NCBI GenBank assembly: GCA_037447605.1
Contig: CM074804.1
Location: 6,487,909-6,551,908, forward strand
Length of the DNA: 64,000 nt
Source of the DNA: Zygnema circumcarinatum SAG 698-1b
Taxonomy: Eukaryota > Plantae > Zygnematophyceae
Reading direction: 5' to 3'
The first letter of the stretch is position 1. Every line of letters begins with the position of its first letter. The notes below the pieces were generated by a model that was not told the DNA's origin, did no database searches, and saw nothing but the letters and a program-made list of their open reading frames with translations. Of this stretch, positions 1 through 64,000 are shown one piece after another. The position numbers and the translations under genes are program-made.

Positions 1-391
1 ACTTAGCATTCGGTTTCTGGACACACAAGGGGAGGTAGACGCTAAACGATAAAAGTCCAACCAAACGCCCGACAACTGGCAAAAGTAATGAACTTGTTTA
101 CAAAACAAATGATTCTCATCTGATAACTCTTATTCCAAATCGATGATGTTTCGATAGAACACTCTATTATTATCGTTCTTAATGAACCCATGGGTAGGGC
201 ATGGGACAAAAATGGACTGAACAACAATTCAGCATATCGATATCCAATTAACATCGCAGCTTTCTTCCTTTGGCTATCCATTCAGCCACTTTACAGGCTT
301 GTACATTCGCAAGATACCGTTTCTAGCTGAAGCTAATTCCATCTATCAAGAGAGAAGAATTAGCGAGCGGAAACACAAGTAAACGGTCCAC

Positions 392-705
392 CCTTTTCAG
401 GAAATTGAAAGCGAGGTTTTCTTGAATGGGAATGTTCGGTTCAGAGCTTTAAACATGCTCCAATACCAATGCTTCCTGAACGACCTTAAAAATTAGACAA
501 CGAGACACAACCTGCTTCCAGAGCTTGGCCGAATTGCACGCAAGTAAAATGAGAGGTGTACAGATAAATTACCATACCTGAACCGAGGTTTAAGCAGCTG
601 CATGCTCCGACTAAATTCAGCACGCTGCTGGGAAGAAACCGAGCCGTCAGCCAAACTGAGAGAAACCTGGACGATCGCCTGCAAGGCATCCCTTTCAGAC
701 GTCAT
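392..705 (-). CDS. 5' exons of an uncharacterised spliced gene, probably running off the window's left edge
   Basis: ATG at 705, exon 705-578 (MTSERDALQAIVQVSLSLADG...KPRF, donor AG|GTATGG). A phase-compatible exon follows at 446-392 (SEPNIPIQENLAFNFLKR) and possibly another from 342 (MELASARNGILRMYKP). No family recognised. Confidence 0.45.
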
Positions 706-763
706 TTTTTCTGGCTGCTCCACCAACGCAGCAAGAGACGAAGCTCCTCGGAGCTCGTTCCCT

Positions 764-826
764 CTCCCTCCTCCCTCCTCCCTCCTCCCTCCTCCCTCCT
801 CCCTCCTCCCTCCTCCCTCTCCCTCC
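764..826. repeat. (CCTCCTC)n 7-bp tandem repeat in the probable 5' UTR of the left-edge gene
   Basis: Visible tandem array; explains the EEGGGRR-type low-complexity ORFs. Confidence 0.85.
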
Positions 827-1700
827 ACAGCCCTCCCGGCAGACGCAGGCAGCTGCGACGCGGGGTGGCGCCAGGCGGACGAAAAAGAGCGCGAAACGAG
901 GCCCGGCTCTAAACACCACAGTTGCGTTGGGCGCTGAATTGGCCTGTCGCGCCACGGAACGGCGCCGCATAGATCGCGGTGGTGGCCCTCGGGGAGCAGG
1001 CCTCGCCGGGCTCTGCCTGCCTCTCTGCCTGCTTGTGGTGGTGGTGGTGTACGGGGACGGCCATGCTCGACTTGCGCTTCACCACTGCACAGGCTTATTC
1101 CCGTCGCAAGCTCTTAAAGAAAAAGAAAGAGCTTCAAAGAAAAAGAAAGAAAGAGGCAGTGGCAGCTTTCATGCCACTTCCTTTCTTTTTTTTCAAAGAC
1201 GATTGGGCGGTCGGTTGAGCCATAAATCATAGTTGCCCTACAGTGCAATCTGCCGGAGTCATCATCTTCGACCGACTGATTGAGACTCTTCTGAGTTTGC
1301 GGGGCAGTCAAAGTACTTGTTCGGTTGAGGCGTCATGCAGAATGGTTAGAGTTCTATTTCCAATTCAATGTTCGTCGGTAACATCAGTGGCTTCCAATGC
1401 AAGCTGCTATGCTAGTATACAGAATGGGCTGATGCATCCACGCACTCCTTCATTGCCGGATAGCATGGCAACACATAAACTTAAGTTACACTGAACAGCA
1501 AATACCATCAAGCATCAATGCTTTTGCCAAACTTGTCGAAACTTGATTATCAAGCACGAACCCAATACCACTCGTTTTAATATCTTCACAACAACTCACA
1601 ACCACCTAATACGGTAAACAGCTCCTGCACTCCTATAGTAAATCAATTGCTTTCAGAATACAAGCTGCAGTATTCCTGGCGCATTTCTTTCATTGTCGCT

Positions 1701-4700
1701 TTACGCAGCGGGAGCAATCAGCAGAGTTCCCTCGACACTATTTACTGAGTTAAGACTCAACCGCTCGAAGACTTTCTTTGTAGTCAACTTGAGGCTGCTG
1801 CAGACCTTACTCTTCCCTCCAATCGTCGGTTCCAGCACTTCTGGTTTTCCTGCCAAGAATTGAGATGAACTTTGAACCAAGCAAAGAACATCCTCCATTT
1901 TGTGCCTTCCTGGTCGTCGGCTGGAAGGAAGGTCTCGTTTAAAGAGCCTCCGCAGGTTGAGAAACTCGTGCTTTGGAAGCTTGAACGCAGGTAGTTTCAG
2001 GTTCCGTTCCTGCCAGATCTCATGCTTTTCCTCGCCGGCCCACTTCTGAAGAGTGAACTGAGCGAGGACGAGGAGCAGAAATAGGCGGTAAACGGACGCG
2101 AGGTGGCGGCAGCTGCTGGCCAAGAAAAGTGGAAGAAGAGAAAGGATGACCAACAAGAACTGGCAAGGGTGGCGGTGGGGCAGGGACTCCGGCGGCAGGG
2201 AGTCTGCAAAAAACAAAGGGCCGATGGGATTAATAGAAAAGCATAGGACAAGATGACACCCGGCAATCGTCCAAAACGAATGTAGACTTCCGCGTGAGGC
2301 GTGAACATGGTTACTGTCAACCCCACAATCATATGACTGTAACACCTTTACAACTTAAAAGAAACGACAACCTGGAATTCTTTCACGGACTGCTGTAAAC
2401 GCACTCCGGCTGGTTTCAATGCAGTCCCAGTTTATCGTAACTCGTTGACAAATTAAAGATTACACAGAGTATACCATTGTTTAGTTCAGTTTAAGAAGAC
2501 AGCCTTCTCCCTCCTAGTAATACGACAAACAGTAGCTGCGTAGGCCTTATACAGAAGAAGACTCACCGCTTTCAAGCACTGCAGGCTCTGCCATAACGCC
2601 GCTCTTGCTCGTTTGTGTGGTTTTTCCTCTTCCTCGAACTCTCTTCTTGCTTTCTCCAGACAGTCTTCCAATCTCCGTAGTTTTCCTCTCAATACTCTCG
2701 GCAAATTCAGCCACACTATCATTGCCGAGGCTTCGAGTATTCAGTCCATCCATCCCTTCAGGGCAACTCAAGACATCCTTTTGTGCACCAGATGCTCGAC
2801 TTACTTCATGCGTTGATGGCTTGTCAGACCAATCGAACTTACTGTAATAACACTGGAAATACGCAAGTTGGTCTCGGAGTGCACCATTTTCCATAGCAGT
2901 AATTGATGCTACCTGGCGAAGATGATTCACCTGTGACTCCAAAGCTCTACATTTTCCCTCCAGCTCAGTAAGGTACGACTTCTTGCGGCGGCGTGATTCG
3001 GAGGCAGAAGCACGGTTACGCACAAGGCGTAGCTCTCGCTTACACGCGTCGTCGGCAGAGCATCCTTCGCCATGATCATCATTGCACAGCTTCGCACTGG
3101 CGTCGAGCTGGCTGCTTTGTGCTGATGCAGACACAGGATGGGGGCCTTGCTGAAGCAAACCATTTCGAAGTTCAAAGCTGCGCTCAAGCTTAGTTTTGTC
3201 TAGTGTGTCTGTCTTCCCAAAAACAGCTCCATGTCTACCAGAGTCCTTGACATGCTCTCCACTGTCCTCACTTGTGCAATCACTGCCAACGAAGTCCATG
3301 TCAATGCCTGTCGCTATCTGACATCTGCCTCCGCTATCTACAGGTGTCCCAGCAGTGGGTGGAGTCCCAGCAGCATCTGCTTGCAATGGACTTTCCGATG
3401 ATACTTGGAGTGCTTCGAACACATCAGTTTGATAATGATGTCGTTTGTGCGGTCGCTCGATAAAAGATTGAAGAACTTCCTCGCCATCATTATCGTACCA
3501 GCCCTGCCCCTGACCTACCCGCCATTTTTGTGCCTCTCTAACCTGTGATCCACGCTTGCGAAGACCCACGTTCTCAGTGCCTACATCAGCAGAACATGAT
3601 GCCTTATTATCCAACACTTCAACCCTACGAATTGCGCCTTCGAATTGGGCGGCCACGTCTAAAGATTCCTTCCTTGTCCCTGTAGCCTTGCTGTTCGGAC
3701 TATTCGAGGAAACGAACTCAGCAGTTCTGTCGAACTGCATACTTTGCAAGCCAGACAACGCACAATCGTCCTCAGCTTCTAGTGCACGATCAGCAGCACT
3801 AAGTTCCACGATTGCCATATTTTCTCCGGCAACAGGAACGTTGGAGATTGCTTCTCTCAATTCCGAAATTCCTCCATTGTCAAGGTCTTTTGCCGCATCC
3901 TTCCATTCACAACCCGGGCCTAAGCTGATGCCGTTCACACTTTCAATAGCCGGTCCTCCCACTGCATTGGGTATCAATTCTAAAAACTCCTCCACAAAGG
4001 TTTTCCAGTGCGGTTGGACCGCTCCATCGCCAAGAACATCATGATAGCACCTTGCGTCTTCTTTGTCTACTGAGAGAACTCCAACGTCAGAAACTGATAC
4101 AAAATTTTGCAAAGTATGGTTACTCTCTACAGTATCATCACCACGACTGTCTAGCCCATGGAGGTCGTCACGACAAAGTACAGAAACAGGTCTGCATTCA
4201 TCTGCCGGCTGTTCCGTCAGAGTTTGCAACTGCTCCAACCCCAACTCCTCCACAAATGCATTCACTGGGTCCTTGAACCATTCTTCCGTCTGCAAAGCCT
4301 TCTCGAAGCCAACTCCCCATGAAGACTCCCCATTGACATCGAAAATTTGAGGTTCCGAAATCTCCTTACCCAACAAAGACGAGGAACCGACTGTTGCGCT
4401 CTCACCCCACACAGACAGCGGACAGCCCTCTACCTCCAAAGGAGGCTCGTGGCCTTGCAAAAAACCTGCTAAGTCTACGTCATCGATGACTGGCATTTCA
4501 CCAGAAAACAGATCACCGTCAATCCACCCGCCGTCGCGTTGCTCTGCTTCTTCATCCTCCGTGGCCAAAAAGCTGTCCGGTGAACAACTGACCACAGCAT
4601 CAGATGAGGCATGGCCGTCCACGACCATTCCCCAGGGCGAGGCATCCACACAGAGAGCCATGGCGGCTCCTGCATCACCTCTCATCCTACCACCGAGCGA

Positions 4701-4859
4701 AGCCTGCCATGGCTCCCACGGGCCTACGGTCCAGGCGCAGGCCTCTCCTGCCAGAGGCCCACCCTCCCTCGCTCCGCGCCTGCAAGCTCCGCCGAGACCG
4801 CCAGCCACCAAGTAGTAGACCAGGGAGGCGGTCGCCGAGGAGTCGCAGAGACGTCGCAT
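1701..4859 (-). CDS. bZIP60: ER-membrane bZIP transcription factor, bZIP60/XBP1/HAC1 type (IRE1 substrate)
   Basis: Exon 1 4859(or 4685)-2567: long acidic N-terminus, bZIP KRELRLVRNRASASESRRRKKSYLTELEGKCRALE and AEPAVLES. GT-AG intron 2566-2204. Exon 2 2203-1701: DSLPPESL followed by a hydrophobic segment (FLLVILSLLPLFLA...VYRLFLLLVLAQF). Matches the Arabidopsis bZIP60 QESAVL..ESLL-TM layout. Confidence 0.9.
2185..2203 (-). other. IRE1 cleavage hairpin 2 (3' unconventional splice site)
   Basis: mRNA (G)ACUCC-CUGCCGCC-GGAGUC: 6-bp stem (first G contributed by exon 1, nt 2567) and 8-nt loop; predicted cut after G2196. Confidence 0.85.
2574..2588 (-). other. IRE1 cleavage hairpin 1 (5' unconventional splice site)
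   Basis: mRNA GAGC-CUGCAGU-GCUU: 4-bp stem and 7-nt loop matching CNG|CNG; predicted cut after G2582. Confidence 0.85.
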
Positions 4860-5142
4860 GAACTCGCATGGCGTCGCTGGCCACCTGGCGACGTCGCCCT
4901 GTCGGTTGGAGGGGGCTTCTCCGCACCTTCGGCAGAGAGAAGTTTTCCATTGACCGAACCGCCGGGAGGGGAGTACGGACCACCGGGATTATCTACGAAA
5001 TTAGTCTCATACAGTACTTAGCATTTTCTCTTACGAATCATTATGGTCCAAATTTTGTTTTTAACCTGCCCGATCCAGTCCGCCCGGCGAGGAAACTAGT
5101 TTGCTTGGCCTGCACGCCAGCCGATTCCGGGCGGGCGGGCGA

Positions 5143-5185
5143 GCACGTCACTCGGCCAATGGGAGCGCGCGAACCTGCCACGTCA
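5143..5185 (-). promoter_or_regulatory. UPRE-like TGACGTG boxes plus a CCAAT box upstream of bZIP60
   Basis: TGACGTGG at 5185-5178, TGACGTGC at 5150-5143, and CCAAT/ATTGG at 5156-5160 between them. Confidence 0.55.
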
Positions 5186-6175
5186 TGACAGGCTTCACGC
5201 TCTCGAAAGGGCCGTACGGTACTGATTCCAGGAATTCAGGTACGGTCTCGTACGGTACGGCCATGCGATTAAGGCCGGAAATTCTGCTAGTACTTGAATC
5301 ATGAACTTGTTGATGAACATGCTGTTGTTTCTGTATGGAAATAGGATGCGTAATCACTAATCAGACAAGTGAAGAGGACTTCAGATTCGTTTGGAGACCA
5401 ACACCATCCGCCATGCTCTCGCATTGGCGCGGGCACACACCTTACATTGGCATGCATGAATTCATGATTCAGTGCCATTGTAAAGATGTGCAGTAGAACT
5501 GCCATTCCACCCTGTGCGGAGGCTTGGATCAGAGCTTCATAAGATTTAAGGACGTTAACAGATGTTCTATGTGAAAGTCACCATTGACAATCAATAGAAG
5601 CCAAATCGCTCGACTGGAACACACAACGTCAAGAAAATGGTTCACAGACAACCGTGCCTCTTGCATTGCTTGAGGGAAACCTAACAACCTAATCTCTTCC
5701 GCGTGAGATCAATTTCACATCATTTCTTTCTTCTGAAATAATCTGTATACAATCCATCTAGAACTTCAGATCCCTCTTTTGAAGCGCCCTCAATCCAATA
5801 ATATAATTCAAACGTGGAGTGCGACTAATTACGCTCCTCCATCCATGCCTTCGTCTATCTAGTCAACTTTCTTCTGACTGATCACAGCTGACCTTTGATC
5901 TGGACACGACCATGTGAACCTTCATTTGGGCCTTTCATACGACACAGAATACCCGTTCAGGCCCAACCCATCATGCACAGTTTTGCTTTTTTTTTTTTTT
6001 TTTTGTGGACAGATCCACGAACCCCACATGACAACAAAGCCGCCGCTTCCTTGCACAGCAGGTCCAGTCACGTGAACGATCAGATACCGCAGCCTTGACC
6101 CTGCAAGCCCTCCCTGCCGTCCTCCTCCTCTCTCCCTCAACAGCTCATTGTGCCTCGTCCCCAAGCAGTCGCCTC

Positions 6176-9100
6176 CTACATATCGTCGTCAATGCGGCTC
6201 CTGCCCACTCTATTTGATCGTCCTTTGTCTGCGAACACTCTCCCAGGAGTAAGAGGGGCCTGCGAGCCTATTCCATAATCCATGCGCATTCCTTCGCCTG
6301 ATCGACGCATCGACCCCAACGTCTCATCCTCTACACCTCCATAACTGTATGCGGCAGAGGCAGCCCCTCCATCGAGCCCAAGCGACTTCCCTCTTCTACC
6401 CAACGAACCAGTCCCTCTGAAGGACGCATTCGCAGATGGCGAGGCAAGGGAGGTGGTCTGCCTTAAGGAGCCGGCTGCAGAGGAAGAAGGGGTCACTCTG
6501 GAGAGGAGGGAAGAGGAGCCGGAAGACGAGGTCGAGTATGTTCTAGTGAGGAGTGCATTGGGGTCAACGGGCATGCCGGAGCGATTATATGAGGAAGAAG
6601 GCATTCCTAAGCCATCTATACCAGGAGAGGCCCCCCCAACAGCCTCAAGTTCCTCAGAGCCTTGTCGACCTCGGAAACAGAACACATTCACCTTGGTTCT
6701 CAGCAGTTCACCCGGCAACAACTCCCTACTGATGTTTGCTGCCATTTGCTGCAAGTTGTCCCACTCCCATAGCCAATATCTCATTAGAGCCAGTTTCAGG
6801 CAACGCTTTTGCAATAGAGGTTACAGTTTACAGCACCACGAAAAAGAACGATTCCCACACGAAATAACTTTATGCATTACCATTAAAGGATCAGCTGTAT
6901 TGGTTCATTCCTTCACCATACCACTAGCAGATTGTATCAGTCGATCTTACCTCTAACATGCAATCAAGGGCCTGTCATATGGTTGGCTTACCTTCAAGTC
7001 ATCCGGAGTCTGCAGCATGGCAGCGTCGTTGAAGCCCCCCATATCCTCCCCCCCTAATCTGCTGCCTGACCTCCGCATGCCCCTTTCACCATCAGGGTCG
7101 GCAAGACTGGCCTCCACGCTCTCCATGGTTCGCTTGCAGAGCATCTCCCGAAGATGGTATACGATCTCGCTCAGCGAATCAGTGGTGAAGTTGTGGAGAA
7201 CCGTTTCAAAGTAATCGAGCTGTTGCATAGGGCGCATCAACAAAAGTGAGAACATGCGCTGAATGACGTTGCAAAACATCACCAAACGTCACATTCTTCG
7301 ACACAGAGGACGAGATTCCCTTTTTGCAGCGTAAAGCAAGTTGGAAGACGTCAGCTCTCCTGCGTGAACGAGCACCCCTCCAGAAGACAAAAGCTACACC
7401 TTCAAACCATTAAAAATGTAGGAAACTCTAAGGCATGGAATTGCGCTCACCTCAATGGAAAGCTGGCAGAAGGCGTTGGCATCCAACTGTTGAAGGTTGA
7501 CGTGCTGCGACGCGACCTGGTTGAGTGCGTCCATGAGGCCGTCTGCAAGCATGTTGATGGCCTTCTCCACAAAGGGTTGGCACCCTGCGTACACCTGCAC
7601 ACGACATTGATTGCAGCAACATAAACTCTCACAGCTACAACCATAAAAATAGCTTGCTGTATGTAGGAGGAGCTGTCCCATCTTCAAGGAGGAGAAGGAC
7701 AAGCGTGTACCTCTGCATGCACAGCTACCAGGGGATGCATGAGTTCCAAGGCCGAGTCGCGAAGGCCCTGTCATCCCTCCCTCCAAGTCACGCAATAAAA
7801 CCCTTGTCATGAGGGGATGGAAAGTAGAAAAGCATCACACCTCAGTTTCTAAGGTGAAACGATGGCATCGAAAGACAGATGCTCGTATTAACACACTGCT
7901 GTGCTCTAAAACAACAGGGAACGCTGTACTTTCAATCTGGTCTTGTACTCAGCCAACTCGCTTATGGAGATGTTTCACGAAGACGGAATGACATCCCCAT
8001 CCCAAGTCAGCAGTAAATCATAGTGTCGCTCCTCCGCCTACCTTCACTGGCGGAGCTGTAGCCCATGTGGTGCCATCCTCCAAGTATTTAACCACAGCCA
8101 AGCCAAGATGACCGGCCTGCAGCATCCCAAATTCATCCCTTTCCTCTCAGCCCCGGTTTTCCAGTCTGCGAATGTTTCTTACAATCGAGCACATCACAGC
8201 GACCAACGTCCTCTCATCATCTCGATTTCGGACAGGGAGAAACCAAAAGGACGGAGCAACAGAGGCTATCCTTTGACTTTTCACGCAACTGTCCACAAAC
8301 CCAGAAAGGAAGCGAGTGGAGTCTTACCTTGATTTCAATGTACTTGTCTCCCAGAGCCATCTCGAGGTCCAAGAAATGCTTATCAAGGTCATTCAAAAGG
8401 CGAGCTGCCTCTGGAGATGGCGTCAGCTGACGCTGCATGTACCCTTGCACAGCTCCCCGTCCACGTTCCTCCCTGCACCTCCAGCATATGATTATTTCGA
8501 GGCTCCTCCAAATACGAACAGCGTAGCGCAAACTAGTTGAACAAAAGTCAAATGACGTCTAATGACAATGAAGCTTGTGTGAGGTCACATATGGACGCAA
8601 GTTATAAAAAACGTCATTAACGTATTACTAGAGCCGACTTCCAGCTTGACAGCAAAAGGCGAGCATCCAGCAGTCAAAGAAAGCAGAGCAACAATTGTGG
8701 ACTCGTACAATGGGTCCTGCCAGAGGTGATAGTATTTCTCTGCCAGCTGCGGTACGATGTGGGTCCGACAAAATCCGGCATTGCTGAGCAGCATGAGAAT
8801 GCGCTGGTCTGCTGTTGTGACAGGCACTCCTACTTGCAGCCCCTTATAGTCGTTGTTATCTGCATCCTCTTCCACAGATAGCGCGACCTCATCCGCCTCT
8901 TCCTCCTCCCCTCCTTCCAGGTTCTCCTCCGCTGCCTGCCCAGGTAGTCGCGTTTGCGGCAGACTTCTTGACATCTTCTCTAAGCATTCTGAACCCATCC
9001 CCAGTTTAGACGCATTTGTTTGTGAGCGTGATGCTAAAGGAAAGGGCGGATGCTTCAACCCCAAGCTTGAACGTTTTTTAATGTTGGCTGACTTACCGCA

Positions 9101-12100
9101 GAAATCCAGAAAGGATTCAAAGAAGGTTGATTTCACAGAGTCGTACATCGCCCTCAAGGCGCCTAAAATGTTTTCAGTCCCTTGCATGCGGTTTTCTGGA
9201 GCCTCCTCTGTAGCCAGCTGCGCTAACACTCTGATCGACACGCATGTGCCAATATATCAGCTTTACTTTCTGCATGTTAACTGCTTTGGTACATCTAAGA
9301 TACGATGGATTTGAGCAGAAGAAAGCCTTCCTCAGTTTAAAGGTTCATGCTCAAAGCAGGAAAGCAACAGAGCGTTGGTAAGAGTGCATGGGCTTACTCG
9401 GTGACATGGTCAAGAACATGAGACATTGTCTCCTCAAAGTTGAGAGGGAAGAAAGAAATTGCATAGGGCGAGCCCGCGCGCTCCACAGTGGGTGCCGGAA
9501 TCCAATTTTCCTCCTCTGCGAGCTCTACTGCCGCCCCTCTTGTAATAAAGCATAGGCGTTGTACAAAGCGTCGCGTTACCTCTATACGCAGCTGCTGCAT
9601 AGCTGCCACTGCAGAGAGAAATCTCCTCCCAAACCCAACACTTTGCTTCATCTGTGAGCTGCTTGAAGGGACACCAAAACTACCCGGCCTTCAGTCCTGT
9701 GTAAAATCATGCCTTTCACATAGACTGGGTTAAGCACATTTGCATCTTACCCGCTTGTGTCGGAGCTGAATCAGAGGTTTTCAGAAGAGTATACAAGCCT
9801 GCGACTTCTCCAACTGACTCTCGCATGTATGGCCGCAGCTCTGTTGCTATCTCCAGCTGTTTAAAGGCATTCAGAACCTGCAACAACACAAATAACTTGT
9901 CCAACACAATCAGAAGATTGAAGGAGATGCAGCAAAGTAGATATTCTTAGGGGAGTTGCAGGATAGATCAGTTTCGTTCATAAGCTGACCTTTGTTTCAT
10001 AGGAATGGATGATTCCAAGAACCATCTGCACGACCTCCTCCTGTAAATGCTTTGAATAACGGCCATTTGTGTCCTCATTCTTCGGGGTTGGATATTGCTG
10101 ATATTGAAGGGACGTTCGAGTGGGCTGTAGGAAAGAAATGGAAAAGGAAAATGTTGAGAAGAGACAAATGTCAACGGCATGCAATTTACATAAATTTATC
10201 TAAATAACCATCAAAACTCCTTCAAATTGCACGATGAGTTTTCTCTACATTTTTACCGTTTGTTCTGAAAGGCGGTCTTGCGACTGCGAGAAGTTTGCAA
10301 AGCGGCCTGCGAAAATGCTGAGAGCCAATTTCCAAAACCTCGGAAGCTGCTGCCGCAAAACAGCTGTCAGCCTGCGAACGAGCCTTGCTTGCAGAGCATC
10401 TGCCTCCTCCTCGGTGGTCACACTTGGGGCTTCCTCCAGCAGATGCTCATCGCCCAATAGGAGAGTCAGGTCTACCTCCGACTGCAGCGAGCAAACACGA
10501 CCAAGATGAGACGACCAACACACATGACCATCTTTCTGGAGTTTCTTGATTTTCAGGATGGTTTGATTTTTTCTCAAATTTATACCAATATTCAATTAAA
10601 TGCCGACTGTCTTGCAAGTGCCAAAACTTAACTCCCTGCGATGACTCAAACTGAAGCTGTTTCCAGCGGGCCTCTGCCTGCTGTTTCTCCTTAGATCTTT
10701 GCTGAAACGCTTCCAACCGACTGTCTGCCTCCAGTTGAGCGCCTTCCAGAAGGCCTCTGATCCTTCGATCCTGCAGCTGAAGGTAATGCCATATAGGGTC
10801 CGCCTCCGGCTCGAGTTCAAGGAGGAGCCTTATCTTATTCTCTATCTGCACATGCTCTCAGCGACATCCAGAACTTTAATTGATAGACTAGTAAGAAAAT
10901 ACTATATCATATTGAGATCTTGCACGTGCTAACCGCAGCTCCGGCTCCGCCACTCACCTGTACAAGCTCTGCATTCGGATCTGCCATCTGTGAATAGAGC
11001 ACCTCCTTAAACTCTTGCACCACCTTCTCCACTTCCTCCAGCACCTTTTTCAGGATGCCTGACTGCAAGACCCCACAACCAAGGACCCTTGAATAGTCAT
11101 CAACTGCAAAAACTGCGCGTGTTTTGAATACACTGCACCACCGACAATCGAGAGATATGCGGCTTTCTCACATTGACAGGAAAGTTCTGCTTCAGCGATT
11201 TGGCCTTCACAAACTCGCGTACTGCGCTGTCGTATTCTCCCTTTCGGACAAACCCACGAATAACACTTGGCAGGTTAAAGAGTGTCCGAAACCGCTGCAA
11301 CAGGCCCTGCACTGACCTGATGCGGTCCACTTGCGCCTGCAGTCACACCGGGGAAGCTTTTTGGTTACAAATCCTTGACGAAGCTCAAACTAGGAGTCCA
11401 AATTTTAGCTCCGCAAGAAACCCAACAAACGCAAGCATGATTTTGATTTGATGTCCAGTATTCCCTGACCCACCTGACGCTCCAAAAGAGGGCTGAATGC
11501 CCTCCGAGCGACCTCATCACAATCTCGAATAGAGTCAGCGAGCCTTTCCGTGCCCGCCCCATCTTGGTCATCCTCCATTTGCTCTAGACGCAGGTGAATA
11601 TCTGCCGCCACCGTTCCAGGAACAAGAAATGCTCCCCAATCAAAACAAGGCTCACTTGCCAAATCCATATTCCATAACCTCACAGGCAGAGTTGAGAAGT
11701 CCCACCATCAATAATGTTTTTGCAGGAGATGAAAATGTCAAAATTGTCTTTCACGAGCTTTTTCAGTTGCTCTTTCCGTGTGGCTATATCCTTTTTTAAA
11801 GCTAACCGTCCATTCTCCAACCCTTGGACAGATGTGTCCCGATGAATACGAGCGAGATAGAAGCGCGGATTGAAGGTTTCCTGGAAGTAGAGAAGCTTGT
11901 CTGCCGTACAACTCCCCACATTCTCCCAAAAAAACCTGTCAGCTTCCACCAGTGCTAAACCCCAAAACCGAGTTACATCTTTCTTGAATCTGCAAACACT
12001 GACAGCTACAATCAAACCCCATCTATTCCCTGCAAGCAACTCACCCAGATGGCGGGAAGCTTCTTCCTGGGAGACAGATGTCCCACCCGCACTCGCCAAA

Positions 12101-14257
12101 GCAAGGGATTTGACGTTGATTGCCCTGTCAACGTTTGGGATACGTTACATTGGAGAACCAGAATCCACTCACAGACAAGACAAAACGTTCAATATGTACT
12201 GTTCCGCGGGACTTCTCGTCTTTTCTTATACACACCCCTCACTAGATTATTGGCCGTGTTCTGCAGCTCTCTCCTTTGGCAAATAAGAAAATTGGCTCAT
12301 TAACTTGAGATGATTCTAACACTACCAATACGAGAAACTCCTTTTCGACGAAGTGCCAATGCCCCACCAAGCAAATCCGCGACCCAAGGAGAAGCGCCAA
12401 GAGTTTCAAACAAATGAATTCATCAGAAAAGTGCAGTCTATTGCGATTCTTCACAACATATTTAAAGGGAGCAGGGCCACACCCTAAGCCCAGTGGGTCA
12501 ACAAGATCCGTCTGGCCAGAGGTGGCACTTTCACCGCCTCCTGCTTTTCGCATGTTTGGCATCGATGGAGGAGATGCAGGTGCGGCTCCTCGTGGATCAC
12601 GCATCTCCCGCACCTTCTTTACCAGCTGTACCACAAGTATGCAGCAAAATCACTCTACCGACTAGGATTTACAGACTGTTTATTGCTTCGCAGCTACAGA
12701 CTAGTAGGAGTTATCTATAAACTTAGGCTAGTCGCAAATTATCTCTAACAATTATCTAGGCTTTCATAGGAGAAACCTAATGCTTAAACAGTTGCGACGA
12801 CATCGTAAGTACATTCAACTTGGATTTACAACAACTTGCAGCTGGTCCTCATGCAGCTTGGATGAGAAAGCGTGTTGGATAAAGACAAGGGCATGTAGGT
12901 GTCTGTTGTCAATACCTCTTCCTCTCTCACATCCTCCCAAAGTTCAGGCTCTCCATGCAGGCCATCTCCATTCTCCTGTTCTCCTTTGTACTGAGGAGGT
13001 GTCCGCATGGCTGGTGGCGCCCGTGTTACAGAATCTCCTCTTATAACACGTGTCTCTTGCCGCTCCAAGGCCGCCTGTAGAAACTAGTTAACACGTTCAG
13101 AACTTGAGTGTGGCGCAGATTTATTGATAAAACACATGGAGAAAATGGTGACTCTTTTAGCTAATCCACTTATGATTTCAACCGTTGACAAAGACGAAAA
13201 AGCTCTTCAAACTCTAACACAATTGAATGATGTCCCATGAGATTATTCTTCTGTGCCTATAAGAACTATTTCGAGGAGATAGTTCCATGATCCACTTCTT
13301 GAGAAATAGATAAACCATCGGCCCTGCATCGTCTACAAGTCGTAGAATTAAGTTTCGCATTTTATTTGCGGACCTCGGAGTTTCAAGAATGAACAGAACC
13401 AAAGCACAAATCCGTCGACTGATTAGAGTAAATACAACTGTAACTTCATACGTCTTTTCTGAACTTAAACTCGTTCCAGTGCAAGAATCTCACGAAATCT
13501 GTCAAAACCGGGTCATTTCGTCTTCCTTTTTATAATTTAAATATGAGTGCAAAAAAGTCAATCACAGGAGGCACCGAGACGGCTTTCCATCCCTTCTGTG
13601 CAGAATGATAAAGCCTAAATCAAATCATTCCCGTAGCGCAGTTACATCATAAAGCATTACTTCCTTCAGTGTTTTTCCAATCCTAACAGTTGGCATTGTG
13701 CTTCCATTTGCTGATGTGCCCCATGTACACCCTCGAAACATACACCATATTTTCCAACCCATGCGAAAACTAAAATGTTCCTGCTTCCAAACGCTGCAGC
13801 ACCAAAACAATCTCCTCACCCTTCTTGTGTCCTCCGCCTCATCCTCTGATGAAATGCTGAGTACTTCGTCGTCTGAATCGTCATCTGGTGGCCGCTTTGG
13901 AGGCCCCGACGGCAGAGGAGCCCTCTTAGAGCCTCCAGGAGTTCGAGGAGGAGGAGGAGGCTTCCCTGCAGCGGCTCCAGCTGCGGGTTTCGAACCCGCT
14001 CCAGCACTCGACTTTCCCAAAAGGAACTTGGAAATTCCAGGATTTCCGACCTTGGAAAAAACCCCTGGCTTCTTTCCATCAGCTGTCGGTTGAGGTGCTC
14101 CCTGCGCCTCGCTCGCCTCTATTCGGGAGCCCTGCGCGCGGAAGAAGTCGTCCTCCTCTCTGTCGAGGTAGCCGCCTCCCCCCCGGCTGGACTTGTCATC
14201 CAGTCGTGCCGCCTGCTGCCTGAAAAACTCCTCCTCGTCGTCGTCGACCCCCGCCAT
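6176..14257 (-). CDS. SEC5: Exocyst complex component SEC5 (EXOC2)
   Basis: Manual exons: 14257-13820, 13074-12916, 12625-12483, 12124-12045, 11900-11706, 11601-11474, 11336-11172, 11062-10958, 10845-10633, 10481-10257, 10124-9990, 9877-9751, 9608-9398, 9230-8709, 8472-8328, 8116-8042, 7767-7711, 7594-7451, 7219-6992, 6748-6176. Plant SEC5 motifs: VLSISS, LVDPLGLG, KLVKDNFDIFISCK, RIRSVQGLLQRFRTLFNLPS, LLLELEPEADPIWHYL, LDANAFCQL, LDYFETVL. Confidence 0.95.
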
Positions 14258-14468
14258 GGCCGGGCCTTCGCAGCGCAAGCGCAGGAGGCAGGAGCAGGCG
14301 GGCAGGCAGGCAGGAAGGGAGGGAGGTAGCGAGGGAGGGAGGGACCCGACTCAGCACGACCGTATGACCGTACCGTTGTACGGCCATTATAAAAGTGTTT
14401 TAAAAACCGGCCTGACTTTTAGACTTTTTGTGAATGCCACTTCCATTTGCCTGACTTTAAGAGGAGGA

Positions 14469-14593
14469 GGATGCGACATTCATCTGGCGATGGCGATGGT
14501 GCCATCAAATGTGCATGGACAAAATCATCATGGGGAACGACGAGGAACTGGTCGCGAAGGACCTAAGGACAAGAGAAACAAGCGAGGAGCGAA
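14469..14593 (+). repeat. Dispersed ~120-bp repeat, copy A
   Basis: Core CATCAAATG...ATGGGGAACGACGAGGAACTGGTCGCGAAGGACCTAAG aligns with copies at ~48.9 kb (-) and ~54.0 kb (+). Confidence 0.85.
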
Positions 14594-15208
14594 TTGCAAT
14601 GCACGACAGTGTGTTCTAATGTCCATCCTTGTTGGCCTCATGTACCGGACGGTAGTAGTTGTTGGCGACGTTTTGTTCCCTGACATAAACAAACAGACGG
14701 TACATCGGTCGGTGGTTCATCATTTTTCTGCAGGCGGCTTGTGTTCAACTGGTGGTGTTGGCGGGGGGTGGTCCACTCGGGAGTACTACCGTACCGCAGT
14801 CACTTTTCTGTCCCAGGATCTATCTTGTATGCTGGTTTCTTTCCGAATGCTCTCTACCGTAAAAGCGAACAAGTTGAGAAATTGGTTCTCAATGTTCAAA
14901 CCTTTTCGACAGGTTTGAACATTGAACAGAAGGGCATTTTTTTTTTGTGTTTGAGAAATGAACAATATGAGGAAAAGTTCAATACGGTCGCTCACTTGTG
15001 TGGATTCCACTTTTCGCCACATAGGATTCGGACAACTTGCGGAGGATTTGAACAATCTGAGGGCTTCCAGTTAACTCCGGCCCAATTTTCACCTGCGACT
15101 TTTTGCGCCAGCAGATCAACGATTACCGTTCGGTCTTCAAGCTGGTCCATTTGGTTTCGAATTAGGAACCGTATTGAACAAGAACGTGGATAGGGTGCCT
15201 TGGCCGGG

Positions 15209-15249
15209 AAAACACTAAAAACCCTATAAACCCTAAAAAACCCTAAAAA
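15209..15249 (+). repeat. Degenerate telomere-like / telo-box array (AAACCCTA)
   Basis: aaaacactaaaaaccctataaaccctaaaaaaccctaaaaac. Confidence 0.7.
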
Positions 15250-15374
15250 CACAGACGCAGAAGGTACTCCCTAGTCTCGTACTTTATTCAGTTGCTAGAA
15301 CTCCTATAAAGTGTGCCACGATACAAAAATGCTTTTGGCCCTCTACTCCTGGTGGCAAACTGCTAGAAACTGCG

Positions 15375-18300
15375 TTACAAAGACGAGGGAGGCTGCTTTA
15401 CCACCTGTGGGTAACGGCCCAAGGAGTTGAAAAGAATGTAGTCACCTGAGACCACCTGAGTGACAATCACCAAAAGAAAGAAAAGGTTGCGATCAGGACC
15501 TTCGTAACTGCTTTCCTCTGAAGTTGGACACCATGCATTAAGTCAAGACAGGTGCCGAAAAAGAAAACCAAACAAGCAGGCGCCTACAGTATCGCACTTA
15601 ACCAGTATATTTAAGCAGTATGTAAACTGCACATACTAAAAAGAATGAGCTCAGGAAATTTTAACATTAATTTTAATTTTAATTTTAATGTTAATTAAAC
15701 TACAACATATTATCGCGCAAGACTCAAGTGCGAGCAGGCGTGACAAAATGATAGCATACTCACTCGAAGGAGTGAAAGTAGCCAGGCAACACTTCCGGAA
15801 AAACTACCACGAGATTAGTGATGCGCATTCACTGCTATCGACATGCTATTCCCACATCAACTGCGATTCCCTTCTTTCAACAAGATTGGAGTCAGAGTCT
15901 GAATTTGTTTCCCAGAATGAAAAGATGCCATAAAAAATACCGCTTACCTCATATGCAATTTCTATAGGCGCCCTTGTTGCAGGATATATTCCCACCTGTC
16001 TTCCCCAAACCAAGCAAACCCTTGTGTGAACTTATGGCACTACTATCCAACCAAAGAAGCGAACAGGCAACAGCAGACCCGTTCTCTTGCGTCGCAAGGT
16101 TTTGCAAGTGGTAGAGTGGTGCTCCAATCAAATGCAACGAGTGAGTGAGTACATTGTACCTTTTTCGTATCTACAGTGATAGTTGTCATCAAACCTCCGA
16201 CCAGCTTAAAGGCCACCTGCCATACCACAGCCACTTCTTGAACGAGGTCATGCACCTCAACCTCTTCTGCACCTGAAGCCTACTTTATTCCACTATCAGG
16301 CAATTATAGCCACTGTGAGGAATGAAGAATGGGATGATATTAGAGGCGAAAGAAAAAATCTTATGTGGAAAGCAAAGATAACAGACCTTGGCACAATCAT
16401 AAGCTTCCCAAGAGAAGGGATCGTCCCAGTCAGCCGTTTGTAATTCTTCTTCCCTCACCCATGACCCTGGGATGTCATCCAAGTCTCCATTCGTTTGTTT
16501 CAGGGAGCCTGCATCCTCCCCTTCACAATCACTATCCCCTTCCTCCCTTTCTCCCGATGGGCATTTCTCATTCCGTCTCGATTTTTCAGGAAGTGGAAGG
16601 AACCTTATGGTGCCTGGAAAGGTAGCTTCAAAGCTTCGGCCCGAGTATCCTCGTCCTCCGGTCACTATTTTCCATTCCACTACATGTTCACTACTTGACG
16701 CCGCTCCAAGGGATGGGATGCCATCGAAGCCGATAATGCTCCGTCTTGGGAAGGGCATAGATAATGTACAGAAGTCCATGTTTACAGGAGAGCGGTAACC
16801 CTCCATCAGCTTCAGCTTTATGAGGAATTGCGCTTCGACTTCAGAAACCATTTGCAGTTGATAGAAGCCTTGGAGAGGCAAGCGGGGACTTTCGGGTAAG
16901 GCTTCATAGTGAGCCAACTCGAATGGGCCAAGTGGGGGCGAGAACAGAAGTGTATACCCCGTGGAGACAGTCTCTGGTGTCTGCATCAAAATCTCTAGGA
17001 CAATTGAAATGTAAGATACAATCATCCATGGCATAAAGCTGGGACAAAAGATCATCATTTGCTTTGGACATCGCCCATTTGTTTTAAGTGTAACCTGGCA
17101 AGAATGAAGCATAAACAACATAAACGAATTAGCATGTTGAGAACTGCTTAAGCAGGGATGCATCTTCTTGTAACTGAAATTCCCAAGAACACACCGTCAC
17201 TAAGCCTCTAAAGCTATGGTTCCTTCCTCTTTCACCTTAGTCTCTCTCACCTGACAGCACGGATGAACAGTAAGTGAAGTGACGCCTTCTGATTTTGTGG
17301 CAGCCAATGAGAGAGTGATTTCAGGCAGACCTTCGAGATCGCAGCGGCATTTCACCAATCCTTCAACTTTACAGACATCATTCACTTCATCTCTGTCATA
17401 GAGAGCTGCGGCGACCATTTCTCTTAGAAGAATAGATATCTTGTACCGTCCTCCCTGAAAAAGCTGGGGCTTCCATGCTGGCTGTTTCACATCCCCCGGC
17501 AGACTGTCCTGTAAGCTTCCTTGAAGCTGGGCCCTCAAGCCGCCAACTGTAGTGGGGTTCAGGTCAAGAGGAGTACCTGTCGAAGGTCCCTCCCAAAACC
17601 AACAGATTTAAACAAATGTCATTTGCTGTAGAAGATGGTTCTGCCTCATATATCCCAAATGTACGCGGAGAGTGTGCATGAGAGAGAGAGAGAAGGGGGG
17701 GGAGGGGGGGGGGGGGGGGTGGGGGGTAAAAAGAGAAATTTAAAGAAACAGTGGAGGCGCTGGGGGGATTAGCCGCCTGTTTGAACCCGTTTCTGTGACA
17801 TTACGCTAGAGAAAACTCACCGAATGGCATGGCTGTGCATATAAATGCTCGCAGAGCTTCCGTTTCTGCTGCTTTCAGCATCACCTTCCCCTTTGGTTTT
17901 GGAGCCATGGCTGCCACATTTGTTGCTGGAATCGGTGCTCCCTTGGGTCGCACTGGCAGGCCCATACCAGCTGAGAGACTGTCGAGCAGTCCTCCAACAG
18001 ATGGCGCCATGTTGGTTTGCTCTTGGAGGGAGTCCGTGATGATATCACCAACGACATGCGCGAGAAGGAAAGCACTAAGAACGAAAGTGCAAAGAGAAAC
18101 AAAGAAAATCGACAAACGACGGAAAAATCAAATTGTGAAGTAGATATGTACGCATTCGGATTCTCAGAAGGAAACTTCTATTCAATAAAAAAGCCTATTG
18201 CAAAGAAAGCAAGATGAGGGTGTGAAAGAGATAAAGTAGGAAGGACGTTAGAGGGTCATTGACCAAAACAGACCTCAAACCTTGTGGAACTTTTTTTTCA

Positions 18301-20287
18301 GACAGTACAATCAAACAACCTCCAACCTTTACGATCTGAAATTTCTTCTATTACTGGAGTCTAACGGCTCATCGTAACATAAGGACAAAAGAAAGAGTAC
18401 GTACATAAGCTGTCACGCTGTACCAAGATGAGGCTTAACACCTACATACATCTGCCTACTTTGTCTCTTGCACTGCGTGTGACGTTTCACTAATTCACCT
18501 TGTAATAGCCGGCAGATCTCTCAAAATCTCTGGTAGCCCTCCCGTACCATGTCCATTGGAATGGCTTGAAATTGAGCCTCCACAATCGGATTGCCACCTA
18601 AGCTTTTCATATGCCACCAGGTGCCGAGGCTCCACCAATGGGAGCACAAGGATGTAAAATGGGCCTTTTGAATGGACAATAAGTGGCCATAGGAGCCTGC
18701 CAGACACTGCCGTTGCCCCAAAGTCGGTTCTTGAAAGTTGTTCCTTTGTAGAAGTACCTTTGACAGGAGCCGATGTGACAGTTGGCGTGTCATCCCTAAT
18801 GAGTAAACTTATAATGTGACGAGTAATAGGATCGTCCAGCCAATCAGTGGTTCCAGGAACAGACGAAGCGTCACGGACACCTCTGCTACGGCTCGTCTTC
18901 TGTCTGTGCAAAGCGTGCCAAGCCATAAAAGGGCCAAAAAAAACCAATTACAACCAAACGACAGTGACGACCATGAACGAAATGTAGTCCTTTCGTCCTC
19001 TCTAATCACACTGTCTCACCGCTTTCTCACCTCGCCTCTCCTTTTCAGCGAACATATTGTATTCATGAGCTTCAAAATTGTTGAAGGTCAAAGAGGTTGC
19101 CACAAATGAAACGACAATACATAGTTCCAATTCAATCCCCGAAATTGAAGTCATTTCAGCAATCCATCAAGCAGAATTAAAGCATACGCTCACCTTTCAC
19201 AATGTTGAGCAAAGGCTTTTCCAAAATCGGCATCAAAGGGAAGAGCGGCATACTTCGAGAAATGTCGGCTCGAAGTACCCTCTGCACTTTCTTGCTCTGT
19301 CTGGGCCTGCGAAAAGAAACCAGAATAGCGGAAAACAATGTCGCAGAGTATTGGTTCTGAAAAACGCTTCATCATTTCATAGTGAATTAAGATCCAAAAT
19401 CAAGCTTGAGCCCTCGTTTCTACAACCAAATGCTGACAAGAGCTGCTAGTTTAAGATGTACAAGAGATGAGTTACCTGTCAACAACCCAGTTTTAATTAA
19501 TTACTAAGTAATAATGAGCAGGAGTCATGAATCATAAGCGAAGCGTGGAAAGTTCCTAAATTAAAAAAAAAAAGCTCACTTGAAGCATGGTTCAACCGCA
19601 CTAGCCATCATACTAGCACGTTGTTTTTCACTTGATCCAAGGTTCTACCTTTGACCAGCTTCTCAAGCTTCCCGAACCGGAGACAAACGGCTAAGAATAT
19701 CCAAAATTAATGAAATCGCGATCAAAAGACTAGCCGCTTGAGACGATTCTAACAAGTATACCACTGAGAAGTCTATCCCGCTTCTCTCGAAAGCTGATTG
19801 CTGATGGTTACTTTTAACTGTTTGAAAGGAAAACCTAAGAAGGAAGGGGTTGCAATGAATGGTTACCTGAGTGTAAGACAGACGCCACTGCCTCTCCACC
19901 GTCGGGAATCGCCTGCACCTTGTAGCAAACCTAAGTAAAAAAAAATGCTGATAGCCCTCTCGTTCATGAGTAACTTAACTCCAGCTGAAGGTGGAAACTA
20001 ATATCCTCTCCATTACGAAGAAATGGATTTCCTAAATTACCCTGGTAAACTATACCTTTCACTTTTAACCATCGCTCATTCATTTCAACGTGCCGCCTTT
20101 TATAAAATCTGTATGAAAGTGGTCCATTGCCAAAAACACGCTTAAAAGTTCGGCGAGTGCCGACAAGGAGAGTAACAGGCCTGCATTTCAGTGTCAGTCC
20201 CTCGAGGGGGGGCAGCCCTCACCGGGAGAAGCAGACAGTGCAGTCGTCGCTGAGCACCCACAGCGCTCGCACGCCACACTCTCCCAT
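15375..20287 (-). CDS. AP5M1: AP-5 adaptor complex mu subunit
   Basis: Exons: 20287-20223 (MGECGVRALWVL), 19912-19867 (RFPTVERQW), 19306-19194, 18903-18499 (DWLDDPITRHII, LWPLIVH, ILVLPLVEP), 18074-17821, 17576-17251 (GTPLDL, KQPAWKP, YDRDE), 16980-16387 (FSPPLG, GFYQL, MPFPRR, FEATFPG, DPFSWEAYD), 16216-16160, 15995-15948, 15455-15375 (VVSGDYILFNSLG). Matches plant AP5M. Confidence 0.93.
17695..17726. repeat. Poly-G tract (after a GA run) in an AP5M intron
   Basis: About 30 nt that are almost all G. Confidence 0.85.
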
Positions 20288-20520
20288 GGCGCCGGTCCTC
20301 CCTTCTCCCTCCCAACTGGCTAACCCTTCAGCTCGGCTACCTTCCTTGATGATGCGGCCATGGTTTCCCTTTTACGCATTGGCCCGCCTGCGCTCCAACT
20401 GCGGGAGTACGGCTCCAGTCTCAGGCCCCGAGGGCGCGCGTTTCGGTTTCAAGAAACCTCTGCTAAATAGAAGCCATGGCTGGAAGCTCGCAAAACTGAA
20501 GGCAGACAAGGACGACAAAG

Positions 20521-23500
20521 ATGTGTAGAGCGGCCACCCTCCATCTGTATTGGCCTGAAGGGCAGGGATCGAGCTCAGGCGGTCTTTCAGCTGAGTCTTC
20601 AGGCGCCTTGGTGGGATGGTGGAGTGAGTCGCCGTGCGGATGCCTGCACGTGCTTGTTGCAGCTGTCAACGCTCCGCCTGCCTCGCTGTTGCCACTGCAG
20701 GTGCTCCTCCCTGCCCTTGGTTTCCGGCTTTCATCTGCGTAGAGCCATATTAGTGGCTTCATTGGCTATCCTTCCACTGCGAGTGCTTGGCATTGCTACA
20801 TTGTTGGTGCGAGGCTTACGTGTTGTTGCTATGATTCATTGATCATTATTTGACTGTCGCAGACGGCGAGCAGTGAGGGCATCGAGCGTCTGGCGCCGGC
20901 TCTTCTTGGAGAGTACAGGTTGAAAGAAGCTAAAGTCGTGAATTCTCAGATGGACTCTGAATGCTATGTTCCTCGTTCCCTTTCGTGTTCATCCCGACAT
21001 AGCCTAGAGGATAGCAATTTGGTTCAACAAATGGCACACGGAGATGGGGCATCATGTCTCGAGGCATCTCCACTCGTCAATACCGGCGGTGGATGGAGTA
21101 GTGATGGCGAAGGTGGAAGTGGGGGCCGTATTCTAGGCGTAAACGCTGAATACGGTGAGGAGAAGGGACAGGAAGAGTCGTTTGGAACGAGATGTAGCCA
21201 GAGAGCGGACAGGTGTAAGTTTCCTGTGGTCGAACAAAGTGCATTTGTGTTAAAGCCAGCTGTGCACGGAAGCAAATTTTGGATGCAAGTTGAAGGAGCT
21301 GTACTTCGGAACACTTCAACTGGATCAGTGGGCAATTTTCCTGTCAATGTGACGCTGCGAGTTGGAGGTCAGACTCGTCGTCCATTGTTCAAAGTTAGTG
21401 ATCGATTGCTTCTTCATTTCCCCAAACTCAATTTGTAATACCTGCGTTCCCCAGACCGCGCAAGGAGGACGATGTTGGCCCTTTGCTTTGCCTTTTCACA
21501 AACTTGAAATTCTGTTGTCAAACTTCTCTTCGATTTTATGCCTCGGTTTGTAGGTCATTCTGTATGAACAACCACAATACGGGAGAAGCCACTACTCCTT
21601 TTTCCAATGGTCGCCTCCTACATATTCATGGGGTGTTCCCTCCCAACAGTTGAAGCGTCCTTCCCTAGAAAAGTTGCCTCCATGGCTGGCAGGACTTGCG
21701 CCTCCTGTGGCCATGAGGACAGGCATAGTGAGTTCTTCATGCGTCCGCTCCACGGTTGTTCTAGGAATGAGGGTGTGATGAGGAGAGAAGGTTGAGTTAA
21801 GAGAGAGAATAGGCATTTGGTTGATGATCATGGCATAGTACGGACTTGAGGAAGTTGAGAGCTGAAACTGAGTCTTATTTTTCTTGTCTACTAATTATTC
21901 GGATCCAGAGCTGTCAGCGTATACACGTTATATTGCTTATTTTACAATTTGAAAGGTGGATGGTCATAATGACCTGTAACTTAGAAAGTTGACTATCCGT
22001 AATCCACCACTCTGTCTAGGATGATGTCTAAGAGTGGCTCAAAGCAACCAAACGGAAGGGAGCGCAAGCTTCTAGCTGAGCCTCACTTGAAGTTGCAAAG
22101 GTGCGACGGTCCAGTCCAAGGTGTCAGCTTTTAAGTCCAAGTGCAATAGTGCCAAGATGTTTGTGATTGTCCGGCACCTGCTGTGCGTTCGCAGTGTGCT
22201 CTTTAAAGAGCTACTGCACCGGTGAGCTGGGTGCGATGGATGCCTAAATCACCCAACGCTAAATACCTGTTTCGGTGGTATTAAGTGCGGTTGTAGACTC
22301 TGACAACCAAATTCAATTGTCTATAGCAGATGTTACGAATTTCAGAAGCAGTCCCTTCAATTTCAAGGCAACACCGCCCTTCCGGTTTGGAATTGTTTCG
22401 TACGTTTCGTTCATAACAAAAACTTCGTGTCTTTTGCAGATGAGTATCTTTTCAAACATCAATGTCACGTTCGCCGACCATCCGTTTCAGAATCGGTATG
22501 GTCACCATGACAGCTAGACGAATTTAATCAATTGTAAGCAAGCACTTATGGAGGAGTAATCCTTCAAATTCAAGCAGACATGATATACATGAACTACTGC
22601 GCACAACCTGTGCACTGTCTGCTCGACAATACACGTTCATGTCGCAGTTAGATTTTCCATCGATTTCACCTTTGAACTGTAATTCCGATCTACCAAGTAC
22701 ACCTGACTACCAAGTACAGCTGTAGCTGTTCTTCACATCTATTGGCTTGTCAACCTGCAAGCCTGCGTATCCACTCCTTTACTTTCCGGTTTTGACTTCT
22801 TGGCCTCTTTCTGAAACCTTCTGATTTATCTAACTGCATTTCGCTTGTTATTGCTACAGACGTCCTGCCAGCATTCCAATGAAAGTCATGGCTGCAACAT
22901 TTGCAGCCGGTTGCGCATTGATACATGTCCTTTCAGGGGCCTGGCTTTTTGCCCTTGCTCAGTTTCGCTTTTTTAGGAACTGGCTGCCACTTCCCAACCT
23001 TTTGCGTGCACTAGAACTCAGATGTGAGGAAATTCGATCCTGGCCGATGTCCTTTTCTCCTCAGCCACAGTAAGTCATTTCTTCTCACCTGTCCTGCGCT
23101 AGGGCTGATTGGATCTTGAAGATGAGCTTGACCTATGCAACGAAGGTCCTCCAGATACTGTTAGTAGATATAGTAAAAGAACAGGCAGCTTTGGATAACT
23201 TCTGAAGCGCTTCCTTTTTTTCTGGTTTATAAGCACACCATCTGATGGTAGCTTTCTGCACAGCTTTGTGCAGGGCTTCCACTGGCGAGCCTTTACCTAC
23301 AGATGTGGCAGCGTACCATTCGTCCCAGCTCCTGTGCTATTCTCCGTTAATGTCTCTGCTCGCGGACACTTTCCTCGGCTTTGTGGCTGGCAGCTTGTTA
23401 TTGCTAAATTACAACGCAGCAGCTGCTTGGTTGCATGACGCTGGCCACGCACTAATGGACAATATCCTTAGAACCGGAGTCACTCTTCTAATGGACGAAC

Positions 23501-24734
23501 CTGCGGGGATTAAGCTGAATACAGAGCTTGTCAAGGCATTGGGAACTCTTTCATGGCAAATCATCGAGCTTGGAGCTTGGGTTGTAACCAAAGCGAGCTG
23601 CTTTCTGCAACCAGCTGTCAGCTGCTTAGCGGTTCTTGCTCCGCTATGGGGATTTGCAGCTTCTGGAGCTTTTTGGGCTGATCTAATCTCACTAGTGACC
23701 TTCCAAGTGACGGCGCTTTATTGTATTTTAGCTACTCTTTATCATCATCAGCTGCGAGTCGTCGCATCCCTGTGGCGATTTTTCATGTGAGAGTTCGCCC
23801 TAATCGCCATTGCGGTGGTTCCTGACCAAATTAAGAGTTACGGCTTTACGTGTAATGCTGTTTTCAAGGCTCCTTCCTGTCACTTATGCTTTTCTGCCTT
23901 TCCACTTGCAGGGGGCGAAAATGGAATCCTTTGCAAGATCGAACAGAGTCTGTCTCCGCCTCTGTTGAACAAATTGTTGTTGCGTCTCTTTTGTTCACAA
24001 TTGCTGTTCTGCTTCTTCCGACGACCTCCATTTTTTACATCTTCTTCGCCACAGTCTATATGCTCTCACGATTGGTGTCGCTCGGACTGTTAACAACAGC
24101 AGCTGCTGTAAGGGCCTTTCCCTTCTATTCAGTGGCGTTGTGGCTATTCCGCCCTGGATTATTTCCTTCTGGAATATTTTTTCAGCCAGTAGATCTTTGC
24201 CCATTGGTGGACATGAACACTGGGATTGTTCATATAAAGAGCTTGAAGGTAACTCACAATGAGCTACATATACCTTGTGGAGTCGATGAGAGCGGCGCTA
24301 CAGTTGAAGAGCAAGGACTGACAGATAAGGAAAGGAGCAGCAGTGGCTGGAGCAGTAGGAATTCGGAAGCGACGAAGAACTCGGTACCAAATCATGAGAA
24401 TCTGGATGGTAGTGCCTTTGCCACAAGGTTGAGCTGGCAATTAGATATGACAGAGAGGTATGGTCATGGAGTGACAGATGAATCGTCTCATAGTGGAGAG
24501 GCTGGGAGGAGGCTGGGAGGAGAAACAAAGGAAAGGGCTCCTAACGAGACTTCAATGGGCCTGAATTGTGGAGTCAATGGCTGTGGGCATGCAGCTCAAT
24601 ACCTGAAGATGCGAACTCAGGTTGCATCATTAAGTGAGCACCTTGACTTGGCATTGTCAGGGTTTGGTTTTTTTTGGGGTTCACTAGTGACTTGCTGGAT
24701 TAAAAGTTTGACCTCCTATAGCGCCTTTGAATAG
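20521..24734 (+). CDS. PIGQ: GPI N-acetylglucosaminyltransferase subunit PIG-Q/GPI1
   Basis: Exon 1 20521-20700 (LHLYWP...LVGWW); exon from 20863; exon from 21555 (VILYEQPQYG); ~22937-23069 (LELRCEEIRSWP); 23274-23786 (LMDEPAGIKLNTEL...LRVVASLWRFF); 23912-24734 (GRKWNPLQDR..EQIVVASLLFT.AVLLLPTT). These are hallmark Gpi1-domain motifs. The middle exons are not fully resolved. Confidence 0.88.
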
Positions 24735-26580
24735 AAGAATACGCACTTGAAATTCTTGTGTATCATGGTTTGAGTTGGCCGCAGTGTCAGGCCAGTATCG
24801 ACTGTATTGTCTCTCCTGTAAGATCTGGCTCTAAACTCGTATCTTGGTGTTCACTGTATTGTGAGGTCCTCATAGGATCCCACTGTTGTCTTCAGGCAGC
24901 CTAGCTGAATTGCTATGTGTGTTTCTGCAGGAGAGCTATTAACGGACGCTAGGCAGTATTTGAGGGAACCATTTTCAAAAGAAGCACTTTCTGCACAGGC
25001 GTTTTCTTTTGCTTCTGGAAAATGGTGAGAACTCGCCCTACGTGTCAAGGGAAGCTTACGCCACAGTGGTGGTAGTGGTCGTTCGCTAAGTTATGTGGAA
25101 ATTGGGGAAGGCGCCTTCCCTCCTCAGTTTATTTGCAAGGCTGATCTCCATACCCCATGTCGTAATCACGGAGAAGTGGTTGCATCTGTTTTGGTTCTAA
25201 GCTGGGGTCCTCTACATGGTTCAAGGATAAGTTATATGTGGTAAAAAAAATAAAAAAAAAGGTAGTCTCAGAAACAGTCAAGTCATGGTCCCAGTGCAGT
25301 CCTTCTGTGGATTCCGGGCGACGGAGCGAATTCCACAGCTCAGTCAGTTGTAGCATGGCAAGGGTCTGACTGTTGGGACCCTCAAGCCAGCAACATATTT
25401 TCCTGCGGGAAACTTGTAGCACTCCACGCTGGACTCTATGGCCCCAAGCCGAAGCCTTCTGCTCAGCTTTTGCCTCTCCCCACGCCTTCGCAGTGGTGTC
25501 TGTTGCTACAATGAGGCTTGCCACACCTTGGTCGTGTGATCATCCCCTCAGTGCTGGCAATATGTATCCGCACCACCCCCATTCTGAGCACCATGCATTC
25601 ATGTATGCAGGCTTGGCAGCTCGAGCTGTAATGAGACCACCTGGCAGGCGTAGGGTGTCAAGTGGTGTGTACAACAGGAAATGCCGAAGGTGGCAGATCT
25701 GAGAACAAGCCTTTTATCGTCTGTGTTTCTTGTCCTAAAACCGTATTCGGTATTTGTTGCGGTTAAACAGCCGAGATTGCTTCCACTTGGAACTGATGAG
25801 ATTCCTCAGAAATACGGGATGGTCGTTTATTTGATGGGGACGGAAGTGTGTCGGTGAGTTCCGCCAATTGGTGTCTGAGGGCACGGAGGAACGAGTTTAA
25901 GTCATTGGGATGATGTTGTTATTTTGTTGTGTTCTTTGCATGCAGGGTTTCATCGTCAGTGCCTTTCTTCAAGATCATGAGAGGCCCGCAGCCCGAGATA
26001 AGCGTCACTGGTTACTTCAGATTGTGCTACTCCATCTTTCTTGAGGGACACCTCTGATTTTCTTGTGGCGATGGTACGACTCACAACCTTACTTAATGCA
26101 AGGAAAGGTTGCATGGAAAGTGCTAGTTAGCATTGTATTTTTAGCGCATAGTTGCAATGGTGATTGGGCGGATGATTGACATTGAACGGCTTGGGCCAAA
26201 CACGCAATGCAACGTGCAACCTTGATTGCGGTTACAGAAAGTCGTACGCTATTTTGCAATCACGTTCACTATTGTAGCAGAATGCGGAATCGCATGTAAA
26301 CAGTTGTTTATATGCCATGTACACACTCCATTACGCTACGGGCAGCATTGAACAAGGATACACTGTGCATCACATGGGACTGTGGTGCCCAAAAATGTTT
26401 TCCTTTGTCAAGTACATGGCATGCTATGTGCCGACATGACAATAGAGGGTGTCAAACTTCACACCTCGGGAAGTAGAATTGGCATTGAACTCGCCGGGCA
26501 AGTCCAAGTACTCCCCAGACTCAGAACAACGTTCGGCGGAGACTCGTCGCCGGCGTTCTGACTCTGAGTGGCGGTCGTAC

Positions 26581-26760
26581 AACCATTGCCAATGGTTCGA
26601 ACCATGAGATTCAATGGTTGCCAACAATTGCCAATGGTATTGAATCATTTTTTTCAGACCAAAACAACCATTGGCAATGGTCGCAACCAAATGGTTGCCA
26701 ACCATTGTATTGTCCAACCATGATCCAATGGTTGTCCACTTGTTGCCGATCCAATGGTTC
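26581..26760. repeat. Degenerate array of the near-palindrome AACCATTG-C-CAATGGTT
   Basis: About 6-7 decaying copies of CCATTG/CAATGG half-sites. Confidence 0.7.
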
Positions 26761-27166
26761 GACGGTGAAATTTTGGTCGAGATTTGAATTTTGATCCAAT
26801 GGAATCAATCCAATCACAAGATAGTTACTCATTCAAAGACCGAGTTGCATCAAACCCTTGTAGATTCCATCCAAAGCTCTCTTTCTCAGTTCTATTTATC
26901 ATGAGTTACTCCAAATATCACTTTTTTGGAATCCATCATAGTTCAAACTTTCTCCCAAACAGAAATTCCAAATCATAACCTTCAAATGTCTGGGTTTAGT
27001 CACGAAAACAGAACTGAAATTGGAAATGAAATAAAAGTTGTTTATACTCCCTTGCTGTAGCTTCTAGGTTCAACAAAACGACGACTCTGAAACTGCTGCA
27101 AACTACTCGACAAGACCATGTACGAATCATGTACGGTCACGTACGGATGACGCTACAGTACTATTG

Positions 27167-27185
27167 GGTTTTTAGGGTTTTTAGA
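27167..27185 (-). repeat. Telomere-like motif cluster (gggtttttagggtttttta on +)
   Basis: Visible TTTTAGGG-type units flanked by GTAC-rich sequence. Confidence 0.6.
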
Positions 27186-27851
27186 CGACGCTTCTAACAA
27201 CGCTATTGTACTGTACTGTACTGTAGTACGAGCGATATCCGTACATGCTCGTAAATATCCCTCGTCCGTACATGCCTTATTCACGTGCTTTTTTCGAAAC
27301 CAATTTAAGGGACAATTGTAGCACAAGATAAGTGGGGTTAAGAGAAGACTGCTGAGCTAGTTGCAGGTGCTGTACGGCCACTCGCGCGTCCGTGCTGAAA
27401 CTAATGAAGGGTTGGGTTGGTGCTGTGGGTCTGCCTGCAGCATAGAGCCAGGATCCGGGAGATTCAGAGGTACGCGCAGCGGAAGACGTAGGGATTCTGA
27501 AGACGTTCCCACCGGCGGCTGGACTCGATGCGCAAAGGGCCCTTCCTTGAGGGCTCTCCTCCCCTGTCCTCTCCTCGGCTAGTCTCTTAGCTAGGCTTCT
27601 AGTGATCATTGGTCATTGAGAGTAATGCAAGGCAGGATAGAGTAGGATAGGGGCTTGGCATAGTGACAGCAAAGGGAAAACAGGACACAACTTAGATAAA
27701 GGTGGTATTTTGGAAACTCACCCCAGCCAGCGGTTGGCTGGGGAATGTCATTACAATGAAATTGTCTTCTCACTGAAATCTTTGTCTAACTGGGCTGAAT
27801 GGGACGTCTAAATGCTATCAGCAAGAAGACTCTTTCTCTCTCTCTCTCTCT

Positions 27852-27861
27852 NNNNNNNNNN
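27852..27861. other. Assembly gap (10 N) after a (TC)n microsatellite
   Basis: N run. Confidence 1.
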
Positions 27862-28623
27862 ACTACGTGGAGCCTTCGGATAGGTCAACGAATGATAATC
27901 GGCGGCCTTAGGCGGTGTTCCCGAGTGCGCCTTGCTGGATAGAGTGCCGTTCCGTGGACCGCCAACGCATGGCGCCGCCTTCTCTCAATCTCCGTTGGCA
28001 GCTCTTGGATTCCGTTGATCCGTGACACGGCAGAGGCATATGTCAAGTACAATTGAACTGACGCAAATCCGTCGAACGCAGCTCCGTTACGCTACACAAT
28101 CCATTGTTTTAGACCAGAGTCCCTTATTTAAAGAGGCAGCATCAACCGTACAGTACCACTAGTCGCGCATGAAGTGGTACGGACGGCCGCATGCCATGCC
28201 ATGCAGGCCCACCCCCCGCACATGCCCGCCAGAAGGGTCGCAGTGCCGTGGCGGGTGTCGGGCTGTCCACGTCGGCGCGGATGGTTGCGTGCGCTCCGTG
28301 GCCGCATGATGCCGTTACGACCGTACGAAGCATGTACGGACGTACCTGTCCCTGGGCCGGCCAGCCTGCTTCGGTGCGGTCCCGCCCGGTCCCGGCCCGG
28401 TCTCGGCCCGTCCGGTCCCGGCCCGTCGGATCTGCGGCGGCCCCCCCTACGCTCGCTTTGTCACCATCAGTGAGGTACGGTACGGTACGGCTGGGGGTGA
28501 GTGTCTGGCTGAGTGATAAGTGACGGCAGCACCGATAAAATCAATACTTCATCATTATTTTTTTTCGCATCCTCCCCGCCCCGGAGTGTGCCCAAGTGTG
28601 CACTCACTCCCTCACTCATTTGC

Positions 28624-28668
28624 GAACAAACAAACGAACGAACGAACGAACGAACGAACGAACGAACG
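28624..28668. repeat. (GAAC)n microsatellite
   Basis: About 9-10 tandem GAAC/AAAC units. Confidence 0.9.
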
Positions 28669-29291
28669 CATGCGCGGTCGGCAGCGCCTGTCCGGCTCGC
28701 TCCGCTCCGCTCAGCCCTGCGCCCTTCCCTCCCCTTCCACCCTGAGCCCCCTCCCCGTCGGACGGAGGGAGGTAGGGAGGGAGCCCCCGGGGCGCGAGCA
28801 AGCAAGCACGCACGCACGAGAAAGCCCTATTGACTTGTACGGTCGTTCGCCGTACTGTACCGCCCTGTCCCGCAAATACTGTACGGCGGAGACGGTACGG
28901 TACGGTGAGGGCCGGGCCATGCCGGCCAGGGGCACGGGCAGGCGCACGGGCAAGCGAACGGGCAGGTCGAAGGGAATTTTGAGCGCGGCGCGGCGCGGTG
29001 TCGCCGCGGCCGGTGTCCGGCGCGCATCCTGGCGCTTTTTTATTTCCAAAAATGGGCACGAGAGATGGTGCGTTGCTTGTCGGGCGTCGCGCTTTTCTGC
29101 CGCTCCACGACACGCGGCGCGCAGCACGGGGAGGGCCTGCCTGCCGCCCGCCCGCCCGGCACGTGGGGTTGTCGTTGTTGGGCGAGGCGTTGCTTGAGGC
29201 AGACAGACATGGCGGGCGGGCGGGCGGGCGGCCGGGCGGGCTGCCGCCAACGTGATGGGAATACAGCGGCTGGCTGCGCCTCGTGCCATGG

Positions 29292-29417
29292 ATGGATGGA
29301 TGCATGGATGTGATGGATGGATGCATGGATGTGATGGATGGATGCATGGATGTGATGGATGGATGCATGGATGTGATGGATGGATGCATGGATGTGATGG
29401 ATGGATGCATGGATGTG
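29292..29417. repeat. 21-bp minisatellite, 6 copies (ATGGATGGATGCATGGATGTG)
   Basis: Six exact units; produces the ITSMHPS / DGWMHGC ORF repeats. Confidence 0.95.
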
Positions 29418-30346
29418 ATGGCCATCCGCGCGCTTAGTTGAGGCTGACTGACTGACTGACTGCGCTGTGGCCGGTTCACAAGGGCCAGCGTCGAGCCAGT
29501 TATCGATTCAACATCACGTCCAACATAACCGACTTCAGTAAATGCGCCATGTTAAGAATGCGGATCGGCACGATCTGAGCCGTCCAATGCACTCCCGCGG
29601 ACCACGCCGTCGATTCCTACTGACTAGGCGCTTCTAGGCGACTCTTCAAATGTGTACTTTTTCCAAATGTTGATGAGGCTCGGAGCCAGCTCCCAATTGA
29701 ACTTATGCCAGGAAACGATTCTCGATCAATGCCACATCGTTTCCACATTATTGTCGTTAGTCCAAGAGGGAGAGACATGAGATTTGAGACTCCAATAGGG
29801 GAAGTCAGACCTTTGACCATCGCCAAATCAATTTCGTAAGCCTGTCGAATGGTTTGGCCTTTAGAAAACTTTCGCAACTTTTTAACTGCCCTTTTTTGTC
29901 CCTCGGTGGCAAAATGTGGTCTGCGAACGGGCAAAGAAAAGTTTTGTGAAAATTTGGGTGGCGGGCGATCGTGTACGGCGCCTGTACGGCCCTTGTACGG
30001 CCTGGTGCGCTGCGCCGGGAGAGAGGGGGAGGCCAGCCACGCGCGGTGGTGTGCGTAGGACGGGGCGGTGGAGAGCGGGCGGGCACAGGCCATGGCGGGC
30101 TCTCTGGAGGGGCGCCGAGCAGACCAGCCGCGGCGGAACTCGTCCAGGAAATGAGAGAAATGAGCTTCTTCAGCAGCCGACTCTAGATTTACAACTAAAT
30201 TGGAGTTATCTGCAGCATAGAGTGGACGGAATTCCTGGACGAGAAGGTTAAGGCAGGCACTTTTTTCTGTGAGGGACACGCCAGTGCGTTTGCGCTGTAG
30301 ATCTGCCGGACTCCAAGACTTGTCTAGCGAGAGTGTGGTCGCAGCA

Positions 30347-33300
30347 ATGAGGACCAGCTTGTCGCAGTCGAGCGGCGGCTTGAGGAGCTCCGGGAAGTCG
30401 CAGGAGAGGATTTCAAAAACAGAGATGAGGCGCCGTAAAGTCGTATCGCGCCTTGTTTTCATTGCGCTTGCAGCGGCGGTGCTCTTCTACTGGCATGGAC
30501 CCAGCATCTCAAGCCACACAAGGTGAGACGGGTCTATGGTAGAATAATGGCACGGCATGGAATATTGCCATGCCATGACTATTGGTGTCTGACGAGTACG
30601 ACCAGTACTCTTTCGAGTTCTGGAATAGAATTTATCTCCTTTCAAATGCAGCAGATATAGATCACTGTCGTCTGTCCAGTTGGATATTTATATTGATGTT
30701 TTATTCATTTGATGGCAAGGCAAGTTTTTGATGGAAACCCTAGTTTACGAGTGAGATCTTTGATTATGCTCCTGTCTAGTTGCCTCCAAACGTACACTGG
30801 CGGGTTTTCTGAATCCAAAGCATTTTTTTTTCTGGTTAGCCCATTTTGTAATCGACTGGCTTGGTTGGTGGACATGCCTGTCCAAGAAGGCGATTGAATT
30901 TGGAGTTCTCCTTGATCTTACTCTTGAATTCGTTTGGGAGGGGATGTCGAATGTGCAGTATGCTTAATGCGTATTCATATGCAACATCGGAGGCAGACGT
31001 CAAGCACATGGATACTACCAGAAAACTGCAAACAACTAACTCTGTAGATGAATCGGCTGAGAAACAAGAGCGCAAAGAAGTAGTCCCAGCGATTGTGTTA
31101 CCCAATTCAGAAGATAATCCAAAAATTACAGGAAACTCTGACAACAAGGAAGTAGGAAAAAGCATCCCGAAGCTACATGACGTTGTCTATAAGACGCCTT
31201 TAGATAAGCTTGCAAGCGATGCGTGGGCAGGAGGAGAGATTGCACTGAGGGAGGCGGAAAAGGAGAGGGCGCTGCTGGTTGAAAGAGCGAAGGCATGGGA
31301 TGAGAAAACGGACTCGTGGGGTGACAAGCTTGAAACCTGCAAAGTCTCCATCGTGATGTCAGGAGATGACATCCGTGCAGCAGGAGGAATTGTAAACTTA
31401 CCATGTGGGCTGTCCATTGGCTCCTCCTTCACATTTACGGGAGTTGTTGCCAGGGATGCGTCGGACACGTCAGAGAAGGGCTTGGGGTTCATTGTTGAGT
31501 TGCAGGTGAGATGTGAGTCGGACTTGGCCTGGTGATACTGTACCGTTTCGCCTTAATGGCGTCCTCTTTCTGCTACCAACGTGCATCATGTTAGCTGTTC
31601 GATTCTGAATGGAACAATGTTTCATCCATGCATTGTCTCTGTTGTTTTGTACTGCCGTTTCTATCTTTCATTAGTTCTTATTTGGGGGGAATGTATTTTT
31701 ACGCCCATTGCTGACTTTTTGTCTATTTGTTTTCCTTCATGCAAGAGGTTGTCGTTATAAGTTAACTCATTTTCCGACAAGCACTTTGACATGCTCCATT
31801 GCCCCATTCTCGTCTCAGCTTTCTTCTTCAGTACCCGCCCGTTCCTCCTCTAAACGCTTGCTTGTGGCTATTATTGTGCAAGTGTTCAGGGTCTGCCTGT
31901 GGTAGATGGTGAAGATGCTCCTCGAATTCTCCATCTGAATCCCCGTGTCACCGGCGATTGGAGTGGCCGTCCTGTCATAGAGCATAACACCTTTTACCGC
32001 AACAAGTGGGACACTGCTCAGAGGTGTGACGGAACTCCGTCAACTGCAGATGAGGAGAAAGGTGGGTGTCACTCATTCTCTTTACAATGGAGAGGCGAGA
32101 TTATCCACCCACGGACGTCAAGTGTTCTTGTTTCCAGCAGGAAGTATGTGAATACTAGTTCCATAGCAGATTTATTCACCCAATTTTGTCCATTTCTTTA
32201 AAAGGATTATTGTTTTGAACCGTGGACATATCGACTACGGAATTACTCGTTCTTATGCTGCTGACCAATCTGTCCTGCTCGGGATTTGGACGTGCTGCTT
32301 CAGTCGACGGTTTACCTTGGTGCGAGCATTGGACCCAGGGGGAGCAAGCCTATCAGAAATCTGGAAAGTCGTCAGGATGGCTACAGCGCCTTATTCATAA
32401 CTCGAAGGAAGAGAAGATGGAGTGGTCTTATCCATTCCACGTTGATCGAATGTTTGTTCTCACTGTGCGGGCCGGCTTCGAGGGTTTCCATGTGTCGGTG
32501 GATGGTCTCCACGTCACCTCCTTTCCTTACCGCTCGGTGAGTTGTTATGCTCTGAATTTGTTCTCGCACAATGAAACCAATGATTCAATTCTCTGATTAG
32601 TTGCTTCAATGCACCTCCTGACTCTAGAGGGTTATTGCAGCTTTTGTTAGTTGCTTGATGAATGTGCTTCTTTCAAGCAAATTGATGTACAAAAGCTTTG
32701 AAACTCTGTGTTTCTACCGTCAGAGATCCCTTTCTTCAGCCCTACCGTTTCATCGGCTCTGTTGCGGTGTGTGCAGAAGTACATGGTGGAGGAGGCCATT
32801 GGTATCCACCTCGGCGGTGATATCACAGTGGAGTCTTTTACCGGAACATCTCTCCCTCTCGACCCTCCTCTGAAGCGCGCTGTTCTTGAGAAGTCGGACC
32901 ACTACAAGGCTCCGCCTTTGAAGGAGGGCCCCTTGGACCTGTTCATTGGCGTTCTTTCAGCGAGTACTTACTTTTCGGAACGGTTGGCAGTGCGAAAGAC
33001 ATGGCTTCAATACCCCATTGTTCGGTCAGGGGGAGTGGTTGTACGCTTCTTTATTGGCTTGGTAAGCATGTTGTGTCTGTGCCCAGCCGCCATCCTTTTG
33101 GGCTTTTCTCAGTGCCACTTCAGCAAAGGCAATATTACCCTTCAAAGAGAAACTATAGTTGTATGCAGCATTTCATCTGCGCGCAGGAAGAGAAATCTAT
33201 CAGAATGGCAGTTGCTGGTGAATGATGACGAGCAGGGGGCAGTTTCAGTAACTGCTGTAGCACTTCTCATGGAATTTTATTTCCTCTATGGAAGACAAGG

Positions 33301-35730
33301 GCAGCATGAGCTGTGCAAGTTTAGTCGGGAAAATGGTTCCCAGTCTTCCAGAGAGTTTGAAAGGAACATTCGAATAACAGAAATGTGCAAAACAAACAAG
33401 CAAGCAAGCAAGCAATGTGCATTACCGAAGAGTCTGACCCTGACGTCGTATGTCTCCCTGTGAGGCCTGTATATATAAGTTTTCTTAAGTCGCTCCTATC
33501 TCCTAAGAACCTTCGCCAAAAAAATGCGATTTCAGTGCTGGAGGGATTTCTGTCCGGATTCATTGTGTAGGAAGAGGGTGTGGCACAAAATGTACTCATG
33601 TGTAAGAAACTGAAAGATTGTCTCAAGTAGTGGAACCTGGACTAGGCAAGGATTGTGGCACCTATCTGACATTCAGGGGATCTACCATCTCTGCGTGTCT
33701 TTGAGAGTAACCTTCTGATGTGAGGAGCTTTGAGTGATGCCGCGCATCTAACGCCGGGTGAATGAAAACTGCTTTCCATGCAGCATCCAAGCAAGCAGGT
33801 GAATGTGGAGGCCATTAAGGAGAGGGATTTTTACGGGGACATGGTTATTGTGCCATTTATTGACCAGTACGATCTAGTCGTGCTAAAGAGTATTGCCATC
33901 TGCGAATGGGGGGTATGTCATCTATTGCAGCCCTATCTCTTTTTTTAGAAAAATTGTTTCATAGGCTGATTTGGACACTTCAATGTTGTTTTTCGGAAGG
34001 TTTTTGTCATTGGAGCTACTCCAAGCTGTGTTGGTACTGTGTAATTGCGATGTAAGCATCTTCTGCGCCTCAAAAGAATTACACTATGTATTTTCCTTCA
34101 GCGTCTTTCTTTTGCACGCTGGCAGCTGTGTCTGCAAATGAAGTCAGCAAACCCTCTACAGAACATACTAATGAGCTGGGCACATCTGAGATGAAGTTCA
34201 GTAAGCCATGGTATTCCTGTCTTCTCCCGGTTCTACTCGCATCTATACACATCTGGCTTCAGAGCAGTTTTTGGAGCACTTATATTTGTAGAAACTGTTT
34301 AGCATATGTATGCCAGAAGTATTTACTGTCTCTGCCAAAGAGTCGTCAAGCTCTTTTTATGCTCTATTCATTGTAGGTTTTATGTCGCCGTTCCATCTGG
34401 AATGTTGCAGATTAAGAACACCAATGCGAAGTACATCATGAAGGCAGATGATGACAACTTTGTTCGAATTGGACGCGTGCTGGTGAACATCCGCCATGTT
34501 AACCATGTGGACGGCCTCTACATGGGCTCCATGAACGAGTTCCATCGTCCACTTCGTTCTGGGAAGTGGGCTGTCACATACGAGGTGGGGTTTAAAGGGG
34601 GAAGGGAGGAGGGACGTTTGTTGATGGGTAGGATTTCGGAAGCCAGTCGAGAAGGGGAGTGATAGAGGGCCCCTGACTAGCGTTAGTAGGGACTTTTTGT
34701 GAGAGTCCAATTGGAGTTCTGGAAAGGAGGAGCCAGGTGATCACATCAGAAGCATAGCCGTCGACTCTGGTAATCTTGCATGTTAGTCATCGATATTTGA
34801 ATGTATGCAATCATGTATATTCATAGCTCTTTTATATGTTCTTGAAGTTTCTAGACTTGAGTATTTTGAGTATGATCTGAGATACTGAATATCATGTTGG
34901 ATATGTATGCAGGAATGGCCAGAGAAGGCTTACCCCCCATATGCAAATGGACCCGGATACATCCTCAGCCGCGATGTAGCAGCTTTTATTGTTAACTTGA
35001 AAGATCGAGGATTCTTACGTGTAAGTTCCCTTTCCTGAGCTCATCTTTGCCACCACCCGTTGTCTCGTATTTTTTTTGTGTGGACCCTTTTTGCAGCAGT
35101 TGCCACCACCTTTGTACTATTGTCCCACTGCTTCCACTGCAGCTATCCATCATGAGTACTGCTGTCTCTCCTATGCTAATTTTTTCGAAGTTTCTGGAAG
35201 GCATTGTTTTCCCTTTTATCGCTTTACTATTCCTCTTGCTCGCCCTTTGTTTTTACTTTCACTTCCATTCTCTAGCATGGTTAGCCACCTTCCCTCTCAC
35301 CCCTCATAGTCCCCCCTGTGGTAGCCCGTCTCTTCTTGTTCATGTCTGCATTGTCCCCTCTGCTAAAACTCCCTTTTTGTTGTCTGTCTGCCTTTCTCTC
35401 GCCTCACTCTCACTCGTCTTTCCTTGTCCTTTCCTTCTACTTCAGTGGTTTTTTTTGTCTTCTACTGCCTTGTTTATGGATGCCCTGGGTCTCTGGCACT
35501 AAGAGCATTTGTTGATGTGGCTACAGCTATTCAAGATGGAAGACGTGAGTGTCGGCATGTGGGTTGTACAGTACGGCGTCAACAAGACTGTGCATTACAT
35601 TCACAACTGGAAATTCACTCAGTTTGGCTGCATGGAGGACTACATCACAGCCCACTACCAGGCCCCCAAACAGATGTTCTGCTTGTGGAGCAAACTGCAG
35701 CGCGGAGACTCCACTTGCTGCGATGCATAA
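30347..35730 (+). CDS. GALT: Hydroxyproline O-galactosyltransferase (GT31, galectin + GalT domains; GALT2-6 type)
   Basis: Exons: 30347-30522 (signal-anchor [15 protein letters not shown]), 30959-31505 (LPCGLSIGS), 31890-32061 ([23 protein letters not shown]), 32304-32536, 32777-33061 ([17 protein letters not shown]), 33784-33912, 34411-34584 (YIMKADDD), 34913-35020 ([10 protein letters not shown]), 35527-35730 ([13 protein letters not shown]...TAHYQAP). Confidence 0.95.
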
Positions 35731-37083
35731 ATTATGGATTAGTCATTTTCACGCCGTACTGCATGGAGTCACTTTGGAATAGGACTGAGGTGCATCAATT
35801 CTGCAGACATGCCTGTGCTTATCATCGTCAGCCTTAGCGCTTTATCTGAAGCTCTGGGAATGTTCTGGGGACTTGAATATCACAGTTGTTAATTTATAAA
35901 GATTGGACCGTTTGCGAGTTTTCTTTCAAGGGCAAAAGAAGGGTGTTTCAGATTGTCCAACCCTTTGAGCCTCGAGTTTGTAACCAGAGGGTAAGGTGTG
36001 GTCTGTAGCGGTTAGAGGTGTAATGTTGCACTATATGTCATAGTCGGGCTACGCAAATAGAATATGTTCGAACTGGCTGCATTCAAATCGTTTGATTCTT
36101 TAGTAGCCGTCGTGTTTTAGTTATGAATTTGTAGCTTCTCTAGCGTTTTCTTTTATTTGTTCGAATGTTCACCACTCGTCAGTGTGGGCGGCGCTGATTG
36201 TGGACGATACCCGACAACACTACTAGTTAGAAAAATGAGTTGACCTGACGCAGTTTGGCGCGACTAAGGCCGTGCAGTATAATCATTGGGAGACGACCAA
36301 CGATTGGCCACGACGTGTGCACCCTAACAAAGTTACTGTCAATGTAATGCATAGAGCAAGGACATCGGTGATTATATCATGCTCACAATGATCTAACGAT
36401 GACCACACTTTACTGAGGTTGTACGGCAACTAACGAAGGTAACAAAGGCCACAGTCGGGAGAACCAAGGATGAATAAATTTAAACATCTGCATTGATGCA
36501 CTCTGCAGAATTATGAAGCTTTCCTCTCCTTCTTTGTAGAATAGACACTAATCTCACATAGATTTCCACTTAGCATGGACGTTTTGAGTACTCTCAAGTA
36601 CTTATCACGATTTTGAGTGCTCCAATGGTGGTCTGCAAAACTTGACCTCCTGGTGTGTGACCTAAGCGAGCTCGAACAAATGACTCGACCATCCTGCAAG
36701 AGAGTGAGAAGGAGCTAACTTTCCCACTCGTAAGCCGTCAATGCCCTCCACACACCTATGCCAACGCCGCGTTCATGTCGACTATCAGTACACAAAACCT
36801 GTGGTGCGTTCTATAATCGGGAAAGAAAATTCAGAGGGTGGCCGCCCAGAGCAAGGCGCTAAAAACAAATAAGAGCCACCGGTGCTTGTACAGGGGCATA
36901 AGGGGGGATCTCAATTGAGAGACTGAAAAATATCCTACCTGCGGAACAGAAGGAGAAGGCAGTAATACAGACAAAAGCTGTTGGTAAACTTCAAGCTAAT
37001 TGACATGCAACGATTTGAAACCCTCAGAGCTTCAGCTTTCAAAACAAGAGGAAGGGCAAACTCCCTTCCGTAAACTCGACAAC

Positions 37084-40000
37084 TTATGTTGCTCCTTCAA
37101 CCCAATTGGGTATGCTATACGTAGCATCATTGATTGCAGAAATCAACCGAACCTGCAGTACGGTGCATTAGCGGATCAGCGTCAGGATAGGACAACCATT
37201 CTTGACACGACAAAGGTTGAAAGGTCAGCGAAAGAAGAAGCGAAGGAAGGAGGTCGCCACCCCCGGGAGAGGTAGGAAACCGAAATCCACAAAAACTAGA
37301 AGGTGAATAGTACCAAGACTACCTGAGTTTTCATACCTCGGCCCTTTATGTGTTTCCAAATTCCATCTCTTTACACATGTGCAGTCTCTGGGTTTGGACA
37401 GGACAAAACCAGAAACTACCTGCATCTCGCTTTCAATATCGTTACATGCACAACTCCTATGTCTCCTAGAGCAGAAGAAAGTAGAAAACATGGAAGCTCT
37501 GCTTACCACTGACTGAGGCACACCCTTAGGTGGCATGGTGAGGTTACGTGGAGGAGCCCCCCCGGAATAACTTCGTTTATCGAAACGCCACTCGCCGAAT
37601 TTTCCACCCATGAACTCGCCCTGTCCACCACAGAAGAAGCATATGAGGAGAGCCAAGAGGAAGAGAAGGATACCAACACTGTCATCAAAAGGAGGTTTGA
37701 TGCAAGTTCTAGCAATGACAGAAATACAAAACCGTTGCAGAATATCTCATAACAGTACAGCATATGGGGAAGTCCAACCATTGATTTTACCTCATTCATT
37801 TCCTTAAGGAATAGGGACAGAAGGTGAAACTGGTGCGACAGACCCCTCCTGACTATGGTTATATTCCACGAGGACATTAAAATAAGCAGCAACCTCTGCC
37901 TCTGTCTCCTACGTAACAGTAAAAACAAGTATAGTTCGTCACTAACCATGCATGTTCATTCCTCAGAGGATGATTCACACCTTAAGGGAGTAGTCACAGC
38001 CATAGGTGTAGTGGATAATAAACGCATCACCAATGACAGTGTCATACGGGGGCTGCAACCCCTTGTCCAGACATGACAAGACATAAGATGAGAAGAGGCA
38101 CATTCTGTTAGTCTCGCGTGAAAAAACAGAATGTGCGAAGAAAAAGTGAAGGAAAAGCATCATCAGGATACGGATGGACATCAAGTCAGCTTTGAGGAGA
38201 AAAGGAAGGACAAGCAAATATGGGAAGAAAGGGCATGATCAAATTGGGATTAGTAGATGAGATAGGAGAAAAGTGTTGCCGGACACATTGCTCCTTTTCT
38301 CTTGACCTACATAACTAGTGCCAGTACAGATAAACTCACAATCACACCGTGAAAGTCCGAGAACATCAGTATATTGGCTCTTTTGATAAAGGCTCAGGCA
38401 ATTATTTGCCTTCAAGCAATGAAAGACTAACCTGAATCATGAAATCGTGACGGAGAATGTGTTGGACGCCTTCCATCCGTGCGGCTGTCGCATACCCGTA
38501 CCTGCCATACAGCCAATGGCATAACTGCTGTTACAGTACTTTCCTGTCCCATTATCCCTGGTGCGAATGATGTGTATTGACTTCCATGGCAGAAAGGGCT
38601 CATTTCAAGGAATGCAAGACCCTCGCATCATGGCCTCTATCGTCAGGACTATGGCTCCACTCTCTTCAGTTTATCATACTCCGTGTTTGGATATTACTTT
38701 CTTTCTTTCTCTCTCGCCAACTCGCATAGCTCCTCCTGGCACGAGTGACAGTCAAGACGCATCTAACCAAGACGACAACCTCCTATTCATCGCAACGATG
38801 CGAATTTGCTTAAGTTCCATGCAAGCCCATCCTGTCAGCCTTTGTTTCAACGCCAAGGACGCCAATCTCCTCCAAAGACCCAGAATAGTCCTCATCAAAC
38901 CACAGAGTAGAAGGCTTACATTTCGAGCACCCATCCAAAAGCCTTGTCAACTTTTGGATCCTCTTTCATTTGAAGGCTTACATTATGCCAAACGGGTGCA
39001 ATCCTTAGCAGATCCTTCTGCACAAGTGACAGGCCTCACAAGTTGACGGAATGAAAGAATCAGATCAAACCGAAAAACAAGTTTAGAACCGTTGCTTTCT
39101 TGACGATATCAGGGTTTGTTCAACTTAAAAAAAAAACAGCCCTTCAGTAGATGAAACAAAAAGGCTATAGAGGTGATCAGCAGGAAAAGGAAAATTACCT
39201 TCCTAATAATAACAGGAGAGTTGCCGATTGGATCGATATCAGTGATAGGTCCATCAGGAACCCACCTTCTTAATATAGCTGCCACACCTCAGCCAGCCGG
39301 CCCATAAAGAGAATCTGAATAAGTGCAACCAGTCGCACACCTCATTCCGCCCAAAATCTTCAACTAAATTTCAAGAGTAACAGAAAGTTGGAGCATTCCC
39401 AGCTTCTGTAGTTGATGTGATGATTCCAACGAGTAAGCCATTTCAGTATGTCGATTCATATGCCTCAGAGATGAACTCTATTTGAAATCCAAAGGTGGTT
39501 GACCAAGTAACTTGTCCAAAAACTCACGCGCAATCATTCGCCAATCAAGCGTGAACTTGCCTAACGTGAACATCCCTTTTCCTTTCCCAGTCAAAACTGA
39601 CCTTCATGGTCGTTGGGCTGAATGTAGAAAAAAGGAAATCCGACCGGCATGAAGTCTGTCGCCAAGTTTGGAATAGGCTTCACAATAATATGGTCAGGTT
39701 CAGCCATCAAAACATATCTAAAAACAAACCCCCAGCAGTCAACAAACTGCCTACGGTCAGCAAGCGTCAATGGCATCTGGAACAGAAATTTGTGCAGAAG
39801 GATGGATCGAACCATAAAGACGTCGAGAAATTGAGAAAAGATTGAGACGCATACAACTCTCCAGACAAACGACATCAGGTCCCAAATTCCGAGGTTTAGA
39901 AATGCATACTAAATAGGCAGCCAAGACATACAAACGATAGAATGTGAGGGAATGAAAATGCTGAAAACCAAGATTGCAACTCGCCTGTTCAGACTAATGA

Positions 40001-41830
40001 CAAAGAGATACCTTTTCAGCAAGTGGCACCATAAGTTTGACCTCATAAGTGCGTTAACTGACCAGGTGTAATGAACCTACTCTTCCTCGATCTCCACTTG
40101 TTGAATCCATTGCACAAAAGCCCATGGGCGATTAAGAACTACATAGCCCTGCACTCACCATGAACGCCACGCGCAAATGAGTAACGTGCACTTTCATTAT
40201 CTTGAGCAGTAATTGAGAACTTGCTCAGTCGTGAATCTTAACGCTTCCTAGAATCTAATATTTGTTGCAACTTGCTTTCAAGTTTATCTCCTATTTGTCT
40301 TTCACGTTTGCGAAATCCGCAGCTGTTGTTTCATCATTACAGGGGAATGGAATGAATGTGAGCACACAGTTGGTATGCTGTCTCCAGCCTAGCATACCAA
40401 GTGTGTGCTCACATCCATTCCTTGACCTGTATTTTGCATCACATATGTCCAGACGGTGTCCCTTAAAGTGGAATGCTTGGGAAACCCAACGTACGTCGTA
40501 CATAACACTAAAACGGTCCTATGAACGGAGTCTTCATGACCATACACGTCCTTTGACCATGTACTAAAAGTTGGTAAAAAGCGGACAAAGCAAAAAAAAA
40601 TATTGGCAATTTGCTAACAGACGAGACAACGCGGCCTAACTTACTCGTTATCGGTGACATTTAGTCCCACTTCACATAAATTGTTCAAAAACAACGATAC
40701 AAAAACCGAAATTTCTAATGCTGTAGCTAAGTCGGGGCACTATCTTTTCCAAAAAAAAAAGCCTGCCTCCAATGTTGACAACCTGGGACAAGCAGAGGCC
40801 TTGTATAAACTTCCTTATTCTGTCGCCATCTCAATTGCAATTTAATGGCCAAGTCAACCCCAACCATGCAGCAAAGGGGATCATTGGTGCGGAGAATAGA
40901 TATTAAGTGCTAGAGAATCACGAAGACACTACTCAGATCCAGGAAGTGGCTAACAACAAGTTGCGCAAAAACCGTCAGGGCTCCCCAAGGAACGCAAAGA
41001 GCTAAAGCCCTGAACTTCCAGACAGTAAGAATCATCGAGAAGACGGACCAAATATATCGCCTAATTAAAGTCAGATACCCTCTAGCCATTTAATTCAGGA
41101 GGTGGATTAGAAATTTATAAGAGGCGATGATCTCAAAGAATTTGTACTTTTCTACCAGTGGCTACTGAGCAGAATCTCTAACAAGGAGACTAGTATCTCA
41201 AGCAACACCCCTGTGCTGCTATCTTTGTGAAGGCTCCGTTCAGCGCCCCCTAATGAACCCGACAGGCGATGCTGTAACCGCTTGAAAGAAATGAATTTGA
41301 GCATGAAAGGAGAGGATCCAAAAAACTTGCCGACTGGAAGAGAGGAGCACCTTATCCAAGCCAGGAGGCAAAGGCTGAGCCACCCAGGTAGGAATCTCTT
41401 GCATCATGTCATCTTCCTCTCCTGAATGCAACACACGCGTGTACCCGCCCATTTCCGATCCCTCCTGCTTCGCGTAGTGCTTGTACCAGAAGTACATGAC
41501 CCGACATTGCCACTTGTTGTAGGCCCCTCCGCTTGCTGTCACGGCAGTGTGAAACATCCGCTTCTTCTTTATGGATTTGCTGTCAAGCGGCCGCTTTACG
41601 ACTCCCTTTGCAGCACCACTCCCCACACCTGCGACAACCTTCAAGCCCGGCTTCCTCCCTGACGCCACTGCGGGCAAATCCGAGTCTTCTTCAGAAGCGT
41701 CGTAGTCTCTCCCCACCTCCCCTGCCGCGCCACGATGGCGGTGGCTGATGAGCACGCTGATAGTGTTGTAGGTGGCGATGCAGGAGGAGACCGCGAGCAG
41801 CGCGAGGAACAGCCCCGCGCAACGCGCCAT
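37084..41830 (-). CDS. HPAT: Hydroxyproline O-arabinosyltransferase (GT95)
   Basis: Exons: 41830-41351 (FHTAVTA, WQCRVMY, EMGGYTRVLHSG), 40148-40081 (GYVVLNRPWAFVQW), 39717-39602 (MAEPDHI), 39278-39199 (IDPIGNSPVII), 39017-38920 (AFGWVLEM), 38501-38432, 38052-37981 (IIHYTYGCDY), 37620-37507 (GEWRFDKRSY), 37152-37084 (IPNW). Confidence 0.96.
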
Positions 41831-42173
41831 CACGCCTCGCCCCGGAACCGCCCGCCCCGCCAGGGCGCCTCCTGCTCTGCCGCCGCCTCCGCTCTCGGGC
41901 ACAGAGGCGGCCCTCGCCCTGCACCTTCCCTCGCCCTCCCCCTCTCTCCCTCACCCTCCCACTCCCTCTCTCCCTCACCCTCCCTCTCCCTTCCTCCTTC
42001 CCTCTCCCGCGCGCGGACATGGCTGGCTGGTGGCGCACGGGGCCGGCCGCCGCCGGCCGTACCACTATTGTACGAATCGAGTCCAATTGCCGTACGGTAC
42101 GAACAGCTCCCTCTTGGAACGTGAACGTTTGGACTACCCCGACCTCTGCCGCCAGCTGGCGGTGCGGGCGGCC

Positions 42174-45100
42174 ATGGAGGGAGGAGACGGAGGAGGAGGA
42201 GGAGGAGCCATGGCGGGGGGGGAGGGGGCGAGGAAACGGAGGAGAGCGGGGGTGGTAGTGCTGGGTGACCTCGGGCGCAGCCCGCGCATGGCGCTGCATG
42301 CGCTCGCGCTCGCGCAGGTGCGCCGCCGGCCCTCTGCCGAGGGCTGCAGGGAGAGCGGGGATGGCTATGGCTCTCGCAGCGTTTGTGTTTCGTGAGGCTC
42401 CATGAAATGCAGTCTTTGGAAATATGAAATTAGTTCGGTTCGGGGATTGTATCACTGACATTCGCACTTGAGGAACATTTCCATGAGGAGGAAGCCATGT
42501 GAGAGGACAAGATTGTTAGATAACATTAATTGAAAATAATTGATTTTCGATAAATCTCGTCGAATTTAATTGAAGTGCACGTGAAATGCTAGCCACAGTG
42601 AGCAACAAGAATCATCAGCAATCACGCCACCGTGCTATTGCTTCTTACGAAAGTCATGGGAGATTCCTAAACTTAAGTTGGCTCATGCCCTCGCAAACTT
42701 ACTTGAGGCAATCGAAAAAGTACTTGTAGCTTTTTCCAATTTGTACCCACAATGCTGCATGCGTGGTTTCATTGTGGAACGTTTTTTTTACCACTTTGCC
42801 CTTTGGATCCCCCCTTGACATTTTGTTTGGAGGGGCGTTAATGTCAGGCTGATTTTGAAGTGGATTTGATCGGATATGCTGGTAAGCGATTTTCTACTAA
42901 CGTAGACACAAATGGCTGGCTTCCTTTGTGCACATTCTGGGCGTTTCGTCAACAGATCAAAGGAGCAGTTGGTCTCTGGAGATTGCTGTTGATGTTTATC
43001 GACCTCACAAGTAGAAACTTTTAAAATATGGTTACGCCATTAGCTATGACGATGATCAATAGGTAGCACCAACATGCATACAAGACTCGTGTCGTAAATC
43101 TTTACAAATGGTTTTTGAACACGACAGACAAAGTTCCATCCACTAGGCATGGGTGCAGATATTTGTCTAGCAGCTCTGTGAAAGTTTGGCTCAGGGGTTA
43201 TCCATGACAAGTATCCCAAGAACATATTCCGACGACTTCCGCGCTCTTATCCTCCGAGAAAGGTCAATGTCGGTGTTCCATTAGTCATCGACCAATGGAG
43301 CACCTACATTGACCGGCAATATGTTTACGTTTGTGGCGTCTCTCTTATTCCATAGTCTAAGTTGACTGTTTTATAGTTAACTGAGAACCCTTAAGCTCTT
43401 CCATTGCTCCAAATTTTGTAGAGGGCAAGGCTTGCTGTAGTGATTGGCTATTGGGAATTCTTATTTACTAGTTCCCTTCGCAGAAGACTTCAAAACGTTC
43501 GTTTACAAGAGGAACTGCAGAGTCTTTTGTGTGGAGGACCTTTATACCATCAGTTTGAAAAAAGTGATCATGGGGTTCAGGGACTCTGCCCCATTCGGCC
43601 ATCATGGGACACCCACGCATTCGAGTGCACGCCCTTGTGAGTGCTCTCCTTGCATTCTGATACAAAATTATTGTGGCTTCAGTTGTTTTTATCCCTCTGC
43701 AAAGTGTTTAATCAATCGAAGTTCACACTACACATTACACTACTAAAGTTTCCAGACAGTCGCATGATTTCAATTCTTCGTTGTAGGTATCTATTTTCTT
43801 TACCTTGCCTTGACTCTGCAATTGCCACAATGTCACCAACATCAGGAACTTGCTCGTATTGTCAAGAGGGTTTGTCGCAGCAGACATGCTCAGTTTTGGG
43901 CTTTTACCAATTGGGTTGCTTCTCACAGCATTGTTACATGCTGCATGACGGGTTGCAAAAAGTCCATTTCATCATTGGCGCTAGATGGTCCTTAATGTGA
44001 ACAGACGAATAACATCAACATCAATGCACATCACGCTGTTATTTTGATAGAAAGAATACGAGCAGTATCGGGTTTTGGTTGACGCAGGCTCCTCCTTTCA
44101 CCAATCGTTTGCCACGAGCACTATACCTCCTCACCTTACCCCTCAAACTGGCCATTCAAATCACAACCTTATTTTGGGTTTTATGTGTTTCTATTCCGCC
44201 ACCTGATATCTTCATCATTCAGGTATGCCTATGTTGCACGGCCTGATCTCTCCCTGGCTCGGCCGTATGGTGCATCGTTAAGGGTAGTCTCTTCTGATCT
44301 ATTTCACTGCCAGTTGTCGTTTTCGATTGTGCTGCTGTTCTTAATACAGTGTCACATGATTCGATGTCTCTCAAATTGATGGTTGACTACGAGCGTAGGT
44401 ATGAAGGCTGCACTTTCTGGAAGTGGTTTGCACTGTGGTCAATTCAGTTAGTCACTGGCAATGCTCCCTGTCCGCATAGCACAGATAGATAGGTGGATAG
44501 AATCTGCATTTTACGATGCAGAATCTAGCACTAACAGCTACCCATCATCGGGGCAAAATTTGTCCATGGACTTCTCTTTACTTATGGCCAAATGAAAAAT
44601 CGACCAGACCCTATCTTGCCCTGTTGAATGAGGCAGCGTTGCACACTTTGATGCATGTCTTAGTCTGTCAGTCTCTCTATATGTTCTGCTATATAAAGCG
44701 CCTTATCGGGGACCCCTTCGGGGATGGGAGGACAGAATCCACCTTCCATTCCGACCCTTACACTTGTTCAGCTCGCATGCTGGCTACGAGGATCTGTCCT
44801 TGTTATTGACTGGCACAATTTTGGCTATACATTACTTGGATTGACCTTGCGACCGTCGCATATATTGGTTAAAATTCATCACTGGTAGTGGTTCGATCAC
44901 CTTTTTGCCTTCACTCTCAACGCGAAGTTTGGAAGTATTCACGCCGCTGTTTTTGTAATCCCTTCTGTACTTTCCATCAAATCAAATGATAGATAAGAGA
45001 AAGATCATTCGTGTAAAGCACAGTTAGAGAGGAGCTGCTGCCACACAGAATTGGCAGTTTTGGTGAAATGGCGTCGCGGGCGTGATGAATTGCATGCTTC

Positions 45101-48100
45101 GACCGTTCTCTTTTTTCTGACAAGCTTACTTTTAGGAATTCCTATTCCCTTCACAAATGAAATGAATTCTCATTTGACTATGTCACTATGGGATGTCTGC
45201 TTCTTATGAGCCAAAAACGTTGTTTCTTCGTTGGCGAAGTCTGCTCATTCGTCATGCAGATATCATTTGTTCAGTTCTTGTGTCTTTAAGCATAGCTGTC
45301 CCATTTTTTCATTCTTACTATGAACCTCTCATGCACGGGTGTCTGATTCTGATTTTCACATATATGCACTGAGCGAATATAAACTTTTAACTGTGTAGCG
45401 CTCCCTTTCAGGTATGAGCGACGTTATGGGAAAAATGCAGCCGGACATTTATGTGTGACTCGGGCAATGCAGAATGAACTCGACCAGCGATGGGGAATAA
45501 GGTGAATTCTTGAGAACGGCTAATGCAATAATGGCTTCATTTGTTCTTTCCTGTAGGGAACGAAGCTATAACCCACTCCTGCTCCTCCTCCTTTCCTCAC
45601 TTCTTTTGTCGCGATCTCACACATTCTGGGCCATCATGCAGCGCGACAGTTTTGTACGACAAGCCACCTGAACACTTTGGGCTTACACCTCTCGAAGAGA
45701 AGCACAAGGTGAGGGAGGACAAATTCGAGCCAGAGAAATGTGAAATGTCGAAAGGGAATAGAGAAATGTCTCTATTCACTTCTTGGCTAGGGGAGTGGGA
45801 TAGTAAGCTTTTAATTTTCCGTCGTGCCTTTTCCCTGGTTGAGGGGAATCTTGACAGAGCTCTGAAGAGAAAGGCAACGGAGAGATAACTTTGTGTCCGT
45901 TCCATGAGACTGTTTTAAAGAGGCTAGTTCCTTGCAGCGCATGCATCCCTGCCTTCGCTCATCTTCTCTCTCCCCAAAGCTTGGATATGTCAAACGATGT
46001 TTCCAGGATTGAAATTAGTCTTGAACATCGATGAAGCTGCATAGAATTTTTTTTCCATCACATGTTTCACACTTTTGTCTCGTTTTGGCTTTGATGAAAC
46101 AGTTCCGGCTTGTGACCTTTAAGAGCCTCTATTCTGAAATGTCGCTGATTTGACCTTGTTTTCTGCTTATCTGACAGCTGTTTCTGCGACTGCATGATAC
46201 TTTGACCCTTCCTCTCAGCCAATGGGACTGCTGTGCCGCTCAGGCAGCAGTCTCTGCAGTCAAACCAGCCCTCCATAGTGAAGAGAGGAGCGTGGAGGAG
46301 ACTCTCATCACTACACGGAAGCTCATTGGGGCAGCAGAAGTAGGAGTGGGCGGCAGGGAGGAAGGAGAGATTCAGCTAAAAGAAGATAGGCCGGCTATTA
46401 TCGTCAGTAGCACCAGCTGGTGAGTGACATTTTGCGTGATAAGACAGTCAAAAACGTGTACCATCGCCTAATTCAAACGTTGGTTAAACGTGGTTGGACT
46501 TAAAGTTTCTAACAGATGGAAGGATCGCTTGGTTTGATACTGCAGGACTCCTGATGAGGATTTTGGGCTTCTCTTGGAAGCAGCCATACTGTACGATCGC
46601 AGAGTTGCAGCAGCTATGGGCGAGTCAGAAGGAGATGATGGTGCTTCTGAGGTGGAGGGAGGAGACGATGAGAGAGGCGAAGTAGTGGGAAAGGCAGCTG
46701 ATATATGTCCATATCCACGGCTTCTATTCCTTATCACGGGTAAAATTGTGGCCTAGCTGTCACTTGCTTGCCATCTCCACTGTTTCTGATCGTATTTCAG
46801 TTCGGAGTGGTTGAAGACCATGAATGTCCTGGTTTTTGTGTAGGACAAACGATACTTTCACTTTTTTTAAGCTAGCTTTTACACGAGACCGTGTACATTT
46901 TGCAGTGTGCACGCAGTCGTGTGTCTTTGCTGTCCTTGTTCGAAACCTACCTCCGACTCCATATTGGAGGACCCATTTGTTCAAGTAGGAATGGAAGATG
47001 TGTGTAACCTTAACTCATCTACATCATTATTTTGTACAAACTGCACCAGCACTGCCCCCTCCCTTCTTTTTTTGTGCTCCAACTCTTCTGAAGCCTTGCG
47101 TGGAAGTGAAAGGTATATCTTCGTGTTGCATTTGAAACTAGACTCGATTCCATTGTGTCATATGCCACGTCTGCTTACATTTCGCTCGTCTACCTCCCCC
47201 CATTCTTTTGATGTTTTTCCGTTATGCGGTATGCGTCTACCAGGAAAGGGACCCCAAAGATCGCTGTACGAGGAGAAGATAGCCAAACTTCGACTAAAAC
47301 GAGTAGCGTTTCGAACGCTGTGGTTAGCAGCTGAGGATTATCCCCTACTCTTGGGAAGTGCCGACCTTGGTGTTTCTCTCCACTCCAGCAGTTCAGGCCT
47401 TGACCTTCCAATGAAGGTGGTTGATATGTTCGGATGCGGCCTCCCCGTGGCAGCCATGGCTTACTCATGGTGAGTGCCCTCAGACCTTGAGGTTACGGAA
47501 GCCTGGGAGTTAAAACTGTCTATTCAGGAGGAGGGAAGGCATAATAGAAGGAACCTATGGCGGATGGTTAAAATACATGGCATTGAGGCCTTCCAGATCA
47601 AGGCTGAGTGAAGTGCATGATTGAAATATGTCTCATGAGCAGGTTAGGTTTCGAATGAATGTATTGTCAAACCTCAACTCTGGCGAAGAAAGAATGGGAG
47701 GGACCGCTACGCATTTAGATGCTTTGTCCATTGGACCTAAAATTACTGTCAAAAGGTCAATGAAGGTTGAAATCTTTCAGTCATGTTCTCTCTATCCAAC
47801 GAAATATTTTGAGAAATGTCTACCTTGCTTTCCAGTCGCCTCAACGCTCCACCATTTGTTTCCCTGTCATGACAGCATCGGGGAGCTGGTGAAGGATGCG
47901 GAAAATGGAGTTCTCTTTTCTTCCTCTTTCCAGCTTGCTGACCTCTTGCTTGACTTACTCCATGGCTTCCCCTCCCAAGGACGGACCTTGTCAGTTTTAA
48001 GGAGGGGAGCAGCAGCTGAAGCGGAAGGGAAGCGTTGGAGTGAGCAGTGGAGAGAGATTGTGTTGCCTCTGCTCGAACAGGTGAGCAAGAGTGGAAGCCT

Positions 48101-48119
48101 CCCTCCTTTAAGGTCATAA
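42174..48119 (+). CDS. ALG1: Chitobiosyldiphosphodolichol beta-1,4-mannosyltransferase
   Basis: Exons: 42174-42317 ([13 protein letters not shown]), 42848-42881, 43581-43636, 44088-44222, 44736-44884 ([16 protein letters not shown]), 45412-45501, 45642-45708 (VLYDKPP), 46178-46419 ([11 protein letters not shown]), 46546-46739 (TPDEDF), 47244-47469 ([20 protein letters not shown]), 47876-48119 (or spliced at 48080). Confidence 0.95.
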
Positions 48120-48898
48120 GGGATAATCAGCAGGAGCCTCTTCATCAAGAAGTAACTTTACTTTTCTCCAAGCGAGTTGAAATAGGGAGCCCTTTCACAC
48201 GGAAAGCTCCTACTCGCGGTAATCCATTTAGTCCACTTTTTTAAAGCATGTAAGTTAGGGCAGCCCGGTAGATCTTGCACCGCCGCCTCTGATTCAATCC
48301 AGGGCATTGCATCAATTCAAGTGCCGATATTGCGTTGTTGCCTTTTCACTCGTCGAAAGAAGCACGGCAGTATATGCAAAGCAAATCTCGTTGCAAAATA
48401 TCTTCCGCGTGTTGATCGTTTGAGCGCTGAATGGACGTTTTTAGGAGTACGCAGTCAGGTCATATTTCTCTGAACTCTTCCGCTCTCTGTTGGCTATGCT
48501 TCCATTTGTTGCATGGTCTGTGTTGGTCTGCAGGTTTGCCAGAAGCCGGTGCGACAGTTTTGGAGGAAGCCACTCCGAGAAGGGGTCCAAACGGTGGACG
48601 AAGGCGGTGCTTCTAACAAGTGGCGGGCGGTTTCGCCTTTGGTTCAGAAGGGGCGGAAGAAAAAAGCTTGAGGGTGTGTCTTCAATGCGGCGGCACACGC
48701 TGCTGATCTGGCAGAATATGCTGCTCATATTTTTTTACGGCATTTTGGAGACGGTATCCGCCTCTCACTAGTCTCCAAATTCCAATGTTGCTGGCATGCG
48801 ATGCTTTAGGCGGTTGGAGATTTTGATAGGATGACGTGTATGAGAATCAAAGGATATAGACAACATCAAACTGCGTTGCACTGTTGATAGCCGTAACT

Positions 48899-49018
48899 TT
48901 TCGCTCCTAGCTTTTTTTTTTTTGTATTCTTAGGTCCTTGGCGACGAGTTCCTCGTGGTTCCCCATTATGAATTTGTTTATGTACATTTGAAGGCATCGT
49001 GAGAACAATGCCACATCT
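48899..49018 (-). repeat. Dispersed ~120-bp repeat, copy B
   Basis: Reverse complement ...ATGGGGAACCACGAGGAACTCGTCGCCAAGGACCTAAG... matches copies A and C. Confidence 0.85.
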
Positions 49019-49165
49019 TCTTCAAACTTAGTAATTAGCTGTACAATGCGCGTCTGACATTTGAACAAAAGTTTGTTCGTTCTATTCCACCCACCTATTC
49101 CTGTCGCCATTGCAGAATTTAATGCTTAAACATAATTTTGTCTAACTCTGGATCAGGACCCCGCT

Positions 49166-52100
49166 CTAGCAAACGGGGTGAGCTTCTCCGCTTTTCTGCT
49201 TTCTGTTTCCGTTGAGTTTACCAAAGAAGTTGTTGATCTGCCCCGTGAGTCCGCTCTCCCCTCCGCTCTCTTTCCGCTTCTCTCCAGGCAGACGGAAGTG
49301 TGCCTTCAGAGTCTGAATGCTCTTCTGAAGGTCTCTGACGAACCAATCCGCGAGGCCTCGACTTAGATCCTCCCGGACGCTCACTCTCATGAGGGTCACG
49401 TCCTGCCAACACAGTTTCCAACAACAAAAACTGGGTTTAAAACTAAAACTGAAACCTGCAAGCAAGGTTAGGAGTGTGAAGGAACCTCCAATCGGTGCCC
49501 TAAGAAGCATCGTCTTTACGAGTGGGACTTAAAAATGTGTGGATGAGAGTTTGGGGCACACCTCCATGTCTGGAGGCATAGCGTATACGGGCACAATCCA
49601 GCCATACTTCCGAAGTTCATCCACAATGTGGTGATTTGTCATCAGCCCTTCCTCATCTTCCCTGAATGCAATGGACAGACAGAAGCACAGGACCGTTCAA
49701 AACTAGCACGGCAAACGTAACTTAGCTTTAGGCAAATATGGTACTTGGCCTCCTCTTTACAGCTACTTTAAAGCACGATCCAAAAACAACGAACGGGCTA
49801 TAAAATATAATACAATTTCTCAAAAGAAACTTCCAAAGCTTCGTAAAATTGACAAAAAAGATTTTCTGCCTTCGTTGGCCAAAGCAATCATGGAGCCGGA
49901 AGAAACTCACTCAGGAAAACGTTTCAAGCCGAAAGCGACCAACGGAACACCAACGTCAGGGGATGAATAAATTTCAAATATGGCCGTTTTTTCAAGTTGG
50001 TTTCGGAGGTAAGCTGCCACAGTTACCACGTTTTGCATAACATTGACATATCCCTGTAACGAACTCATACCGATACGGTTAGATTCTAGACAGGGGAAGA
50101 CGTCAACGAAGTCACAGCTGAAGCTGTCAATTAACGGAAAATTATGCTGAGTGTAATTCAAAGGTACTGACACAAGAAAACAATGTGCGAATTAGACGGA
50201 GATGCTGCTCACTCTACAATTCGCAAGCCCTTTGTTTAAAAAAAGTGAAGTTGTACTGAAAAAAGGTCCTATATAGCTTAGAAATCAACTCGTCACGTAA
50301 TCTTTGCAGGTTGTATGTCGCTGAGAACCAGTGGATCATACCTGGAAACCAAGTCGGATGAATTGGTAGTATTGACCAATGATCTGCTGAGAGCCTGTGC
50401 ACCCCAACCACCCTTGAATCTGGCTAAAAATATCACCTAGCAAATTTAAAGTAGTCATTTGCCTGCTGTTTGCGATTAATTTCAGTACTCACCATTTCCT
50501 GGTTCATTAATGCACGTCCTTCCTACTGCAAAGCATCCACCAAACTATAGAAAGCAAGCCTTGCACACGCCTTCTTCTTGGTAACGAGTCGGCATGTTTG
50601 GCGGGGCCGATTCAGGAGAATTGAGGACATAAATATGACTCACTCTTGGAAAAATTGAGCGTGTATGTGGGTTGATCCTCTCCCAAATAACTGACGTGGA
50701 AGACCAAATCGTCAGGAAGAAAATCCGCATTACGCCAAACGACCCAGCCGACCCCTGGATATGTGAGTCCATATTTGTGACCGCTTGCGTTTATGCTTAC
50801 CACGTGGGACAGACGAAAGTCCCACTCCAGATCCGGGTATACAAAGGGGGCAACAAAGCCCCCACTGGCAGCATCCACGTGAATTGGCACATTTATCCTG
50901 CAGTAGACAGGCAGTCCGGACATACAGCTGATGATTCATAAGGCATGTTTTATCGCTGCAAAGAAGGAAACCACTTTTATTCGTGAAGAGTGTAGAGCAA
51001 GGGGCTCAAAGGAGTAGACAAAAAGGGGCTGACGTTGAAATGCAGTTCCTATCGTGGAAAAAGAACTGTGCAGGTAACGATACTATAAAAGATAACGACC
51101 ATCATGCCATGCTTCATGCTTCAAGTGCTGACTTTTTGTTGGATTCCGCAAATATGCGCTTCTGTTAGAGAAACAACTAAAGAGGGGGAGGATCTCAGCA
51201 GCGGCTGCCTTTCAGATGCGGTGAATGTAACTGCACTTGCAGCATTGGCAGCATCAGCTACTCGGATAAGTGACATCATCACAAGACGTCGCTGTACCTC
51301 CGTAAAATTAAGTTTGGAACAGAGCGGTTGCAAGTATTTTCTAAAGGTTGAGTCAACCTATGACACAGATGGCTTTCAGGAATCCAGATTGAATAACACA
51401 ACCAAAAACAATTCAGGGTTTTTTCAGGTGCTGGGAAAAGAGTACATACGGACTTAGGTCCTCTCTTTCATACCTTTTGTTTAGGATTATTTCTGCACCT
51501 AGTTTTACCACTCCATATTCTATCCACTTCCCGCTGTTTACAAATGCATCCACTCACCCGGTCTCGTTTTTCTTCTCCTCGAGTAAGTCGTTTAGCAGCT
51601 TCACATCCTCAAAATGGCCGGTGTATGTTGACCCCAAGATGGCAACGACTCCGATTGTATTCTCATTGCAAGCCTCTGCGGCTTTTCGAGGGTCCATGCA
51701 CGGACACTCCCTCGTCACCGGAATGCTTCTAATTTCAGTTTCAAAATAATTTGCAAACTTTTTCACAACCACCTGCAGCGTCACAATCACACCGCTTTTG
51801 CACGTTTAACGAGGTAACCTCCCAACCAGTCAATTAGCCCAGCACACTTGCTGTTCATTCCTGTCCCTTTTCCTTTTTTGTTGGGAGACGTGTGCAGGAC
51901 ACCCTTATAAACGATTCATGGACAACTGACGAACCTCATGCACCGCAGTGTGTGAGTTCTATATCTGTTACGAGCTCACATGTGTGTTTGCTCCGACAAC
52001 AATGTTTGGCTTCTCCGTGGAGAGCCCCTTCTCTTTCCGAGCGTGCTGCCACCTGCGCTTTAGGGCAAGGCCAGCCAACATCATGGCTTCGCTGCTTCCC

Positions 52101-53338
52101 ACCGTGGCAGTGCCAATGGCTGGCTCCGCTTCTCCCAGAGGAGCATGGAAGAGATTCGCAACCATGTTCACACATTGATCCTGCAGGCAAGGCGGGAGAT
52201 ATGTGGAAAAAAACATCAGGGTTCGCATAAGTCAATGGACTTGGAAGTCCGCGAACTAGTGACGAAGATATTCCTCCAGCAGGATAGTTCTCGGCAGAAT
52301 TTTCTTTTACCTGCAACTCTGAAATTGCTGGATACTCAGAGCAATCAATGGCGTTTTTGTTGAAGGCTCCAGACATGATATTGTCAATGTCTTTCTCCAT
52401 CCATGTTGTCACGAACGATGCGAGGTTTAGGCGAGGCTTCCCATCCATCTGCAACTGATCTGATACAATCTGCGCGGCCGCCTCCTTGGGAAGTTCCGAC
52501 CCAGGTAGGTGAAACCTGTCAGTACAGGGAGCAGATCATTGTCCTCCATGCTTCAATAGGCGGAAAGATCACAAGGTGAAGGACATCGACGTAGACAAAA
52601 TGTTTCACGTTTCATCGGCACATCGCAGTGAGATTAGAATGGGGATGACTTGCCTTCTGCCTTTTCCTTCCCCTGACTTAGCACAAAAGCGAGCTCAGTG
52701 TTATCAAGTTGACTTGAGCCCCTGCTCTACGGGTCGAAACATATTTGAGCGGATACCTACTTATGATTATCACAACGGCTCCCGTTGAGTACTCTGCTTG
52801 TGAATAAGTGGATCTAGAACCCTCCAACAAGTGTTCTAGAGATCCTTACAATTCTTTCTTCTATTAAGGTTCACGTTCTGAGCTGAAGTGCGGACACCTT
52901 TGGGAAATAAATTTTCGTTCATAGAGGAAAATTTAATGCAAACACCCGGTTGACACCTCTATTTTGGAAAAAGATAACGAAAACAATGCAGATACATTCA
53001 GCGTTGCACGCAGGCAAGAGTGATTCCATTAAGAAAAAGGAGTTCATAAGGTGATGTATATTTACAACAAGTGAGCCCATACGACTGGCGAAATGAATTA
53101 AACTTCGGCTATCTGCAAAAGACCGTTAAAACATCCATACGACTCTTGTCGGACTCTCTTTCCTTAGCTCCTGAATATCCCACAATCATGCACGCTCTGA
53201 CCGTGCGACGCCTCTCTCGCCGTCCAGGCAGCTCACTCACTTAGGGATGGGCTCCTTGATGTAGCGCGCGCCAAACACGGGCTCCACATTGCTGTCGGAC
53301 GGCGGCTCAACGTTCGACTGCGTCTTGGAGAGCACCAT
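49166..53338 (-). CDS. GAD: Glutamate decarboxylase (PLP-dependent)
   Basis: Exons: 53338-53241 (MVLSK...FGARY), 52515-52311 ([17 protein letters not shown]), 52180-51980 ([14 protein letters not shown]), 51772-51558 (AILGST), 50897-50644 ([10 protein letters not shown]; PLP-lysine motif [11 protein letters not shown]), 50394-50342, 50053-49911, 49661-49562 (GWIVPVY), 49402-49166 ([11 protein letters not shown]). Confidence 0.96.
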
Positions 53339-53570
53339 CCTGCGCGTGCGCGTGCGAGACAGACAGAGGGCGAGAGAGGCGAGAGGGAGAGAAAGGCCGA
53401 CCGCTGCACCCACCCTCTAAAGAAAGGCTATCTTTTTCTCTCTCTCTCTCTCTCTCGGGCGCAGACGACGTCCACGCGGCTGCGGCGCTGCTCTCGTCAG
53501 CGTGCCACGCGGCACGCCCAGGACCTGCCACGTTGCTAACATTCTCCACATCCTTGTCCATGCGGGCTGC

Positions 53571-53824
53571 CACGTGGTAACAGAATCCTTTTAATGAACC
53601 ACGTGGTGGGCTGTGGTCTCAGGCTCCCTCCAGATCGCCACGTGGCACCAGCAGGAGAGCGGCACGGCCCTGGAACACGTCCGACGTGGTGGGGCAGTCC
53701 GTACACGTGGGAGAAAGACGTGGCGCCAAGTGGGAACGTACGATGAATCGGACCGTCCATCTCCACGACCATAATCTTCCAAGAACAATATTTGAGGTTT
53801 TGAGACAAAGCTATTTTCCACGTG
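53571..53824. promoter_or_regulatory. G-box/ABRE cluster upstream of GAD
   Basis: CACGTG at 53571, 53600, 53639, 53704 and 53819, plus GACGTGG at 53683 and 53717. Confidence 0.65.
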
Positions 53825-53969
53825 GCCATTCTGACGGGGCCGTAAGGCCCGCACCCGTGCATGCATGCATGCCCGCATGGATAGTAAGCACCACGGCGCC
53901 GGTGCTTGCATTTTTGTAGCATTTGGGTTTTGGGTCAAATGGAGCACGATGGCAACATACAGAAGAAAT

Positions 53970-54095
53970 GGATGTGGCAATGATCTCACGATGGCGATGA
54001 TGCCATCAAATGTACATGCACAAAAGCATCATGGGGAACCACGAGGAACTGGTCGCAAAGGACCTAAGCACAGAAGGAAAAAGCTGGGAGCGGAA
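53970..54095 (+). repeat. Dispersed ~120-bp repeat, copy C
   Basis: ATGGGGAACCACGAGGAACTGGTCGCAAAGGACCTAAG core shared with copies A and B. Confidence 0.85.
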
Positions 54096-54903
54096 CATGC
54101 AGCCGTTTGCCAATCCGTATCACTCTCACTCTTCGTTTCTTCTGGTACTGAATTGCAGAGACAGTATCAAAGCTAGCATGGCGCTGTACTGTACCAAATC
54201 ATGAAATCATGGCTATCTAAGTAACTCTGCAAAATATCACCATCTTCGCAAGCAGTGCATGAATGAAAAGCAAAGCTCTGTCGTCTCGTCCCACAGTACT
54301 AAAACTGATTGATCAAACCGAAACACCAGTCAGCCCCACCAAACAACTCAATTCCAGAATTTAGAATGAAACATAGGAAACCACTTGGCTGCTCATGCCC
54401 AACTGTCAGATTACATTGACAGGAGATATGGCCCTTGCGCCACTGTACAACTGACTAAAAGTAGATCTACGTTGTGATTGAGTTGCTTATGTCTAGTTCA
54501 ACAACCATCCATTTCTAGCCAAATGGATGCTTGTCCACGGAGCGCCAAGATGAGTTCGTCTTATTGCTTTATTACAGGCGATAAACTTGAGCCTGCATCA
54601 AACAAGCAAGAAAGAATTGCACTTCAAACCACGTTAAAAATTCCAGCACAAATTTCTTACATCCAGTTCCCATATCACTCTATTACAAAGCAGGCACTTC
54701 CTACACTCAAAACCTCCGAACCTCGTTTCATTTGAGAACAGAAGCCAATAAACAAAACCATGTCACTCCCACATTCTCATCAGGGACTGCGACATTTTTT
54801 TTTACTTGAAAAAGTCAAGGAGGTTCCATACCCGAAGCTGACTTCGAAGAGACCCCCAAATGAGGCAGAACAACAGGTCCGTCACGCAGTGTTCAGAGGA
54901 GCA

Positions 54904-57900
54904 TCAAGTAGTGGCTTTGCTGGCTCTGTCAACTTTGGTCCCGCTGCTTTTTGCTCCGCTTGCGCCCGCTCCTTTCACCCCCGCCGTGCCACTTGCAGAA
55001 GTAGGATTCAGCACACTCTGTGCATAACGATGCAGCCTCCACAGTGTTGCTGGGTCCTGCATGGCATGGACAGGCCACTGTCAATCTCACATCGCAAGCC
55101 TTTCCAAGGCATTGACCACATTCAGAGGAAGCGCATACAAGCCCCATGGTAAGAGTGCAAGACTGGCTATCTTTCCAATCCATGCAGAAAATACAGTATG
55201 GATGACGATCATGATGCGTAAGTAAATTCAGAGCTGAGGAGAATCATGCTGAAAAAAGAAACTGCTTGCCTACTCGCCATAACCAAAAAGTTAAGGATTT
55301 GACGAAAAGAAAACCATAGAGAAGGAACTGAAGAACAACAAAATACCACACCCGTATGTCTAATGCCAACATATGCAACCATGGTACGCAAGCCTGTGAA
55401 AATGTGCAGATGGGCTAGCACGAAACTGACAGTGAAAAGAAGAAGAAAAGGCTAGAAGAAACATACAGGACAATAAAAACTGAAAAAACGGAATGAAAAG
55501 GAGGAAAACAAGACCGACTCCACCGCCGACTTCACGAAACAAGAGGATGCAATAGAGGAGCCATCCCATGTTTGCATACAAACATCACAAAAAATCAGCG
55601 TGCTCTGATGAACCCCGTCACACAGTCCCTTCCATAGGCTTGCAGGGCCAACCTGCGCATCAATGTCTACCTCCACCTCATCCGCAGCTGTATTGACATG
55701 AGGGTGCTTTTCTGCTATGATTTGAATCACTCTATTCAGAGTTTGGGAAGGTAGATGCTCCAAGTCCAGGCCCAGCTGCCTTTTCTCTTCCACGGTCATT
55801 GGCCTGCACGCAGTTGCTTCACTCTTCTCAGCCCCATGGACAGTATTCTGAAGCGGAAGATGACGCCCGACCAAGGACAGATCTTTGCAGTCAACAAATC
55901 TGATCTTCCCAGTCAGGATCATTGAGCATAAAAACATGACTGTCATGGGATACGGTGGTGTTGAGGATCAAACGATTCATATGAGCAAAAAAACGTTAAA
56001 GACAGAATCAAGATATGTCACATCGCGCTAAATGAAGTAGGGAACTATACGGTCATTCCTCTCCAAAGAATTTAAGAAAACAATTAGACAATACGGTTGG
56101 GAAGAGCAGGCGCCTAGTAGGCTTTGAATGATTCCCTTGAGCAAAGCAGCAAAATCCAGAAGAAAGCCAGTGACAACGCAATTGCTTGATCCACAAGACA
56201 ATGAGGAGGGACCTCTATATGAAGATTTATTTTGCTTCAGAAAATCGAGGAGCACTTTCAATAAACTTATCTACTAATGGCAAGATACACTTAGTTGATA
56301 CAACTAAGAACTAATTGACTTGAACAAATAACGCAGGATCCATGAGTGAACAACAATTTGCAAGAGCTTGAACAAATAAGCAAGAATATAGGAGACGGGC
56401 AGGAGAGAAGAAAGAGAACAAAATGGACGCAGGAAATGTGGAAAGACCCTTAACCTGCTTTTTGCTGCTGTTTTTTCATAAAGTTCTTGGAGTACCCGAG
56501 CAAGCTCGTCCAGCTGCAAAAAGGTATCCTACCATTCACTCTCAGTGAGATGCGGTACAACATTCCTTAAGAGTTCCATTTGAAAACCAACGGATAATCC
56601 AGCATACTTCCAAGAGATAGGCGGATCAGAAACAAAGGTTCAGCCTTCCTGTCTAACAAAAGTGTGTTGCGCTAAAACTGGACTCCAAGGGGCGGCTTGC
56701 AGACGAGGTTGATGAAATTACAAACGTAAGTTACGATATACTTTCTTTAAATAAACCTCACTTCCTCAATTCGATAAAGTGACACCGGTTGAAAGAAATT
56801 AGCACAGTCTACTACAGTCACGGAGGACATTCCTGGTAAACATAACCAGAGCCCGAGTTAACTTGCCTGCTTACTCAGATCATGAGCCATCTTCTCCGCT
56901 GCCGCCTCCTCTGCTAAGTGTGCAGCCATAACCTCCCGCTGCTTCATTTCCTCCTCTTCCTTCTGCCGCTTTTGTTCCTGTCCAAAAGCGGCAGGAGCAG
57001 AAAAAGAACAACACATATGGGCAGCGTAGCAAGTGAATACTTACTAACAGATGGCTAAACAGGCAAATGCTCAGATTTTAAACGCCAAACCCGCTGTGAC
57101 ACAAGCACATTATCGTCTCTTCTCAAAGGAAAGAATGCAGAAGAGCTTTGTGCCCTTCGTGCCAAACATCTTAAAATTTACACCTACACAGGAATTGCAC
57201 AGTTCCAGTCTTCATGACAATAAAGAGTTATGTCACCAAAGTGGCAATGGAGTGCCACTAACTACCTTCGTGACCTAAAGAGCCAACTACTGCAGGAAAG
57301 CCGCATTCCTCCATAAAAAGCAAACAGATTGAAAGTGACTGCTCCAACTGTCATGCTGCTTCATTAAAGAATGCATTCAGAAATCATGGTTCAGACTAAA
57401 TCCGAAGGATATGAACTGGCAATGGGTACATCAGAACTTCCAAATTCACGTGCAAAAAAAATCTCTGGCACATATTACACAATAACAATGGACGTGCTTC
57501 CCTCACGCATACCTTGCTCCTATGGCAAAATAATCTTAGGATCAGAGAATGCTCACCTCATCTGCCAGCTTGGGAACAAGAACAAATTCCCACTTTTCCT
57601 CCCACTTCTTAGACAGCGTTTCGGCCATATGATAGATGTCATGGTCCTTCGGATTGTACGTCAGTGCATTGCTGAAGGTCAATCGCACATCATCGCAAAC
57701 CTCTTGTGGATGCGTATAGCCTTTTCCTTCCTTGGCATCTAAGCGATCCTTAACAGTTCCGAGATCCATGGGCTTCTCAATGATCTGCGTAAGTTCACAT
57801 AATGAAAAATATATAAATCTTATTTGACTTGCTCCCCTTCCAATGGCTAAACACTAGAGGAACATGAAAACCAATCAGCCACTCATGAGTCGATCACTGA

Positions 57901-59428
57901 AGTAGCATGACGTACTCTGAACGCACCGCCCATCAACACGGATATAAAGGAAAAGGGATGGCCGACCATTTTAGAATCCATATCGACTTCTACCGCAAAT
58001 TCCAAAGCATGTCCAAGAGCAGCACTACACAACACTTATAACAGAATATATGAAAAGGACATCTACTTTCTTGAAAGTGACAAGCACTTATGCTAGACAT
58101 GCCATGATGCTTAACCCTGCTGTGCCGTCTAGTACGGCAAGACGGTATGGTTTGTATAGAACTTTTACACCATTTGTTCGAGGGCACTTTCATCAATAAA
58201 ACAACCGCTTCTTCAAGAATTACGAAGAGAAGCTCCAGCACTGTTAAGCATAATGTGCTATCAAGCATCAGTTGTGTTGTCATATGAGTCTTGCCCACGA
58301 ATATGTGCCCACCTCAAGTGCCGTTAGCCCTGGGCTTGCAAAATAAGCTCATTCATTCTCTAGCTACAATGCATTTCAATGCTAGAAAATGGCTCTTGAG
58401 TTCGTTGTTGTTTTATTGTAGGATGAAACAATCTGGTCGACTGCGACGACCTGATTAGCTACTTTGAAATAGATGGACTTCCATTTCCGACTGGCAAGAA
58501 TAGCCAGTTCTCCAAAACATTCGAGTCAGCCAGGAATGAACGGTACCTCGTGGTAATCGTGTAATTTTAATTCAACTGCGTCAACCGGGTTCAAAAATGG
58601 CCACGCCCATTTATGTTGCATAATCTGCACAGCAGAATGAGAACGCTTTTGCATGAGTAGAATGCCTTCCTTCAGACCGAGGAGGGTAAAAAGAAACACT
58701 GTAATTGCTTGAGCCGGGAGTGCCCTTTCACCAAGTTCTAGCATCAATGTAGAAAGTAGCTTTTGGGGCATGATGATTCTAGTGGTCATTGTTCATCACT
58801 GGTGTTCAAGAACAACGAATCCCATGCATGTGCAATAGCAAAAGCATAGTCCATCTATCATTTCTTTCCGCAATTGCAGTCATGTACGAGAAGAAATCAA
58901 GTGACCTGTCTTAGGATATTGCCCGATATGCGAATAAGGTCTGCCATACGCTTTGCTCGAGCTTGATTAATCTTCGCTGCGTCATCTTTGGAGACCTTTC
59001 CACTAAGGGAAGTGCTTGCTTTGCCTCGTTTGCTGCTTTGCTCTAGTGCTGCCTTAGCTGCTAACGTCTTGCTTTTGCGTACGGATGCCCTCATTCGTGT
59101 CACCTCGACTATTTGGCGTTCCAACTGTTAGTCAAATAAAGGGGAAAACAAACTGTTCAGAAATTAAAAACTAGCAGACGGGCTGCGGTTTACGTTTCGC
59201 TGGTTTTAAGAACAACTTCAAAGTGAAAGAACAAAAGGGGCCGAACTTTCAACAGCGAGTAAGTTTATTCATAGCGATCGTCCTGACAGTTAGCCTATCC
59301 CGAAGGGTTATTCTTTCCAATGCAAGAACCATCGGCTGGAGCTAAAGTGTAATACTAGATTTTACACATGCCTCTTCCATCTTGGCCGTTATCTCTTCCA
59401 CCTTCCGTTGCAGCAGTCCCCGTTTCAT
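54904..59428 (-). CDS. GTE1: BET-family bromodomain + ET-domain protein (GTE1/GTE6-like)
   Basis: Exons: 59428-59372 (MKRGLLQRKVEEITAKMEE; start uncertain), 59124-58906, 58624-58547 (QHKWAWPFLNPVD), 57784-57557 (IIEKPMDLGTVK..DVRLTFSNALTYN), 56977-56867, 56513-56455, 55803-55653 (MTVEEKRQL..EVEVDIDAQ), 55056-54904 (TLWRL). Confidence 0.92.
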
Positions 59429-59532
59429 AGTGCCCTTATATCAAGAAGCAGCGCAGCGTCTACTGATCTGAAGACGATGAGTCTAGCAAAGCAAAGCTTA
59501 CTCCCCGCAAGCACATTCGCCCTGCATTTCAG

Positions 59533-59593
59533 CCCCCCCCCCCCCCCCCCCCCCCCCCCCCCNNNNNNNNNNGGGGGGGGGGGGGGGGGGGGG
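59533..59593. other. Assembly gap (10 N, 59563-59572) flanked by poly-C and poly-G
   Basis: Poly-C, N run, poly-G. Confidence 1.
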
Positions 59594-60671
59594 CTATATC
59601 TTGTTCAGAAGGCGAAACTTGAACGACAGAGGAAGAAGAAAGGCTGAGGAAGGGCACTGTTTTTGGTGAAATTGTTCAAGGCTTTTCAGACAGTGCTTTT
59701 CATAACCAATGGAGGGATTTGACGATTTGTAGTTTGCCTTGGTAGGATTCTGCAAGATGCCGAGAGGTTTAAGGGAACTTAATTTTTCATTTTTAAGATT
59801 TTCAATTTAACCAATTTCCATTGCACCCTGTACTCTGCATCTGCACTGGAAATGAAATTATAATTCTCACCTAAAGTAATATCACGTAATTAAAGTTAAA
59901 GACATCATTCATTGGCTCACAGACGGAATGACATCCGAGGCGTAAAATTGCAAAATGTTGAGTTCCGTCGATTTGCATCTTTTGCCAGGGGGGAGCTATT
60001 CTCACCTCTGAAAACATTACCTTACAGCAATCTAGTTGCAAACTTCTAGGTTTGCTAACGAAAACTTGTACTCATTACATGCAAACTCGTACTGATTGTT
60101 TTGGCAAATGCTAACAATTTCATCGCTCCTTGAAATCTGGACTTTGCAAAGACATTGCCCTTGTCCCTTCCAAAAAAAAATGAATGAAATTTAGCGAAAA
60201 GGTTAACGTAGCACCTATTGAGAGTATGGTGTGGACACTCTCTCTCCCTCTCTCACTCTCTCCCTCTCCCTCTCCCTCTCCCTCTCCTCTCCCTTTCTCT
60301 CTTTCTCTCTCTTCTTCTCTCTCTCTCTCTCTCTTATTTAGCAATAACAATTGCAAGAACCTTACAACTGTTAACTGGACTGAACTGTCCTTTTCTCTTT
60401 GCCCATTACTAAATCAAGCCCTTTCATATTTTGATAATTATTCCTACCCAAGATATCTTGGAGAATATTATTAACGAAAGGAGTGATGTTGATCAAAATT
60501 GGCAACACATTGAAGTAGTTGCGATTCATGAACTTCTACAAAACCATATGGCAAAAATCATCCGATCTGATTTGAAGAGTTCTTCTCACATATATATTTT
60601 GCGTTACATAACTTACATCCCAAGTATGAAATCGAATGTTCAAACTTCTTACAAGAATCTAAGTGTGGTTT

Positions 60672-60728
60672 TCAGGGTTTCTAGGGTTTTCAAAAAAAAA
60701 CTGCCGGCCTCCTCTTTAAAACCCTAAA
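60672..60728. promoter_or_regulatory. Divergent telo-box-like motifs between GTE and pyridoxal kinase
   Basis: cagggtttctagggttttc (AAACCCTA on -) and aaaccctaaaa (on +), each in the sense orientation of the adjacent gene. Confidence 0.55.
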
Positions 60729-60871
60729 AACCGATGACCTCGGCAGATTGCCTGCGGCGGTCCGTACAGCAGGGTGCCGTACAGTGCCGTACGGCGGAAG
60801 GCACCGAGACGGCCGCGCTCCCTTCCCCTTCCGACCGCCACGTGGCGCCCTCACAGCAATCGCTGGCGCCC

Positions 60872-63800
60872 ATGAGCGGCCCCTTCGGTCCTCCTGCAGC
60901 TGCCACGTGTGCCCTAACCTGCAGCTCGCCTCCAGGCCGAGCCTCCTTGCCGGGGGCGCAGGAGGAGGTCCGCGGCGGCCAGGCGCCCACAGCAGCCGCG
61001 GCTCCGCGTGAACGCTTTGCCTGCCTTCAAAGGGGGAGGAAAGGCTGCCGCTGCTTGAAGACCTCCCGCTGCTCTCTCGCGCATTTCTGTGGTCATAGAA
61101 GCACCTCGATTTCGGTGCAAGGAAGAAGCGCTGATTTTAGGAAGAGAGGAGCTGCGGCAGTGCACACTATGACTCCAGTTTTGGCAACCATTCTGTCTGA
61201 GGGTGGAAGGGTTTTGAGTATCCAGTCGCATACGGTTCAGGTGAGCTCATAGCACCATCGGGTATTGGCGGGAATGTTAAAGAATACATTTTTACTATCA
61301 ATGGAAAAAGGGGTACATAATGTAGCTCCATTTACATGAACTTCCTTGCCGAGCTAAAAAGCTCTGTCCCTTTGTGGAGAGTTTTTGGAATGCATGTGAT
61401 TGTGCTTCTTTGTTTCAAACTAGGAATCGCGATAGGCCGACTGTTTTCACAATGCCTTGCAGAATGTTCGTGATTAAGACACGACAAGGCTTGCAGACGT
61501 GCTCTTGTTCTCTTTCATGTTACAGGGCGATGTGGCTAATGTACGAACATTCTCGCTTCATCGTTTTATGCTGTGGAGAAAGGATTATGCTAGACGTACT
61601 GACACAGAATCCCCTTGTTGCGGTCAGGGTTATGTTGGAAATAAGGCTGCTGTGTTTCCCTTACAATTGCTCGGATTCGATGTCGATCCAATAAATTCTG
61701 TCCAGTTCTCCAACCACACAGGTTGTCCCGCCATACCTTTCTCACTTTTTCACGGCCATTTGGTGTGCTTCTTTTATTCCAAAATTAACATAGCGCTTTG
61801 ACCAGGTTGAAGTTTCGGTGAGACGCATTTTGACGATCAAGATAACAGCGATCAAAGCTGCTTTGTGCAATTTGTCATGTGGCCTCAATTTCTTATAGCT
61901 ATGAACGAGAACGCAAGGTCATTAGCCCCTCACATTGCAAACGACCTTGTGAGGGTAGCCTGAATGATGATGACAGTCATTTATTGTGAAAATATTTATT
62001 ATCCCCCTGATATGGAAGCTTAGGAAGTACTGTGCGTTGTGGACCATAGCGGCAATTTGCATGTTTCTTCGAGGACTGGGCAAAATTAACATTTGATCCC
62101 GCCGGCTTGTGCTATAGTTTTGGATGTCTTGTTGTTTAAGCTTGCTATGTTTTCTAGTCGATCAAATCTCAAGGAAGTGTGCTGGAGCAATATCTGGCAG
62201 GGTATCCTTCTGTAAAAGGACAAGTGCTGGACGGGGAACAGCTCTGGACGTTGATTGAGGGCCTGGAAGCAAACGACTTGCTTTTTTACACTCATCTGCT
62301 CACAGGTGAGCTGTTTCTACATGCAGGTGGACTATCCGTTCCTGAAGTTAGCAAGGCACTGTTGAATTGTAGCATATGAACAACGATTTATTTTATTTTG
62401 ATTTGATTTTTGATTTTTTTCTTGCTGCATTCTTTGGCATTTTCAAATATAGGTTAGATTCCCGCACATAAGTTTGCGTGACATGCATCTAAGGTGCACC
62501 GTCGTGATCTCCATTCCTTGGTGCATTGTTCAGGCTATATTGGCTCCCTTTCCTTTCTCAACACAATTTTGAGGGTGCTTGACAAATTGCGTCAAGTAAA
62601 TCCCAATCTCGTTTACGGTAAGTGTGCCTTGAACATTCTCCTGTCATCGAAACTGCCGATAGTGAGTCCTTTTGTAGCTCGCCATCTAGGTCACGACAAT
62701 GTCAACCCTTTTCGATCTTGGGAAAAATGATGTCAGTTTTTAAGAGTTGGGAGTCTAGTTACAGAAGAGGAGGAGCACTGAGACTAGCATGTCCTTGGTA
62801 ACCCCGTGAGTGCTTTAATGTTAGTGCTGTTTATTTCCTAGCTTCCCTGATTTTTTCTGCTGGGTTTATTCCTCTTTTCCCGCTTTTTAGCCAGAGCAGG
62901 TGGTGTTAATCAAATGTGAAAAGAGAATACAGGGTGTATCTTGTCAACCCTCGCATACATTGGATACCCTGGGTTGAACCTCTAGAAGTGCAATCCACGA
63001 GCATCCTTGTGACATAAGAGCATGGGGTCTTTAGCGATTTCCATTTCTGGGGGTGGTTGGGATCAGTATGCGACCCTGTGATGGGCGATGAGGGGCGTCT
63101 CTATATCAAGCCGGAGCTAGTGCCTGTGTACCGGGAAAAGGTGAAGGAGGATCCGCGACATCTGACACGTTTCATAAACGATTAATTGACTCGCTTCATA
63201 AACGATTAATGCTTCTGAACGAGTGAAAGCTACTTTCCTCACTGAATAGCAAACATTTAGCATGGTTCAACGGCATGCATGATTTTTGACAAATTTCTAT
63301 CATGTTTACCGCTCCATTTTCTCTTGTTTCGTTCAATAGATGTGGAATGAAGAGAGCTGCAGGGGGGGTTGAGGGAAAGGGAAGGTCATACCAAGCGCCT
63401 CTCTCATCACACCCAATTCGTTCGAAGTGGAGCAGCTGACAGGCGTCAGGTTGAAACGATACCTCTGCGCCCTTCTGCCACACATTTGACTGACCTTGCA
63501 CAAAGTTGGTGATCGTTTGGATTTTCAATTCCTTGACTGGAAGTGGTGGAGCACAGGAAGAACAATGTGGTGAAGACTCTTGACATCTGCCTCTGGTGGC
63601 CTCCAGACTTGTCACGGAAGCTGACGCACTTCGAGCTTTTGATATTCTTCATGCAGCAGGACCCCCAAAAGTGAGCAAGCACGGTTATGCTGTCCTTACC
63701 TCTCCCTTGGGAGATTACATCCAATTTGATCTGAATTCTTTTATATGCTTTATTCTCTGCATTTCAGAGAGTAACAGTGCATTTGTTCTGTGGCAGGTGG

Positions 63801-64000
63801 TAATAACAAGCATGGAACTGGATGGCGAGTTGGCTATTCTTGGCAGTGAGCGCATCAATAAAGTGGGTCCTTTTCCCATTCTTCCCGGCACTGGTGTAGC
63901 TTGAGAGCTTGCCAGCTTTTTAACTTTTCTCATTTATACTTTTTTTTTTTGGCTGCAGGTTGATGATAATCTTCAGCAGTTCATCATCAAAGTTCCGAAA
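60872..64000 (+). CDS. SOS4: Pyridoxal kinase (SOS4/PdxK), 3' end outside the window
   Basis: Exons: 60872-61240 (transit-like extension, then [12 protein letters not shown]), 61628-61721 ([31 protein letters not shown]), 62201-62305, 62534-62617 (GYIGS), 63067-63140 ([10 protein letters not shown]), 63385-63449 (ITPNSFE), 63607-63670, 63797-63860 (VVITS), 63959-end. Confidence 0.95.

Follow-up and report, generated by a model that had tools for sequence, protein, structure and literature searches.

The 64-kb window, which is the whole stretch of DNA analyzed here, carries on its minus strand a highly transcribed bZIP60-like gene from which one nuclear intron is removed. Its transcript (1522..4732, minus strand) is seen in contigs of RNA runs, with a word depth of 450-1500 on the exons. 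The 3' end lies at a poly(A) site near 1522, before which run X15 shows loose T's and adapter. The 5' end is uncertain: contigs end at 4713 and 4732 in two runs and reach 5010 and past 5200 in two others. The coding part of exon 1 (2567..4859, minus strand) is a single open frame of 764 codons from the ATG at 4859. Based on the contig ends and on an N-terminus that is acidic and has an FL[QD]-type motif in common with the homologues, the real start of the protein is likely the ATG at 4661-4659 (context GCCGCCATGG). From this ATG, the predicted protein is about 865 aa long before and about 751 aa after IRE1 splicing; overall, the predicted sizes are about 865-931 aa unspliced and about 750-820 residues IRE1-spliced. 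The bZIP domain, comprising the basic region and leucine zipper (2895..3047, minus strand; Pfam bZIP_1 PF00170, E = 4e-11, ORF residues 605-655), is encoded upstream of the predicted IRE1 splice site and is the sole part of the protein that aligns to homologues, while the ~500 residues N-terminal to the zipper had no recognizable relatives in the protein search.

Exon 1 ends with ...GAGCCUGCAGUGCUUGAAAGCG at 2567 and exon 2 starts with ACUCCCUGCCGCCGGAGUC at 2203. Between them lies a spliceosomal GT-AG intron of 363 nt in phase 1 (2204..2566, minus strand; GT 2566-2565, AG 2205-2204). An earlier sequence-only reading of this DNA had removed the same GT-AG intron, and the RNA bears it out: the junction 2203|2567 of this minus-strand, two-exon bZIP gene occurs in contigs from each of the four RNA runs. 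Depth over the nuclear intron is 2-11% of exon depth in these runs; if the intron is retained, the frame stops after six codons (GESSSV*).

Upstream of the gene, a motif scan revealed a UPRE-like pair, TGACGTGG and TGACGTGC, with a CCACGTCA core and ATTGG between them (5143..5185, minus strand). In the 2 kb scanned, chance alone would give about 0.1 occurrences of the UPRE-like 8-mer, and the pair is a possible, if weak, candidate for an ER-stress or autoregulatory element. Canonical ERSE sequences (CCAAT-N9/10-(C)CACG, ATTGG-N-CCACG) are absent upstream of the gene.

The twin-hairpin cassette and its predicted frameshift

The two halves of the cassette stand side by side only once the nuclear intron (2566..2204) has been removed. 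In the resulting mRNA, hairpin 1 (2575..2587, minus strand) consists of an AGC/GCU stem and the 7-nt loop CUGCAGU, read from sequence and fold; the loop, CUG|CAGU (2584-2578), has its predicted IRE1 cut at 2582|2581. The stem of hairpin 2, GACUCC/GGAGUC, opens with G2567 of exon 1 and is split by the nuclear intron, its exon-2 part (2185..2203, minus strand; pair probability 0.96-0.98) holding the 8-nt loop CUGCCGCC. Here the loop is CUG|CCGCC (2198-2191) and the predicted cut 2196|2195. The two CNG|CNG loops of 7 and 8 nt proposed by the sequence-only reading thus check base for base in the spliced mRNA, and so does the spacing of the cuts, as the predicted excised piece comprises a first 15 nt (2567..2581, minus strand) and a last 8 nt (2196..2203, minus strand), 15+8 = 23 nt, both taken from the sequence. 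What that reading did not contain is a 5-bp flanking stem at the base of the two hairpins, a closing element also seen in known IRE1 substrates. It pairs GGCAG (2592-2588; feature 2588..2592, minus strand, pair probability 0.78-0.99) with CUGCC (2183-2179; feature 2179..2183, minus strand, placed by fold and by comparison with homologues), and a flanking stem belongs to the published bZIP60 motif (PMC11077094).

In the folded spliced cassette, hairpin 2 and the flanking stem form with pair probabilities of 0.78-0.99, whereas hairpin 1, with only 3-4 bp and a pair probability of about 0.18, is sub-optimal. The minimum-energy fold favors a competing GCU-UGAA-AGC hairpin in the middle of the cassette, and the twin-hairpin fold lies 1.1 kcal/mol higher. 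We rejected this middle hairpin as a real structure since it is missing in the lycophyte and angiosperm cassettes, where hairpin 1 is kept. The folding energy of the cassette is ordinary, being no more stable than that of dinucleotide shuffles (z = -0.6), so support for the cassette rests on other species and not on folding energy. A search of the window against Rfam at gathering thresholds gave no match.

As 23 nt is not a multiple of three, the predicted excision would shift the frame to a new stop at 2022-2020. The tail of the unspliced form (1701..2195, minus strand) contains hydrophobic segments at 2165-2109 and 2093-2049 and ends at a TAA (1703-1701). The predicted tail of the spliced form (2020..2195, minus strand) runs for 57 aa past the junction codon to the TGA at 2022-2020; it is proline-rich, basic at its end, and carries the conserved motif LPPPRVRLPP at 2112-2083. 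This frameshifted tail had been read exactly, including its stop, in the sequence-only reading, and the loss of the transmembrane region proposed there also holds: both hydrophobic segments are absent from the shifted frame, with a Kyte-Doolittle 19-residue maximum of 0.69 there versus 2.12 in the unspliced frame.

Conservation of the cassette and rival explanations

An exhaustive HMMER search of 1.84 billion proteins returned the cassette-encoded peptide EPA[AV]L..DSLP.E[SF] in all 25 of the best 25 matches. Closterium is the only named organism among the top ones, a match that points to a streptophyte, probably a zygnematophyte. The list includes protein P0128 of Brazil nut (Bertholletia; E = 5e-4 over the bZIP domain), which has the same cassette and whose close relatives are named 'bZIP transcription factor 60' by NCBI. 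A word-indexed protein search with residues 521-764 gave no match, the bZIP domain alone being too short for that database. In a metagenome scan with the pattern GAGCCTG-N(0-23)-CCGNNGGARTCCCTG, none of the matches listed had the GCA context of the cassette, and the lone match listed with a 23-nt gap was an unrelated sequence; the pattern is loose and its matches appear to be due to chance.

We then compared the locus at the DNA level with eight homologues (Closterium, one lycophyte, the angiosperms papaya and Brazil nut, and four others), and all eight carry the same cassette at the same place. Between the window and six of these homologues the 51-nt cassette is 82-96% identical, while identity falls to 54-57% over the bZIP domain and to 24-31%, the level of chance, at the third codon positions of that domain. 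The hairpin 1 stem and its CNGNNG loop are kept in 8/8 homologues, with a C-G to U-G change in Brazil nut. Across the eight taxa, one stem pair of hairpin 2 shows compensatory C-G, U-A and A-U, and the outermost pair of the flanking stem covaries (G-C/A-U/G-U), and that stem is extended by letters that differ from taxon to taxon. A hydrophobic segment follows the cassette in six of six algal homologues (Kyte-Doolittle maximum 2.0-2.45), and five algal homologues show the same contrast between a hydrophobic unspliced frame and a non-hydrophobic shifted frame. The shifted-frame tails of all six start with AEPA.GVPA, share [WL]P.P[RK].[PR]L[PA]P, and mostly have a basic end. In one relative, RNA contig L129 has the hydrophobic frame off by one base and the PLPP motif in frame, and seems to have been spliced already at CUG|CAG. 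Cassette conservation, stem covariation and the conserved shifted-frame motif together indicate that a putative RNA switch is under selection.

A different view would be that the factor is activated mainly by proteolysis in the style of bZIP17/bZIP28 (S1P/S2P), or by nuclear intron retention, and that the cassette is an unused relic. Intron-retaining RNA is indeed seen at 2-11% of exon depth, and in the four RNA runs no contig joins 2582 to 2195 as IRE1 splicing would, these being assembled contigs, which drop rare variants. However, 2-11% of intron-retaining RNA is what ordinary unprocessed precursor would give, the protein showed no identifiable S1P-type site or lumenal domain, and a relic would hardly keep 82-96% identity together with compensatory changes when third codon positions in the bZIP domain are at chance. 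We therefore consider an unused cassette improbable.

Still less probable is that the stretch is conserved as the peptide AEPAVLESDSLPPESL, which might serve as a degron or as the protease site of a membrane-tethered factor, the hairpins being a by-product. The peptide is nearly invariant among the homologues, yet the synonymous positions of the cassette are fixed too, in contrast to the bZIP-domain third positions at chance. At sites where the peptide varies (D to E, P to L, LES to LAK or LPL), pairing and the CNGNNG loops are kept; moreover, the flanking-stem letters covary and conservation extends to the other reading frame. That two CNGNNG hairpins lie downstream of the bZIP domain by mere chance is already refuted by the same cassette at the same place in eight homologues: despite the unremarkable folding energy and loose matches to the twin-loop-plus-flank pattern at about one per 128 kb of random sequence (about 0.87 in Markov-1 sequence; 3 elsewhere in the 64-kb window), the 500 nt that follow the bZIP domain should hold only about 0.003 twin-loop matches by chance.

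A predicted bZIP60 switch in a streptophyte alga

The Pfam bZIP_1 domain, the peptide in the 25 best matches, the relatives named bZIP60, the 7- and 8-nt loops and the 23-nt spacing all point to a bZIP60 orthologue of a streptophyte green alga, a membrane-associated factor that would be activated by IRE1-type cytoplasmic mRNA splicing; we put the probability of this reading at roughly 0.85. The sequence-only reading had proposed a functional IRE1-bZIP60 arm in this lineage, and orthology, cassette conservation, covariation and the shifted-frame motif lend support to such a predicted arm.

Our model, which draws on homology with Arabidopsis, rice, Marchantia and Physcomitrium, suggests the following course of events. 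The mRNA would fold into two short hairpins that share a stem, exposing CUG|CAGU and CUG|CCGCC in the loops. Unspliced, it would yield a protein retained at the ER by its hydrophobic segments, whose codons lie just past the cassette, and this ER-held protein would also bring its mRNA to IRE1. Under ER stress, the IRE1 RNase would cut after the G of each CNG, and tRNA ligase would join the cut ends with the 23 nt gone. The resulting change of frame would replace the hydrophobic segments with the 57-residue proline-rich, basic-ended tail carrying the conserved PxPRxxLPP-type motif. We hypothesize that the soluble factor would then enter the nucleus and turn on ER-chaperone genes, and perhaps also activate its own gene via the UPRE-like pair upstream.

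The hallmark of plant bZIP60 is a pair of CNG|NNG loops of 7 and 8 nt with 23-nt spacing and a hydrophobic segment directly after the intron (PMC3216516). Arabidopsis thaliana bZIP60, a substrate of IRE1A and IRE1B (Nagashima et al. 2011, PMC3216516), shares with the gene described here the 7+8-nt CNGNNG loops, the 23-nt intron and a hydrophobic segment right after it that is lost by the frameshift; IRE1 splicing is experimentally shown there and predicted here. In contrast to the Arabidopsis protein (295 aa versus about 865-931 aa here), ours has a long tail that follows two hydrophobic segments, and its length is two to four times that of any characterized bZIP60. At the RNA level, the cassette can be aligned to those of the angiosperm orthologues of papaya and Brazil nut, whose loops are CUGCUGU and CUGCUGUU instead of CUGCAGU and CUGCCGCC. 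Orthologues from non-seed plants were described by Imamichi et al. 2024 (PMC11077094). KnbZIP60L (Klebsormidium nitens, 413 aa), MpbZIP7 (Marchantia, 442 aa), PpbZIP60L (Physcomitrium, 324 aa) and SmbZIP50 (Selaginella, 214 aa) are all shorter than the protein here and, like it, have CxGxxG twin loops and a flanking stem. The 23-nt deletion has been shown in Physcomitrium and Selaginella, and the splice site of KnbZIP60L is predicted only, as is ours (PMC11077094). For Marchantia, IRE1 dependence of the splicing is reported (PMC11077094). The cytoplasmic intron has 23 nt in dicots, moss and lycophyte and 20 nt in monocots.

More distant systems belong to the same mechanism class. In human XBP1 and yeast HAC1, IRE1 cuts two CNG|NNG loops and a ligase joins the ends, so that the C-terminus of the bZIP protein changes; in XBP1, the unspliced frame encodes a hydrophobic region that recruits the mRNA to the ER, as we propose here. 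Both loops are of 7 nt in these two genes, versus 7 and 8 nt here, and the introns have 26 nt (XBP1) and 252 nt (HAC1) versus 23 nt. XBP1 and HAC1 gain an activation domain by splicing, whereas plant bZIP60 has its activation domain at the N-terminus (PMC11077094). Among green algae, CrbZIP1 of Chlamydomonas reinhardtii is described as an IRE1-spliced bZIP factor with twin stem-loops like those here; its CxGxxG motifs are incomplete and its flanking stem is longer (PMC11077094). In the present cassette, which is of the land-plant type, both CxGxxG motifs are complete.

Across green plants, one streptophyte alga among them, the IRE1-bZIP60 arm has already been documented or predicted (PMC11077094), and bZIP60 splicing has been shown or predicted in lineages ranging from Chlamydomonas and Klebsormidium up to the angiosperms. 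IRE1 has also been reported in the zygnematophyte Spirogyra (PMC13519894), and our literature search found no paper naming a zygnematophyte bZIP60. The switch predicted in this alga is an expected extension of the known system. It would place a complete bZIP60 switch of the land-plant type near the stem of the land plants, in a streptophyte alga that is probably a zygnematophyte, and fits the view that the IRE1-bZIP60 arm, with its 7+8-nt loops and 23-nt length, is older than land plants. Gene annotation of this genome will list the membrane-bound form only; the predicted active form of about 750-820 residues needs manual entry.

Two by-products reach past this locus: the short conserved shifted-frame motif and a nuclear intron fixed inside a cytoplasmic intron. 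The GT-AG intron lies within the predicted 23-nt cytoplasmic intron, 15 nt past cut 1 and 8 nt before cut 2, and this nested 15/8 position recurs in all seven genomic loci examined (this alga, another alga, Closterium, a lycophyte, Brazil nut and papaya from DNA, and a fern from read-through of a gene model). One schematic for Arabidopsis puts the 23 nt entirely in exon 2 (PMC4398384), and we found no paper discussing a nuclear intron nested in the bZIP60 cytoplasmic intron. The depth to which the position is conserved suggests that the intron may be kept for a function, a proposal that we make tentatively and regard as rather doubtful. If true, IRE1 could act on mature mRNA only, an exon-junction complex would occupy the 5' hairpin up to the first round of translation, and retention of the nuclear intron would yield a tail-less factor.

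Gene structure and the predicted IRE1 cassette

The bZIP60-like gene lies on the minus strand, where an open frame of 764 codons runs from 4859 to 2567 and encodes a Pfam bZIP_1 domain (residues 605-655, 3047-2895; E = 4e-11). A 363-nt nuclear intron follows, with GTGAGT at 2566 and, at its other end, a polypyrimidine tract leading to a CAG at 2204; exon 2 carries the frame on from 2203 to a TAA at 1703-1701. We analyzed assembled contigs over the region 1400-5200 from four runs, all RNA by profile. Each run yielded a contig with the exact 2203-2567 junction, skipping 363 nt (CT..AC on the plus strand). Word depth was 450-1500 on the exons, with the intron at 2-11% of exon depth, and the poly(A) end was located at about 1522.

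The joined mRNA reads GGCAG-AGC-CUG/CAGU-GCU-UGAAAGC-GACUCC-CUG/CCGCC-GGAGUC-C-CUGCC, where slashes mark the predicted cuts (2582/2581 and 2196/2195). The sequence-only reading had described here a complete cassette for IRE1 unconventional splicing, with two hairpins, a 23-nt excision and a frameshift removing the transmembrane segment. This observation was confirmed, with cuts and tail exact on the sequence: the excised piece (2581-2567 plus 2203-2196) places the cuts 23 nt apart, and the predicted shifted-frame tail ends at TGA 2022-2020. Two hydrophobic segments (2165-2109 and 2093-2049) in the unspliced frame would be lost on frameshift, the Kyte-Doolittle 19-residue maximum being 2.12 unspliced versus 0.69 shifted. 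A loose motif scan gave about 0.87 twin-loop matches per 128 kb of random sequence, and thus about 0.003 would be expected in the 500 nt after the bZIP domain. The 2582-to-2195 joint occurred in no contig from the four runs; as contigs drop rare variants, this is uninformative either way on IRE1 splicing.

The predicted fold bore out hairpin 2 and the flanking stem, with hairpin 1 suboptimal. Hairpin 2, with 6 bp and an 8-nt loop, and the flanking stem (GGCAG with CUGCC) had probabilities of 0.78-0.99 in all contexts tried, whereas hairpin 1 has only 3-4 bp, with a pair probability of about 0.18. In the best fold, GCU-UGAA-AGC takes its place, the twin-hairpin fold being 1.1 kcal/mol higher; cut site 1 is unpaired even there. 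Measured against dinucleotide shuffles, the cassette showed no excess stability (z = -0.6).

Conservation of the cassette and relation to plant bZIP60

HMMER, run exhaustively against 1.84 billion proteins, returned 147 matches, with alignments confined to the bZIP domain. Soon after the zipper, [AVST]EPA[AV]L..[DSG]SLP.E[SF] and then a hydrophobic stretch are found in all 25 best matches and in many weaker ones. About ten homologue gene models, a fern's included, show ...LESG or ...LFWG at the motif instead and stop soon after, as expected where an ORF caller reads into an intron starting G/GT there. P0128, whose relatives are named bZIP transcription factor 60 at NCBI, was also among the matches to the window protein. 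Closterium is the one organism with a name among the top matches, which makes a streptophyte alga, and probably a zygnematophyte, the likely source of the window.

Nine homologue DNA sequences were examined: three intron-less or cDNA-like contigs (L001, L002, L004), the zygnematophyte Closterium sp. Yama58-4 (L003), another alga (L005), the lycophyte Diphasiastrum complanatum (L006), Bertholletia excelsa (Brazil nut; L007), Carica papaya (L128) and a relative's contig that is apparently already spliced (L129). The cassette is shared by eight of them (L001-L007, L128), always with cuts 23 nt apart. Compared with the window, six homologues show 54-57% nucleotide identity in the bZIP domain, with third codon positions at chance level (24-31%), while the 51-nt cassette is 82-96% identical. 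At one position in the stem of hairpin 2, six taxa have C-G, the lycophyte has U-A and Brazil nut A-U; for the outermost pair of the flank, four taxa have G-C, three A-U and one G-U; and past the window's 5 bp the flanking stem is lengthened in each taxon with its own letters. Variation in the cassette falls at loop position 7 and in the linker, the positions left free by the published motif. The competing middle hairpin, GCU-UGAA-AGC, can be rejected, as it is lost in the lycophyte and the angiosperms, whereas hairpin 1 is kept there. Together, these patterns of conservation and covariation indicate selection on the cassette RNA.

Arabidopsis bZIP60 has two stem-loops with conserved nucleotides, and the transmembrane segment that immediately follows the intron is removed through the frameshift; in plant homologues the second loop is 8 nt rather than 7 nt, and the intron is 23 nt, or 20 nt in monocots (Nagashima et al. 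2011, PMC3216516). Imamichi et al. 2024 (PMC11077094) added the flanking stem to the motif. Their motif-bearing orthologues include rice; the 23-nt deletion was shown in both Selaginella and Physcomitrium, the Marchantia orthologue is IRE1-dependent, the splice site is predicted in Klebsormidium, and the motif is incomplete in Chlamydomonadales. IRE1 is mentioned for Spirogyra (PMC13519894), and our literature search found no paper on a zygnematophyte bZIP60 by name. The window gene shows every sequence-level feature of plant bZIP60. Its interpretation as part of a putative IRE1-bZIP60 arm is supported at the sequence and comparative level, and the gene adds a member to a well-known kind.

A nuclear intron nested in the predicted cytoplasmic intron

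The nuclear intron site lies 15 nt past cut 1 and 8 nt ahead of cut 2, within the hairpin 2 stem, so the IRE1 substrate would be present only once nuclear splicing is done. A GT-AG intron occupies the same phase-1 position in all genomic loci compared, namely the window, L003, L005, L006, L007 and L128, with lengths from 72 to about 1600 nt, and the Ceratopteris (fern) protein P0034 also reads into it. Judged from these genes, the nested intron, common to algae and angiosperms, is a family-wide property and not peculiar to the window. A literature search found no published discussion of a nuclear intron inside the 23-nt IRE1 intron; one Arabidopsis figure legend and schematic places the 23 bp wholly within the second exon (PMC4398384). 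We speculate that the nested intron could limit IRE1 to mature mRNA, seat an exon-junction complex on hairpin 1, or allow a tail-less product via intron retention. Intron-retaining RNA would reach a stop after six codons (GESSSV, 2547-2566), yielding a bZIP protein that lacks the hydrophobic tail.

The shifted-frame tail and the surroundings of the gene

The predicted spliced tails of six algal sequences all start with AEPA.GVPA, share the island [WL]P.P[RK].[PR]L[PA]P and mostly end in basic residues, while hydrophobicity is the sole common feature of their unspliced tails. The common start and island suggest that the shifted frame is read. The window copy of the island, LPPPRVRLPP (2112-2083, minus strand, shifted frame), matches the five other algal tails; it may represent a functional motif, conserved in the active form, within a stretch that codes in two frames. 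The relative's contig L129 (1-912; Logan RNA contig, SRR31189371; protein P0123) reads GGAGUCUG/CAGUUGGAAUC, with the cut context GAGUCUG/CAGUUGGAAUC. Its SLQLES-plus-hydrophobic frame is one base off, LPVVPLPPLRPAPRARV followed by a stop is in frame, and PVVPLPP matches the algal island. L129 thus appears to be an already IRE1-spliced bZIP60 mRNA, a reading rather than proof.

At the 5' end, contigs of two runs end at 4713 and 4732 and those of the other two beyond 5010 and 5200; given these ends, ATG 4661 in GCCGCCATGG is the likely start codon, in preference to 4859. In the runs with contigs past 5000, upstream ATGs are present in the leader, together with a 98-codon ORF (4687-4983) that is in a different frame and overlaps the main start region; this could be a regulatory uORF, or just the end of another transcript. 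Upstream of the gene, TGACGTGG, ATTGG and TGACGTGC fall in a 43-nt span (5143-5185); these resemble UPRE/P-UPRE cores, a statistically weak likeness with which autoregulation would fit. About 500 residues ahead of the zipper (3050-4660, after an acidic N-terminus) had no detectable relatives in the 1.84 billion proteins, and long unalignable inserts in the same place are also seen in algal homologues of 800-1080 aa, Closterium among them. Finally, about nine GGGAGGA units lie in a row on the minus strand at 770-845, just before the next minus-strand ORF (start near 705).
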